In this document: positions 1 to 64,000 of the stretch, piece after piece
Numbering within the stretch: the stretch's first letter is position 1
Layout of the letters: each line of letters opens with the position of its first letter
NCBI GenBank assembly: GCA_903813345.2
Contig: CAIIXF020000001.1
Span: 20,274,001-20,338,000 of the forward strand
DNA length: 64,000 nt
Origin: Owenia fusiformis
Lineage: Eukaryota
Direction: 5' to 3'
Made by a program: the position numbers and the translations under genes
The notes under the pieces: generated by a model
Seen by the model: only the letters and a program-made list of their open reading frames with translations
Database searches by the model: none
What the model was told of the DNA's origin: nothing

Positions 1-2290
1 GATATGAGGGATCATTATTTCACTGAATATACAGATCATATGCAAATCCCGAAAATCCTAAAGTGTATACTGGACGAAACAGTTTCAGTCAAAAATCCCA
101 ATTCCCGGGCACATGTAAATCAAATTCCGCACCCCGGGACGACAATCTTTGTCAAATTCCTACCCACTTTGTCAAATTCCTACAAACTTTTGAATGGTGC
201 ATTAATGAGCATTAGTAGAGGTGTCACACTGACCCAATGACGACCCGAATCTCAGGTCAGAAGGTCTGGGCCGGGTCGGGTCACAAACAGCTACTTACCA
301 ATTTCGGGTGGGGCCGAATATTCATTATCGTTTATTTTTGTAAAATGCTTTATATTCCCAGTAAAGTTTTCGAACTTCTAGCTGGCCTATTTCTTGTATA
401 CATATTCACAGGCTGGTATCGAAAAAATTGTCCGCTGTGATGGAGCGTGCTATTTTGCATAGAAACACTAGAAAATCCACACAATTTATTTTTTTACTCG
501 TACGTATTGCTATATCAAAAAAATTACCTACTCCATGCAATGGATATATCATTTGCCTGTAACTTTAACTTCTGTTTGAAGTCCAACAACGCTAGGAGTA
601 AAAGTTTTTGAAAACGGCGTCCGAGTATCATACTCCAAAATGTACCATTTCTTTTATTTCTTTTTAATGGTACAATATAATGACACAATAATATTTACAT
701 ATGTTTTCAGCATAACTCTGAAGGTATTAATGAGATCTAGATGTATTGGTTATTTCTATTTTTTTAAATAAAAAATAATGTTTAAATTTTTTGTCGGCTG
801 TGACGGAGCACTTTCAAATCTGAAATACGTTAAGAATTTAATTGCAAATTATATCTTTTACAACTACTTAGAGGAGCGAACGTTTCATATCTCTTTCGTA
901 ATGTATTCCGAAAGATTAAACGTAATAAAAGTACACAATTCAAATTCTGAGATGTATATATACTACCAGCTTTTTTCTCAGTTTTTTTCTCAGCCGGCGT
1001 TTCAGTTGAGGAAATCTAGTCAAAGCACTAGAACATTTTGCATAGTTATCTTGACACTATAAAGACACCATGACACTTAAGACATCAGTTTAAATATGAA
1101 CTTACAGTTAAAGAGTGTATTAGTACGTGTAACACATATTTAAAATGAGTATAGTTCAATTGTTAAAGATATTGCTGTGTTACTATCTACTAGAAATATA
1201 TATGCTTGCGTCAAATATATTTTGCATCAGAAATACAAAGTTATAATCAATTACGAGGACTCATGTTTTGGACTAACATGTATATCTACCCTTTTTATTG
1301 GCTCACACAGTGAGCCTATGGGATTGACCAGGCGTTCCCAAGTTCGCCCGGTTTCCGAGAAATTGCGGATTTTGACGTCAAAAAGTCAAATTTTCTGTAA
1401 ATACTAGACACTTTGTTGAAGTAGAACTTTCAAATAACTTTTAGTAGTTGGTGTATATGCAACTTATGTCCTCTGAAGATTTCAAAGCTCTCGGAATTAC
1501 GGTTTTTGGTTTTTACTCTATAAAATTTGAAAAAAAGTAGGACTTAGTCATTTTCAGGAAACTTTCTCATGTATAAAGTCAATGGCAGGTTTTGTGATTG
1601 ACAAGATTCTTAAAGTTTGCCTTATACTTGATCATTTCCTGCAATAAATTACATCATTAATAGATTCAAGCATTCCCTACATATTTCTCAATATATGTCA
1701 GCATCAAATTTCTACGGTTTTTGAGATATTTGACGTCAAAAAACAGTAAAAATAAGTTATTTTTCAACTTGCTTCAATTTGACCAAATATTTTTTTGAAA
1801 ATCATCTACAAGTTGCCAGGAGTTCAAATCTGACATTAGTTCTAGGATTTGACCTTTACCTGACCTTCAGTGACCTTCAAAAGGTCAAAAAAGTTGATTT
1901 TTCAAATTGATTTTTGGTATAAATTTTGGTCAGCTTAATCACAAAAGACCTTACTGAGCTCTGAATAAGTAAAATTTTCAAGGTCAAAGGTCATCAAACT
2001 AGGTCACACAACTATGCTATCTAAGTTTCTTAAAGTTCGAGACTACAAATCCAAATCAATATTTTTGTTTGAAAGTCAGGATATAAATTCCTCTGAAGGT
2101 TCCAAACTGTGTGAGCACAGGACCGTGGGTCCTTCATTAACCCAAAACCTGACAACGTCATTTTGATAACTTAAAGCACTTGAAATGTCGATCCCATTGT
2201 AAGTTAAGAGGTAAACAGTTTACCCTCAGAACGTACTACTCATTTGACGTTAATGCCAGATAGGCCAAAATGAAATCTCATGATTGAATC

Positions 2291-3986
2291 TTGAAGAACG
2301 TTTGTGAACCTCCAAGTGTTCCGGGTTAGCCAAGTATTCCGACTCTTGCTGAAGTATTCTGACTTGGCCCAAGTATTCTGGGTTTACTTATTTTATCAAA
2401 TACAGGGTGATCAATAAATAAGGTAAAAGTATCTGGCATTTTGTAAATATTGGTCCAAACATCTTGAAATTTGGTCAGAATATACCTTGTACATTTCTGA
2501 ATTAAAACATATAAATATATAACTTCTGCCATCTGATTTGTTAATATTATAGTTACTATGGCAGCTGGAGTCGGGGGTACCCGGGGCAATTTCATTGCGT
2601 CCAATTTGAATAAAAAATGATAAAAAGCACATCTTTTTCAAACTGAAAAGAAATAAACGTTGGTGCCAGCATTTATTGTTTTAATACTTTGTTTCCATTG
2701 TTACATATTTTCTTCCAAATTTGATGTTTGATGTCACGGAAAAGATAAATATATAATGAAAACTGATGTGGTCATATAGAGTCTATGACACAGGTCAATG
2801 ATGAAAACAATCCCCACAGAAGAGATTTGATGAGAGCAAAGAGGAAGAAGCTAAGGGGCCTGCAAAACGTTTCACATTGCACTGGGGATAATGCTCCGTC
2901 TCACAATGCTATTCTCACGGTACAAACCATTGAAGCACTGGGTTTCCCACTGTAAGGTCATGTACTATACTCGCCTGACTTATCCCCTTATGATTATACC
3001 GCCATGCCGGTGAGCTGAAGAGGGAGTTGAGAGAGTTTCTCATGGGATAACTTGAAGTCAGCCGTCTTTTGCAGTCTATGGGAAAATGGGTTTAAAAAGT
3101 GTTCAAAGACTGGAGTAGTAGACATGAACTATATATAATGTTAAAAACAAAGGACATTAAGTAGCAGTTATGGAGTATGAAATAAGAATATGATATGCCA
3201 TTTTAATTGTGATTTTAAAAATATTATCAAAAGTGTTTCGACTCAAAATTTAGTTTTTTGATAGTTGCCCCGGGTCTTCATGCTTTCTGTTGCTATGGCA
3301 ACCATAACTTCAACCAATCACATCACTTTGATCTGTAACTTATTATATCAATTCAATAATGTTTGAACATTATTCTGTGCTAATTTTATGAGGATTGGGT
3401 AAAATCTGAAGAAATGCCAGATACTTTTACCTTATTTATTGATCACCCTGTACACTCGATACGGTGATTTTCAATTTATAATATCAATTTTAGGTTTCTT
3501 CAAACATGACTGTTGAAATTAAGCGAATGAAACCACTTATAATGTGGCTGCCTCGTTCACAAAAGGCTTTCCATTTATTCATATAAACTAACAGGGTACC
3601 CATTGGGAATGTAAAATCCCCGGTTGTTCGACTTTTGAACCATGGGACACTCCTGAGCAATAGAATATTTAGACAGAATATATTAATATAATTAGGCTGG
3701 ATCTAATTTTGGAAAATGGGCCTTTAGAAAAAATGGGCCTAGATTTTAAAAATTGGGTCCATATTTTTAAAAATTGGGTCAAAAATTTCAACGAGTCAAC
3801 ATTTTAGGACTCTCTTTTTTTATCCTAGCATTTTTCCAGCAAGATTTTATTTTTTGAACCCTCTCTTGTGAATTATAAGATCATAACATAAGCGATCTCG
3901 GAACACTTGGGTTGTCAGAACAGTTGGGCAAAATTCAGAACACTTGGGTAGCCCAGAACAGTTGAGCTTCCACAAACGTTCTTCAA
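2291..3986. mobile_element. TIR element interrupted by a mariner
   Basis: TTGAAGAACGTTTGTG ... CACAAACGTTCTTCAA terminal inverted repeats, with subterminal CCAAGTRTTC-type repeats. Confidence 0.6.
2403..3450 (+). mobile_element. Decayed mariner (Tc1/mariner) DNA transposon
   Basis: TIR CAGGGTGATCAATAAATAAGGTAAAAGTATCTGGCATTT at both ends, TA on both flanks. The internal remnant near 2875-2997 translates to DNAPSH...GHVLYSPDLSPYDY, matching the mariner HDNA..H and YSPDLAP.D motifs, with stops and frameshifts. Confidence 0.9.
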
Positions 3987-4898
3987 CTTAAGTTACACAT
4001 ATTTAAGGTTATTATTTTTATGTGGTAAAAGGTTATATATCTGTCGGAATGCAGGATATCCGTGCGCTATTTCAAATAAATTTGCATTAGCCCTTTTGCC
4101 ATTACACGTGACATTCCAAGATGTCTTGGGAAAATGTATTAGAACTATCATGTTGAGTTTACACCATGTTGATTTCAGTGCAAACCTCCAAAAATGCTAA
4201 AAGAGCGGTCGTTTTTATATCTCAGATTTACATTAGGCCTACCCCAGATCTCCTAGACTACTTGTCATAATTTAGGAAAGTGATTTGAGACATTCTCTCC
4301 TCTAGGCCTAGGGGTACTTTTAAAAGATTTGAATCTTAAATTCTTAACGCATTTCAGATTTTAAAGTGCTCCATCAGCCTGTGATATTAGCCTATATAGA
4401 TCACAAATAGAAAACAGTTCTTTAACGATTTAATGCTAAGTTTCTATTATTTTTCCTTTATCAAAGCATGATATGCAATAATGCTGGCTTAAACAGTCTT
4501 TTAATGTGGCGTGTATTCATTCAGCCATTTCAGATATTAATATTAAATTCATTTTTCTGATTTTTCTGACCCAACCCGAAATTACCCGACCCGCAAACTT
4601 TTTTTCTAGCCCGACCCAATCCAAAGAATATCTAACCTGTGACACCAGCTCTAGTATTTAGCACATGTTCCTTCCAGTTTGCTGATTGGTTGAGAAAAGG
4701 TCAGTGTGGCAGATTTGAAATGATTTGTGACACAGGCTGTCACAGGCACTGGCTGTGTATGTACATGTATCTACCCTGAACAGCATTGATCGCAAATTTT
4801 TTGAACACCCTGTAGAAAGTATCAAATATAATATGTAGCACAGTATTGCTAAATGATTTATGAAAACTACATTCATAATTAAGTGCTACACCTTTTAG

Positions 4899-5087
4899 AT
4901 ATCATCAAATCTACAAGAGGCTCATGACTGGTTCAAGGTGAAGTTTGAAAGTCTTCAGGCTGACTTGAAGTCATCTAAAGACAGCCAATCAGAGTTAGAA
5001 CGCGTCAATGCAGAAAAAGACCACATGTTACAGGAAGAGAAATTTAAGGCAGAACAGATGGCTAAGAGAGCTCAAGAAATGATAAGA
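4899..5087 (+). CDS. Internal coding exon of a coiled-coil protein gene (CCDC150-like), penultimate coding exon
   Basis: ttttag| acceptor and |gtaaga donor, 189 nt, phase 0-0. ISSNLQEAHDWFKVKFESLQADL resembles my recollection of the CCDC150 C-terminal motif (LEEAHRWFK.RFDGLQ). Upstream exons are not seen in the window. Confidence 0.75.
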
Positions 5088-5216
5088 GTAAGATACCTTG
5101 TAGTATTAACTGATGCATATACATTTTTAAAATGCACATCTAGAGAATTTCATAAAATATTGCTGGAAGCCATTGTTGAATATCCATCAGTAAGACAAAT
5201 TTTATCAGATAAATAT

Positions 5217-6023
5217 CACAGGCTGGTATCGAAAGATTTGTCCGCTGTGACTGAGCATGTTATTTTTCATAAAAACACTAAGAAAACCACACAATTTATT
5301 TTTAACTCATATGTTTCGTTATATCAAAAAAACTTCTTACTCCATGCAATGTATATTTCATTTGCGAGTAACTTTCACTTATGTTTGAAGGCCTATAATG
5401 CTAGGAGAAAAAGCTATTGAAAATAGCGCCGGAGTATCATACTCCAAAATGTTACGTTTATTTTTTATTTTTTTAATGGCACGATATAATGACATGATAA
5501 TATTTACATATGTTTTCATCATAACTCTGAAGGTATTAATGAGATATTGATGCATTGGGTCTTTTTAATTTTTAATAAAAAATTATGTTTATTTTTTGTC
5601 CGCTGTGACGGAGCAGTTGCAATGTGAACTGTTAAACTGCTCCGTCACAGGGGACAAAAGATTTATAAACATTATTTTTTATAAAAAATTAAAAAGACCC
5701 AATACTTCCAGATCTCATCAATACATTCAAAGTTATGCTGAAAAAATATGTAAATATTATTGTGTCACTATATCATGCCATCAAAAAGTTAAAAATGAAA
5801 TGGTACGTTATAGAGTATGATACTCTGGCGCTGTTTTCAATAGCTTTTACTCATAGCATTATTGGACTTGAAACAGAAGTGAAGGTTACCCACAAATGAT
5901 ATATCCATTGCATGGAGTAAGTTATTTTCTTTGATATAACGAAACATATGAGCTAAAAAATAAATTGTTAGTTTTCATAAAAATAGTATGCTCCATAGAC
6001 AAATCTTTCGAGACCAGCTTGTG
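5217..6023. mobile_element. Fold-back MITE with CAC termini and 5-bp TSD (Transib-like)
   Basis: Two inverted arms of about 400 bp meet near 5625. Ends CACAGGCTGGTATCGAAAGATTTGTC / GACAAATCTTTCGAGACCAGCTTGTG. AATAT duplicated at 5212-5216 and 6024-6028. Confidence 0.85.
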
Positions 6024-6129
6024 AATATCATATTAAAGAAGATTGGTCATTTTATGAACACTATGAACAATATCGTAAAACCCTGACATATTCAAGACAT
6101 ATACAGTAAACTCTTTCAATACATAATAA

Positions 6130-6300
6130 CATCATTGCCAACTGTGCGAGTTTTGCCATGTGAACATAGAAACTTGCGACCACATCATCTTTAATTGTGA
6201 CTGTACAAAACAGTTTTGGAAATCAATTATAGATAATACTTTAAAAGATCTCGACATTTTTTCTCTGCTTACAGTATTATTTGGTAACCCAAAATAATAA
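6130..6300 (+). mobile_element. 3' remnant of an L1/Tx1-type LINE ORF2 (C-terminal zinc knuckle)
   Basis: Translates to LCEFCHVNIETCDHIIFNCDCTKQFWKSI, the Cx2C..ET..H....C......W motif. Confidence 0.65.
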
Positions 6301-7099
6301 GAGAATATAATAATATAATAATTAACAAGAGCTTCCAAATCATTAAACTAAGGCATATTTAGATTGTTGTTTAAAAATGAACTGATTTTAACAGTATGAT
6401 GTTATGAGTGGTGAATGTGGGTGAATGGGTAATTTTCACATTTTTGTATACATTTTAAAGGACAAGTCTCGGTTTGGAGAACAGTCTACTGGGCTTATAT
6501 TATAATTTTTTTCATGAAAAATATAGAAATATCACCCAAATTAAATTCTGAATATTCAAAAAATTCTTCAAGATGTAAAAATATATCACAATTGTTCGAA
6601 GCAGGGGTAACGTGCAGTAGACCAATTCAATAAAATACAAGTCTCTATTTGGAGAAAGAAGTTCATCAATGTACTGGGCTAATAATGTTTTTATGAAATA
6701 TCACCCAAATAAAATTATGACTATTCCAAAGAAAACATTCAAATCTATATCATGTAAAAAAATCAAAGACTGGAATTCAAAATGGCCACCTTTTCACAAG
6801 AAAAATAACGCAACTGCAAGCACTAGTTAACAGCTTTGGTCAAACTTTTGTAGGCTAATGTCTAATGGTCATAAAACCTCTATTCAAGAAAGAAAGCGAT
6901 TCGATCAAATATGTTTTGTTTGATGGGATTTGCTACTCAGAAAGTTGTTGTATTTCTACGTTTATCATTGTATCTGAATACTCGGTCCAGAATCAAATGA
7001 TTTGCCGAGAACCTTATAAGATGCTGTTATATTTGTTTTAATAGTAGTTATCCCACTGAACGAAGTTCGAGGGGGATATAGAAAAGCCATCCGTCCGTT

Positions 7100-7935
7100 A
7101 GAAAATTAGAAAATGACAAGGAAAATATATACCCTCCTGAACTCAAACTGAACAAGGAAAATGCAAATAACGATGTAGCAACATTTCTCGACATGAAACT
7201 CACAATAGAACACAAGAAAATTACTACACAAATATATGATAAGAGAGAGGATTTTAATTTCAATATAGTTTCCTATCCAGACCTTTCGGGAAACATTCCA
7301 AGAAAACAATCATATGGAGTCTATCCGTGTCACAGATAATCAAGAGTCTGCAGTGTTGAAAAAATTGCTTCCAAAAGAATCAAGTCCTTGGGGAAAAAAT
7401 TAATATCTCAAGGATATAAGAAAGAAACACTGTCAGCATATATCAAAAAGACAATTGCTAAAAATGAATGGATACAGATAAAATACAAAAAATCAAATAT
7501 TAAAGATATGGTCAGAGTTTTAAGACTAATAAGGAAATGAGAAAAACAACAAGAATGAACAGAATCTAGATATCAGTCTCCGAAATGAGGGTAAACTATA
7601 GAAGAAAAACAGCAACAAAAACAAACATCGATAAAGACAAAGGGGAAGGGGAGTGTTACCGGTAGAAAAAGCGTTAACCCACCGACGTGTAGTCACAAGT
7701 CTGCAGACCCGACACCAAACAAGACCAAAGAAGAAAACTAATAGGGAGACAGAAGACCAAGAAAGAAGAAACTAAAGAAGACAAGAAAATAACAACAACA
7801 GAAAAAAGAAGCTAAGAAGACAAAGAGTGAAAGGAAAAGACAAATAAAATCAGAATAAGAAGGAATCAACAGCAACAACAAATAGATTTTCAAGCTGGAC
7901 TGAATGATGATGACATGAACAGCATATAAACAAGA
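7100..7935 (+). mobile_element. 5'-truncated Penelope-like retroelement (RT C-terminus plus A-rich 3' region)
   Basis: 7106-7540 translates to IYPPELKLNKEN..ATFLDMKLTI..TQIYDKREDFNFNIVSYPDLSGNIPRKQSYGVY..RVCS..KLISQGY with one disruption, typical of PLE RT/thumb. Flanked by CGTCCGTT at 7092-7099 and 7936-7943. Confidence 0.8.
7642..7710 (+). ncRNA. Putative twister self-cleaving ribozyme (circularly permuted, P5-type)
   Basis: Manual match to the twister core: P2' GGG, GA, T1' GTG ... TAA, P2 CCC, T2 AC, C-nnn-G, P4 TGTAG, T, T1 CAC, AA, T2' GT, P4' CTGCA. P1 is weak. Confidence 0.6.
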
Positions 7936-8048
7936 CGTCCGTTCATCCGTCCGTCTGTTCGTCCATCCGTCCGTTCGTCCGTCCGTTCGTGGTCGTGATC
8001 GTGGTCGTGATCATCCCGCTTTTTGTCATCGCCGTTTAGGAAAACTGC

Positions 8049-8823
8049 TTCACCACCCTTAGATATCTCATCAAATAAATGTCAAAAATATATTGGTCCC
8101 TGGAAATCTCCCTCGTAATATATTACTTGACAAATCTATCATTTCTAATTGGGGCATATTGTGGGAAAACCCAGGTTCAGTTGCAAATATTCCATTTTCT
8201 GCTAGAACCATCTTCTTCAAATGGCAGTGTTTGAAATATCGCAAATGTTTGTTTTCTAGCACAAAGGGCATGAGGGTAATTTGTTTATATATGATCGCCT
8301 CAATTGTTGAATTTTGTAGACCTTCAAATGCATCAAATAAAGCTATTCTGGAATCAAGTTTTGATTCATCCCCCAGACCATTGACTTGAATTGTGCGTAT
8401 ATTTTCCAATGGCTTGTAAACAAGTTTGTGAAAAGACTCTGGTTTGAAAGGATTTTTACCTATCATAAGATACTGCAGATTTACAAGTCCAGTAAATGTA
8501 TGGTTTCCAAAAATAGCTATTTTGTTCAGATCAATGTCCAACACTTCCAAGTTCTGATATAGTTGTCCTAACAACCCATCAGGCAAATGAGTTATGCAAT
8601 TATTATATAGTCTAAGGACTGTTATATCTCTTGGTAACTCTTGTGGCAATGACGCAATATTTCTTGATGAGCAATCGGCAGTGAGGCCAACACAGTCACA
8701 CACTTGACAGCTGCTTTTGTGTTTTGATTCCAATGCATTTCTAGAAGCAGATATTAAGTTTCCATAAACATGTACCAACAAAGATATCAGAAGACAAGCT
8801 ATCATCAGCTGGTATGAAATCAT
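8049..8823 (-). pseudogene. Truncated Toll-like receptor paralog (signal peptide, LRRNT and N-terminal LRRs only)
   Basis: The 250-aa ORF is paralogous to the adjacent TLR. A frameshift near 8085 gives a premature stop at 8071; homology (DIYLMRYLRVVK vs EIYFMIHLKVVK) continues to about 8049, where a HINE element begins. No TM or TIR. Confidence 0.8.
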
Positions 8824-9663
8824 TGTTCTAATATTCCTCAGTACTTAAAATTGAAATTCAATTGGGATTCAATTTTTGTCTTGTTTATATATGTATTTGA
8901 ATTGTACATGTAATTTGGACCCATTAATTATAGAAAATAAAAGGAAGTAGCAAAAACAGGAAGAATGAAACCTCATTTTATCAAAAGAAATCTTCCTGTT
9001 TTATGACATTGTGAACACTGTAATCTTAAAAGATATTGTGATATTGACTTTGGCTATCAGCCCTTATGTATTAGCAAAGTTCAGTCTGGTGACATTGTTC
9101 CATCCACCTACTTTTCTGTTAGACAGCATGCTGAGATGGAAACAATTTCTCAAAGTCATTGCTTGGCACATTGACCACTGTCCACAGAAGAACATTCATA
9201 ACTAGATATATTTGAAAAAGTTATTGTGTTAGATTGACATAAAAGTATTTTTACAGCCATAATTCCAGACATAAAGGCAATCGAATACTGCAAATACAAT
9301 TCAATTACATGTAGTAATATTAGACTAAACTGATCAAAGCCATGATATGTAAAATCTTAATCTTGGCTTATACATGGAATATAGGATTACTTATATAATA
9401 ACATTATCAAACCAAGTTAGTGAGAGAGTTAAAAATGTCAGATTTTTAACAGGTTCATTAGGAATCCTGATTGCAACTCCTATATGTTTTGTTTATAAAC
9501 TTTATGTGTCACTGACGTTAATGGTTAACAGAATCAAGGATATGAGTTCAGGTCGAACTTAAATATCATAGAGTATCATTAAGTTTTTAACTTCTCATCA
9601 AATGTATAGAGGGTCAATTTCTCAATAGGTCAATCTACAAATCTACATGTAGATAGTGTTTCA

Positions 9664-11951
9664 TTATCCAATAAGTTTTTGTAGAACTTCATTGTCACCA
9701 TCATTACTCTGGTATAAATACTGGCTGTCTTCATCTCCCTGGTATCTTGGGTCACCAAGAGCATCTTTCATCTTCCTCCAGAACAGCTGTTTCCTGTCAT
9801 CATCCTCACTCCACTCCAGGTACACCTGGGTCTCAAGTAGTGAACGTAGAGTGGGTGTGATCAGCTCTGGGGGTAGGACATCCACAGGCTCTTTTAGTAT
9901 CAATATCAAACAGTCTCGCCCCCTGGTAGCAAGCTCACCTCTGGCAAGGTTCATTTCAAATGTGCACCAACCACTTCGGAGAAAATTATGGCTGATAATC
10001 AGAATTATTTTGTTGCTTTTGCTGATGCTTTCAATGATAATGTCAGCAATGTAAGCACCTGGCATGAAGTTGCGGTCATCTATGCATATATTATAGTTGT
10101 ATTTATCTGCTAGATGTGCATATATGTTGGTCAGTGCCCAGTTTTTGTCCAGAGAGCTGTAACTCATAAATCCATCAAAGTCAAACTGAAAATCAACCTG
10201 TTGATGACGTCTGAGTAATGCCCTTATAAGAAGGGCTAGATAGTGTATTTTGTATCTACGCCTGTAGATACAGATAACAAGCACACTGCCTAGAACAACA
10301 AGTCCAAAAGATACCACAGGTGGAATTATCATAGCCTTCCAGCAATCCCATTCCATCCCAGGTAACAAAATGTCATTGATTGCCACTTCTGAGCCATTGA
10401 TGTGAATACATGTTACTTCTTGCCATTTGTAGATGTTATAACTATGTGTCTGCATCCAGTCTATAAGCTTGAAAGAATCACAGTTACAGATCAAAGGATT
10501 ATGTCTGATGTCTATTGTCAAATTCGTTCTTGATGTTCTTATTAGTTCATCAATTTCCTTTCTTTTGTTCTCTTCAATAGCATTTAAATGATTGTTTGAT
10601 ATATTGAGCAGTCTCATTGATTTAAGCTGTTCCAGTAATATTGTGATCTGTTTCATTTTGTTACCACTTAAGTTGAGAATTTCAAGTCCTGTTGTGTCAA
10701 CAAAGGCCTTTGCATCAATATCTGTAATATCATTGTATGACACATCAATTAGTTGCAGTTGGGAACAGTTTCTGAAGATGGTGGAAGAAGAATTGGAGGA
10801 ATGAAGTATTGCTCTGTTGTTGGCCAAGTCAAGATATTGTAGTCTTTCAAAGTATCCAGTCTCACATGTGAAGAATTCAGGTGCAATTATGCAGTCATTA
10901 TCACTATATACAAGTCTTTCCAAATTAACCAGTCCTTTCAGTGCTCTGCCTATATAAGTGGTGATAAAACTAGCAGAGGCTTCAATGATCTTGATGTTAT
11001 TGTTTCGTTGAAACCTTATTCCATATGGTAAATGACAAGGGGTATAATCCACATTACTCTCTCTCAGATGTACCTCAATGAGGCCCCCAGGAAGAGCCCA
11101 TTCATTTTCACTCATTCTTTTAGAAAATGGGACATATGGATTGTTTTTTTGGAATGAACCTTGACTGTTGCCTTCTATTTTCACAACCTTTAGATGTATC
11201 ATAAAGTATATTTCCAAAAGCACACCCCTGGTCACTGGAAGTACCCCTCTTATTATATTCTTTGACAAATCTATTGTTTCTAAATAGGGCACATATTTAA
11301 AAATCCCTGGTTCAATTGCAAATATTCCATTATCTGTTAAAACCAGGTTTTTCAAATGGCAGTGCTCGAAATATTGAAAATGTTTCTTCTGTAGCATAAA
11401 AGGCATGAGTGTTATATAGTTATATGTGATAGTTTCAATTGTAGAATTTTGTAGACCTTCAAATGCATTGAACAAAGCTATTCTAGCATCAAGTGTTGAT
11501 TCATCCCCGTGCCAGTTCACATGGATGGTGCGAATATTTTTTAATGGCTTGTAAACAAGTTTGTGAAAAGACTCTGGTTTGAAAGGATTTTTACCTATCA
11601 TAAGATACTGCAGATTTACAAGTCCAGTAAATGTATGGTTTCCAAAAATAGCTATTTTGTTCAGATCAATGTCCAACACTTCCAAGTTCTGATATAGTTG
11701 TCCTAACAACCCATCAGGCAAATGTGTTATGCAATTATTATATAGTCTAAGGATTGTTATATCTCTTGGTAACTGTTGTGGCAATGACTCAAGATTTCTT
11801 GATGAACAATCGGCACAACACAGTCACACACATTACAGCTGCTTTTGTGTTTTGTCTCCAATGCATTTCTAGAAGCAGATGTTAAATTTCCATTGATAGG
11901 TACGAAAAGACATGTCAGAAGAAACGCTATTTTCAAGTTGTAGGAAGGCAT
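9664..11951 (-). CDS. Toll-like receptor, single-cysteine-cluster type, intronless; frameshifted near the 5' end in this sequence (possible null allele or pseudogene)
   Basis: Signal peptide and LRRNT lie in ORF 11757-11951. LRRs, LRRCT (NPLICNCD..WM..C), TM helix and TIR (FDGFMSYS, CIDDRNFMPG, FWRKM) lie in ORF 9664-11784. The two frames join if the 7 bp GTGAGGC present in the paralog is restored between 11815 and 11816, giving 764 aa. Confidence 0.92.
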
Positions 11952-12774
11952 AGTTCCAATATTCCACTACACTTCTTGATATGAATATTATGATGGCCTC
12001 TGTTCGATTTAGAGACAATCTGATGTTGGAACCAAATTAAATGGAAATGTGCCAATATATAAAAATGCAAAGAAGTATAGAAATGATTTTATTTATTAAC
12101 AATTTATCTTCCTGACTTTTAAAGTATAATATATGAAACACTTGGGGTTAAATAAATCAACTTCAAGATACAAAGTTGGTTAAGTTTGATATATACATGT
12201 ACATACCATATATTACACTGATTATAACATAAAATCATGAAATTTTATTTCCTAGTAGATTGATATTTTATTGCATATTCAATACAATAACATATTTCAA
12301 CATGTACAGCTTTCATCGTGTTCATTTACATCATTGTAATACATAAATAATTAAGCAATTATATCTAAATATATCTTTATATTCCTTAACCTTTAATAGG
12401 GGTCAAGTAATGATCACAAAGACACTTTCACCTTTTTTCACAAAAGAAAGCGTCGGCCAGAAAATTGAAAATACAATTTGGAAGGTGTTCAAGATATTCT
12501 GGATCTTGTTGTTTTTAAAATGATTAAAATTGGAATTGTGCAGAAAGAGTAGCACCCTAAATAGCATTAATGGTTTTCTCCTAACCATGTCACATTAGTT
12601 TGAAATGTGTCATCTGAATATTGCAGGCTTCATCATCTGATTTCTGAAAGGTTTACAAGTACCAATTGAACAATGTTGTCATCATAAATCTGAATTAAGG
12701 AACAAGGAATCTTTAAATTATGGACAAATCATTTAAAATGATCTCATGTTATCCTGATCCAAGCTTGATCAGCC

Positions 12775-13943
12775 TTTTAATCACACCATCGGTGGGATAT
12801 AGTCGTCATACTGGTCGTGGTCGTTGTCGTGGTCGTGATCGTGGTCGTGGTCGTGATCGTCCCGCTTTTTGTCATCGCCGTTTAAGGAAAACTGCTCATC
12901 AGATTTTCTCCAAATTCGCAGAGATGATAGAGCATATGAAGTACTAGAGCTGATTTACTTTTGGGTGGCCATCTTGTTTTCTGGCAGCCATTTTGAAGGT
13001 TTTTCGAAAAATCTTGTCATCGCCATTTCAGGAAAACCGTTCATTGGATTTCCTTCAAATTTACACAAATGATAGAGGATATCAAGTACTAGAGCTGATT
13101 AACTTTTGGGCGGCCATCTTGTTTTCTGGCTGTCATTTTGAAGATTTTTCAAAAAATCTTGTCATCGCCATTTCAGAAAATCCGCTCATCAGATTTCTTT
13201 CAAATTTACACACATAATAGAGGATATCAAGTACTAGAGCTGATCAACTTTTGGGCGGCCATCTTGTTTTCTGGTGGCCATTTTGAAGGTTTTTCGAAAA
13301 ATCTTGTCATCGCCATTTCAGGAAAACCGCTAATCGGATTTCCTTCAAATTTACACAAATGATAGAGGATATCAAGTACTAGAGCTGATTAACTTTTGGG
13401 CGGCCATCTTGTTTTCTTGTTCTTCAAATTTGTAAACATAATAGGAGAACAGTTTTCCTGGTTCATAGTGTCTGCCTGTGATCTCGTTCACGTCCTGTGC
13501 CTTGTTCCTAAAAGAACGTAACCTTTGATAACTCAAATACCAGTTGATGGATTAGGTTCAAATTATATATGCTGATGCTTAGAGACAAAGAAGTTCTGCT
13601 CAAGAAGACATTTTCAAGATGGCCACTGAATTTCAAAATGGCCGCCATTTTTCGTAAAAACAACATAATCATTGATAACTCAAATACCAGTGGATGGACT
13701 TGGTTCCAATTTTATATGCTGATGTTTAGGGAAAAAAGAGATCTGCTTCAGAAAAATTTCAAAGGCATCAGCTGAATTTCAAAATGGCTGCCATTTTTCA
13801 TGAAAGAACTCAAATACCATTGGATGGATTTACTTCAAATTTTATATACTGATGCCTAGTGATAAGCTTAGCCTAGCCTATTTATAAAAACATGTTTTTT
13901 TCGGTGGGATTTGCTACTCCGTGGAGTTGCTGTTTTTCTAGTT
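12775..13943 (+). mobile_element. HINE-type element with 145-bp tandem core repeats
   Basis: 5' TTAATCACACCATCGGTGGGATA, (GGTCGT)n microsatellite, about 3.5 units of 145 bp (12880-13415), and 3' GGTGGGAT plus stem-loop GCTACTCCGTGGAGTTGC. Confidence 0.75.
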
Positions 13944-14327
13944 TCATGTTTTTAGTCAAACAAACATCCATCATTCATTATTTGTGCCTTTCTTGACCTT
14001 CCAGTCCCTCTATTGAACATGCTTTAGCATGTCTACACTCTTTAAGTTTATATTTGAAAATACTTTCTAGACTTAAATGAATGTGACTTAGCATTTGGGT
14101 CCTCGAGACTTATGGATTAGCCTCTTGGTAACTGAAGGTTTGACATTGCAAGTTAAAGGAACCGAACAAGCAGCTTCCCAAGCTGTTCAAGATCTGAATG
14201 ACACATTCATTCAATAATAAGTTCCAATTGATATAAAATATGGTAAAACTATTACATGTTCTACATATGTTTCATGTATTTTCTCTTTCCATAAGCCTAT
14301 AATTTAAATTTAATATATTTGTTCCAG

Positions 14328-14555
14328 AAAAGTCGAGAGACAATTAGCAAACTGGCTGACTTTGCCGAGTCCTCACAGGAAGAAATGAATGTTACAAAAC
14401 AAAACTTTAAGAAACAATTACAAGCTGAGAGAGACCACTCGTGTTTTACAGAGAAAAAGTATGCTCAATTAATGGAATCTAGTGCAAGACAAATGCAGGC
14501 ATTGACTCAGGAGCTAGACTTCATTAGAAAACATTCCCGATTTAATGATGAATGA
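14328..14555 (+). CDS. Terminal coding exon of the CCDC150-like coiled-coil gene
   Basis: gttccag| acceptor, phase 0, joining in frame to exon 4899-5087 (..AQEMIR|KSRETISKLA..). Heptad-like sequence ending in TGA at 14553-14555. Confidence 0.72.
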   Translation, partial: KSRETISKLADFAESSQEEMNVTKQNFKKQLQAERDHSCFTEKKYAQLMESSARQMQALTQELDFIRKHSRFNDE

Positions 14556-14814
14556 TTCCAAGATGTAATGATAAAATGAGTCCAACATTTCAACAGTTGT
14601 GCAAAAAAACATTGACTTGTTTGAAGGGATAATGACAATTTTGTTTAAAATAATGTTAATTTCCATATCCGGGAAGTAAACCTATTATCATGATTTTTTG
14701 CATTAATATCTGTTAGATATATATCTGGCAGTCCACTCACAAAGCAAAACAGAAAAAAAAATTCCCCATTGTTGGTATTTGAAAACTATCCCCTCCTGAA
14801 CCAAGCATATATAT

Positions 14815-15632
14815 AGGGTGTCTCAAAAAAAACGAGACACTTTTTGACAAGTATTTTCTCAGCAACTGATCAACCAAATTCACCGAAAATTTATACAAAT
14901 AGCCTAAGAGCATCATTAGCAAATTGTGAAAATATAAAAATGATCAAGTAATTATTCTGTGAGAACTAAGAAATTCAAAGTAGCATGTCAAAAATCCCCA
15001 TATCAGAGCTCTGCGATGAGACCGCTATAGTGTTTGTACCACCTATCAGGTGATAGCAACTGCTAATCAGTCAAAATAGCTTGCCTATGTGTTAGGTCTA
15101 CTTAAAATTCATTTCATTCTTCCCAAATATCCAAAATCCATTCATTCTCCAAATTAATTGGAGGTGATATTGTTAGAATAAATACGGAAAAGTATTTTTG
15201 CTTGGAAATGGATTAGTAATCGAATTTTACATTGATATTGGTTATTTTGACATACTGTCTTTAATTCAAAAATACACACATAATATGAGACCAATCTCTT
15301 ACATATTCGTAGCACTAGCAGTGCCTCACTAGTGCCTCAGGTAAAGTTTTCCCAAAATTTGGCTCATCTATAGCTGAGAAATTACTTGTCAAATTGCTTC
15401 CCATTTTTTGGTACAAACACTATAAAATTCTCACTGCGATGCTCCGGTATGGGACATTTTGACATGCTATCTTATAGTTCTCACATAATATTAACCCAAT
15501 CTTTTTTATATTTATACAACTTATATTTATGGCAATACTCATGGGCTACTTTGTACGAATTTTCAGTAAATTTGGTTCATTAGTTGCCGAGAAAATACTT
15601 GTCAAATAGTGTCTCATTTTTTGGGACACCCG
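14815..15632. mobile_element. Tc1/mariner-type MITE
   Basis: Long imperfect TIRs AGGGTGTCTCAAAAAAA..GACAAGTATTTTCTC / GAGAAAATACTTGTC..TTTTTTGGGACACCCG, with TA flanks. Confidence 0.75.
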
Positions 15633-18079
15633 ATATATGTACAGCCACTTTTGATACATATAATATAATGTTTAGAGGTGTGAATTTAAGCCTACTGGTT
15701 AGGTTAAAAATGACATCCATAATATATTTAATATTTACTGAAAAAATATGTAATGCAAAATGTAATAAATAGAATTATGAGTAAAATATGTTGATCCATG
15801 GGCTTTCAACTAGATTTTTTTATGTCACCACATCAAGTGGTGACATATTGTTATAATGTCCAAAATTGTTGAGAACAGTGTTCGGCGATTGGGAGTTGAC
15901 GTATTAACAAATAGCAGGTGTTGACATTTTACATGTTAATGCCTTGTTTCGTGATGTTTAAATAGTAGGATGTACTTTCAATTTGGCCCAGTTCTTTCTT
16001 AAACAGAACTTATTCCCCTACTTTGAATTGAAGCTTCTCCTTTTTGATGTGTATACGTCTACTTTTTGGTTGAATATGGTGAGGGAGTGAATAGAACAGC
16101 CAACTTGAATTTTGAAATCTAAAAATGACCTTGGGTGGATTGTTGGTTATATAATGCAATACAGTAACATAAAATAGCGTGTTCTGATTGGCTGGAATTG
16201 GACACACTTTGCCTGGTTATGTGAGAAGGAAGATGTTAGATCATGTTGATCATTAAACAAGTTACACGCCATTCATCCTGAAAACAACTCGCAGATAAAG
16301 CGAAGTTAACTTTGCATTAAAATATTTCTGATATTTATAAATTATTGCAGAGTTTAAATTTGTGCCTAACCTACTGACACAGACCAAGGACGTCTATTGC
16401 ACAGACGTATGTCATTCCTGAAGTCATACTAAGCATACATGTATCTACACGTTTTCTGAAGAGGTACTCATCAGCTGCACGTACGCAAATAAACATTGTG
16501 TCTTTTTAAATAGATCTCACACGCTCAGATACTCGAAGCTATCAATAATAAGAACAATTCAAAGAAGACCAAAGTACAGTTTTTACCATACCGTACACCT
16601 CTATTAGCGATTATTCGTAAAGAACAATGACTATAGACACCCCTGGGGTCACTTAACATTTTTTGAAAAATGCAATGTCGTTAATTTCCTTGATATGTAG
16701 GATCAAATTGTAGATAAATATGTATATTTTCAAGAAATAGCAATAAAAAACATTCAAGATTACTGATATTAGTATATTTTGGTTGATTTGGGAGGTATGT
16801 ATCACTTCCTGTGAAAATGTGAATTTTTTATCAGTCTCAGAAAATGTCTCCAGAATGTATAAACCCAACTTGGCAGAAGTCCCATTGTTTGATTGTGTCA
16901 CTCTAAACACTCATTGGATTAATATTTTGTACACATAAATAGTCACTTTTCAATAGTCATTGAGTAGGGATTAGTTACCGGTATGTTTGCAATTGTGTTG
17001 ACCTACTTATTTTTAGAGAGAGGAAGGTCATGATAAACTCTTGCTTTGTTCATATAACGCTTGGTTCGTACCTAGAAAGTTATATGTAGTAAGGGAATAG
17101 TGTACTTCTAAGGTACATCTTGAGATATATAAAAATCTAGGTAAGGACCAAGCGTTGTGCAAAAATAGAACTTTTATGCAATTTTCAGCATGAAATAAAA
17201 TGATATCAGCCATTTTGAAAATGCTTAGAATGATTGTGACAATTGTGTTTTATATATTCAAGTATATTTTCTTATTTCATATTATAATTTCAGGAACTAA
17301 TAGTTATGCTTGCACTGAAGCATGACCTCTAGAGAAGCATTTATTTTTCCCTGGTCTAAACAACATAGCAACATGCAGACATGTACTTCCTTTCTATACA
17401 TTCATATAAATGTACATGCAAAATTGAGATGATTGTTGTACAATCATTTAATCTTCATATGACAGACATCATTTCAGTCAATGAATATTTTTTTATATTA
17501 TCATAGTTCACTGGCTGGTCATACCAATGTTCATATTTAGAAATCCAGCTCAACCTTATTGTGCAGAAGAAATATACTGTAAGTCACAATCAGTAAAACG
17601 ACATTTGCTAATAAAATGCCCAAAGCAAAGGGAACTGTATGAGTGAACTGCAATCACTCAATACCCCCTATATGGAGACAGAGGGGTTACATCTAAATCG
17701 TAGTGGACTCTTTTGAGGACTTCCCAATTTTGACTGAAGACGATGTATGTCAACTCACTTTTGTTGGTGTTGTTCATGCCCAGTTAGGAGTACAAGAGAT
17801 ATAAAAGCAAAAAGAACTGCACAAAGTTTGACATTTTAAAATCAAAAGATACGTCTGAAATGTTGTCATCTGAAGGAGATGATGATAGCTCATAGAGTCT
17901 CTTATTATAATGAACAAACACATGAATGCGCTCAACTACAGAAAAACAACAGTTATGTGAAGTCCAGGGTAACCTTTTAGAAATTGTTATATTTTATGTG
18001 AAATAATAAATTCAGTATTTCACTGCCACTTTAATGCAAACTGTATATGAGCAATTGCTCTAAAGAAAGCTGATCAATA

Positions 18080-19072
18080 CAATGCGTATCAAAAAAACGC
18101 AACAGATTGTTATCTCGGAAAAGCACAAAACCAGTGATAACAGCATTGATTTCATTCAATGCACCATAAAGCCACGTGTCTCCTCTTTACAATGATATAT
18201 CATTCATTGATATTTAGGTATGGTTGAGCGAGTAATCATTCCATTTGCAAAGTGGGCCAAAATTAGCTTTGGACCAAGTTATAAACATCGCAAAAGTCAA
18301 TGTACGGAGCCCGATGCAATATTGGAAGAAAACATAAAACCAATGCTGACTGCATCCTTTTCATTCAATGTACCAAAAAGCCAAATTACTCCTCTTTGCA
18401 ATGGAATATCATTCATTCACAGGGAGTCATGATTGGCCGAATAATAACTAATTTTGCAAAGTGGGGCAAAATTCAGCTCGGACCTAGAAGTTTTAAACAT
18501 TGCAAAAGTCAGTACAAAGGGCATAGGGGCTATTGGAAGAAGGTGTGACAGGTGTGTGATAGACAGTAAATTGTTCATACTCATACTCTTGCAAGTATAC
18601 ATCCTATAACCCCTCCAAATTGCCACCACTTTCCTGCACATAAGGATGCGCTCATCTGTCAATGTCATGCATGGTTCAGCCTTGAGTCATCTGTGGGTTA
18701 AAGCAGAGAAAAGCAGCCCATGGGCAATTCTTTCTCGAGGTTTTGCAATATCTTGTGGAGGAATTGTGAGCACAGATGCTCCTGAGATAGCTCCAAAAGA
18801 AAAAGTCACAACAATTCAAGTCAAGGGAACTTCCATTGGCACTTAGCCCTTGTACTGATTTTTGCAATATCTAAAACTTGGAGCAGAGCCGATTTTGACC
18901 CACTGTGCAAATGGAAGGATTTCTCACCCAACCATTACATGTGAATGAATGACATATCATTGCAAAGAGGAGAGACGTGGCTTTATGGTACATTGAATGA
19001 AATTGATGTAGTCATCATTAGTTTTGTGATTTTACGAGATAACTACTTGTTGCGTTTTTTTGATACGCCCTG
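18080..19072 (-). mobile_element. Decayed Tc1/mariner-superfamily element
   Basis: Long TIRs (CA..GCGTATCAAAAAAACGCAACA / TGTTGCGTTTTTTTGATACGCCCTG) with TA flanks. The minus-strand remnant SLDLNCCDFFFWSYLR resembles the SPDLNP.DFFLWGYLK transposase motif. Confidence 0.75.
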
Positions 19073-20185
19073 TAGTATAATTGATTGATACGCATTTTTG
19101 ACTTGTTAATTACTTCATGTGTTTTTCAATGTTGCCCCTTGTTTTTTCTCATTGTGATGTAAATTAAAAAAACTCAATATTCTTTTCTGACACATTTTTG
19201 CAAACTTTTTGTAGACAATTGATTTCAATAAAGTATAAAGAAGATCACTATTCAGTATTTTTTGCATTTTTGACTTGTTATAATTTATGTGTTTTCGAAT
19301 GTTGCCCATTATGCTTTGTCACTATTAACTAAGATAGTACCAAGATGATCAATTAAGAAAGTCTTAAATGATACTAAATAATGATTATTTTGATAATAGA
19401 TAGAAACAGTGACAATAATGATGTGAAAAGAGTGATTTTTCCTTCAAAAGGTCATTTTATACATGTTAATAGAATGACCTATATTTTGAAATATAAAGGT
19501 CAGAATGGCCTAATTTTTAAACCTGGTTATCAAACAAAGTCCTTTCTTTGATATTCTGTACAATTTCTTCTAAATATATTGGGGGCTAGTATAGGGTCTT
19601 AAAGACACCTGTCCTTTTGTCAATAAAATTAAATCTTTCAGATTTGTTGGGTTTTCGCTGGAAATAAAAATCGACCTTCGCGCTAGTTTTTGACACATTG
19701 GTTGATTGAAGAATCCAATAATTGTATAGGAAAAATGCAATCCATTTACATATTTTTAAGTCGTAATAATTTAATTTGTATAATTTACAGACATATTTGA
19801 TAATGTAACGTAACGATCAGAAATGTTTTAAAATTAAAAAAGTAATAATACTGCACGTTATATATAGACTAATACCACTGTCTTAAGCCTCTTGTAGCGC
19901 CCTTTAAGAAGGCGTGTCTCTCCGCGTATTTATTGTTTTTGTGTGCATCTTCTACTCTGTAAATATTCATGAATGTGACAAATGTCAAGACACACTGGTA
20001 AGCAGATACAATGCATCATTATTTGAGTTACGAAAAATCCCCTTTTTTCAAAGTGATGGCCATGTGGAGAAAAATAAAAAACTATAATAAAACTATAAAC
20101 TATTACATAGAATAGTGTCATGTTTTGCGTATGTAATTTATAATTACCTTTATTTAAGATTATGTCGAGGCGGAGTCTCTATTGA

Positions 20186-21277
20186 TTAAAATTTCAACTT
20201 TTTCCAAAGTTCTCCTAAGCTCTCTGGTTTTCCTTCTACCAGAATAAACATATATTGATTTAAGCTTGTTCTGTCTAAATCCCTATATTTTTCCCACTTG
20301 GCTCCCCCAGGGCCTACAATCCCTGTCAATTTGGTGCTGTCTGTGTGCTTTAGCCCTGCCGTCTTAGCTAGTATCCCTGTTACATAAACATCATCCACAG
20401 AAAGAAACCTCGTGTATTGACGCAATGCCCCGTGTATCTTTATAAATGCATTCTTAGAAAGTACAAATGCCAACCCTGGGCAAAAATCGGGAAATATATC
20501 TGGATCATGAACATCATACTCATCTTCTGAAACCTGGTTTTTATATCGTTTATCTCGGATGACTCCACCTCCGTGTCTCACCCTGCACATCAATAGGTTC
20601 TCTGTCTTATTCTTATCCTCCAGTTCCACAAGTGTTTTAATGAGAATCGGAATGTTAACAAATACATCATCGTCTGTCTTAATAATGTACCTTGTATTTG
20701 AGCAATAGGTGTTGACCCAAGTTAGCCCCATCCTAGCCTTATATGTAAGATTAAGATAGGTGTCTCTGAAGGTCCCTTGTATGATGTCATGATGAATGGT
20801 GCTTTCATTATGAATGCCCTTATTGATTTTGGAATCATTGCTGTGTCCTAATAAGAACACTACTGTAATATTGTAATCACGATACTGCGTTCTGCCTCCC
20901 CAGGTTGAACGAATTATATCCCTGCGGTTCTTATGATTCGGCGCAGTATGGATGTAGAATAGTATGTCTGTATTATTATTCCTACAGAGGCTTTCCTCAT
21001 TAATGATGTACGTTGATTTGAACCAACTCTGTGGTGTTGGTAAATCAACAGTATTCTGCTGGATGCTTGTCTTTAAATCACTCATATTGTTTTTCATATC
21101 ACCGGTGGTCATTTTTAAGATTTTTTCTGTAACATCATCCCTATCATCCACGTTCCCATCTTTAGAAATAAAATTGGTAGTTTCGCCGAAAGACTTATGC
21201 GTCAATTTCCTTGTTATTAATATGCACATTAATGTACTCAGAACTGTCACAGTAACTAATATTTGAGAGAGCTTCAT
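20186..21277 (-). CDS. Beta-1,3-galactosyltransferase-like protein (GT31 / Galactosyl_T), type II membrane, intronless
   Basis: N-terminal anchor and motifs RRDIIRSTWG, DIIQGTFRDTYLNLTYK, KTDDDVFVN (DxD), FPDFCPG, DDVYVTG. 363 aa. Confidence 0.95.
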   Translation of the reverse strand: MKLSQILVTVTVLSTLMCILITRKLTHKSFGETTNFISKDGNVDDRDDVTEKILKMTTGDMKNNMSDLKTSIQQNTVDLPTPQSWFKSTYIINEESLCRNNNTDILFYIHTAPNHKNRRDIIRSTWGGRTQYRDYNITVVFLLGHSNDSKINKGIHNESTIHHDIIQGTFRDTYLNLTYKARMGLTWVNTYCSNTRYIIKTDDDVFVNIPILIKTLVELEDKNKTENLLMCRVRHGGGVIRDKRYKNQVSEDEYDVHDPDIFPDFCPGLAFVLSKNAFIKIHGALRQYTRFLSVDDVYVTGILAKTAGLKHTDSTKLTGIVGPGGAKWEKYRDLDRTSLNQYMFILVEGKPESLGELWKKLKF

Positions 21278-21718
21278 TTTCCTTTAATTTAATTATTAGT
21301 ATGCATTAATGTTTTAAAATGTAAGTTTATCATCCTCTTATATTCACCTCTATTGAAACAAGACGGTTATTTTCTCTATGATATCCTTATATATTTTTTC
21401 TTTTGTTTCCTAGCACTGTCGCCAATATAGCATTGCGCCTCTCTTGTATTTCGTTTTTAATATAACTCCCTCTCAGTTTTTATATACAGAATGTACGTAT
21501 AAATATCCGGCTGCAGTGATATGCTATTCCTGTATTCATTGACTTGACATTCAAACTATTCTAGACCCAGTGACCCCAGTGAACGGCGAAGATAGTTATA
21601 ATAGTCCCTGCGCTGATTTGGAGTTATGGCGATTACTTAAAAATAATAGGATTTGTGATCATTTGTTGAATAGCTTAGTCTTATCTAGACTTTGGACATA
21701 TTGGAAAAGGTTTTACGT

Positions 21719-23147
21719 CACGCCTTACCATCGCGTAAGCAGGTGTCACCGTACAGCGTCAAAAAATAGCGGAGTACAGTTTTCTGTACGGTAACGCAAA
21801 TTAACTGCTTTGAAGCAAAAACTATGACAAGGGTTTAAAAAAATTAATTTGATGAAAACTAATACGATTTCATGTGAAATAAAAACAGCATTCTCTTAGA
21901 AATGGTTTAAACTTACTGATTATGATAAACGTTTTACGAGCACTGTTCGGATTTTTTCTGAGTGAATCGGCCCACATAATCGACCCAAGTGAAAAAAGGT
22001 TGTTTTTTCACATTTCGTTTGGTTATTATTTTCCCTGCCGTCTGAGAGTATGGATTATTTTTATGAGAATATGTATTTGTTGACTACACATTTTAGAACG
22101 GGCGAAGATTCAGCAAACAACCATGTATTATGTATATTTAAAAAAGATCAAATTTGTACGGTCACGCACCAGCTGTACGGTGACGCTATGCTTTGATGAA
22201 CTAAATGAGACTAAGATTGTATGAAATGGAAACTCTGGAGTATGATCATTTGTTCATATATAGCGCATGGGCGCTACAGTTCAACGATATCTTCCACCGC
22301 TTAATGGAAGGTAACTGGAAATGTATGATACGGTAAAGATCATGAAACCAAAAACTCTCTTGTTGCTATGTTATTGATGTTTTAAAACAAGGGATGTCAC
22401 AAGTAAATCTCATCTTGCACGTGTGACTTTTTAGGATGAAAGATGCAATATCTTGCATGGGGTAAAGATGGCTGTGTAGGCTATCTTTGTTAGTCATATG
22501 AGAAAAGTCTGGTTTAGTTCAAATGATACCAAAGCATTACGTCAACTTTCAAATAGTTAATTCCATGAAAACTAAAAATATCGAAATTAATACTTCCTGT
22601 CCGCCATCTAAAATGCGAAGGTGACGGCTGTAACCTTCGCTTGATACTTACCAGTGATAATGTACATGTAGATATGACGCTTCTTTACCTCTTGTTCGAA
22701 CAGTAAGCTTAGAGCACTTCATAAAATCTAAGGAAGCGTCACCGTACAGCTGATGCGTCACCGTATAGTTCTGATCTTTTTTGAATAAATACACTGAATG
22801 ATTTTTTGCCGAATATTCATCTGTTCTAAAATGTGTAGATAACAAATACATAGTCTCATAAAAATAATCCATACTCTCAGACGACAGGGAAAATAATAAC
22901 CAAACGAAAAGTGAAAAAAACAACATTTTTCTCTCGAGTCGATTATGTGGGCCGATCCAGTCAGAAAAAATCCGAGCAGTGCTCGAAAAACTTTTATCAT
23001 AATTAGAAAGTTAAAACCATTCCTAAGAGAATGCTGTTTTTATTACACCCGAAATCGTATTTATTTTCATCTAATTAATCTTTTTAAAACCCTCATTATA
23101 GTTTTTGCTTCAACTCAGTTAATTTTCGTCACCGTACAGAAAACTAC
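21719..23147. mobile_element. Long-TIR element related to 33006-34272, right end missing
   Basis: Starts CACGCCTTACCATCG. 21775-22188 and 22735-23147 are inverted copies of each other. Confidence 0.65.
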
Positions 23148-23303
23148 TACTAATAAGTTTCTCAAGTAGAATAATCCCTTGCCTTAAATTATTTTTTAAA
23201 GTTCATTATCACAATCACTACCAATCTACCCTAACGTGTTGTCTACATTATGGAGCCAGGTAACAGTCTTGAAGCAAGTTTAGTGTCAAGCTTGTAGTTG
23301 TAT

Positions 23304-24490
23304 CAAGGGAAAAATCAATACCCGGTGATTTCAGCGGGAAGTGGCGTTTCGTTCAGTGGATGAGCTGCGCGCGCACGCATAAATGTGATTATCCAATATA
23401 TTAGGGGAGGGCTATTTGAAATAGTTTTTGGTCTCAGGCGCGACCCAGGGCTGTTGTCTTAAGGACATTTCGTTGAAAATGAGCCATTCAGCTGATAATT
23501 GGTAAGAGTTTGCAATCTTATAATGTATAACTGTTACCCAGACACATATTTTGCCACGATTCTGTTGGAAATAAGCTTTGAACTGAGAGATATTTACGAT
23601 TGATATGCTCATTTTTGATTGTGCCATTGCTTTTCCATTGCACAATCCATGTATTGATAGAAGTTACATTGATAATGCAGATTGGTTTACCTTCAATACA
23701 TGACAGACACTACATATCGGTCTATTAAATACCAGTTTGTGCCTTAAATAGTTTTATATTTCCATCCACGGCCTGGAGCCTGGGTGTGTTTGTCTCTAAT
23801 GTGTATGCTTGTGCATGGACTTCTAATCACTAGCAGAATTTAACATGATGCAAACTCGACATTATAACTCATGCTGTAACATTTTGACTTCGCTTGAAAA
23901 CAATAGGAATTATTTTTCTTGCCAATCAATCATGAATCACAATCAAAATTTCAGAATGATCAATCAGGCAATGGTCCAAATCAAGTTATAACATTATATG
24001 ATATTCAGCAAGTCCGGTAGAAATACAGAATATTTAAACATCAAAGCTGAAAGTTAAAAGCTAATCTGTCAATTTTCTGTCTGCAAAAGAGCGTTTACAT
24101 TTGTCACAGTAACAGACTGAAACTTTGAAATCTAGGATTCCCCATGAAAATATGACGTCATACTAATTAGCATAAGGATTTCCCTATTGGTCTGGGTCGA
24201 GCCTTGTTCGAAAACACAATCCAAATACATGCTAATTTCTAAGGAGATAGGAAGTGTATAACGTGTTTATCGATTTTGTTTAAAGATTTAATCAATTATC
24301 AAATTGTTTAAGTGGATAAAGTGGTCACACTTGCTTCAGTTCATAGCGCAATCGACGGATAGAAACTGACCGAATTCCCGATATCCTACCCCGTATTACT
24401 GTAGGCTATTAAGCACAGTGACCTACAGAGGGCGCTATCACAAACAAGTACTGCACGAACCAATAAATTCCCGGGCATTGAACGCCCTTG
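23304..24490. mobile_element. Non-autonomous P-superfamily-like element, copy 1
   Basis: Ends CAAGGG..CAATACCCGG / CCGGGCATTG..CCCTTG, flanks GTTGTAT / GTTGTAA. Inverted copy of 28072-29274. Confidence 0.75.
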
Positions 24491-25844
24491 GTTGTAAAGG
24501 GGCGTGGCACATTACACTTCAGTTGTTGAACTTGTTGCTAGGGTCAAATAGAAAATGTGCATCATTATAGCAAAATGTGTTATTCTAAATCAATCTTAAC
24601 ACTATATGTGACATCATAATATGCTAAATATATCCATTATCTACCATTTTATATTTTTTACAGCCTATCATTGCCATACCCCATAAAACCGTTTAGGGTA
24701 TGTGTGGTCAGCAATACGAAATACATGTATGTGTACTAATAACATTTTTTAAAATTGTATTTCAGATGCCATTATATCCTAATGTTGTTCATCTAGCTAT
24801 GGTATGTTAAGAATGAATAATCATGTAATGATGATAATATGTTATATTACACTCCCCATCATAAGTTTTGTAACTGGAAGTCCCCCTTTGAATCACTTAT
24901 CAAAGCTTGGCATGCTGTTTGGCAAATTTAAACAAGACATCATGCTTTTGAAATGAAGCAATGAGGAACAAAATCAAGGTTCAAACATTGACAGACCTTG
25001 ATATGTTATCATATAAAAACTTGCAGTTGCCAACCTTATGGAGGGGGTGTATATGCTTTGAATTATATGTGTCATGAATTGTTTAGTTGTAGAAACCCGA
25101 AGCCAAAGGAAATAATAGTGCTTTACATTCTCTCCAAGTGATCAATTCCGTGGCACTGGGTTTGTTGACATTACTTATATGATATGTGACATTACGGGAG
25201 TTTGGTCCTAAGGCCAACATATTCCAATGGCGCAGAATCCCATTCGCCCCATCAAGTCCCACCACGCCATATCGAGTCCGACAATTTCCCATAACTTTGC
25301 CCCATGAGTCTCATCGAGTCCCTCCATATCCCATCGAGTCCCAAGGAAATGATGTAATTTAGTTTAGAAGGGACTCAATGGGGCTTCATGGGGCAAAGTC
25401 CCAAGGAATCCCAAGGAGTTCCATTGATCAAAGCTCAATGAAGTCCAACGGATTTCCATGAGGTCCCACCCAATGTTAAATCAATGGAGGGCCCACCATG
25501 TTGTATCGGTGTATGTTTGGCTTTAGAGAAGTAACTTCCTCTGTTTACATTCATCAAAACGTTAAAAAGAAAAAGTTGTCAAAACTGTGTAAGAGCGTGA
25601 TTATTTGAACCTATTTCACTTGTTTTCTACGGATATTTTAGTTTTACACGAACTGAGCTGGCCAGTGCCATTCATAATATCTTCTAATAAACTTTTTCTC
25701 CTGCATTCATGACCACATATTACTATAGAATCCATAGGATTCTAGGAGATGAGCCATTCCATGGTAGCACTTGGCCTTGGATTGAATGTCTTTAACTGGT
25801 GAATAGGTTTATTATGAAGGGGGTTCCATGATAGCATATATAAT

Positions 25845-26670
25845 CATTTTGAAAAATGGCCGCCATTTTAACATATTCTACTATAACTCAAAAAGTAGTG
25901 GAGCGATTTTGTTCATATTTGGTTTGTGAATACTATAAGCATGGCACACTGTCTAATGACACTTTTGGTAGAAGGCGGCCATTTTGAAAAATGGCCGCCA
26001 TTTTAACGTATTTTACTATAACTCGAAAAGTAGTGGAGTGATTTTGTTCATATTTGTTATGTGAATGACATAAGCATGGCACACTGTCTAATGACACTTT
26101 TGGTAGAAGGTGGCCATTTTGAAAAATGGCCGCCATTTTAACATATTTTACTATAACTCGAAAAGTGGTGGAGCGATTTTGTTCATATTTGGTATGTGAA
26201 TACTTTAAGCATGGTACACTGTCTAATGACACTTTTGGTAGAAGGTGGCCATTTTGAAAAATGGCCGCCATTTAAATGTATTTTACTAGGCCTTTACTCG
26301 TTATTTTACGATTTTTGCTGTAACTCGAAAAGTAGTGGAGCGATTTTGTTCATATTTGCTATGTGAATACTACAAGCATGGCACACTGTCTAATGACACT
26401 TTTGGTAGAAGGCGGCCATTTTGAAAAATTTCCACCATTTAAAGTATTTTACTATAGCTCGAAAAGTAGTGGAGCGATTTTGTTCATATTTTTATGGAAG
26501 CATATTACTTCTTCTGATGACAACTTGGCTAGTGAGCAACCATTTTGAAAATGATGGCCTTTCTTATGTGTGTTATTTTATGATATTTGCTATATATTTC
26601 GTTTATAAAAATGCCAGCCATTTCTGTTCGATGGGATTCGCTACGCTTTGGCGTTGCCGTTGTTCTGGCT
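25845..26670 (+). repeat. 135-bp tandem array, core and 3' end of a HINE-type element
   Basis: GAAAAATGGC recurs at 25851, 25986, 26121 and 26256. 3' end GATGGGATTCGCTACGCTTTGGCGTTGCCG. Same family as 40695-41841. Confidence 0.8.
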
Positions 26671-28071
26671 CAAAATGTTTCTTTTATTTAACATTTGCCC
26701 TTGAGGACCTAGCCGGAGACTTTTTTTGTTTGAAATAAAACAAAACGGAGGCGCACAGATTTGAAAGAAAATGTTTTCATCAGTATTAAGACAGTTGGTT
26801 TACTTCACCGTAGATAAGCAGGTTTTAAGTTTTTAAGGCAAAGGATCCGTTGCCCCATGTACCTAAAGATGCCCCCAAATGGTTTCATTGAAAATAACAA
26901 AATGTAACATTTCCTAAAGAATTCTTGTTTACAGCAGATAGTTTTGCTACTTGCTGTAACCATAGCAACAGCGTGAATTGGACACTTCCATTACATTTAA
27001 TCAATTTATGACCATACATGTATGAATGTAATAAACTAATAAACTCAACTAAAAGAAATAAACTAATTAACTAGTTAAAAGCATTACTGACCATTTTAAA
27101 ATAATAATTTCACAATCACAGATTTGAATAAAATACACAAAAACAAACAGTTATGACGTCATAATAAAGATCAGAATGATTATTTCATCTATCATCGAAA
27201 TCTGAGCGATAATGACGAAGATAGGGGCCAAACACTGAAAAGAGCCCCTAAGAGTGGGTGTGGCATAATAACTTTGTTACCGTTACAACGCTACCGCGTA
27301 TTCAGAATTGCCAACTTAATATCTCCTGATTGCATTATCCATAACCTTCCATTTGGTGTGAATTTCATCGAAATCTGAGCAATAGGAGATAGGGGTCTAA
27401 CACTGAAAGGAGCCCCTAAAAGTGGGCGTGGCATATTTACTTGGTTACCATAGCAACGTCGTCGCGGATTCAGAATTGCCAAAAAAACATTTTTCTTGAT
27501 CAGCATCACTTCTAGTTTATGAAAACATATGTCACTTAGCTCGCCTCTAAAAAGGACACGGAACCTCTTATCTTTGCTCCCAGACTATATAAAATTATAC
27601 TTGTACATGGTAGCCATCACAGTCTGATTGCTAAGATGAGGAAAACTAATACTCAGACATTATGCCAATGTCTAGACTATGTGACTGTCAACCTCTTTAT
27701 TGTATGCTTAGATTATATTTCATGGGGATACATATACTAAATATAAAACCGATAGCATATAATATTGTACTTGTACATGATAACCAAGTCGTTTTGCTCA
27801 GATGAGGAAAACTAAATGGTTATAATGTTAAGACATTATGCCAAAGTCATTGTAAAACATTGTAATCCGAAGAAAACGATTAACTTTGATTCTATATTTA
27901 CACATCAGATTTCGATATGTAATAGTGGCCTCATTAATCTAGGGATTGAGGAAAATGTGTAAAACAGCAACCATATCAAGTCCCCGATAAATCGGGCTAC
28001 GTATACCGCCGTGTTTACATTAGGGGATTAGAAGAGTTTATTTTTTATTTAGGTATGCAAGCTACGTATAT

Positions 28072-29274
28072 CAAGGGCGTTACAATACCCGGGAATTTAT
28101 CGGTTCGTGCAGTACTTGTTTGTGATAGCGCCATCTGCAGGTCACTGTGGTTATAGCCTACATAATACGGGGTAGGATATCGGGAATTCGGTGCAGTTTC
28201 TATCCGTCGATTACGCTATGAATTGAAGCAAGTGTGACCACTTTATCCACTTAAACAATTTGATAATTGATTAAATCGTTAAACAAAATCGATAAACACG
28301 TCATACACTTCCCATCTCCTTAGAAATTAGCATGTATTTATCGGATTGTGTTTTCGGACGATGCTCGACCCATACCACTAGGGAAATCCTTATGCTAATT
28401 AGTATGACGTCATATTTTCCTGGGGAATCCTAGATTTCAAAGCCTCGGTCTTTTATTGTGTCAAATGTAAACATTCTTTTGCAGACAGAAAATTGGCAGA
28501 TTAGCTTTTAACTTTCAGCTTTCATGTTTAAATATTCTTTATTTCTACCGGACTTCTTGCTGAATATCATATAATGTTATAACTTGATTTGGATTTTGGA
28601 CGATTGTCTGATTGATCCTTTCTGAAATTTTGATTGTGATTCACGATTGATTGGCAAGAAAAATAATTCCTATTGTTTTCCAGCGAAGTCACTAAATGTT
28701 ACAGCATAAATTATAATAAGTGGGAAGTAGAATAAAGGATGGGCGGGGCCAGGGGATTGGTGGCCCTACCAGCCCCACCAATTCACACGCATACACATAA
28801 GAGACAAACACACCCAGGCCGTGATGGAAATATAAAACTATTTAGGGCACAAAATGGTATTTAATAGACCGATATGTAGTGAATCCGCCATGTATTGAAG
28901 GTAAAACAATCTGCATTATTGTTACTTCTATCAATGGATTGTGCAATGGAAAAGCAATGGCACAATCAAAAATGTGCATATCAATCGTGAATATCTCTCG
29001 GTTCAAAGCTTAATTCCAACAGAATCGTGTCAAAATATGTGTCTGAATAACAGTTATACATTATAAGATCGCAAACTCTTACAAATTATCAGCCGAATGG
29101 CTAATTTTCAACGAAATGTCCTTAAGACAACAGCCCTGGGTCGCGCCTATGACGAAAATAAGCTTGAATATCCCTCCCCTAATAATATTGATAATCACAT
29201 TTATGCATGCGCGCGCAGCTCATCCACTGAACGAAACGCCACGCTGAAATCACCGGGTATTGATCTTTCCCTTG
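28072..29274. mobile_element. Non-autonomous P-superfamily-like element, copy 2
   Basis: CAAGGG...CCCTTG termini with perfect 7-bp TSD CGTATAT. Confidence 0.8.
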
Positions 29275-30626
29275 CGTATATCAATATTAGGCCTTCATTC
29301 ATGTACTCGTGTGCATGTAATCAGCATGCCCTTCAATATTATGTAAACCAGGCTATTCAAGTACTGTATAATGTACACTATTTATGTGTGTACTACATCA
29401 CATACAATACAATTCCCTGGGAAACAAAACACAAATACTTTTTATATGTTCAAAATGAGCCATTTGATTGATGCAAACACTAAATAGCTTCATAAATAAC
29501 ATCTACAAAGTATATCTAATAGTAATTTTCAATTCCAATGGTGAAACTTCCCTGGTTACGATTATATGGGAAATCATCACGAGACGAAGATCGTTCGCCT
29601 TCCTGGCTTACCTCTGAATCGTGTACCCGGTAATCTCTTTATATAGTTTAGCGAGAGCGGTGCGCCTGCGCAGTTTTAAACTTTGGCGCACACTTTAAAT
29701 TCGATTTTGAATACCATGTCTATCGAAAGAAATGTTTTTTTTACACATCTAGTTCCCTTAAAATGGTTAAAACGAAAGGTAAGCAAACACTGTAAGTTCC
29801 CAACCTGCCAAATTGGGAATCTATCGTTACCCAAAAGACTTAAAAGTTGGGAGAGAAGATAAATTGATTCACCTATATTATTCTATAATACGTATGAACT
29901 TATTTCTATCGTTACTCCAAACTCTGTAAACATGTGAAATTTATAACTCTATGTAGTTAGATATTGACTAAAATAAATCTTTAAAAGAACATATAGTAAC
30001 CATACTTTTGTGAGATAGACTGTAAGAAGTAATATACCTAATGATTATTAGAATATTGGCATATGTCGAATAATCTAAAATAATTCATATCGTTACTTTA
30101 ATAAGTATAAAATATAACTAGCATATGATGGTGCTAATCATCCTGATACAAAATGGGTGCTAATTGCTACTTGTTGATTATTATCAGTCCCGTCGCAAGG
30201 GGTGGGGAGGGGTCTGGCCAAAAAATCTTTCAAAACCACCAATCTGGGCACTTGTCGAGCGATTTTGGGCCAAAGACGTCAATTGTGAACCTACTGGAAT
30301 TTTTTGAAGTGAATCTCCCCTTAGCAAATGCTGGCTACGGCCCTGATTATTTCGTATACACCAGCCTTTAAAGATGGGCTCAAAGGAATGGGCCCTGCGG
30401 TGCTAAGCTTTTAAAATACGTATTTCGATCCACAAGATCTGAAAAGTTGCAACACTGTCTTGTTAATCTTGATCAATCAAGTTGTGCTGAAGGAATACAA
30501 CGGTATGAACCAATTCTACTGAATAAAATGGCTATTAAATGGGAATACCATGTGTTGATTCAAAATGAGGACTTCAAGAGTTTCTCTAGTCTGGCAGTAA
30601 GAATTGTTGAACGGACAACATATTAA

Positions 30627-30985
30627 AGGCAGAATCAGATCTATAGGGGGTGACAAATTTAAAAGCAACTTTTATAATTGACCTACCAATCTATTCCTTA
30701 CAATATCAAATACAATATCTCCCAAAAGATTCACAATGTGTTATAAATTGGTGAAGTTATTCATGATTCAAAGGAAATTGTTTTAATTTTCCAAAATAAT
30801 AAGAATGGTTACCATTCTTATAGAAAAAGAATACATTATTGTAAAAATCTTTAGTTTTCCTTGAAAAAAGTATGCACTTTTGTGATTTTTAGAAAATAGA
30901 CATGACAAGGAATGACATGAGCCAAAAATATTCTAAAATTGAGACAATTTTTTGTTTAGCCTGCTTGCTATATCTGATTCTCTCT
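30627..30985. mobile_element. TTAA-flanked MITE (Kolobok-like)
   Basis: TTAA|AGGCAGAATCAGAT ... ATCTGATTCTCTCT|TTAA. Second copy at 38712-39033. Confidence 0.7.
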
Positions 30986-31118
30986 TTAATTGGAAAAATA
31001 AAGGCCTTTGGCATTGAACGCCTCAACAAACAATATAATTTCAAAACAAAATAATTTATAGTTTTATATATATTTTACTGATTTAAAGCATTTTAACACA
31101 TTTCTATAAGATAAATCA

Positions 31119-31838
31119 TTACGAAATTGTACAACTTGTGTTAGCTTTTGATTTTCTTAAATTAGCATTCGATTTATAATTTATAAAAGTCAATGGTACT
31201 GATTTTCTTCTCTCTCCACGAGCGTCTGTTCTATGGCTATCTGTACTGTCTGATTGATCATTTTCTCGGAGGTAATGTTTTTTGGTTATATCACTGAATA
31301 AGGCAGTGATATTGACATCGTGTTTAGCAGTCGTTTCAATGTATACGTCACATCCCCATTCAACAGTTGCGATAATGTCAGCAGTTATAGAACAAACCTC
31401 CCTCTCAGATTCAGGGACGTCGGACTTGTTTGCAACAATGACAATATAAGTGGGTTTGTTTCTTCGTTCTTCGAGGATTTCCTGTCTCAGTCTGTTAACT
31501 TCCTCGAACGATTTTCTGTCATCCAGGGAAAAGACAAGAATAAACGCATGGCTGATGGTCATTGAAAGCCTCATCATCGCGGGGAATTGGTAGCTACCTG
31601 TCGTATCGACAATCTCCATCATCTGAACGTCATTTTTGCTGATTTTGTACTGTTTCTGATGAAAGTCCTCAACGGTCGCCTCGTGTTTCTCGATAAAGGT
31701 GTCATTCATGAAGCGGTTTACGATGCACGTTTTGCCAACCGCTGCTGCTCCCATTACCGCAATCCTAAGAGGCTTGGACTTGCCTGTAGAACTGCCATCG
31801 GTCCTCGTCATCTTGGTACTCGAGCTTCTCCCCTTCAT
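31119..31838 (-). CDS. Ras-family small GTPase of DIRAS/RASD(Rhes) type, intronless, CAAX-terminated
   Basis: G1 GAAAVGKT, G2 ATVEDF, G3 DTTGSYQFPAM, G4 NKSD, G5 ETTAK, C-terminal CTIS. Confidence 0.93.
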   Translation of the reverse strand: MKGRSSSTKMTRTDGSSTGKSKPLRIAVMGAAAVGKTCIVNRFMNDTFIEKHEATVEDFHQKQYKISKNDVQMMEIVDTTGSYQFPAMMRLSMTISHAFILVFSLDDRKSFEEVNRLRQEILEERRNKPTYIVIVANKSDVPESEREVCSITADIIATVEWGCDVYIETTAKHDVNITALFSDITKKHYLRENDQSDSTDSHRTDARGERRKSVPLTFINYKSNANLRKSKANTSCTIS

Positions 31839-31904
31839 GGTCGATCTTAGCCAGATATGGATAGATTGGTAGAAAGTTCTTGTTTAGATTCAACGTCCAG
31901 TTGT

Positions 31905-31939
31905 TTTCTGATACGATTGCTTTTCTTGCTCATTTTATA
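31905..31939 (-). promoter_or_regulatory. Candidate TATA box and initiator of the GTPase gene
   Basis: TATAAAA at 31939-31933, with the A of TCAGAA 30 nt downstream (31909), about 70 nt before the ATG. Confidence 0.5.
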
Positions 31940-33005
31940 GTTTTGCGAGACAAGGTGATAATTGTCGAATGCGTATGAGAGTTATGTAATCTGTTTTTTA
32001 CCCAAAACACATACATAGTTTGTAATTTACATTACGACGCACACGATCCAGGGATAAAAAAGGCTCGTTTAATATCCTTACCCAGGTCTATTTATTTAAT
32101 TTTGGAGACCCCGTGCTTGAGTTGTTGATGTTGTTATGTTGATCAACAGACGACCAACTTCCGTGGGAATATCAAAGGAATGGTCAACTTGCTTGACATC
32201 ATGCGTACCCTCGTGTCCCACTGTATCCATGCAATACTTTTTTACGTTTGGGTTTAACCTACGGTAGCTGTCCAGAATTTAGAAGCTAGTGTTTTAAATC
32301 TAATAAAGGAAACGGCATCTAACAACCTCGTATTTTAACTCACATTCTCATCGTTCTTTTTTAGTTGAGACAACAGCAGCACGAAAATGAATGAAAAGTA
32401 ACGAGAAAGAGAAAGGGGAGCGAAACAGAAAAGTGAAAAGGCACTCAAAATGTTTAGAACGCCGTATACGAAAATGGTTTAGTGTCTCCTTCCAAGGTCT
32501 CGTGTTTGCATGTTTGGGATCTTTTTGAAATTATGGCTACACACAGGCTACTTGGTATTTTTTATACTTTTTACGTGAAAGCCTATTTGAGCATGAAAAC
32601 ACTTGCCGGAGTTCAACGACATGTAAAGATAGATTAAGCGATATATTTTTGTTATCAGTCTTTTTTATGATATACAAAATATCTTTACAAAATATCACAA
32701 TGTAATTCCGTACAATCGCCCGTGGGCATAATAGAAGGGTACAGTAAGATAAAAACAAATACAATGTCATGAGTAAAGTCATGGGGTTTACTCTTCTGCA
32801 CTTGTGGTTGGCCATTGCTATGTTATGTTTCTTTATTTCACCCGTTTAGTTTGAGAGCAAAACAATTAGTACATTTATATCACAGTACAGAACATATATT
32901 ACAAACAGACAAAAGGGGTTATCAATATTTACATATTTACAAAATGGATGACTCTTAATTTATAAATGTAAAATGTATTTGCACATTCGATAACGAACAT
33001 AAATG

Positions 33006-34272
33006 CACGCCTAACCATCGACAAGGTACATTGACAAAATATACCGTTGTACGCTTTAGAACTTTAGATGTACGATGTCACTATCTAATCGATTTGAAGC
33101 AAAGACAATGATGTAGGTTTGACGTAGGCTTTAAAAAAATAATCTGAAAAATACATTAAGGATTTCATTTTTTGTGTATTCGTTTAGGAAGACATTTTAC
33201 TTTCCAATAACGTTGAAAGTTTTTCGAACAGTGCTCGATTCTTTTCGTAGTCAATCTTCCCATATAATTGGTCGATTGGAAAATGTTTTGTTTTTGCACA
33301 TTTCCTTTGATCATTTCCTCCCCTGTCGTGTCTAAGAGTGTCGAATAATTTTATGAAAATATGTTTCTTTAAACAACACAAGTAAGGTCTGTTGAAGATT
33401 TAATAAGTATTAACGTTTTGGCTATAATTTAAAAAATCATAAGTGTACGTTGTCAACTCGAATGTACGTTGTCCCATTAAACTTACTCAATTCACAGTTA
33501 ACCCTAATGCAGACAACGTATTTTTCATAACACTAACAGACAGGGGGGTCAGATGCAATTAAAATTGAAACAGAACAATAACAGAATTACTTCAATTTGA
33601 TCGAACTATTGAAACTTTCCAGATATATCATAAACGGGATTTTAAAAAGTCATATTCAATAATAAGCTAGTTTAGATCAGTAGATCTATCTATCAATGTA
33701 ACTAACAAAACGTAAGGTACAGACGCCAAATAATCAAAGAGGCTGGAAGCAAACTCCGTGGCAGTGCTAGTCTTCAACATATTGGGCACAAATTAACCAC
33801 CACCACAACAATACTTTCATCAAATGGATAAAAAGCAAAAAAGGATACTTGAACATGTTCTTTAAAGATCACTTGTTACTCATAAAAACCTTAATGAATT
33901 TTGAAATGAAATCATTACATTGTTTAAAATATTACGTACATTCGAGTTGACAACACAATTTTTTAAATTACAATAAATACTTGAATATTTATTAATCTCC
34001 ACCCGTCCTAAATTGTGTAGTATAGAGAAACATACTCCCATAAAAATAATCGACACTCTTGGGCTACAGGGGAAAAAATGATCAAAGGAAATGTAAAAAA
34101 AAACAACATTTTCCCAACCGATCAATTTTTGTTGGTAGATTAACTTAATTTTTTAAAACCTACATCACACCTGCATCATAGTTTTTGCTTCAAATCTATT
34201 AATAGTGACACCGTACATCTAAAGTGTACAACGGTATATTTTGTCACTGTACCTTGTCGATGGTTAGGCGTG
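33006..34272. mobile_element. CAC-terminal TIR element with 5-bp TSD (Transib-like, non-autonomous)
   Basis: TIR CACGCCTAACCATCGACAAGGTACA.TGACAAAATATACCGTTGTAC at both ends. AAATG duplicated at 33001-33005 and 34273-34277. Confidence 0.85.
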
Positions 34273-34404
34273 AAATGGCGTCATTCAGTAATTGGCTACA
34301 TCAAATCTATTCTGCTTCCCAGAACAGTCTGTAAGAAAATACCATCATCAAGGCTGAAAAGTGCAACACTGTCACGAACTGGTAGAATATCAACCAGTCG
34401 TTCA

Positions 34405-34900
34405 AAAAGGTAGAGATTAAAAGGTGGATTGGATCGAGTTGATTGGATTCATGTAAAAGGTGGATTGGATCGGGAATCTTCAAAATGTGGAATTTCTTAT
34501 AAAAAAAATTCTGTTGATCTCCCTCTAAACAATTTCCCTGTCATTCAAATTGATGTGTGAATGTTCACAAAACATTTCTGGTATGTTCAGTTTGGATTGA
34601 AAACAGATGATATGGTTCTTCAAACCAGTCTGCCTTATGATTTATGAAATGTCTCAAATTACACTTGGAATGAATAAGATCGTGTATCAGAAAGCGGGTA
34701 CCAGGTCATCCTTCTAGCTCACCCGAGCAAAATAATATTACATCTACGTATTATTTGACATTGTGCAAGTGAAGAGAGCACCAATCTTCCTAAAGGGAGA
34801 TCAATAGAATTCTTTAAGGGAAAATCCATATTTTGAAGATAGCCAATCCAATCCACCTTTTACATGAATCCAATCCACCTTTTAATCTTTACCTTCAAAA
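34405..34900. mobile_element. TIR element with GGTGGATTGGAT subterminal repeats
   Basis: AAGGTAGAGATTAAAAGGTGGATTGGAT is inverted to ATCCAATCCACCTTTTAATCTTTACCTT. Confidence 0.6.
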
Positions 34901-37771
34901 ATGTGTCTCTATCAGACATGAATTGATTGCAATGCAAAAAATGAAATATTACAATTACGCGAGGAGTTGCAGCAAGCTGCACCAGGTTGGCTAATTGCCA
35001 AAGATATGATGGATGTCGTTTTCCAACGACGGCCAGGCGAAGCTTGGTTCCAGTTAACAATGAATGTTCCTACAAAATTGCAGATTCACATTGGCTTCCA
35101 TTCTTGAAAGCCACTTATTTTCCTCTCTGTTGAAAATTGGGAAATGCGATGCTTTTTTAAACAAAACTGTTTTCATAATTGGCATGCAAGAAGGTTTCTG
35201 CAACACTTTGTGCAATATCAAAGTCGATGCTCATGATGCTTTAGCAAAACCAATGTGAATGTTCCCAGTGTTTTTAAGTAGGGACGAGAATATAAACAGG
35301 AATATATGTTTTGTAATTTCATGAGTGCATCGACATAATCTTGAGAAAAAGTTTAATTTCAATTTCTCAATGAAGCTCGATACAGATATTGCATCAAGAG
35401 TGGCCAGAACAACGTCTGATGCCGTTCTCGCTTGAAAACCTTGAACTACTTTGAATATATGTTTTGAGCAGTGTTTAGGATATCTTTATCATATGGTGAC
35501 AAGTTATACCATAATTCACAACCATATAATGCAGTGCATAGCCTAATGGACGCGAGTGGATTAGCGCCGAATTTATGTAAACGTACGTATTTAATGTTTT
35601 TGATGGAATACGATTTTGAATAAATTTTCTTTTTTGAGTTATTACCAGCTTTACTATAGCATGACGGTTACGACAAGGCGATTTGCAAAATCTTGCGGTA
35701 ACGATAACAAATAAAAATGGCAGATGGGAAAGACAGCATGTCCTCTTTCTCGCCTGTAGGCAAGATTCACAGATAAGATTTCCTTTTTAACTAGTTCCAT
35801 TCGGTGACGTATATATGGATGGTTATAAACTGGGTCAAATCTGCCAGGTGGTTTACTAGAATATTTAAGCTGTAAACTTACCGACTGAGATGTCCAAGTT
35901 CATATTTTTTAGTCCATTCTCGTGATTTCTCAGTATATGTGCACCAGAGCCACTCAAACTATTAAAAGTAAGTAAACTGTGTATAAACAAGCCATAAAAT
36001 GACAAATCCAGAACAGGAACGTGGTCATATTGTAAATAATAAGGTTTCAAACACAATGTCGTTAGACGAATACGTATATGAATTATATGCAGACGGTAAT
36101 GTATTGTATTAGTCGTACAATAGATATTTAGCGGACGGTTACGTGTATGTATATCTTTCAAGTTAAAGTTGCTAGTTCTGATAGCCTCTTTCCATGTAAT
36201 TGTTATAATGGGTAAGAAATGGCATATTGAATTCACGGTGCCCTACTTAGGCGCGCAGTTTGTTGCGATCACAAACTGCGTACCTAACAACATTGCATCA
36301 TTTAACTTGGAGTCTGTATTTTGAAATGTAATTTAAAGACATTTATCATGCATTGTTTTCTTGTTCAATGCGTTCATTCTGTGGCGAATACTAGTATACG
36401 AATCTTGCAAATACTAGCAAAAACTATGTGCAAATAAATCTAAGTTTTAAAACATAAGCAGATTGATGGTATTTTCGTCACTGATTTAACGGAAATTTAT
36501 ACGTAAATCGATCTAGCACTTTAAACATTAATGACAAATACTTTAGACTCGTTTTATATTTAATTCCTTACGCATTTATCATGTATAATTCAAAATATTT
36601 CGAGATAAAACAGATAATCAGGAGATCAAAAAGAAATAAAGCACAAACTGCGCGCCTATTTTAGCCAGAAATTACAAACTGTGCGCATACACTATTAAAA
36701 CTACATATTATCATTGGAATTTCTACAGAGGCAGGTGTAGGTGTTTTTCATGTAGCTTTGGAAATTTTGCTTTATTGTCAGATTTTATGAGATTTTCATA
36801 TTGAAAGTCAAAATGTATAATAGAAGTGACAATTAAGTTGGGAACGAAAGAAAACTTTTATTTTCAGATCACCATCTTGGTGGATGGACTCTCATAGTGT
36901 TTCAATTATGGGGTTCTACTGTTAGACACATATGTGCCTTACATATGGCGCTTACGTTTTCTAATAGTACAAAACAAGCTTGGATATGCAAGCAGTTTGG
37001 AAATATTAGGCAAAACGCATCGACCACGAGAACATTTTGAGCATGTTCTAAGTTCTAGAGGACCTAGCCGTTCGAGTACGTTCGATGAAGTTTGTAAATA
37101 GACCCCAAACGGTTCTAAGTACGTCCAGTCCGTTCGTACACAGTTGAAGCAGTACGTCCAGTCCGTTCGTACACAGTTGAAGCCCGTTTTCGAGAACGTA
37201 GTGAAAACTAGTTTGGCGTGATAGTAGGGTAAAACCTGACGCTCAGTTATGAATGCGTCAATGTAGATAAAAAAATAAATCGAACTAGTCACTCCCAGAC
37301 TCTTCCTTGTCCCACTCCCTGATAAATACTAAATTCCCGGGAAAATGAACCTTTTCTCCACAATAAATCAAAACATTTCCAATTATCAAGGAATGCAGAA
37401 AATACCATAGGGTCGCGTTCTTTGTAGTGAAGTATGATCTCTTTCAGAGCGAACTGACTAGTACTACCATCTTGATAACCATGATGGTCATGGTCATTGA
37501 ATTACACCATTTTAATATGCCATACTTTATTGACTGTTCGTAAAATTAATTGCCAAATAATTGACGTCATTTGATGATTATGGCATTTCGTATACAGTAA
37601 TTAAAAGACATTAATTAGAATGTTAAAACAGTCACCTTTGAGAACTTCATTTTTTCGTATAACATACATTTTAGCTCATACGTTAATGACAATTATTTAA
37701 ATACAGTTGACTGTTCGTAAAATTAATGGCCAAATTATTGACGTCATTTGGTGATTATGGCATTTCGTATA

Positions 37772-38090
37772 CTGTAAAACGGGTATTGTTAGCGAGGGGT
37801 AATTATTAGCGATTGTTAGCGATCGCTATAGTTTCGCTAAAAATTCAATTCGCTAAAATAAACCGGGGTTAAAATAAACCAGGCGCTAAAATTTGCAAAA
37901 ATATAAAGATAAAAGGTGTTAATTGAACACGGTTCAACAACGAATGATATTGCTTAAATTCTCCCGTACCATTTCGCTAATTTGATTTTTTAAAGATTAA
38001 TCTTCATTTCGCTAAAATTTCCCGCGCTAAAACCCCCTAAAATTAAAAAATCGCTAAAATTTCCCGGTGTCAAAATTACCCGTTTTACAG
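37772..38090. mobile_element. Small TA-flanked MITE
   Basis: TA|CTGTAAAACGGGTA ... TACCCGTTTTACAG|TA, with internal TTAGCG/CGCTAA repeats. Confidence 0.75.
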
Positions 38091-38711
38091 TAATTGTATG
38101 TCATGTCATAATTAAAACCATTAACTTTGCAACTAATATTCCATAATTTTTAGATGATTGTAAGATGTGTATCTTGAAACGATCGTATCACCAAGATGAA
38201 GCATCAAGCTTAGTAGATAGATATCACACCAAACTAGTTTTTACCCGTTCTTGCCAGTCCTACGAAAACGTCGTCAAACGGGCTCAATCTGGCTGAACGT
38301 ATCGACCACGAGAACATTTTGAGCATGTTCTAAGTTCTAGAGGACCAAACGGTTCTTAGTAGGACCAGTCCGTTCGTATACAGTTGAAGCCCGTTTTCAA
38401 GAACGCAGTGAGAACTAGTTTGGTGTGATAGTAGGGTTATTTTGTGTTTAAAATACTAGTACATATCCCGATAGTATCTCCTGACAGGGATCATTATTGC
38501 ACCGATCTCGTCGGCCATTAATTATGTTCAAGTTGAAGGTCTGGGGTTAAGGAGTGGTATAAATTGTATTGTCTTGCATTCTATTGCAGCAAGTATAAGG
38601 ATAAGCAGTACGATCACGAAGTTCATCTTCTATATCGATTCTGTGAAGGGTTGGATATCAGAAGCAGGTAATTGAACTTACCTAGCTCAGGATAGTGATA
38701 CTGTTAATTAA

Positions 38712-39033
38712 AGGCAGAATCAGATCTATAACGGCCAACAACATTACAAGCGGCACAAGCAATATGTACATTTGGCCTTACAATTTATTCCTTATGATCT
38801 CAAATACAATATTTCCCAAAAGATCCCCGATATGGTATAACTTCGTGCAAAAATGGGGGAAAATGGGGAAAAGCGTTTAAATAATAAAAAATGGTAACCA
38901 TAAAAAAAATTAATTATAATATTTTTTTTGTTTTCCTGGAATAAAATACTGAGCCAAAATTTTTCTAAAATTGAAACAATTTTTTATTAAAACTAAAAGC
39001 TAACTTGATGGTTCGCTAGATCTGATTCTCTCT
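38712..39033. mobile_element. TTAA-type MITE, second copy
   Basis: Same ends and body as 30627-30985. Confidence 0.65.
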
Positions 39034-39369
39034 TGAATAAAACAAGGTATTACTATTAATATATAAAAGTGTCATAACTGCCATTTGTTACAGACACCGA
39101 ATACCAGACGCTGGACACCAACCACCGTCACCAAGACGATAACAATATGCTGATATATCACCACTTTTGATGATGACATAGAAAGAAACAAGAACACACA
39201 TATAATAATCAATATAAAATCACATTTTTTTTAAATTAAAATTTGTATCCTAGACCTCTTATACAACTTACTTTGAACATCCTTCTTCTGAATTCAGTTA
39301 CTATACAAAATCTTTAAGACAAGATTTCTCTAACAGTATTGCGTATATTGAAATGTACAAAAATAAGTC

Positions 39370-40167
39370 TCAAAAGTATGAGGACATGTAGCCCTTATCC
39401 CTCTGAATCTGTTTAACCTTCTCATCAATATTAGCATAATATTTCAGCCTTGACAACAACTCTTTGGCCTTCTTGATATTCTCATTTGCAAAGGCATCTG
39501 TTAATTCTACAATAAAACCGTTAATAATTTTACGATTTTCTTTCTGTATTAACCTTACTGTGTCTGCATTATCAGCACTATTGGCCAATGTTTCATTCAC
39601 TTCCATAATGTCCATAAGGAAATCGGGTTCAAATTCAATCTGATCTTCCTCTATAGTTTCACCATGTAATTCAAGGAGATAGAGCCCCCTAGATAACGGC
39701 TTAAGCAATGTATTATATGCCTTGTTTACAATGCTAGATTGGGCCTCGGAATATTCCCTTTCAAGATCAGACTTCTGGCTGTATTTATCAGGATGTAAAT
39801 GTTTCTGTAGCCCTCTATAATGTTTAGTTAAACTATTGGTGTCAATGTCAAACTGCTGCGGTGTTCCCATTATTTCAAAGTATGACCAATCAGAATCTAA
39901 AGGCTGAATTATTCCACACTTGCAGAAGTACACTTCCAGTTCATCTAATTTTCTCTTACATTTCCAACAGTGGCGGTGTTTTCCATGTTCATTGGATTCT
40001 GTACATAACCATCTTCTTCCCTTGTGTCCCTCCACACTAGAGTCTACCATTTGAGCGTTACTAATTATTTTTTGTTTTACAATAATGGATAAAGTCGGGG
40101 ACTGCCTGGACATAGAATTTGCCAGGGATACACGAAAAATCCTCTTACATAGCATGGATAAAGCCAT
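39370..40167 (-). CDS. HSCB: Iron-sulfur cluster co-chaperone HscB/HSC20, mitochondrial, intronless
   Basis: Basic presequence-like N-terminus, CWKC...FCKC metal motif, J-domain with HPD (LQKHLHPDKY), SSIVNKAYNTLLKPLSRGLYLL, FLMDIMEVNE, RLKYY. Confidence 0.96.
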   Translation of the reverse strand: MALSMLCKRIFRVSLANSMSRQSPTLSIIVKQKIISNAQMVDSSVEGHKGRRWLCTESNEHGKHRHCWKCKRKLDELEVYFCKCGIIQPLDSDWSYFEIMGTPQQFDIDTNSLTKHYRGLQKHLHPDKYSQKSDLEREYSEAQSSIVNKAYNTLLKPLSRGLYLLELHGETIEEDQIEFEPDFLMDIMEVNETLANSADNADTVRLIQKENRKIINGFIVELTDAFANENIKKAKELLSRLKYYANIDEKVKQIQRDKGYMSSYF

Positions 40168-40213
40168 GTTTCTTCTCGTGAAAAAATGAAGTTCCTTGGA
40201 AAAACTTAAAACT

Positions 40214-40315
40214 TCAGTCAGAGTCTATGGCTTCAGTTCTTGCAGTTTTTTTGTTTTTCTTAGATTTCTTTTTATTACTTTCAATCTCCGCACATGAATC
40301 TTCCAGATAATCAGC
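40214..40315 (-). CDS. CENPS: CENP-S/MHF1 terminal coding exon
   Basis: tttctctttctag| acceptor, phase 0. ADYLEDSCAEIESNKKKSKKNKKTARTEAIDSD* gives the helix and lysine-rich tail expected for CENP-S. Confidence 0.8.
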   Translation of the reverse strand, partial: ADYLEDSCAEIESNKKKSKKNKKTARTEAIDSD

Positions 40316-40694
40316 CTAGAAAGAGAAATTATTTATATATGTTATGTAAATAATAATAAAAAATATTTATGATTATATTTGCAAATGGTGAATTGATTTG
40401 TCTTGAGATGTTGAAGGACAGAATAATAAGAACATTTCAATGGATATTGTAAAATAAACTTTGAATGTTATCCTATTAAAGCCAATCATGATCAGCCATG
40501 CACTAGCTCATGAGTCAAATTTCTTATTAAGTCCATTATTTAATAATTTCATATTGCGCTAATAAGCATACATTATATCTCATCAATCGTGATTTACATA
40601 GGTTACACATATTTTATTTAAAAACTACCTGCACTGAGTCATTGCACTCAGGTTATCAATAAGGACAATTCAATGATTATTTTGTCACATGAAA

Positions 40695-41841
40695 AACCAG
40701 AACAACGGCAACGCCAAAGCATGGTGAATCCCATGGAACATAAGAAGCTGTCATAAGAAGAAGTAATATGCTTTTAAGTAGCCACCTATAAAATTCTTAA
40801 AAAATGGCACACATGTACTTGTAAATGGTGGCCATGTTTTAAAATGGCCACCTTCTACCCAAAATGTCAAAAGACAGTATGCAATGCTTATGAGTATTCA
40901 TATGTCCAATATGAACAAAATCGCTCTATTACTTTTTGAGTAAAAAAAAAGTTTAAAAAAAGTAGAAAAAGTAAAATAACACTCATAAAAATGGTGGCCA
41001 TTTTTCAAAATGGCCGACTACTCCCCAAAGTTTTATTTGACAATGTGCCATGCTTAAAGTATTCACATATCAAATATGAACAAAATCGCTCCACTACTTT
41101 TCCAGTTATAGTAAAAATGTCCGCCTACTACCCAAAGTGTCATTAGACAGTGTGCAAGGCTCAGGAGTATTCACATATCAAATATGAACAAAATCGCTTC
41201 ACTACTTTTCAAGTTATAGTAAAAAATGTAAAAATGGTGGCCATTTTTCAAAATGGCCACCTACTACCCAAAGTGTCATTAGACAGTGTGCTATGCTTAT
41301 AGTATTCACATATAAAATATGAACAAAATCGCTCTACTACTTTTTGAGTTATAGTAAAAAATTGTAAAATAACACATGTAAAAATGGCAACCATTTTTTA
41401 AAATGCCCTCCTATGACCCAAAATGTCATTAGACATTGTGCCATGCTTAAAATATTAACATACCAAATATGAACAAAATCGCTCCACTACTTTTCAAGTT
41501 ACAGCAAAAATCGTTAAATGACGCGCAAAGGCAGCCATTTTTCAAGATGGCTGCCATGTATTTCTTCTATATTTACATTTCTAGCTTAATCAATGTCCTA
41601 TATAATTTTTTTACATTTAAAACATATCGCAATTGCAGTTTTATATGAAGTACCTAAATAACTGTAAAATCGGCACTAAAATGGCCACCATTTTGAAAAT
41701 AGGTTCTCGAGCAGAACTTCTACCCCCATTGGTTATATGTGTACAAAATCGGGCTAACAGTATTTGAGTTATTTCCCGGACGGACGGACAGACGGATGGA
41801 GGCGTTCCCTATATCCCTCCGAACTTCGTTCGATGGGATAA
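40695..41841 (-). mobile_element. HINE-type element with tandem core repeats, in the CENP-S intron
   Basis: Hairpin end, (GGAC/AGAC)n microsatellite at 41778-41800, repeats homologous to the 25845 array, and a 3' stem-loop at 40697-40735. Confidence 0.75.
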
Positions 41842-42087
41842 CAATATAAGACAAGCTCATTTGGTAAGTAAAGGATATTAGATATATTATGGGCTTTCTC
41901 TTGAATGCTACTGGACATATGAACCAGGCTTCAAAAATTTTGTTCTCTTAATTTTGATATATCTGAAAGACATTCAAATCTCAACTGATATCATTTTATC
42001 ATCTAGCTGCAACAAAGTGTTCTGTACAGTGTTGCCCTCTTTAAATGGTGTTATTCTCCACAGTAGATAAAATTAGGGAACTCATTA

Positions 42088-42293
42088 CAGTGATCTCCAC
42101 AGGATTTTTTCTCAAGTGGGTGCAAAATTCTCCTTTTCACAATTTAGACCGATATTGGTCGAAATATGCCCATTTTTCATGATTTTTCTCATTTTCAAGT
42201 GGTTGCAAATGGACTTTTAGGTGGGTGCAAGCTTATTTTCAAAATCTCAGGTGGGTGCTGCGCCCACTTGCTTTAATGCTGAGGAGATCACTG
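42088..42293. mobile_element. Small hAT-like MITE
   Basis: CAGTGATCTCC...GGAGATCACTG, flanked by CATTA on both sides. Confidence 0.7.
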
Positions 42294-43860
42294 CATTACA
42301 TATCCATGTATAAGCTATTATACATGTTCTATTCAGTGTAACCATATTAAAACAACATTGGGTTTCAAGAAGATTCCATCACTCATTCCAAAATTTGAGG
42401 GTTGCATTTCTGGGGACAGCAGAGGGGGAACAGAAAGTTATATGAATGCAATTTGAACTCATACCAGTCATCTTAGGACAGAGGGTTGTTCCAAAAAAGA
42501 AAGTGTGGTACTGGGTACCCAACATCGTAGCAGCAAAGAGGACCACTTGACTTTTTAGAACAAATAGGCCTCTTTCAAATCTGGTTTTATCAATTGTTCA
42601 TTTTGGGAGGAGAAATTCAAAGAGCAAACTATGCATTATCTGGTTTTATTATATGCCCGGCCCATATGTATTCTAGATGCTTGTTGGCTTATTCATGGGC
42701 ACATGATATGAAATAGATGAACTAATTCCCTGGAAAGTCCTAAAACCCTGCTAACAGGGAAGATGAAATGTACTAATGACCAGTTACAGTGCTTTCAGTA
42801 GGCTTGTCCAAAAGTGCTTCCTTGGGACGGATTGATTTTCCAAAATTGCGCCCCCCCCCCTCTTAAAAGTGCGTCTCCATGAAAAAAGGTTCCCGGGAAT
42901 TCAAAGTCACATTTTTGCACTGAACGAAAAAGATTGATGAAAAGTTTGCATCAGTTTTGTTATTTTTTGGCCCAGATCAGTGTTCTACACACGTCTAGTA
43001 GGTCATTAAATGATGCAGATACCTTCATATGAAAGAGGTAACTAATATTCAACCATTAAATACCATTTTTTCGCGTATTTTAAAGCAATTTGCTATTGAT
43101 TTTGATCGCTCAGAAAGTTTTATTAGGAGCAATCTCCGTAAGGTTCCATTCTTTGGTTCAGTTTTTTGCGCATGCGCAACAAATCCAGCAATTTGATTTT
43201 AAAATTATCAAGACGCATGCGTGATTAATAATCGCGGCCAATCATAGGACTCATTCTGATTACCGCTCGGAAATCAACTACTAGTGATTGTCCTATCACA
43301 TACCTCATACTATATTGATCGGAAATCAACTTCCGGGAAAGAAACTCCGAAAGATAATTTTATTTCTTTTAGAAATAGAATATCCTTCGTTTATTTAGCG
43401 GATTTTGACTGAATAAAAGATTGAAGGTAAGATCTTTATCAATCCATTCATCCAGAGATGATTTTTTGATATGACCTGCACTGCGTCCAAGTGACCCCTC
43501 ATTTTCATTGTTTGGGGTCCCTATAATAAAAACCGGGTCCTCTCCATTATGGGACGGCGTTAATGAAAGCACAGAGTTAGGTCATGTGACCAGTCATTAG
43601 TACATTTTATCTTCCCTGCTCACTGGAATTATAGGAGTTAAGTGGCAAAAAGCCTTAAAGAGCCAAGAAGAACCTGTAAGCATTCAATACTGAAATTAAG
43701 ACTAATTTTGTTTTGTTTACAGAACACATATGGGGTATATAATAAAACAAATACTGACTGTCACATTTTCGGGAAATAGTGAAAAATTTTTACCCTTGGG
43801 AAAAATATTTTTCACTATTTCCCTCAATGCTTGACAGTCATTATTTGTATAACAACTTAC

Positions 43861-43927
43861 CAGTTGAGGTGTAGTTCTTACTAACAGTTTCACATCATCA
43901 CAATTTATTGTTGTTCGCCTAGCATGC
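43861..43927 (-). CDS. CENPS: CENP-S/MHF1 internal exon
   Basis: ttttag| ... |gtaagt, 67 nt, phase 2-0. HARRTTINCDDVKLLVRTTPQL matches the histone-fold HAKR.TI..DVKL motif. Confidence 0.92.
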
Positions 43928-44046
43928 CTAAAATGATTTCAAAAATATTCATAATTGCATGCATCAGTATACAAAATCAAAAAATTTGGATGATTTAACA
44001 CTATTTTCAAACTGTACATTGATTGAACTTCAAATGATGCACATAC

Positions 44047-44213
44047 TTAGCAAAAAGTTCCAGGTCAGTTGTCCACTTCTGTAACTGTTTAAATGTGGCC
44101 TCTGCTAATATGTTCTTGAAATGCACAGAGAACTGGGTCCCATGAAAGTCCTCCTCCTCTTCAAACTTTGTACAACACTTGCCTACTCCATAGTGGATGG
44201 CAGCTTTCAATTT
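44047..44213 (-). CDS. CENPS: CENP-S/MHF1 internal exon
   Basis: ctttcag| ... |gtatgt, 167 nt, phase 0-2. KLKAAIHYGVGKCC...DLELFAK matches CENP-S RLKAAVHYTVG...DLEMFA. Confidence 0.92.
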
Positions 44214-44500
44214 CTGAAAGTAAAGAATTGCAAAACTCTTATTTATAATGTTTAGAACATGCAGAAATATGAGTAAAGACATTAGAGTTATATCACATTG
44301 CATGGCTGTAGAGTAAGGCAATACATCTCCCCATACAGAGATTCTTTCTCATAGGCCCATGGTTGTTTATTCGAAAGAGGGGTGTATAATAAAGAATTTT
44401 CTCTCTTTCTAAAGGCCCAAAGGCATTTATTCAAGTGTCTCACAAGTGCTTTTAAATAAACATTCACTAGGCGAAACATTAGAGGAAAGTATTCTTAAAC

Positions 44501-44545
44501 CTGCATATCACTTTATAACGCTATCTTGGGTTGTTCTAGGGTCAA
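44501..44545 (-). other. CENPS: Candidate CENP-S start-codon exon (ATG CAG at 44506-44501)
   Basis: ttacag| acceptor and CAG|gtttaa donor give MQ|KLKAA in the correct phase (113-aa protein). Other start exons are not excluded. Confidence 0.4.
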
Positions 44546-45019
44546 CTGTAACATTTTGAGAAATATTGAAAGAATCAATATAAGTAAGTATGGATCAAAT
44601 GATTATAGACTGCATGATGAATTAAGGTCTCATGGCAGTTAAGAGCAAATGACAAAACGAAGAGATGACAAAAAACATAAGATAAAATATTTTTCTGACT
44701 GACCTACCCCAAAAAGAATTGAGTAAAATTTTAATGAAAAATAAAATAATCCTCCTACCTACCTACCCTAATCTGAAAATACATGGAGCAGGAAACAGGC
44801 ATATATTTTTGTTTGGCCTTATTAGGATAATAGTGGTGGTTAATAGATATAATGTAATGGGTAGAAGTGCAACTCCTCTGGCAACATTTAAGTTTAGTGA
44901 ACACCTTCAATAAGTCAAAACATCAGAAAGGATAACATAAAAAGAAATATAACTTGATTCATGTATTTCCCGAAAAAAATCAAAATATTTCTGTGCTTAA
45001 CCCCATAATACAGATAAAA

Positions 45020-46558
45020 ATTACTACCGTGGGTACTGGGCTCACATGGTGTTGCTCAAAAGTGAAAATAAAAAAGACTTGTATAATTTTTTGCAGATTT
45101 TTTGTGACAAAATTATTTCATTCAACTACTCTTTACAAAGACATGGCTTTTTACAATGCAGGACACCTGAACTTATTTGTAAAGCTAGGAAATGGGCCAA
45201 AAGTGAATTTCCCGAGACAAAAATGGTGGCCATTTTGAAATTAAGCGAGATTTTGAAGCAGGAGTCACAGGTTTTTTTTTGTTTATTGACGTTGAACAAA
45301 ATTATTTTAAATCGGGAATCCTATCTACAGAGGATTTAAAAAGTGTTGACAGAGGTTTAAAACTTGCCACTTTTTTGGACTGACTGAGAGACAGATGGAC
45401 GAATCAATTTTAACTAAAATGGCTGAAAATAAAAAAAACTGATATAATATTTTGCCGATTTTTTGTAACAAAATTATTTTATACAACTATTCTTTACAGT
45501 GACATGGCTTTTTACAATGCAGGACAGCTGAAATTATTTGTAAAGCTAGGAAATGGGCCAGAAGTGAATTTCGCGAGACAAGAATGGTGACCATTTTGAA
45601 AATAGGCGAGCTTTTGAACCAAGAGTCAAAGGAGAGTTTTTTGTATTGATGTTGAACAAAATTAACTTAAAACAGGAATCCTATCGACAGAGGGTTTAAG
45701 GCAAATGGTCCAAAAGTGGATTTTGCGAGACAGATGGACAAATCAATGTTAACTAAAATGGCTGAAAATAAAAAAATGGATATAATTTTTTGCTGATTTT
45801 TCGTAACAAAATTATTTCATACATCTACTCTTTACATTGACATGGATTTTTACAATGTAGGACACTTGAAATTATTTGTAAAGCTAGGAAATAGGTCAAA
45901 AGTGAATTTCACGAGACAAAAATGGCGGCCATTTTGAAAATAGGCGAGCTTTTGAGCCAGGAGTCATAGGGGAGTTTACTGTATTGATGTTGAACAGAAA
46001 TAACTTAAAACAGGAATCCTATTAACAGAGGTTTTAAAACGTGCCACTGTTTTTGACGGAAAAGTGGATTTCACAAGTCAGATGGACAAATCAATGTTAA
46101 CTAAAATGGCTGAAAATAAAAAAAAAGATATATTTTTTCGCTGATTTTTTGTAACAAAATTATTTCATAAATCTACTCTTTACATTGACACAGATTTTAC
46201 AATGTAGGACACCTGAAATTATTTGTAAAGCTAGGAAATGGGTCAAAAGTGAATTTCGCGAGACAAAAATTGCGGCCATTTTGAAAATAGGCGAGCTTTT
46301 GAACCAGGAGTCATAGGGGAGTTTTCTGTATTGATGTTGAACAGAAATAACTTAAAACAGGAATCCTATCGACAGAGGTTTTAAAACGTGCCAGTCAAAA
46401 GTGAATTTCGCGAGACAAAAATGGCGGCCATTTTGAAAATAGGCGAGCTTTTGAACCAGGAGTCATAGGGGAGTTTTCTGTATTGATGTTGAACAGAAAT
46501 AACTTAAAACAGGAATCCTATCGACAGAGGTTTTAAAACGTGCCACTATTGTTGACGG

Positions 46559-46593
<35 letters not shown>

Positions 46594-46635
46594 GACAAGT
46601 GAGCGATTGCAAAAGCTCACCATGTGAGCTAAAAA
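45020..46635 (-). mobile_element. HINE/pearl-type element with ~340-360-bp tandem core
   Basis: On the minus strand: TTTTTAGCTCACATGGTGAGCTTTT start, (GTCC/GTCT)n, 4-5 tandem units, and a 3' GTGAGC plus TACC-CAC-GGTA hairpin. Confidence 0.8.
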
Positions 46636-47368
46636 ACCAGATGGATAGCTGTCATTTCTAAGAATTGGATGTTCCCCAATATACTGAAGATCTGATGAGC
46701 CAGGAGGCTGTTTCTCGAAACTTATCAGGGCTCTCGCCAGGCTTTTAGACTGTGGCGCAGTACCACACTCTATTTAGCTCCCTCCACACCCTAATGGCAA
46801 ATCATGACTGTTTCCACAGTCTAAACTTGACTAAATATATAATAATAGCATGTAAAAAGGATAAAACATAACATAAATATGATTTATCACGATTGAACGG
46901 TTATTCTGATGATGTTAGCACCACACCCTAAATATTTCCTGGTGAGGGGCCTGCTTATCGTTATTATGAATTGTTGATAGCATTTCTATGGACACTGCAT
47001 GGTTAGTGGAACACAGGACCCCCATTCTTACTCGTAAAATCAATCATGGATAACGAATCAGTTTAAATCATGACGTCATCGTGAATAGTTATCTTTCGAG
47101 AAACGGAAAAATCGTTATTAACAATTAAATTGATGATTCGCAAATAACGGAACTTTCTAGATACGGCCCCTGTTTCTAAAACAATGATTGAATGCGTTGG
47201 ACCATCACTGCACAGGCTACCGAGTAAAATTACCTACCACTCTCTGAATCAAAAATGGAGGTCTGTGTCCAGTATTTCCAGTTGTACCAAACAAAATATT
47301 GGACACGTTTCTATCCTCTGATAATTGTAGAATTGATTTGTTCTGGACAACTCTAGCCTAGAGTTGAT

Positions 47369-48778
47369 CTACTATTTTTTTCAAGGCCTGTCTGCGTCGC
47401 TAACATGCTAAATATAAGAGTTAGCTGACGTTTGGGAGTCTGACTTACCTTCTAAAGGTTAGAACCCGAATCTTAATGAAACCATATCACCTTTGTTCCG
47501 TCAACCATGGAGCATTTGCCACAACATCCAAGAGGTAAATCATGGATCGAGAAAATGAATGATTTCCTTGTAAGTTCCGGAAGTTTCAATACGAAAAATT
47601 ACCGAACATATGTGAAAACCGAATATTTGTTCGTTGTTTTGGTCTAAATTATAAAGCATCACCAACAGGTCTTTCTCTATTAATCGACTAATACAGCAGA
47701 CGGCTCATATTTCTACAGTGCTGGTATATATTAATTGATTAGTCGTTTTATTGCCATATTTTCTTGAATTTTAACATTTAATGTCCCAAACTCACACAAA
47801 CTGCAGAAAAGTATACACCATAAATCATATATACCAAAATGAGTGTCTCCAAGGCTTCACACCAGCGTATGCATAGTTCATTTGTCACGAGTTTGAGCTG
47901 AAATTTCGCCAAAATGAAGTAGGCTCAGGGTAGTCTCTGCCAGGTTTGTTTATTGTGGTAAGCTTGTAAGTGCTCAGAAGCAAATAATTCATGTGCGCAA
48001 AATAATCAAATAATCTGATTGGTTAAAACTTTGCTGCACATGCGCACAATATATGCCATGTTTTTTCTAGTGATTTCGTTTCGTTTCATGGAGTTTGCGT
48101 TTCAGTGTAACTTCCGCAAAAATGGCGGACCATGAACAGAATTAATAGGTAAAATCACTTCGTAATTTCAAGAGAACTTTTTACCTATAATAGCAAAACT
48201 TTTGTTTTATTTGTGCATTCTATCTATCAGATAAGAGTCTCAGGGGTATGTAGGCAAATTTATTTTGGTAGGAGCACTCTAGTTTAGTTTGTAAACGCAC
48301 CCTTAATTATTATATATCAGCACTGTACGTAGCATTTCATTCAGACCAATAGTGGGAGTGTAGATCACGCAGTTTCGTTCGTTGCGTACTTCACTTGAAA
48401 TTGGTAATTTTTAATATTAACTACTTCACTTAGCTTGGCGGATGTAGAACATTGCTTAATATTCTTTTAATTTTCACACCAGACATGCTTGGTTGACACG
48501 TCAACAAAGTAAAGTTCAAGGGTCAATGCGTTATTTCGTGATAACTACAACGCCTTCCCGGAAGTCAACATTGATGAAAAATGAAAAAGTCGGAAAAGCA
48601 TTTACGCTAATTTCTATCAAATGCTATGTTTATGCATCATCATCGACGCAACAAAGGTGATATAGTTTCATTAAGATTCGGGTTCTAACCTTTAGAAGGT
48701 AAGTCAGACTCCCAAACGTCAGCTAACTCTTATATTTAGCATGTTAGCGACGCAGACAGGCCTTGAAAAAAATAGTAG
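47369..48778. repeat. Near-perfect ~130-bp inverted repeat pair (47369-47497 / 48650-48778) around a promoter-like spacer
   Basis: The arms differ at about 1 position and each holds an outward-facing AG|GTAAGT. The spacer has CCGGAAG and AAAATGGCGG motifs. Confidence 0.85.
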
Positions 48779-49395
48779 GCTACAAGCTTACTCTGTTCCG
48801 CTTCCGATGCCTTTAGATTTGACTAAGAAAGTGATTCCAAAAGAAGTCTGCACGGAAACGGACAAGAATCCACCTCGTATGCAACTACCAGATGTATCTT
48901 AAACACAATATCAGTTAATAGTTGTAGAAATAGCAATATTTACCGTAGAATATTGATGTTTTTCTTCCTATTTTCAACTAGGAAGATTCAGTGTTCTTCT
49001 GACCTTGACCTTGGATTTCGTAATTTTCACAAATATAAATCTAGACTATTTCCTTATTCTAACGCATTCAATCATTACCATTAATCTAATATGTTTATTA
49101 AGGTTCTTTATACTATCATCTATATTAATACTGATTATAATGAACAAATTACCTGTCGTATTGCTAGATTCTCGTACTGTTCTCCTTCATTTGCCATTTC
49201 ATTGAATTTGGCGCTCGGAAAATCTAAAACACAAACTCGGTGGCAAACATGACACGCCACGCACTAAATCCAAGTCTCGAACCCCGGGGAGCAACCACGG
49301 ACTTTTAATTACCATTTGAGCCTGTCAGCGGCGAAACCAGGATCTAAAAAATAGACAAACGAGGCAAATTTAAGAGGACTCATCTCTACTAGCCG

Positions 49396-51277
49396 CAGAG
49401 CTGTCAAGTGTCCCGCGAATGGCGGGATTATCCCGCTAATTCGATCAAAATTAGGCTAATTCGCGTGTCCCGCAATGTCCCGCGAAGTCCCGCAAATGTG
49501 GCTTTCGACCTCCGCGAATTTCCGAAATTGTTGCAATCCCCTATATGGTGATTATCTAATCTTATATAAGAAGCTAAGTTTTTGCACTTTTGAGGAGTAA
49601 AGTTTACCTAATTTTAAGTACCTAGCATGCTGTTGTTTGGTATCAAAATAAAGAGGAAGGGTTCAACTTTCATTTTAATTACGACAATAGGGATGTAGGT
49701 CACAAATAGTTCCAACGTTGGCCTTTTTACTATCCGTGTGGCCTTCACCTCAGAACTGAGCAAATGTTAGCAAACGTGAGTTACAATAAATGGACGCTGA
49801 TATCTAGAAAGGGTTTGTAGAAAAAACTGGGTACCGGGTAGTAAATCCTCCATGCTGGGTTCAAACTTGGTACCCGTTACCCGGTCAAAAAACGGGTAAG
49901 CTTACCCAAAAACAAAAAATATACGAGTATAACATAATTAGATTATCAGAAAACGTGTAAGATTTGTTTTGAATTTACAAAAATGTGTGTAACATCCTTC
50001 AAAATTGAGCTAGAAGCTTCAAATAAAAAGCATATTTTAAGGCTCTTTTCTTCCTCTATCGTCATGACCATATTTTCATTGGTTATGGGGGGGGGGAGTG
50101 CGATCGCACCATCGCACCCTCTCCTGGCTACGCCTATGACATTGTAAGACATAACAATTTAGTGGACAATTCAGTGGACATTTTGTCGACAGTTGGGATA
50201 ACTTAAATTATGATTAATAATCAAAATCTTACACATTGCATCATGTAAATTAACACACGTCACCTCTCTGCTAAAGCAACGATAGCAATTTACAGATTTA
50301 AATCATTATCAAAACAATTCACGTACCAACATACGAACTATTGAAAATAGAGTAAAATTGATTTGCCTTGTTATTCAAATCGTCTTACAATGTCATTGGC
50401 GTAGCCAGGAGAGGGTGTGATGGTGCGATCGCACCCCCCCCCCCCTTCATTACCAATGGAAATATGACCATGATGATAGAGGAAGAAAAGAGGCTTAAAA
50501 TGCTTTGTATTTGAAGCTTCTATCTCAATTTTGAAGGAAGTTACATACATTTTTGTAAATTCAAAACAAATCTTACACGTTTTCTAATGATCTAATTATG
50601 TTGTATATTCGTATATTTCGTTTTTTGGGTACCGGATTTTTTCGACCGGGTACCAAGTTTGAACCCAGCATTGAGGATTTACTACCCGGTACCCGGTTTT
50701 TTCTACAAACCCTATCTAGAAAAGTAACCTCATTCCCTATAATTTGATGTAGATTAATCGAAACCCTATACCATGGGCTTTCAAATGAAATAATATTTCT
50801 ATGCGTATTTTGTGAAGTTATGTTGACGTTTATTTAAGTTACAATGTAACGGTGCATTATATTTGATTAATTATCAGTATCTGAAAGTTTGATTTAAGTA
50901 CTTTTACACGCTTTTACATTAGTCCAAATCACGCAAATCCCTTGGATGTCCCGGGACATCCTGCAAATTTAGGTGGATGTCCCGCGAAATCCCGCAAATT
51001 TAGGGCACTTTTTCTAGAAAATCTGTCCCTCTATGAAGTTTTTGCTGGTAAACCTGTTAACTGTCCCGCAATTAGGGTGTTTGTCCCTCGAATGGTCCCG
51101 CGAAATCCCGCGAATTTGATAAAAAAAAATTGGCCTATAAGCGCAATCACGCAAATCCCTTAAATGTCCCGCGAAATCCCGCGAATTTAGAAGATGTCCC
51201 GCAAAATCCCGCGAATTTTGGGCACTGGGTCTAAAAAATCTGTCCCGCGAGAAAATCTTTGGGGGTTGACAGTACTG
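49396..51277. mobile_element. hAT-like MITE with TCCCGC subterminal repeats
   Basis: CAGAGCTGTCAA...TTGACAGTACTG, flanked by TAGCCG on both sides. Confidence 0.7.
49810..50713. mobile_element. Nested fold-back hAT-type element
   Basis: Inverted arms of about 340 bp (AGGGTTTGTAGAAAAAAC / GTTTTTTCTACAAACCCT) and 8-bp TSD ATCTAGAA, matching the NTCTAGAN target of Charlie-type hATs. Confidence 0.8.
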
Positions 51278-51380
51278 TAGCCGATTTTGGGGTACCGTGA
51301 ATGCCGGGGGGGGGGGGGGTAAACATTTTGTATAGGAGCGTGCCGCTGATATTCGAAAATAGCCTAGGCTAGTACATGTA

Positions 51381-53665
51381 AGGGAACCTGGGGCAAAACG
51401 GCCCGTAAGTTAAATTTTAAGTTGTTCCGTATGGGGTATTTTCTTATCTGTCAATCATCGCGCACTTTATTAATGGGTTGTGGTTTACATTTTTCGAGTC
51501 TTTTATACTTGCCTAGGACTATCTTCGATGATTTATCAATGGTCAAAAATAATATCGGGATTGGAGCAAAACGGCCCAAGGGTGGGGCAAAACGGCCCAC
51601 CCTCTGTTACTAGGGCTTTAAAACCAAGATTAATCAATTACACGACTCGTCCACAGACATCTTATCTCCGACGTTTTTACATTTGACAGCATTTTTAACC
51701 CCTACCAGTTCTACTCATTGTGTCGGAAGGAAATAAGGTATAAACCAAATGTTAAAATCTTTCAATTTCAATTTCAATTTATTAAATATATATGCATACA
51801 ACAATACAAAGATGATGAAGGGAGCGAGACACCACTGAAAGTTGTATGGTGCCCCTATAACAATAAAAGATTCATATGAGTTAGCATCATGAAGATTATG
51901 AAAAGCAAGGGTCCTAAAATTGAGCCTTGGGGAAAGCCACATGATATCGTTTGTTTGTTGGATGAATTAATATTGTTATATGTCACATATTGTTTACGGT
52001 TGGATAAGTAATTTTTAAACCATTGGTGAGGAGATACTACGAATACCATAAAAATCCATTTTTGTAATAAAATGTCGTGATCTAGGGTATCGAAAGCTTT
52101 ATACAGGTCTAGGAATAGTCCAATACAATGAGTTTTAGCTTCAAGAAAAGTTCTTATTTTTCAACAAAATTCAAAATGGCCATAGAAGTAGATCGATTTT
52201 TCCTAAATCCATATTGCGGTTTGTAGAGGATCTTGTATTTTTCGAGATATTTAGAAAGTCTATTATACATCAGTCTTTCAAGAAGTTTTGAAAAAATAGA
52301 GAGCAAAGATATTGGTCTGTAATTAGAAAACTGATCTTTTTTCCCTTTTTTAAAAATTGGGATAACCTTAGCAACTTTTAAAGAGTTGGGAAAGAGTCCT
52401 TTGGTAAAAGATAAGTTGAAAATGTGAGTAAGAGGGAAAACAACTGCTTCACCACATGTTTTTATGAGTTTGGGTTTAATGTCATCATCACCTGATGCAG
52501 AGTCCTTCAGCTCCTTAATAAGTTTGGAAAGTTCAAAATGAGTTACAGGTGACAAAAACATAGAGTTAACATTTCGTTTTAGTTTACTCATAAGCTCAGC
52601 AGGCGATTTATCAGCATTTCCTATCTTTTTAGCCAAGTTAGCACCGACAGAGGCAAAATCTTCATTGAAAGTATTTGAAATTTTTGTATCATCAGATATT
52701 TTCAAATTAGATATAGGACAAACAAAAGAGTCGCATAAATTAAGATTTTTCTTTTTTCTGGCTAGAATTTCATTAAGTGAGTTCCAGTTTTTTTTATATT
52801 GTTTCTAGCATTAGCTTTTTTATCAGAGTAATACAGTTTTTCAGAATGTTTTAATATTTGTTTAAATTTTTTCTTGTATAATTTATATTCTTTGAGTTTA
52901 TCTGGAGCAGGATTTTTTAGATATTGTTTTAGAATGTTTTAATATTTGTTTAAATATTTTCTTGTATAATTTATATTCTTTGAGTTTATCTGGAGCAGGA
53001 TTTTTTAGATATTGTTTGTACATTTTGTTTTTCTTTTTAGATGAAATTACAATACCTACAGTTATCCAGGGTTTGGAGTTGTTCTTTATCATTTTAATTG
53101 TTTTAGTTGAAATTGGAAAACTATCATTGTACTTAGTTTCGAGCAGGGTCTTGAAATTGGAGCAGGCAAGGTCTGGACTGGTGGTCTCATTTAGTACACT
53201 TTCCCAGTTGGTGTTTTCTAATGATTGTTATATTTATATATGATATCAATTATTCTTGTATAATAAGATTTTTGTATGTTATAACATGTGTGGGCCGTTT
53301 TGCCCCAGAGACATGTGCATTTTCAAATAGACGTCATTTTAATTTACCTAATATTTGAAACTCGAAATTTTGACAAATAAAGAATAAATATACTCTATGT
53401 AAAATGTTAATTCAAATTCAAAATGATATTCTATTGTTGCCGGATTTTTTAGAGATTCTCGTGGGAGGGGTAATTTGCAAAAAAAAGAGAGTGAAAAGTA
53501 GAATTACCTCTTATGTAAGGCGAGACGCTGCCAGATTAAAAAAGGGCGGTCGAAAAGGTGACGGAAATTCGATTATGTGACTTTTGAAGAACCATCCTTT
53601 TATAGTTCAAAAGATATTTCGATGGGCCACTTTGCCCCATAGGGCCGTTTTGCCCCATGTTCCCT
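51381..53665. mobile_element. pogo/Tc1-like MITE hosting a LINE insertion
   Basis: AGGGAACCTGGGGCAAAACGGCCC ... GGGCCGTTTTGCCCCATGTTCCCT. Confidence 0.7.
51760..53260 (-). mobile_element. Decayed CR1/L2-group LINE (RT fragment)
   Basis: KPWIT.GI, KVAKVIPIFKKG, NYRPISLLSIFSKLLERLM, QYGFR and GFPQGSILGPLLF motifs across broken frames. 3' tail AATAAA(TTGAAA)n at about 51762-51785. Internal deletion and ~90-bp tandem duplication. Confidence 0.9.
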
Positions 53666-53714
53666 AAGCTTACCCGCATCTAGGTTTATTTTCTCTAAAA
53701 ATGTCCCTGGCTTT

Positions 53715-54420
53715 TTTGATAAACTTTGACATTTTTTGAGGAAAAAACTAGAACAAATAATTGAGTCAATTGACATATTGTTTATAAATTGTTTTAACAA
53801 TTAGGCTAGTTCATGTAGGCTTACGGCCGTCATTTTTCTGTTATTTACAACCGAAATTTCGCTTTTTCTGATATTCTTTAGAGTTTCATTTTTTATCTAC
53901 AACGCGACGTTTGAATACAAAGAAATTTCAAATGAGGGAAGATAAAGAGTAGGCCTATAAGACCAACATTTGCTGTGACCCCTTACACAAGTTTGGCAAC
54001 AAGATCGATGTTTATTTCAATAAACCTTGATGTTCTTTGAGGAAAAAACTAGAACATTGACATATTGTTTTTATCGTTTTAAACAATAGTTAACGTACCC
54101 CTTAATAACATTTGAAAAAATGAAAAGGTTCCACCGTCAATATTTTCTGTTATTTAGAACTCTAATTTCGCCTTTTTCTATTTAGAATTTCATTTATTAT
54201 CCTCAACGCGAAATGTTCGGCAATAAGATTGACGTCATGTCTAATTTCAATCGCCTATAACTAATTATTTCAATAAACTTTGCCATTCTCTGAGGAAAAA
54301 ACTACAACATTGACATATTGTTTTTATTGTTTTAAACAAAAGTTCACGTACCTCTAAATAACATCTAAAAAAATAACAAGGTTCCATTATCAGTAACCGG
54401 AATTCCGCCCTTTTCTAATA
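53715..54420. repeat. Degenerate tandem repeat, three units of about 250-300 bp
   Basis: TGAGGAAAAAACTA.AACA..TTGACATATTGTTT recurs near 53737, 54038 and 54291. Confidence 0.65.
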
Positions 54421-55788
54421 TTTTTTTATATACTAAATATACATTGGTGCTCTAATCTTGGCTCAACTAACCACATGTCTCGACAAAAGGGGTTTGGCCG
54501 GTAAAATGACATACGTTTATGAATTTGGATAACTACAAACTAACTGTTTCACACAGCCCTTCCTAATTGCTTCAGACGTCAACAGCCAGCCAAGTACAAC
54601 ATGAATATCACACCCATCGAATGGTATACTCGAAATAAGTAACTCATACCTCTTATTATACATATATTATATATTATTGGGGAAACCGTCAGACCATCAT
54701 TCCCGCCCGCCAGTTTTCCCGTACTCGTTTGTTTGTTTAGTTTCAGTAATGAAACGCTCCGCCATGCATGTAAGAGCGTTTGGGTTGGACACCGTGAAGA
54801 TAAGGCCATGCCGAAAATTCCCAAAATTTCATCTCATGCAAAAGTGCTTTAAAATGAAATTAGAACAAAATTGTAATAATGCGACGATTTCTAAAATCAC
54901 ACATGATTTCAAAATCAATTTTGAATTAGATAGAAAGATGTCTCTAAAGTATGAGAAGCACAATTCTAAGTTAATGCATAAAAGGCTCTAAAAGGATTAT
55001 CTCCATGAGAGGACTTCTTCACATCGGAGGATGAATGCGATTTGACTTTTATCTCCAGACTTTCAGTAAACGTGTGTATTGTGTTGTATTCCTTCCTTGC
55101 AATGTTATATTTTGCTGACGGAATATAATTCAAAGGATAGGAGTCACATTCTACAAACATCAGACCCATTAATTTATTATTTATGGAGGATTACAACTTA
55201 TTTGCTACCAACAAGGCTAAATAAATAATCTAGAATAATGTTTTGTATTATGCATCTGGAGTACTAATTAGATTGTAATGATGTGATCAATTTATTGTAA
55301 AGTTAATGCCTTGTCTCTTGAAAGTCCATGTTCATATCAAGTTTGAAATGAATGTGCGTTTGAGTAAATCCAATTCATTTTAATCCAGTAGGTATTTCTT
55401 GAACCTTCACTGAGCACAATCATTGTACAGTACAGTAAATGTACGATACAACATATTTATGTTTCCATTTTCTAACACAAAAATAACAAAATGTTCTTTC
55501 CTTTGATTCACTCTTTGAGATAAGAAGATATTAATCTTGTCAACGTTATTGATGGGACATCCTATATGTTATAACTAATGTGTTCTCTTGTGTGATGTGA
55601 TGATAATATCATTTCTCTCACTGCATCCTCACAGTATAGTTTCTTTCTTGTGAAACGTGTGAAATAAGGAAAAAAGAAAAATCGTACCTTCAACGTTCCG
55701 ACATTTTGTTACCGAAACTGTTCCAGCGTAATCGAGTGGATCACCAGCGCATTTAGTTCGTTCGACCATGGACGTGTATCAACCTAGT

Positions 55789-56111
55789 AGGGGCGGCATA
55801 TATAAACATATTTATGTCTGATAGGAAAACAAATCTTAGTTTGGGTGGAGGAGATTAACGCACCTTCTAGTTTCCTATCCGACATTTTCAACGTTTCAGT
55901 ATTTTCCAAACATATAAATGATCAGTCGATCGTTACCTACCCCATTCAAATTTTTACACATGTTACAGAACATAAAACAGATCATGAATTGTGATTGACA
56001 CAAAAATTATGATGTAAATTGGTATTTCGATTTCGGGGGAGAAGGGGGTCAAAGTTAAAACTAAATCAATAGTTTCCTATCAGACATTAATATTTCAATT
56101 AAGCCACCCCT
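55789..56111. mobile_element. MITE
   Basis: AGGGGCGGC..ATGTCTGATAGGAAA is inverted to TTTCCTATCAGACAT..GCCACCCCT. Confidence 0.6.
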
Positions 56112-59100
56112 TTTATGTTAGAGATCAGTGTTTGGAAAATGCTGATCGTCTTGTTATTTGGCATGTTTCGATTCGAAATTGATAAAGACAATCATCCAAT
56201 GTACAAACCAGAGATTGTAATGAGGTCACGGCAACGGATTCCTTTTATTTATTCATTCGTCAAATTAAACCTTTGAGCATGAGTATAAAGCAATATCTTA
56301 GCTATATATTTTCGTTCGATGCTAATCTAGACTGCTGAACACTCGCTAATGTTGGCTCACTGAGAGTCACATAATGATGCACTGTCTATAGATTATTTAT
56401 GAAGATCAACCCAGCAAAAGGCAAGGGCAAATAAATGAAATAAAAGTATGATCATCATCTTCAGAAAAAATCATTCCAGCATCATTTTCGAAATTTCAAA
56501 TTTCAACTTTTAGCATCAACGTTAGTTCCTGTAGCCTAATGCAAGCAAATATAATGCTGTAGAAAATGAACTACAAGACGAAAATTGTTTTGAATGGCTT
56601 TTTATATAAAAGTTTGACACCATGAGTTTATTTCCTCATGAAATAACGTGGACATTATCATTTTGCACTTTTGTTAGCAATAATGATGTCCAACGGTTCA
56701 CCATGATTGATATCAATCAAAGGAGCAGGCCACTATTTTGATGTTTTCTAAAAAATATAGCTTAATTGATTTCACTTTGATTGACCCCTTACACCACCTA
56801 CAAAAGTATTATTGGACATATGTCTTTACGGTTAATGGACTTTTATTTCATCCCCCAAACATTAAAGGGGGTTTGTAATTTGTTGGATATTATTCTGATA
56901 TTTTGACTTTCTCCCTTCATTTATATTATCGTTATATAATTTTCTTTTACTTCGGTGCGATTACTCGGCCAGTTGCTCCTTTAAGCTCCAGCCATCACCC
57001 TTGCTGACACCGTTCCTTTCTTCGTACTGGAGGGAGGATCATGCAATCAGAGCCCTGGGTTCTGAGGGTATATGTTGCTCCTGTACGGTGTATACGGTGT
57101 ATATCGTTCTTCCATAGTCCCACTCCCACTGGGTCATGTGTAGACGTAAATTAGCGGAAAGTAATATTCCATAGACAATAATAGCTCTGAAGATCATAGA
57201 TGCATATGAATAGTCTTTTGTCTTGATCTAGAATTACAGGAAAGCTATTTGCAGTTCGACTTCCAAGGTGTTACACCGTGAACCTGGAACAACTGAAACC
57301 TTGTGATTGTGAATCAAAGTATAGTCTTGGATCACACAAAGTAAATAAAACGTCGTCATTAAGATTTTGCCTAATTCTCTTCACATCTTTCTGTTTTTTG
57401 ACTGAATTGAAAGTTCAATAAAAGGGTATTGTTTCTCGTGATGCCAGTCGGTGGGCGCATCAATGTTGGAAGGAGTCTCCAAAAAAGCAAAATGGTTTGG
57501 CGAACAGAAATTTTCGAGGCATGTTAAAGTATTGGACGTAAAGTTAAAGTATAAAAGAAAGACAATGTTTTGGCTAACAATCCTAATTTTGTTTTCTTAA
57601 AATAGAATTCTGAAGTACATAACATCATGTTTTAGAAAATAAAGGATCTTTAAGGCATGTTAAAGTCAGCCTACTGGACCAAAACGTTTTAGGCAATTTA
57701 GGTGGCAGTAAAGACGAGACAGTAAAAGGAAGGAGCAGGAAAATGTTTCGGCTATTCCTAATTTCATTTTCTTAAATAGAATAAAGATATCTATAAGTAT
57801 CTGGGTAATTGAAAATTTAAGATGCATATATATCCACGAAATTAATTAGAATTGAAAAAGGGAGTCCACCATTCGCCTGATCAAATATTATGGCATAATA
57901 CTCCTTTAAATTACACAATACATAAAACATATATTTGCGAAGTATAATAATGGCCGATGTATTTATAGCTACTAAAGACAGTATGGATATTCCGATTTCC
58001 AATAGTCATTATTGATAAACTATAATAAAGTTATTTATCATGCAATGTTAGGGCGCATTATCATGACTGTACCCCCAGAGAGTTCGTGTACACTTGTATT
58101 AAACATCTTTAACTATTCATCCTACCTAATGAGGTAGGTCATCAAAGAATCGTAGTCGAGAGACAACATGGACGAAAACGAGAAGAAATCTATTAGAATT
58201 AAATTCCGTCCAATTCTGGTGGCAGTAATCAGTTTAGCCTCAGTTCATGTAGCTTATTGATCGGCTGTTTTGTTACAAGTCTTGAGAGAGATCGTTTACA
58301 ATCTTAGGCTCATATTGAAAGTCCAATTGATCTTCATAAAATATACGATTTTAGGAGTTTGCTTTGAATCGTTTTTCAAATTGTCAAGCGTTTTATGCGT
58401 TTCTATCGTGACGCATTTTTGTTTCACTTCTCAAGTGGGAAAATGTTTTCGTTGGCAGGATCTGGTTGAGCTCTATGTAGAGGTTAACCTGTCCGAATTA
58501 CATTGTGACATATCAGACTACATAGGCTTAAATATTCGTAGGGGGCTGTGATAGTGTTCCTAAGAGTAAATGTAGCGATCATAAACTTCATTACCAAACA
58601 CACAGAAATTTGAGAAATTAATGCATTCAAACAAAAATATACTAATAAAACTTTGTAAATTTTTAATCGAGGCTGGGCAAAAAATGTACATATATAAATG
58701 TTATTTTTGTATTTGTTACTGTATTGGTTAAGTTTGTCTTTTGTACGTCCCAATCATTTATTGTGCCAATATGTTATTGAACTATCCACCTAATTGCAGA
58801 ATGTTCAACTCGTTCTAAAAACGTAAACATCACGTCCCTAATCCACGCAGAACGTATGTATAATCTCCTCTTGTCCCGATTGCTACAATACCCAGTGCGA
58901 TGTTTACCGTCATCGGTCACACCTGATTGCACAACGTAGTAACACGTTTCTAGTAAGATGTACGACATTGCCGATCGTATTACGTCCAGGATCCGGACGT
59001 CTTAAGGACGTTGCCACTCGTTCTGATTGCAGAACGTGACGACGACAAGAAAAAATTGAGCATGCTCTAAGTTTTGGAGAACGTACCCGTTCAAGTACGT

Positions 59101-59350
59101 TCACGTAGTTTGTGAATAGACCCCCAAACGGTTCAAAATACGCCCAATCCGTTTGAACACAGTTTAAGCCCGTTGTCGATTGGGAGAGGATCAGTGAATG
59201 TCAATCAGAGTTTTATAGGAGGTCTGGGTGGTGTTTACAGAACGGGAGCTGCACCGTTACTTGTACTAGGCAAAAAAGGTCCAGTTATACCAGTGATACA
59301 GCATCATTGTCATAAGATACGATGTCCCAACACCTCGTGAATAAATATAA

Positions 59351-60772
59351 CCCTACTATCACACCAAACTAGTTCTCACTACGTTCTCGAAAACGGGCTT
59401 AGACTGTGCACGAACGGATTCGACGTACTAAGAACCCACTAAGAACCGTTTGCGATCTATTTACAAACTTCATGAAACTACTCGAACGAGTAGGTCCTTC
59501 AGAACTTAGAGCATGATCAACATTTTCTGGTGATCAAAAAACGTTGCCGAATCGGTTTTAAACGGTGTACGAACTAAATGAACGTTCCTACAACGTTCTA
59601 TGGTCTGTTTACGAACTTCATGGGGAATGTACTAAAAACCCTTCGACCTACGACCCTTCGACCCTACGACTTACTGGGTGTCAAGAATTTTTGGAATATA
59701 TTTTATTGAAAAACCCTTCGACCTCTGATTTCCCAGTCCAGTTTACTAAATGATTACGTATAGTTCCAACTTGAGCTCCCTGTGCACGCAAATACGCATT
59801 TTACCTGGTAATTGTCAAGCAAAAATGTTTCAGTAGAAAAATTTCTAAAAAAGTTCGTCTACACCTAGGTCTACACAGCAAAAATACGAACGCCGAAAAA
59901 AAAACGTACGCATTTCGTTCGGACTTTTCACGCGAATTACGTATATGTCACGCATTGCGGTCGAAATTTTTATATTGTTTTTAAATTTTCAAGCTCTAAT
60001 ATAAAGTTTATGTAAATGAAAAAAAAATTATCTGCGTAATGTCAAAGAACAATCATTTAGTTAAAAAAAATAAAAAGGCGAATGATGCGGGATTTTAACC
60101 CGGACCACCCGCGGGCTCAGCGAGCATTCTACCGCTGGACCACCGTAATAATTTGAATGGTGGAAGTAATTAAACGCTACTTATTTTTAATGCTATGATT
60201 CGGAAGTGACGTCACGTTCTTCATTTAGAAACCTTTCCAAAATCATATCGCCGGCTCCGATCGAAGTCCAGCTTTAAACATCTCTTGGGACAGATTCTTA
60301 ATTTCTATACACAAAGTAATATTTCCAGCAACTTCATATGGACTGAGAAATATCTAGAAGGTCGAAGGGTTTTTATAAAAATATATTTCAAAAATTCTTG
60401 ACACGCTGTAAGTCGTAGGTCGCAGGGTCGAAGGGTTTTTAGTACATTCCACTTCATGGACTTTCCCGGACGGGGAATGTGATTTAGAATTTTGAATCGA
60501 TTCAAAATTCGATGGCGACCATACCGTTCTGTAATCAGGTCATGATGACCTTCTAGACTAAAGTACGCGTTATACGACGTTGCACACCGACGTGGTGCGA
60601 CCTGAACGAACTGCGAATGTGATGGACGTATTGAAGACTGTTTATGAACGAAGTAGCTAATTATTTTAGACATATTTCCCGGCCACAGCCAGATTGAGCC
60701 CGTTTTACGACGTTTTCGTAGGACTGGCAAGAACGGGTAAGAACTAAGAACTAGTTTAGTGTGGTAGGGGGG
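59351..60772. mobile_element. Composite TIR element (family also at ~36990-37229, 38222-38436 and 58960-59175)
   Basis: CCCTACTATCACACCAAACTAGTTCT ... AGAACTAGTTTAGTGTGGTAGGG, with an inner inverted pair at 59628-59750 / 60335-60450. Confidence 0.7.
60081..60148 (-). pseudogene. Degenerate tRNA(Gly)-like sequence or SINE head
   Basis: GGTGGTCCAGCGGTAGAATGCTCGCTGAGCCCGCGGGTGGTCCGGGTTAAAATCCCG resembles tRNA-Gly (A and B boxes), but the acceptor stem and T-loop are broken. Confidence 0.55.
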
Positions 60773-62484
60773 TAATAAAAAATGCACCATCGTGAGTTAG
60801 TGTCCGGCGTTCGGCATTTGTAACAAATGGCAAGTGGTTACATTTTGCATGTTAATGCCTTGTATAACTATGATGTGCTCCTCTTTTTAAGAGTTTGATT
60901 TCACTTCTCCTGGCCTTTGGATTATGCTGGGTATGGTGACCTTGATCAATCGTCTGCTCGTGAAATCCAAACTGGGATTTATCTTTTGATGTTTTACTTT
61001 GAGTTTTATTATTATTTTCTGTAAGAGAATTTATAATATATTTGAAACGAATATTTCATGCGGGACTTCTCATTTGGCCATAAATAATCTATCATCTTAG
61101 CCCTTAATGAGACAAGTTGTCTATCTAATTAATTTAAATAATTGATGCTGGATATTGTGTAAATCATGGAAGTCTTCAAATATTCATGTGTAGTTCTACT
61201 TTCAGAAAAGCTCCAAATCACGATGATTTGAAATTATGGACTCGAGTTTGCTCGTATATGGTTTTGAAGCCTTTTAACATTCAGCATGTACAGTAATATA
61301 CAGGGTGGGCAATAAAAACGGACATTGTATCATTCTTAAAAGTATTTATCACAAAGATAAATCATGTCGTGTAATTAGCCTAAAAAGTCAAAATACTGCG
61401 TCCCATTTGTTAGACCCACATACTGGAGCCATTTCCACTTTTATATTTTTAAAATATACATCTTACTTTAATCACGGGGCACAAGCTGTTCCTGTGTGAA
61501 TGAGTATCAAGCAGTTCTCAGAATCAAAGTTTCACAAAGTTTTACTTTTGTGAACAGACAAGGTAAGTACACTTATCTTTTATTCATACTTTCGAACACT
61601 TTTCATTGCTTTTTCTTGGACTAAGATATTAATCGTGTCATTGAGGTCATTAATCTATTTCAATCAGTTTTTGCAAAATGACCTTATACACCCTCCATTG
61701 GGATCTCCCCATGAGAAAAAAATAATTCATCTGATTTTTCAAAATGAGTATTCTGCTTTAATTATAACATTTATATGCACACTAGTATCTTGTTGACCTA
61801 TATTCAGAACTGTATTGATGTATAGGCCACTTATTAAGGTCATAATTCAATCATGAAGTGTAGAGGCATATGATTCCAAACCAGGAAGTATTTTTGTGTC
61901 TGTCAAAATCCATTTGCATCCTACGCACCCCTACATCTTATCCAAATATGTTACTACATAATGAAATAAAATAGTATATTCTTTGGTTTTACAAAGTTGT
62001 ATGATTTTTGACAAGTGTAAAAGTTGGTTTTGGAGCATTTTTCTATAGCCATTTTGTAGGGAAAAAAATGATGAAAAATGTACAATCTTTAAATTTTAAG
62101 TATGACCTGAATCGATTGCAAACTTCATATTTGCACATTTGATGAGATAAACCAATAGTGTCATATTGTGAAATTATTAAGTTTGCAATCGATTCAGGTC
62201 ATAGTGTATTTTTGGTATTTTTGTGATAATCAATAGAAACCAATGGCCTCTATTGGGATCTGCTGATATCCTCGTGTTAAGTCAATGATGAACAGCCCCA
62301 TGTAAGTCAATACAACCTCACTAAACTAAATGGCCCCTGTCTCAGCCTATGTGTGCCCGAGCACTTTAATATTTTCCAAAGAGTTATATGACATTCTATT
62401 CTTCATGTTACACCTAAGAATTATTCATTTTGACCATAGGGGTATTTGCCAATAAACGCACCTCTTCCTTTGACACATACTATA

Positions 62485-62669
62485 CAGGGTGACCCAAAAA
62501 CAGAACCCTCCAAAAATGAAATAATTTCTTTAATACATGTAATCACTGTTTCATTTTTCATGTACAGAAACTACAATCTATGGATGACAATGTGAGACCT
62601 TTGTTACATAGGATAAGTGTTTAAGAAATTATTACACTTATAGAGTGTTCCGGTTTTTGGGTCACCCTG
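62485..62669. mobile_element. Tc1/mariner MITE
   Basis: TA|CAGGGTGACCCAAAAAC ... GTTTTTGGGTCACCCTG|TA. Confidence 0.8.
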
Positions 62670-63185
62670 TATGATATATAATGAAAACTCTACATTCATT
62701 ATCAACATAATTGATGTAGCCTTTTCCACCTAAAATACAATTTACGTTCCACGTTTTGAATCTTGGCCCTCGCTACAGTCGGATTCATGACCTTTTATAC
62801 ACGGATCCTCTCAGGAAAGAGAAATCTGCCTAGAGAACGTCCAACATGGGTTTCCATAAACCGAGATTTTGGGGAATTTGATCCATTAGCAATTCTAACG
62901 TGGGACTTGTTTTTTCAACTGGGATAACTAGAATTTGACCTAAAGGCAAGAAGACTATCAATTTTGTTGATTATCCAATTTAATCTATTCTGTTTCTTAA
63001 AAGGCATGGCTTTTTGATTTTTTTGCTTCTTGACAATCCAAGTTATTGAAACCACTAAAAAACACGATTTCTACCATAATGATGCATATATTTACCTTTA
63101 TATGCCATTTCTAAATGACCTTGTCTTTCAAGACTCTATAAATCCGGTGAAACTCGGATTCTGAGGACCGGTTATTTCACTACCT

Positions 63186-63440
63186 TACCCCCATACTGTA
63201 GCCTGTATTTCTTTAAATAGACTGAAGTTGCAAATGGGGCGGGTATTCTTTATCTTTTGTCTAGGGCTTTTCTGGTAATTATACAATGCAAACTGCTCGA
63301 TGAATCAATAGTAGAACACTTGGAATACATGTAAAATCAAGTATACCTTCAGAAATATGGAAATAAAAAAGTCCTCCATTTGCAACTTCACTGTAGCCTG
63401 TATCTCTTTTATACAAATACAGGCTGCACTATGGGGGTAA
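63186..63440. mobile_element. MITE
   Basis: TTACCCCCATACTGTAGCCTGTATTT ... AAATACAGGCTGCACTATGGGGGTAA. Confidence 0.7.
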
Positions 63441-64000
63441 CTTCTCCCCGGTGTTTAATGGTTGCAAGTTAAGTAGAACCAATAGTTATTTTCAACTTTA
63501 TGATATACGACTCAAGCAACATCCACGCCTGCCTTTCTACCAACGCTATTGTCATAACGGTAAAGCGTCATAATCATAATGACACGGTGGGATTGTTTTC
63601 AGAAAAAAGCAAATTGGCATTCATTATAGTTTATCTATTGATTTCCAATACTCATAATCTCTATGGCCGTTGTGTAAAATCGGTAAAACAGAGATTTGGC
63701 TAGCTAAGCTGCATGTACCTCACAATATTTGTTAAATATATATATTTCACACGGCGATATGCACTAGATACTGACAAAATATATTATTTTTAATTCCTGA
63801 TATCATATTGTACAAAAGTCAGAAATGACGAACAGGGGCGCCAGACTGTGCCATGTGGGACAACTGTTATTTCTATGGGGGGGGGGAGTCTATTGTGCAG
63901 TCAGTGCCGACGCGCAAGATAAAAGAACAATAATCTGCCAGATTTAGTCACCCATTCACCAGAAAATATTTAACCACAATCTACAAGATATACTTATATG

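Follow-up and report, generated by a model that had tools for sequence, protein, structure and literature searches.

A probable eroded copy of a twister-type ribozyme downstream of the ORF remnant of a putative Naiad-type Penelope-like element in Owenia fusiformis

In the window, i.e., the whole 64,000-nt stretch of Owenia fusiformis contig CAIIXF020000001.1 analyzed here, the remnant of a Penelope-like element (PLE) ORF is followed by an A-rich 3′ UTR, which harbors a twister-like motif, and by a CCGT-like microsatellite (Table 1). The remnant contains an in-frame stop on the plus strand (7337-7339), and its last coding frame ends at 7540 upstream of the motif, where the original prediction had placed the stop of a reverse transcriptase (RT). 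By tblastn, residues 773-876 of the related protein P0031 map to 7127-7432, residues 781-912 of P0077 (919 aa) to 7127-7513, and P0003 to 7106-7486. One 85-aa ORF piece of the window has 79 homologues, including proteins of 913 and 919 aa that possess a GIY-YIG domain at the N-terminus and an RT at the C-terminus. P0031 combines GIY-YIG (aa 53-136) with RVT_1 (aa 564-760), the GIY-YIG domains of P0031 and P0077 lie within aa 53-152, and the ORFs of three related loci (L009, L016, and L053) can be aligned over aa 8-904. The copy in the window comprises the last ~130 aa of such an ORF, or ~0.8 kb of an element, its own N-terminus being beyond view. Pfam detects neither RT nor GIY-YIG in the ORF pieces of the window, so that PLE identity derives from the homologue search alone; the relatives that it returns, with their N-terminal GIY-YIG and C-terminal RT, bear out the Penelope-like host that had been proposed for the motif. 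Judged from these homologues, the remnant probably belongs to a PLE with N-terminal GIY-YIG, i.e., to the Naiad type. Many DNA contig pieces, with a likeness of 82-99%, overlie 7200-7928, the AT skew across 7501-8000 is 0.475, and neither a second copy of the element nor a pLTR was found in the window.

Table 1. Positions of element and motif features in the window
Feature	Position	Strand	Basis or remarks
C-terminal remnant of PLE ORF, ~130 aa	7106-7540	+	5′-truncated; tblastn and reading frames
3′ UTR of the element, A-rich	7541-7929	+	Repetitive in the genome of the host
Twister-like motif with elements in type-P5 order; copy probably eroded	7648-7705	+	Rfam Twister-P5, models built without the window, strict descriptor
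P2, 5′ strand GGG	7648-7650	+	Partner 7678-7680
Conserved GA (7651-7652), then T1 5′ strand GUG (7653-7655)	7651-7655	+	T1 partner CAC, 7694-7696
PalA, perfect 8-nt palindrome UACCGGUA, between T1 and P1	7657-7664	+	
Remnant of short P1 hairpin/palindrome, abutting the predicted cut site	7668-7675	+	
UAA, predicted scissile bond U7675/A7676	7675-7677	+	Aligned to UAA of the Twister-P5 consensus
P2, 3′ strand CCC (7678-7680), then T2 5′ strand AC (7681-7682)	7678-7682	+	T2 partner GU, 7699-7700
P4 hairpin	7688-7705	+	Stem 7688-7691 with 7702-7705; loop GUCACAAGUC, 7692-7701
CCGT-like microsatellite	7930-8010		Likely 3′ boundary of the insertion; sequence, extreme read and contig depth

All letters that had been assigned to a twister core are present where they were predicted, i.e., UAA, CCC/GGG, GA, GUG/CAC, and AC/GU as well as C7683/G7687, UGUAG (7688-7692), and CUGCA (7701-7705). 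The core letters of the Rfam family Twister-P5 occur in the window as GAGUG (7651-7655), UAA (7675-7677), and GUCACAAGUC (7692-7701), the last being the P4 loop, which supplies the 3′ strands of both pseudoknots, T1 (7694-7696) and T2 (7699-7700). T1 (GUG/CAC) and T2 (AC/GU) are fully paired, as are P2 and P4 with three of three pairs each. The window copy has kept T1, T2, P4, and the core letters, whereas P2 has just 3 bp and P1 is damaged, and the early impression that both of these helices are weak in this copy stands. P2 of L022 and L021 possesses a fourth pair, for which the window copy lacks the 3′ partner base. At position 7673, where the window has G, T predominates in other copies and reads from the host species (1108 of a depth of 1172 in X1, 12 of 14 reads in X21, and 8 of 8 in X22). 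With T at 7673, the segment 7668-7675 becomes self-complementary, an 8-nt palindrome like those of the relatives, whereas the self-complementarity of P1 in the window is limited to AGCGUU. Neither P5 nor P3 was found in the window copy; the flank duplex that had been suggested as a possible P5 (GGG/CCC) amounts to -5.5 kcal/mol, 16 of 19 cross-locus controls are equal or better, and this part of the original prediction lacks support. The minimum free energy (MFE) fold of the window copy is no better than those of shuffled sequences (z-scores of -0.35 and +0.62).

In a scan of 106 nt, the Rfam model Twister-P5 (RF02684) aligns over its positions 1-58 with window 7648-7704 on the plus strand, at 20.8 bits and an E-value of 0.01, in keeping with the proposed fit to a twister core in P5-type order over the whole length of the motif. 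The absence of a covariance-model match, which would have counted against the prediction, is thus not observed, although the Twister-P5 score stays below the Rfam gathering score of 37.6 bits. Full-length alignments of the relatives L041, L043, and L002 reach 23.0, 24.2, and 12.8 bits, respectively, and none of the instances scanned attains the gathering score, the top one being L043. In all four scans of small regions or loci (window, L041, L043, and L002), Twister-P5 is the sole twister match and the best or only family, and the P1 helix of Rfam is skipped in each of the four alignments. Neither a scan of the whole window at the gathering score nor an E-value scan of 601 nt reports a twister; of these scans, the 106-nt one alone lets the match through the search filters, and larger Rfam scans of related loci also miss the motif, with the exception of L043. 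With filters switched off, R3, a model from nine loci that excludes the window, gives 7648-7704 the highest score in the whole window (16.5 bits, E-value 0.034), the runner-up among 128 kb of both strands scoring 8.3 bits. R2, another model built without the window, gives the motif 12.9 bits with filters off and returns no match in the whole window with default filters. A strict descriptor, consisting of a P2 of 3-4 bp, GA, a 3-bp T1, UAA, a 2-bp T2, a 3-bp P4, and the loop GU NNN AAG N C, has one match in the real window (7648-7704, plus strand; none on the minus strand) and two matches in both strands of 300 dinucleotide shuffles of 64 kb, figures that are somewhat post hoc as the descriptor was written after the motif was known. 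A relaxed descriptor permitting 1-2 mismatches and any A-N-G loop was dropped as non-discriminating, with 182 plus-strand versus 202 minus-strand matches in 80 loci.

It is the comparison with related PLE 3′ ends, and not the sub-threshold Rfam score, that decides the twister assignment. For this comparison, 80 related PLE 3′ ends from metagenome contigs with unknown hosts were used. Model R1 finds 25 matches at E-values up to 10, comprising 23 that are full-length, on the plus strand, and downstream of the ORF, and two weak ones on the minus strand. With R2, 24 matches are obtained in 24 of the 80 loci, all on the plus strand downstream of the ORF and representing 21 distinct sequences. When loci are filtered by 3′ flank length, the motif is present in 20 of 28 at a minimum of 900 nt and in 17 of 23 at a minimum of 1000 nt. 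Its position is constant, in that the first stop and the motif are separated by 285-351 nt in 17 loci, most of which have a SECIS-like match in between, by 364-594 nt in the remaining four, and by 32-108 nt in L031, L022, L021, and the window. Of the 28 loci whose 3′ flanks are long, 8 lack a detectable motif, as do all of the most distant loci (45-48% identity), so that its presence does not extend to every member of this PLE clade. A pattern scan of viral contigs gives 32 matches, none of them a relative.

Covariation was assessed in the R2 alignment of 21 loci, from which the window is excluded, by means of 500 shuffles. Across P2, P3, P4, P5, T1, and T2, 94.1% of 253 cells are paired, versus 73.9 ± 1.8% after shuffling (0 of 500), a statistic that is inflated because many of the metagenome loci share ancestry; slid controls of the same alignment give 27-42%. 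Both sides have changed in 10 of 13 pairs. For P2, 92.9% of the cells are paired, with both-sided change in three of three pairs, although position 3 is unpaired in 9 of the 21 sequences, and for P4 the values are 98.4% and two of three pairs. The pseudoknots T1 and T2 were absent from every model used to align, and 88.9% and 95.2% of their cells, respectively, are paired. T1 occurs in five versions across the loci (GGG/CCC, GUG/CAC, GCG/CGC, GCA/UGC, and AGA/UCU) and T2 in four (GC/GC, GC/GU, AC/GU, and CC/GG); counted separately, 93 of 105 T1 and T2 cells are paired, versus 74 ± 3.5 after shuffling (0 of 5000). Among the related 3′ ends, the pairings thus persist and covary, pseudoknots included, which supports the predicted core. 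The AC/GU version of T2, which had been taken for a compensatory variant, recurs in L057, L031, and L024, and T1 in its GUG/CAC form recurs in L022. In the largest subgroup, the T1 strand is one base shorter and the loop reads GUUCCAAGGC; nine of the 21 sequences, all within this subgroup, have U.U at the third position of T1. Besides this subgroup, exceptions to the core letters are UAG in L021, GAA together with UAAG in L024, CAA in L057, and a mutated loop in L026.

The outer and palindromic parts of the motif are also found in the relatives. In 18 of 20 loci, at most two cross-locus controls (0-2) are as good as the P5 duplex formed by the locus' own flanks. MFE folds display the P5/P2/P3/P4 layout in L041, L022, and L024, the P5/P2/P4 layout without P3 in L031, and P5, P3, and P4 without P2 in L005, the z-scores of these five ranging from -1.9 to -6.2. 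At the PalA site, all 21 parsed instances have a perfect palindrome of even length, 6 nt or longer, compared with 6.5% of random positions. The putative P1 of the relatives is a self-complementary stretch of 6-12 nt that ends at or next to U-1, with PalA ahead of it, and a self-complementary arm ends at U-1 or one base before in 19 of 21 parsed instances. These data come from model-based alignments and an anchored parse, L026 having been parsed by hand. Alignments made with MAFFT were set aside, as they misplaced the one-base-shorter subgroup, the UAA of the window, and L043.

With a probability of about three in four, we consider 7648-7705 on the plus strand to be a copy, probably eroded, of a twister-type self-cleaving ribozyme that is conserved in the 3′ UTR of Naiad-type PLEs; whether the copy in the window is still able to cut is doubtful. 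As shown by the aligned sequences, the anatomy of the family is P5, P2, GA with the T1 strand, PalA, and a short P1 ending at U-1 of U^AA, followed by P2′, the T2 strand, an optional P3, P4 with the loop GU-NNN-AAG-N-C, and P5′, and this layout is the type-P5 circular permutation of twister. Twister-P5 (clan CL00120) shares with the PLE motif the order P2, GAG-N-G, P1 region, UAA, P2′, GC, and P4, the conserved letters including the P4 loop GUC-N-CAAG-C-C, a 3-bp T1, a 2-bp T2, and optional P3 and P5. In contrast, PLE motifs score 12.8-24.2 bits against the gathering score of 37.6, every parsed instance contains an extra perfect palindrome between T1 and P1, P1 itself is a very short hairpin or palindrome including U-1, T2 is often AC/GU or CC/GG instead of GC/GC, and the largest PLE subgroup has the one-base-shorter T1 strand with the loop GUUCCAAGGC. 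The PLE motif seems to represent a known ribozyme class in a new variant and in a host element that is new for twisters, and, with an extra palindromic stem, a P1 that is short and palindromic, and changes in T1 and T2, it would constitute a twister architecture missed by Rfam models.

Short complementary words in a GC-richer island, picked after the fact, might produce a chance look-alike, and the helices of the window copy are indeed all 2-5 bp long, with a fold energy no better than shuffles, a sub-gathering Rfam score, blank larger scans, and no P5. However, two descriptor matches in 300 shuffled windows against exactly one in the real window, the first rank given to the motif in 128 kb by the independent model R3, its occurrence in 24 related PLE loci on the same strand and at the same place, an ORF-end spacing like that of L021, L022, and L031, and the presence of the family-specific PalA make such a coincidence very improbable. 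Slightly less probable still is a motif of the host rather than the retroelement, for example in the 3′ UTR of a minus-strand LRR gene, whose ORF (8071-8823) ends at 8071, some 370 nt from the motif. RNA depth does increase towards 7900, and read strand is determined by the library type, as a host transcript would allow, but the fold exists on the plus strand only, i.e., antisense to the LRR gene, and the motif follows PLE ORFs in unrelated contigs. Also, not a single RNA read is at least 99% like the window, so that most of the reads come from other copies.

A more serious alternative, although we regard it as rather unlikely, is a conserved twister-shaped structure of the 3′ UTR that does not cut now or never did and serves in RT recognition or initiation or in RNA dimerization and packaging. 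Target-primed reverse transcription starts in the 3′ UTR, which is where the motif resides, and the perfect palindrome PalA could itself be a dimerization site. At a depth of ~8-15, RNA reads from the host species run across the predicted scissile bond, and among these reads, which are less than 99% window-like, there is no pile of ends at 7675/7676. Every Rfam score is under gathering, and in the main subgroup T1 is shorter and P2 contains a mismatch. According to excerpts of PMC11167929, cleavage by a canonical PLE hammerhead was dispensable for insertion in vitro and the hammerhead needed protein to cut, which is compatible with a non-cutting structure and by which even a real PLE twister may not be essential. 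Against this alternative, the letters kept in all lineages are those of the Rfam twister consensus, i.e., GA(G), UAA, and GU.C.CAAG.C, and covariation is seen in the two pseudoknots from which the active site of a twister is built; a mere protein-binding site needs no such full set. We therefore favor a self-cleaving ribozyme, at least for the family.

PLEs insert as partial tandems (pseudo-LTRs), and an ORF would then be flanked by the motif on either side within one transcript. Cutting at U^A could release unit-length RNA from read-through or tandem transcripts, which is the role proposed for the pseudo-LTR hammerheads of canonical PLEs. The two palindromes by the cut site suggest pairing of two copies, as proposed for dimeric PLE hammerheads. 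Tentatively, the hammerhead-less Naiads might thus carry a type-P5 twister of their own in the 3′ UTR or pseudo-LTR that works as a dimer, with the PalA and P1 palindromes bringing together either two separate RNAs or the copies within one tandem transcript and cutting limited to multimeric RNA, thereby reinventing, convergently and with another class of ribozyme, what canonical PLEs do with dimeric hammerheads. In PMC6765202, hammerheads are described as a constant feature of canonical PLEs, and in the excerpts of Cervera and de la Pena (2014; PMC4209133) they reside in pseudo-LTRs and have a short palindromic helix by the cut site that is read as a sign of dimer action in tandem copies. By comparison with that excerpted account, the PLE motif would likewise be a small motif of the self-cleaving class in a repeated non-coding PLE flank with palindromic helices by the cut site, here PalA and P1, and with a tandem layout in L020. 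In contrast, it would belong to another ribozyme class that has no relation to hammerheads in sequence or fold, and its hosts are PLEs with an N-terminal endonuclease.

Twister-class ribozymes built into retrotransposons have a precedent in the Perere-3/RTE non-LTR elements of Schistosoma, where excerpts of Liu et al. (2021; PMC8501958) describe twister variants at the 5′ end that are P1-open and obtain P1 partly from the target-site duplication; these twisters are also mentioned in PMC7761336. The PLE motif differs in being located in the 3′ UTR or inter-ORF region, in being P5-open, and in having a P1 hairpin of its own, and, if it is a twister, retrotransposon-borne twisters would occur in the 3′ regions of PLEs in addition to the 5′ ends of non-LTR elements. 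PMC8501958 contains no mention of Penelope or PLE, and our literature search found no paper linking twisters to PLEs.

No hammerhead was detected by Rfam in the window or, at E-value limits of 1 to 5, in 40 related loci. The suggestion that this PLE family uses a twister instead of a hammerhead is supported, at the level of sequence, by this result together with recurrence and covariation. Naiad PLEs dominate many invertebrate genomes. If many of them carry a twister at the equivalent place, self-cleaving RNA would be almost general among PLEs, one job would have been given to two ribozyme classes that are unrelated, and the function of PLE ribozymes would become testable by comparing hammerhead and twister. 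The excerpts of Craig et al. (2021; PMC8557442) describe the Naiad clade as lacking canonical hammerheads and, together with Chlamys, as an exception whose success without a ribozyme suggests that hammerheads may merely parasitize PLEs; twister is mentioned nowhere in that paper. A twister instead of a hammerhead fits this published gap, since the element is probably of Naiad type and the clade is reported to lack canonical hammerheads, and it may account for Naiad-type PLEs doing without the usual hammerhead. Craig et al. (2021) also name a DKA (instead of DKG) motif and a CxC linker as Naiad marks and state that Naiads insert preferentially into microsatellites. Both DKA and CxC are visible by eye in P0031, outside the part that remains in the window, where, unlike in the published Naiads, all that is left of an element is its final ~0.8 kb. 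Further features that appear to be shared with Naiads are the N-terminal GIY-YIG and C-terminal RT of the relatives, SECIS elements in related 3′ UTRs, an end microsatellite, tandem copies, and the lack of a hammerhead. Among our loci, SECIS elements occur in the 3′ UTRs of many, L059, L067, and L078 have microsatellite-like matches at their ends, and in L020 the twister-like motif is situated between two tandem ORFs (ORF-motif-ORF).

Many Naiad-type Penelope-like elements (PLEs) share a conserved, covarying twister-type fold, located on the sense strand in the 3′ UTR or between ORFs. An alignment of the RT C-terminus was used to search metagenome contigs for relatives of the window element, and the best 80 of 472 were taken. 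In these 80, a P4-loop pattern from the Rfam consensus matched 7 loci, all on the sense strand and 3′ of the ORF, with no match on the minus strand. All seven share the upstream parts GGG(G)-GAG-N-G and UAA-CCC(C), followed by GC or AC. A covariance model comprising only P2, P3, and P4 (R1), made from the pattern loci and the window, gave 25 matches at E ≤ 10 in the same 80 loci, 23 full-length on the plus strand and 2 weak on the minus strand. Model R2, for which 21 locus matches but not the window were used, gave 24 matches in 24 loci, every one on the plus strand and representing 21 distinct sequences (L007 equals L009; L018, L019, and L020 are identical). Within these best 80 of 472 relatives, the motif is present in 20 of the 28 loci that extend at least 900 nt beyond the RT match on the 3′ side, in 17/23 having at least 1000 nt of 3′ flank, and in 24/74 having at least 300 nt, many contigs being too short to tell. 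Its distance to the ORF end is constant within groups: 285–351 nt past the first stop in the main group of 17 loci, 32–108 nt in L031, L022, L021, and the window, and 364–594 nt in L045, L024, L043, and L041. Neither model finds it in the most distant loci (45–48% identity to the window RT piece; L049, L050, L059, L064, L066–L069, L072–L074, L077, L078), several of which have 600–1950 nt of 3′ flank, and an Rfam scan at E ≤ 1 of eight of them detected neither twister nor hammerhead. Since the motif-free loci include these most distant ones, which may form a separate PLE lineage without detectable ribozyme, the motif is frequent, not universal. In the tandem locus L020, the motif sits between two ORF copies, the N-terminus of the second (aa 9–150) lying about 910 nt beyond it.

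Anchored parsing of 21 distinct instances, the window and 20 loci, yields one layout. The 5′ half consists of P2a (4 nt), GA, T1a (3 nt), 0–2 nt, a palindrome (PalA), 1–3 nt, and a P1 hairpin or palindrome up to U-1, the base before the predicted cut; the 3′ half consists of U^AA (cut predicted), P2b, T2a (2 nt), an optional P3 hairpin, P4a, the loop GU-T1b-AAG-N-C, and P4b. Long complementary flanks (P5) surround this arrangement, which, together with the match of the window to Rfam Twister-P5, bears out the P5-type order of the original prediction. Pairing in the pseudoknots T1 and T2 is maintained by compensatory changes. T1 reads GUG/CAC in the window and L022, GCG/CGC in L043, GCA/UGC in L031, AGA/UCU in L024, and GGG/CCC, GGU/GCC, or GGU/UCC in parsed relatives, its third position being U·U in 9/21 sequences; P2 position 3 is likewise unpaired in 9/21. 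The T2 version AC/GU, proposed as a compensatory variant in the window, recurs in L057, L031, and L024, beside GC/GC, GC/GU, and CC/GG in parsed relatives.

In the anchored parse, 226 of 252 cells are paired, compared with a shuffle mean of 174 (SD 4.6; 0/2000), and for T1 and T2 alone 93/105, compared with 74 (SD 3.5; 0/5000). A second count on the R2 alignment (21 loci, window left out, T1 and T2 absent from the model) gave 94.1% of 253 cells paired versus 73.9 ± 1.8% shuffled (0/500), shared ancestry of the loci inflating all these shuffle statistics. Sliding the partners by 1–3 columns lowers pairing to 27–42%, and both-side changes occur in 10 of 13 pairs, so that the covariation looked for in related copies is present, pseudoknots included. 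The own-flank P5 duplex lies far above cross-locus controls in 18/20 loci, the exceptions being the window and L043, and the P3 hairpins differ wholly in sequence and length from locus to locus. Minimum free energy folds recover the P5/P2/P3/P4 layout in L041, L022, L031 (without P3), and L024, and P5, P3, and P4 without P2 in L005 (z −1.9 to −6.2 for the five). Twister-P5 was the sole match in small Rfam scans of L041 (23.0 bits) and L002 (12.8 bits) and scored 24.2 bits in L043; no instance reaches its gathering score of 37.6.

In the window itself, every letter of the original prediction is found at its proposed plus-strand position (see table), and the motif is indeed a GC-richer island in A-rich surroundings (AT skew 0.475 over 7501–8000). 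The Rfam outcome varies with scan size: the gathering-threshold scan of the whole window gave no match and an E-value scan of 601 nt no twister, while a 106-nt scan, in which filters are laxer, aligned Twister-P5 (RF02684) over its complete length (model 1–58; 20.8 bits, E 0.01), below the gathering score of 37.6 bits. This alignment skips P1 and agrees with the proposed P2 GGG/CCC, GAGUG, UAA, and P4 loop GUCACAAGUC. All 11 core pairs are intact (P2 3, T1 3, T2 2, P4 3). The motif shows signs of erosion: P3 is absent, the suggested P5 does not hold up, its flank duplex being no better than cross-locus controls, and P1 and P2 are as poor as had been noted, P1 being reduced and the base for a fourth P2 pair (present in L022 and L021) missing. 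Single-strand folding of this copy is no better than shuffles (z −0.35 and +0.62 in two runs). R2 with default filters gave no match in the whole window; with filters off over 6000–10000 the motif is the top match (12.9 bits, E 0.033). Model R3, made from 9 loci with the window and main subgroup left out, ranks it first over all 64 kb and both strands (filters off; 16.5 bits, E 0.034; runner-up 8.3 bits). A strict descriptor finds one site in the real window, the motif, versus 2 sites in 300 shuffles.

Features of the window and of related loci discussed in the text
Feature	Sequence	Position	Strand	Remark
P2a / P2b	window	7648-7650 / 7678-7680	+	GGG / CCC
Conserved GA	window	7651-7652	+	
T1a / T1b	window	7653-7655 / 7694-7696	+	GUG / CAC
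UAA	window	7675-7677	+	
T2a / T2b	window	7681-7682 / 7699-7700	+	AC / GU
C/G pair	window	7683 / 7687	+	
P4a / P4b	window	7688-7692 / 7701-7705	+	UGUAG / CUGCA
CCC of suggested P5	window	7708-7710	+	
Twister-P5 match; R3 match	window	7648-7704	+	
Alignment to homologues	window	7106-7513	+	
In-frame stop	window	7337-7339	+	inside ORF remnant
Toll-like receptor-like ORF	window	8071-8823	-	250 aa; LRR_8 (E 3e-16)
Toll-like receptor-like ORF	window	9664-11784	-	706 aa; LRR_8 (E 7e-31), TIR (E 1e-16)
CCGT-like microsatellite	window	7929-8000		
zf-RVT match	window	6130-6294	+	E 0.011, 16.9 bits; below cut-off
Similar stretches (~81%)	window	6907-6963 / 13888-13944		
Similar stretches (~81%)	window	7047-7098 / 41842-41792		
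ORF end; motif; second ORF N-terminus	L020	53-1918; 2427-2504; 3414-3872		
SECIS_1	L017	910-973		37.5 bits
SECIS_1	L047	1987-2048		38.8 bits

Host-species contigs and reads aligned to the window show that the motif stretch is a repeat. Within 7574–7731 the sole well-supported difference listed is 7673 G>T (sequencing runs X1, 1108/1172 depth; X21, 12/14 reads; X22, 8/8); there are 27 weaker ones, and no stronger conservation of core than of flank is claimed. T at 7673 makes 7668–7675 self-complementary, like P1 of the relatives. A DNA contig of run X1 jumps from 7651 to 7835, skipping 183 nt from inside the motif and inserting 17 other letters; at least one host-species copy thus lacks most of the motif.

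PalA, a perfect palindrome of even length (6 nt or more), lies directly 3′ of T1a in 21/21 parsed instances and measures at least 8 nt in 19; at random positions in the same loci such palindromes occur at 6.5% and 2.0%, respectively. Its centre is self-complementary throughout (GAUC, GCGC, GGCC, UGCA, GUAC; CCGG in the window), which is more than a simple hairpin would require. A self-complementary stretch of 6–12 nt follows, reaching U-1 or the neighbouring base in 19/21 instances and allowing G·U pairs and odd centres; we read it as the putative P1. In the canonical twister, a single P1 helix comes straight after T1a (Rfam Twister-P5 structure line) and cleavage occurs one base 3′ of P1 (PMC8501958), whereas the PLE instances carry the extra PalA in between. 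Palindromic elements near the cut site are also known from PLE hammerheads, whose helix III elements are short and palindromic and for which dimer action in tandem copies was proposed (Cervera and de la Peña, 2014, PMC4209133). By analogy, PalA and P1 may let two copies pair.

The motif RNA is predicted to cut itself at U^A. Such a cut in tandem or read-through transcripts would define unit-length ends, the same role as proposed for PLE hammerheads, and the palindromes would join copies in pairs. The chief alternative is an element with the twister shape that does not cut and serves RT recognition or dimerisation; in its favour, insertion in vitro did not depend on the hammerhead of a PLE (PMC11167929). 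RNA reads span the predicted cut site without a pile-up of ends, at a depth of about 8–15 and none at least 99% like the window, and give no verdict on cleavage either way.

According to Craig et al. (2021, PMC8557442), Naiads and most Chlamys, unlike all other PLEs, are devoid of canonical hammerheads, an absence treated there as a puzzle; the word twister occurs nowhere in it. The proposal that this PLE family has a twister-type fold instead of a hammerhead agrees with this report and with the fold in 24 related loci, and bears on the published question. Retrotransposon twisters have been described in non-LTR elements (RTE/Perere-3), where they occupy the 5′ end (PMC8501958; PMC7761336), in contrast to the 3′ UTR or inter-ORF location in PLEs. 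Within the literature searched, as far as its texts were accessible (including PMC6765202, PMC13725137, and PMC7761336; many subscription papers lie outside), no link between twisters and PLEs was found. Measured against that literature, the ribozyme class is known, the architecture variant is new, and the PLE is a new host element for twisters. In most main-group loci the 3′ UTR also contains a SECIS-like match, starting at the first stop or a few bases beyond and about 230–290 nt upstream of the twister-like motif. SECIS_1 exceeds its gathering score of 35 in L017 and L047 and scores 23–32 bits, below threshold, in L040, L053, L057, L045, L007, L028, L005, L004, L016, L033, and L026; no such match is present in the window copy. 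The SECIS matches agree with the account by Craig et al. (2021, PMC8557442) of Naiads that encode selenoproteins.

Pfam found no PLE domain in the window ORF pieces. The 85-aa piece 7082–7336, used as query, retrieved 79 homologous proteins, among which those of 913 and 919 aa have an N-terminal GIY-YIG, the former also RVT_1 further on. The window aligns solely to their last ~130 residues, which upholds the PLE identity, and the frame ends at 7540, where the RT stop had been placed. Because of this limited alignment, the in-frame stop, and the domain order of the homologues, the element is, on sequence grounds, a 5′-truncated, decayed PLE, probably with permuted domain order and of Naiad type. 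The DKA motif, a Naiad mark according to Craig et al. (2021, PMC8557442), was seen by eye in the full-length homologue P0031. The fragment lies just downstream of the shorter of two Toll-like receptor-like ORFs, on the opposite strand. The nearby microsatellite, in which many reads loop back, reaches an extreme word depth of up to ~150,000 in X1 and ~400 RNA reads, and probably marks the insertion boundary. Upstream of the fragment, a 55-aa open stretch with a weak zf-RVT match may be a remnant of a non-LTR retrotransposon, and the short similar stretches whose first members lie just upstream are probably other dispersed repeats.

Follow-up and report, generated by a model that had tools for sequence, protein, structure and literature searches.

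An intronless HSCB reading frame shares one spliced dicistronic mRNA with CENP-S in a lophotrochozoan-like invertebrate

The window, by which we mean the whole 64,000-nucleotide stretch of DNA that we analyzed, carries on its minus strand a four-exon gene for the histone-fold protein CENP-S/MHF1 and, within the terminal exon of that gene, a complete reading frame for the co-chaperone HSCB (Table 1).

Table 1. Features of the CENP-S/HSCB locus, in window positions
Feature	Positions	Strand	Description
CENP-S exon 1	49153-49248	minus	Placed by X1 contig match and reading-frame arithmetic
Intron 1	44214-49152	minus	About 4.9 kb, repeat-rich
CENP-S exon 2	44047-44213	minus	First part of histone fold; Pfam, PDB, splice joint
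CENP-S exon 3	43861-43927	minus	End of histone fold; Pfam, joints on both sides
Intron 3	40316-43860	minus	3545 nt, GT..AG, repeat-filled
Terminal exon, CENP-S part	40214-40315	minus	Lysine-rich C-terminal tail, 33 codons, then stop
Intercistronic spacer	40168-40213	minus	46 nt, bridged by X1 contig
HSCB reading frame	39370-40167	minus	Intronless, 265 aa; ATG 40167, stop 39372-39370
3' UTR	39047-39369	minus	Extends at least to 39047; X1 contig 39047-40073

Joined across its four exons (coding parts 49153-49197, 44047-44213, 43861-43927, and 40214-40315), the CENP-S frame comes to 381 nt, that is, 126 codons and a TGA stop at 40216-40214, and introns 1 and 3 lie in phase 0. The Pfam CENP-S profile, 76 positions long, is matched by exon 2 with 41.5 bits at positions 1-53 and by exon 3 with 29.0 bits at positions 55-76; both scores exceed the curated cut-off of 28 for the CENP-S/MHF1 family (PF15630). 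Nine distinct CENP-S sequences in the PDB match as well, the best being 4ne3_A (E = 1.2e-5). Members of this family form a heterotetramer with CENP-X and bind CENP-T-W or FANCM.

A sequence-only reading of the locus had begun CENP-S at an ATG at 44506, a start exon that we rejected, since it falls inside intron 1 and RNA on the gene's strand reaches a depth of no more than 0.09-0.32 in the bin 44384-44617 across three runs. Instead, an X1 RNA contig continues for 93 letters past 44216, and the first 30 of these, on which the placement of exon 1 rests, match 49156-49185 exactly. Given this match, the true exon 1 ends at 49153, with a GT donor directly after it at 49152-49151. In it lie a 5' UTR of 51 nt or more, the CENP-S ATG at 49197-49195 with 15 codons, and a 12-codon upstream open reading frame (uORF) that is out of frame and starts at 49202-49200. 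Tandem repeats occupy 45389-46597 in intron 1, and intron 3 contains both dispersed repeats and tandem ones (41007-41510), just as the sequence-only reading had described the intron ahead of the last exon. Elsewhere in the window, reverse-transcriptase fragments occur at 51858-52804.

The downstream frame matches the Pfam HSCB_C profile with 65.4 bits (cut-off 22.1) over profile positions 2-74 of 74, and its residues 96-163 match DnaJ with 29.1 bits (cut-off 27.8). Its HPD motif falls at residues 125-127, with H125, P126, and D127 invariant in 13/13 aligned sequences, and is included in the 26 columns at which the window HSCB carries the residue common to all 12 aligned homologues. In the PDB, it matches human HSCB (3bvo_A, E = 4.9e-39 over residues 63-252) and Escherichia coli HscB (1fpo_A, 1.9e-17). 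Profile and PDB comparison thus find in it both a J domain with HPD and a C-terminal HSCB domain; in the HSCB/Hsc20/Jac1 family, this three-helix C-terminal domain binds ISCU. Ahead of the J domain, a CxxC...CxC set lines up with cysteines in human HSCB and other homologues, although the Pfam HscB_4_cys model gives no match at E 0.01, and the basic N-terminus, whose first acidic residue comes no earlier than position 42, is a putative presequence as judged by eye. The closest relatives are only 49% identical in a collection of 5.8 billion proteins that includes this assembly's own copy. The identities first proposed for both genes are upheld by Pfam matches above cut-off.

Reading both frames bears out the earlier description of an intact HSCB ATG on the same strand as the CENP-S stop, with 46 nt between them. 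The spacer contains neither ATG nor AATAAA. On the minus strand from 40613 to 38988, the only AATAAA is at 40276-40271, where it lies within CENP-S coding sequence, as had been noted before, and precedes the stop by 55 nt; the next are at 38988-38983, the first canonical signal past the HSCB stop, and at 38789-38784. Since 46 is not a multiple of 3, readthrough of the CENP-S stop cannot fuse the two frames, as the sequence-only reading had also argued. The HSCB frame is further interrupted by a TAG at 40227-40225, and therefore a frameshift upstream of it, including one at the A7 run at 40246-40252, cannot fuse them either. An acceptor-like pyrimidine run and AG occur at 40196-40195, 27 nt ahead of the HSCB ATG, and the frame is open from 40194 to that ATG. 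The region 40138-40315 is predicted to fold no more stably than shuffled sequences (z = +0.6).

To ask how this locus is transcribed, we used three stranded raw-read RNA runs from a single study (X18-X20, values given in that order) and the X1 contig set. Almost all reads are oriented as minus-strand RNA. The GT..AG joint between exons 2 and 3 (43926/44046) is covered by 91/73/67 reads, and that between exon 3 and the terminal exon (40314/43860) by 80/69/68 reads and one X1 contig, which upholds the last exon first assigned to CENP-S. With 151-nt reads and 20-30-nt anchors, the 80 junction reads, at a depth of 137 (137/111/131 at 40245), are what would be expected if essentially all molecules were spliced from exon 3. 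Normalized depth is 119/92/91 over exons 2 and 3, 124/95/111 over the CENP-S tail and spacer, and 141/102/102 in the first HSCB bin, giving a ratio of the HSCB 5' bin to the CENP-S tail of 0.92-1.14, whereas the intron 3 bin at 40406-40639 is nearly empty (0/0.88/0). One X1 contig (record 2) spans 40126-40314, and a further 48 letters carry it over the splice into exon 3; with 42 letters on the HSCB side, it reaches HSCB codon 14 from exon 3. Beyond the HSCB stop, depth falls from 37/20/30 to 12/4/2 and then to about 1, fading between ~39250 and ~38970.

Given the continuous and equal depth, the empty flanking intron, and the bridging contig, we conclude that this is one transcription unit and that, at the level of short reads and k-mer contigs, the CENP-S and HSCB frames share one spliced dicistronic mRNA. 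The earlier proposal that HSCB belongs to the CENP-S transcription unit is thus sustained, and the observations named at the time as contrary to it, a separate start pile for HSCB and a CENP-S 3' end before 40167, do not appear among the rows listed, which are the best-supported ones. No separate HSCB transcript is visible among these rows, although the depth ratio leaves room for what may be a minor extra HSCB-only RNA. Nor does the locus look like a spliced-leader operon, since the spacer has no AATAAA and depth is undiminished through it.

The explanation that we prefer, to which we give a probability of about 60% as a whole, is a single RNA polymerase II unit, an mRNA-derived HSCB, and translation of HSCB by reinitiation. 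The unit would run on the minus strand from ~49250 to ~39000. In the resulting spliced mRNA, the 126-aa histone-fold protein would be encoded by exons 1-3 together with 102 nt at the start of the terminal exon, and the same terminal exon would then supply the spacer, the complete intronless frame for the mitochondrial Fe-S co-chaperone, and the 3' UTR. CENP-S would be made by ordinary cap-dependent scanning. Some of the ribosomes that terminate at its stop would remain on the A/U-rich, unstructured spacer and reinitiate at the HSCB AUG, the first that they meet and one in a strong context (AACATGG). By a second conceivable route, ribosomes that initiate at the uORF would skip the CENP-S AUG that it overlaps and reach HSCB past tiny reading frames only.

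We favor reinitiation after the CENP-S stop, a preference suggested by the AUG-free spacer, the AACATGG context, the short internal frames, and the lack of stable structure. The internal frames are those of seven out-of-frame ATGs within the CENP-S coding sequence, which span 1-12 codons and all stop 113 nt or more short of the HSCB AUG. By a rough estimate, seven further ATGs between the two starts is about what base composition predicts, and the locus therefore does not show the shortage of AUGs that is typical where leaky scanning operates. The CENP-S AUG itself is flanked by G at both -3 and +4. A first frame of 126 codons is long for efficient reinitiation.

Second cistrons are usually poorly translated, and this favors an alternative in which the dicistronic RNA is the abundant one but a minor monocistronic RNA gives most of the HSCB protein. 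Such an RNA could arise from transcription that begins within the terminal exon, from splicing of phase 0 exon 1 to the AG at 40196-40195, whereby nine extra codons would connect the CENP-S AUG in frame to HSCB, or from spliced-leader trans-splicing at the same AG. The pyrimidine run and AG ahead of the HSCB ATG, the frame open from 40194, the phase 0 introns after exons 1 and 3, and an HSCB 5' bin up to 1.14 times as deep as the CENP-S tail are all compatible with this, as are two operon-like loci in other animals in which AATAAA and a strong acceptor precede the HSCB ATG. However, among the joints listed, which include joints of 3-4 reads, none runs from exon 2 or 3 into 40194; no pile of read begins or ends appears between 40167 and 40316 among the rows listed; and no polyadenylation signal separates the cistrons. 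Moreover, the depth ratio of 0.92-1.14 implies that monocistronic RNAs account for no more than about a tenth of the RNA that contains HSCB. To our knowledge, spliced-leader trans-splicing is not known in molluscs, which we count against a spliced leader at 40196-40195. We therefore regard a mainly monocistronic source of HSCB as unlikely, if a serious contender.

It is also conceivable that the HSCB frame is an untranslated young retrocopy carried in the CENP-S 3' UTR while a working HSCB lies elsewhere, although we consider this quite improbable. Its lack of introns, its position 3' of a complete reading frame, which is poor for translation, and the presence of reverse-transcriptase fragments in the window would all suit such a passenger. 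Yet all 265 codons are intact and align with homologues end to end, the putative presequence, four cysteines, HPD, and full C-terminal domain are all present, and no parent copy closer than 49% is on record in the 5.8-billion-protein collection. The optimal AUG context and AUG-free spacer likewise argue against it. Finally, that the juxtaposition is an artefact of assembly or mapping, with HSCB reads coming from another locus, is hardly credible: all reads disagree with the reference at 39637 and 39859 and nothing else specific points that way, whereas exon 3, the CENP-S tail, the spacer, and HSCB are linked on an RNA contig, between 0.74 and 0.87 of the sampled words from 39200-40330 are present in 16 runs of 4 studies, and no joints or loose ends occur at HSCB intron positions among the rows listed.

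Returning to the dicistronic reading, we considered how an intronless HSCB came to lie here. In at least eight other eukaryotic HSCB loci, paired tblastn segments show a split at residue ~135-140 (L015, L023, L026, L031, L046, L047, L053, and L055), and the window HSCB is continuous at that point, as a processed retrogene would be. This part of the retrocopy origin suggested earlier stands. Its other expected traces are missing: around HSCB we found only low-complexity or chance direct repeats and no target-site duplication, and the sole candidate tail is an A8 run at 39232-39225, which is not a convincing poly(A) remnant. With neither trace present, the HSCB copy is not young. HSCB most likely arrived, or lost all of its introns, via an mRNA intermediate, and a retrocopy origin is plausible but unproven.

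The arrangement has animal parallels. The human mRNA for RPP14 (124 aa) is reported to carry the frame for mitochondrial HsHTD2 in its 3' UTR, and that report describes the translation mechanism as not established, with leaky scanning and/or reinitiation assumed (PMC4705651). As far as that account goes, both loci place a frame of ~125 aa for a nuclear protein first and a longer one for a mitochondrial protein in the would-be 3' UTR. They differ in that RPP14/HsHTD2 pairs a vertebrate RNase P subunit with a fatty-acid-synthesis dehydratase, whereas CENP-S and HSCB are paired in a lophotrochozoan-like invertebrate, with the downstream frame intronless inside the terminal exon. The same source lists MOCS2A/MOCS2B, SNURF-SNRPN, and GDF1-CERS1 as pairs of frames on mature animal mRNAs (PMC4705651), and Drosophila Mocs2 is described as dicistronic (PMC5817353). 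In these accounts the MOCS2 frames overlap, and their products are two subunits of a single enzyme, whereas those of CENP-S and HSCB are 46 nt apart and have no known shared function. Two-gene mRNAs in animals are thus an uncommon but already known kind, of which the CENP-S/HSCB pair is a further case.

Spliced-leader operons occur in nematodes, tunicates, rotifers, and others. In the two operon-like loci mentioned above (L035 and L012), as in the window, HSCB lies head to tail and at a very short distance behind another gene on the same strand, Tim29 in L035 and an AK6-like gene in L012. The upstream stop in those loci is followed by AATAAA, the intergenic gaps are 110 and 126 nt, and a strong acceptor lies just ahead of the HSCB ATG; in contrast, the window has no AATAAA between the cistrons and RNA depth undiminished through the spacer. 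Green-algal polycistronic loci have first frames with weak start contexts and few AUGs. Their capped, polyadenylated mRNAs are reported to carry at least two translated frames, reached by leaky scanning (PMC7896298, PMC11892635). On that description the window is unlike them, with G at both key positions around the CENP-S AUG and seven more ATGs before HSCB.

No CENP-S match lies close to HSCB in any of 80 metagenome loci. One metatranscriptome contig (L001), however, carries a 64-aa NOP10 frame (Pfam Nop10p, 82 bits), a 19-nt spacer, and a full HSCB frame of 261 aa, 49% identical to that of the window; a 3' UTR with AATAAA comes next, and the contig closes with an A tail. Like the window, it sets HSCB a short spacer behind a nuclear-protein frame, although NOP10 takes the place of CENP-S and only one assembled contig shows the pair. 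At human CENPS-CORT, the CENP-S gene also reads through into a downstream gene, but there the products are spliced fusion transcripts, whereas the window has two separate reading frames in one exon.

Short reads from three stranded RNA runs of one study, carrying the same species label (X18, X19 and X20), were aligned together with an RNA contig set (X1) to positions 38300-45300, which include CENP-S exons 2 to 4 and the intronless HSCB ORF. Exon reads were almost exclusively in minus-strand RNA orientation in all three runs. GT..AG joints connected exon 2 to exon 3 (43926/44046; 91, 73 and 67 reads in X18, X19 and X20, respectively) and exon 3 to the terminal exon (40314/43860; 80, 69 and 68 reads, plus one X1 contig). 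The 80 junction reads, found at a depth of 137, match the expectation if all molecules are spliced from exon 3 (151-nt reads, 20-30-nt anchors), and the intron bin adjoining the terminal exon (40406-40639) had depths of 0, 0.88 and 0. In addition, one X1 contig (record 2) runs over 40126-40314 and on across the splice into exon 3, spanning the spacer and 42 letters of the HSCB side. Given these data and the depths along the unit (see the table), we conclude that HSCB-containing RNA and CENP-S RNA are one population, to within about 15%.

Joints and loose ends were read from the best-supported rows of lists with a further 69 joints and 692 loose ends. Among the piles of read starts or ends listed, none fell in 40167-40316. 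The loose ends listed for the raw-read runs have at least 91 reads, a level below which leader or exon-1 sequence joined at 40194 could fall. No listed joint led from exon 2 or 3 into 40194, and because these joints go down to 3-4 reads, alternative splicing of that kind is rare at most. Three observations had been named that would speak against a shared unit: HSCB having a start of its own, polyadenylation of CENP-S ahead of 40167, and another last exon. Among the signals listed, all three were negative. The results show one transcription unit, with the CENP-S and HSCB ORFs on one spliced RNA population. At the 3' end, depth fades at about 39250-38970 and an X1 contig reaches 39047. The RNA differs from the reference there, with a variant cluster at 39225-39260 and a 1-nt deletion in an A8 run, and these many variants may lower the number of aligned reads. 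Separately, intronic repeats at 40874-42277 and 44852-45300 showed depths of up to 235 in raw reads and tens of thousands in X1, and loose ends and back-joints were numerous there; these repeats are dispersed families transcribed from many loci, outside the CENP-S-HSCB mRNA.

The CENP-S gene model required one correction. The sequence-only reading had started CENP-S at 44506, where RNA depth on the gene's strand was only 0.09-0.32 (bin 44384-44617). An X1 contig extends 93 letters upstream of exon 2, and the 30 of these that were examined match 49156-49185 exactly, the sole match in the window. An ATG at 49197-49195, with G at both -3 and +4, lies ahead of that stretch, and CAG and a GT donor come after it. 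Because exon 1 now lies at 49153-49197, the unit is about 10 kb long instead of 5 kb. The last exon, which starts at 40315, adds a lysine-rich tail and closes the CENP-S ORF at the TGA first read at 40216-40214, and exons 2 and 3 also match solved CENP-S chains. The minus-strand A7 run at 40246-40252, within the tail of CENP-S, has an additional A in 10 of 137, 10 of 111 and 9 of 131 RNA reads (X18, X19 and X20), at 7-10 distinct start places; the X1 contig does not have it. Read by hand, this insertion would place the CENP-S stop 18 nt earlier, exchange the final 10 residues for 4 and give a 64-nt spacer. Possible sources are an allele of low frequency in pooled animals, slippage of a polymerase, and an artefact of the library.

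Features of the CENP-S-HSCB unit and of other HSCB loci (depths are for X18/X19/X20, normalised to exonic bases per bin; L-numbered loci are from metagenomes and metatranscriptomes)
Feature	Position	Strand	Observation
CENP-S coding sequence	49153-49197 + 44047-44213 + 43861-43927 + 40214-40315	(-)	381 nt, 126 codons plus stop
CENP-S exon 2	44047-44213	(-)	Pfam CENP-S, 41.5 bits (cut-off 28)
CENP-S exon 3	43861-43927	(-)	Pfam CENP-S, 29.0 bits (cut-off 28)
DnaJ domain	HSCB ORF	(-)	Pfam, 29.1 bits (cut-off 27.8)
HSCB C-terminal domain	HSCB ORF	(-)	Pfam, 65.4 bits (cut-off 22.1)
CENP-S exons 2 and 3			depth 119/92/91
CENP-S tail plus spacer			depth 124/95/111
First 234 nt of HSCB			depth 141/102/102
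Second HSCB bin			depth 120/91/99
Third HSCB bin			depth 80/66/58
End of HSCB plus start of 3' UTR			depth 37/20/30
Loci with HSCB match split at residue ~135-140	L015, L023, L026, L031, L046, L047, L053, L055		
Tim29 upstream of HSCB	L035:2984-4569	same as HSCB	110-nt gap
Tim29 close upstream of HSCB	L055:225-1970	same as HSCB	
AK6-like kinase upstream of HSCB	L012:619-1853 / L047	same as HSCB	126-nt gap
AK6-like kinase	L004	convergent with HSCB	
KDEL-receptor ORF upstream of HSCB, same strand	L017:73-1554		GC-rich transcript, 208-nt gap

The short interval between the ORFs is as first described: 46 nt from the CENP-S stop to the HSCB ATG, free of ATG, with the nearest same-strand AATAAA inside CENP-S coding sequence (40276-40271) and the next ones at 38988-38983 and 38789-38784. 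Most likely, scanning ribosomes would read CENP-S from its AUG, in view of the G at -3 and +4, and those terminating at its UGA would resume on the spacer and then read HSCB. The spacer is A/U-rich, the HSCB AUG lies in the context AACATGG, and RNA structure around the spacer was no more stable than in shuffled sequences (z = +0.6), features that together are compatible with reinitiation. A possible second route involves the 12-codon uORF that overlaps the CENP-S AUG. Ribosomes bypassing that AUG could still arrive at HSCB, because CENP-S contains seven out-of-frame ATGs whose ORFs have only 1-12 codons and all stop 113 nt or more ahead of HSCB. Between 38800 and 40400, the one known RNA element to come up was snoR28 on the opposite strand, a chance match (20.8 bits; gathering score 45), and there were no tRNA genes in 38000-50000. 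Bacterial-type promoter and terminator scans, irrelevant to an animal gene, gave background levels.

With 126 codons, the first ORF is long, which counts against efficient reinitiation; HSCB may be needed in small amounts only. A minor monocistronic RNA might supply most of the HSCB protein, an alternative that we consider less likely. For a fused protein, the sole route left is hypothetical and minor: a splice into the acceptor-like AG (40196-40195), whose frame would agree with the phase-0 donors that follow exons 1 and 3. Stop readthrough cannot fuse the two proteins, as had been argued from the spacer, whose 46 nt set HSCB in the +1 frame; frameshifting at the A7 run or A-rich tail was rejected, since a TAG at 40227-40225 interrupts the HSCB frame, leaving only 19 open codons ahead of the ATG, and prevents joining by readthrough or by a frameshift upstream of it.

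The HSCB ORF itself is intact, as originally read, with 265 codons from the ATG at 40167 to the stop at 39372-39370. Among solved structures, its best match is the human mitochondrial protein HSCB (3bvo_A, E 4.9e-39, residues 63-252). In an alignment with 12 homologues, it keeps all 26 set-invariant columns, including H125-P126-D127, and its CxxC...CxC cysteines line up with theirs. The nearest named relatives are HscB-like proteins of bivalves, nemerteans and echinoderms, at 46-49% identity, which makes the source an invertebrate animal and probably a lophotrochozoan. A large protein collection that includes this assembly's copy contains no HSCB closer than 49%. The ORF is probably the working HSCB gene. 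Two positions within it, 39637 and 39859, mismatch the reference in every X18 read (97 of 97 and 108 of 108) and in all reads of X19 and X20; these mismatches, like the variants at 39225-39260, are strain or allele differences.

The suggestion that HSCB is a retrocopy is plausible. Among 80 metagenome loci encoding HSCB relatives, 8 eukaryotic loci were matched by tblastn in two pieces that abut at query residue ~135-140, and at several others the match starts at residue 136-140; this split points to an old, widely shared intron. HSCB in the window has neither that intron nor any other, a structure that fits arrival via an mRNA copy or wholesale intron loss. The retrocopy reading finds no target-site duplication or convincing poly(A) remnant on its side, the only possible tail remnant being the A8 run at 39232-39225.

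No CENP-S was found near HSCB in the 80 loci by tblastn with spliced CENP-S (two chance matches, E 5.5), and none of 38 homologues of 145-464 aa had a CENP-S domain fused to HSCB. One locus (L001, positions 53-1049) is a 1316-nt transcript contig with an AATAAA and an A tail, in which a 64-aa ORF (Pfam Nop10p, 82 bits) is followed after 19 nt by a full HSCB ORF of 261 aa, 49% identical to that of the window. This single assembled contig is a second, independent dicistronic RNA with a small nuclear protein ahead of HSCB, and it hints at a recurrent pattern. Other upstream neighbors are listed in the table. In L035 and L012 (grouped with L047), an AATAAA follows the upstream stop and a strong acceptor lies just before the HSCB ATG, signals that resemble those of spliced-leader operons; together with L017, these loci look like ordinary operons or compact genomes.

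A more speculative extension, which we regard as improbable, is that intronless HSCB is a habitual second cistron in lophotrochozoans, lodged in the terminal exons of varied small, proliferation-linked nuclear-protein genes, such as CENP-S here and NOP10 in the unrelated L001 transcript. If true, HSCB would normally be made by ribosomes that reinitiate once they have read a short-to-medium upstream ORF, the gene would have changed hosts by retroposition while retaining its mode of expression, and the supply of an Fe-S co-chaperone would be coupled to chromosome and ribonucleoprotein maintenance genes.

Dicistronic nuclear mRNAs exist in animals, and, except in Drosophila and the trans-splicing phyla, natural ones whose second ORF is of full size are rare. 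To our knowledge, the mode of second-ORF translation is unknown for most such animal mRNAs. The CENP-S-HSCB arrangement is a real feature and a clean case, in which a 126-codon ORF and an AUG-free 46-nt spacer precede an ORF for an essential mitochondrial protein. Because the pair is specific, the first ORF long and no major separate HSCB transcript apparent, it offers a good natural model for second-cistron translation, and the locus could be a natural place to study how ribosomes reinitiate when the first ORF is long. There is a practical consequence, too: predictors that allow one ORF per transcript annotate only one of the pair, and either CENP-S or HSCB may then look absent from such genomes. 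The most similar known case is human, where the mRNA of RPP14, a nuclear protein of 124 aa, carries the ORF of mitochondrial HsHTD2 in its 3' UTR; passages of PMC4705651 describe this two-ORF mRNA. MOCS2 is another animal dicistronic case, the one meant by "bicistronic" in passages of PMC5817353, and polycistronic loci of green algae are the subject of PMC7896298 and PMC11892635. Among the papers listed by our searches, none linked HSCB with CENP-S or NOP10 or dealt with dicistronic HSCB, and the 20 papers listed of 4,915 on dicistronic genes in molluscs, bivalves or oysters were only viral and mitochondrial.

Upstream, a 12-codon, out-of-frame uORF starts at 49202-49200, 5 nt before the CENP-S ATG, and overlaps the CENP-S start; it is transcribed if the 93-letter X1 extension is colinear. 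The heptamer GCGGGAC, which may resemble E2F sites, occurs on the minus strand four times within 84 nt (49410-49493), from 210 nt ahead of the CENP-S ATG, and six more times at 50979-51248, out of 12 copies in the window against 1.25 expected. These copies may form a cluster of promoter sites or belong to a motif spread by repeats. A retroelement fragment lies some 2.6 kb upstream of the first CENP-S exon, with reverse-transcriptase (RVT_1) matches of 50 and 32 bits in two adjacent open frames (51858-52804, minus strand). Elsewhere, on the same strand as CENP-S-HSCB, a 254-codon intron-free frame at 31122-31883 (minus strand; Pfam Ras, 118.5 bits) is possibly another intronless gene or retrocopy.
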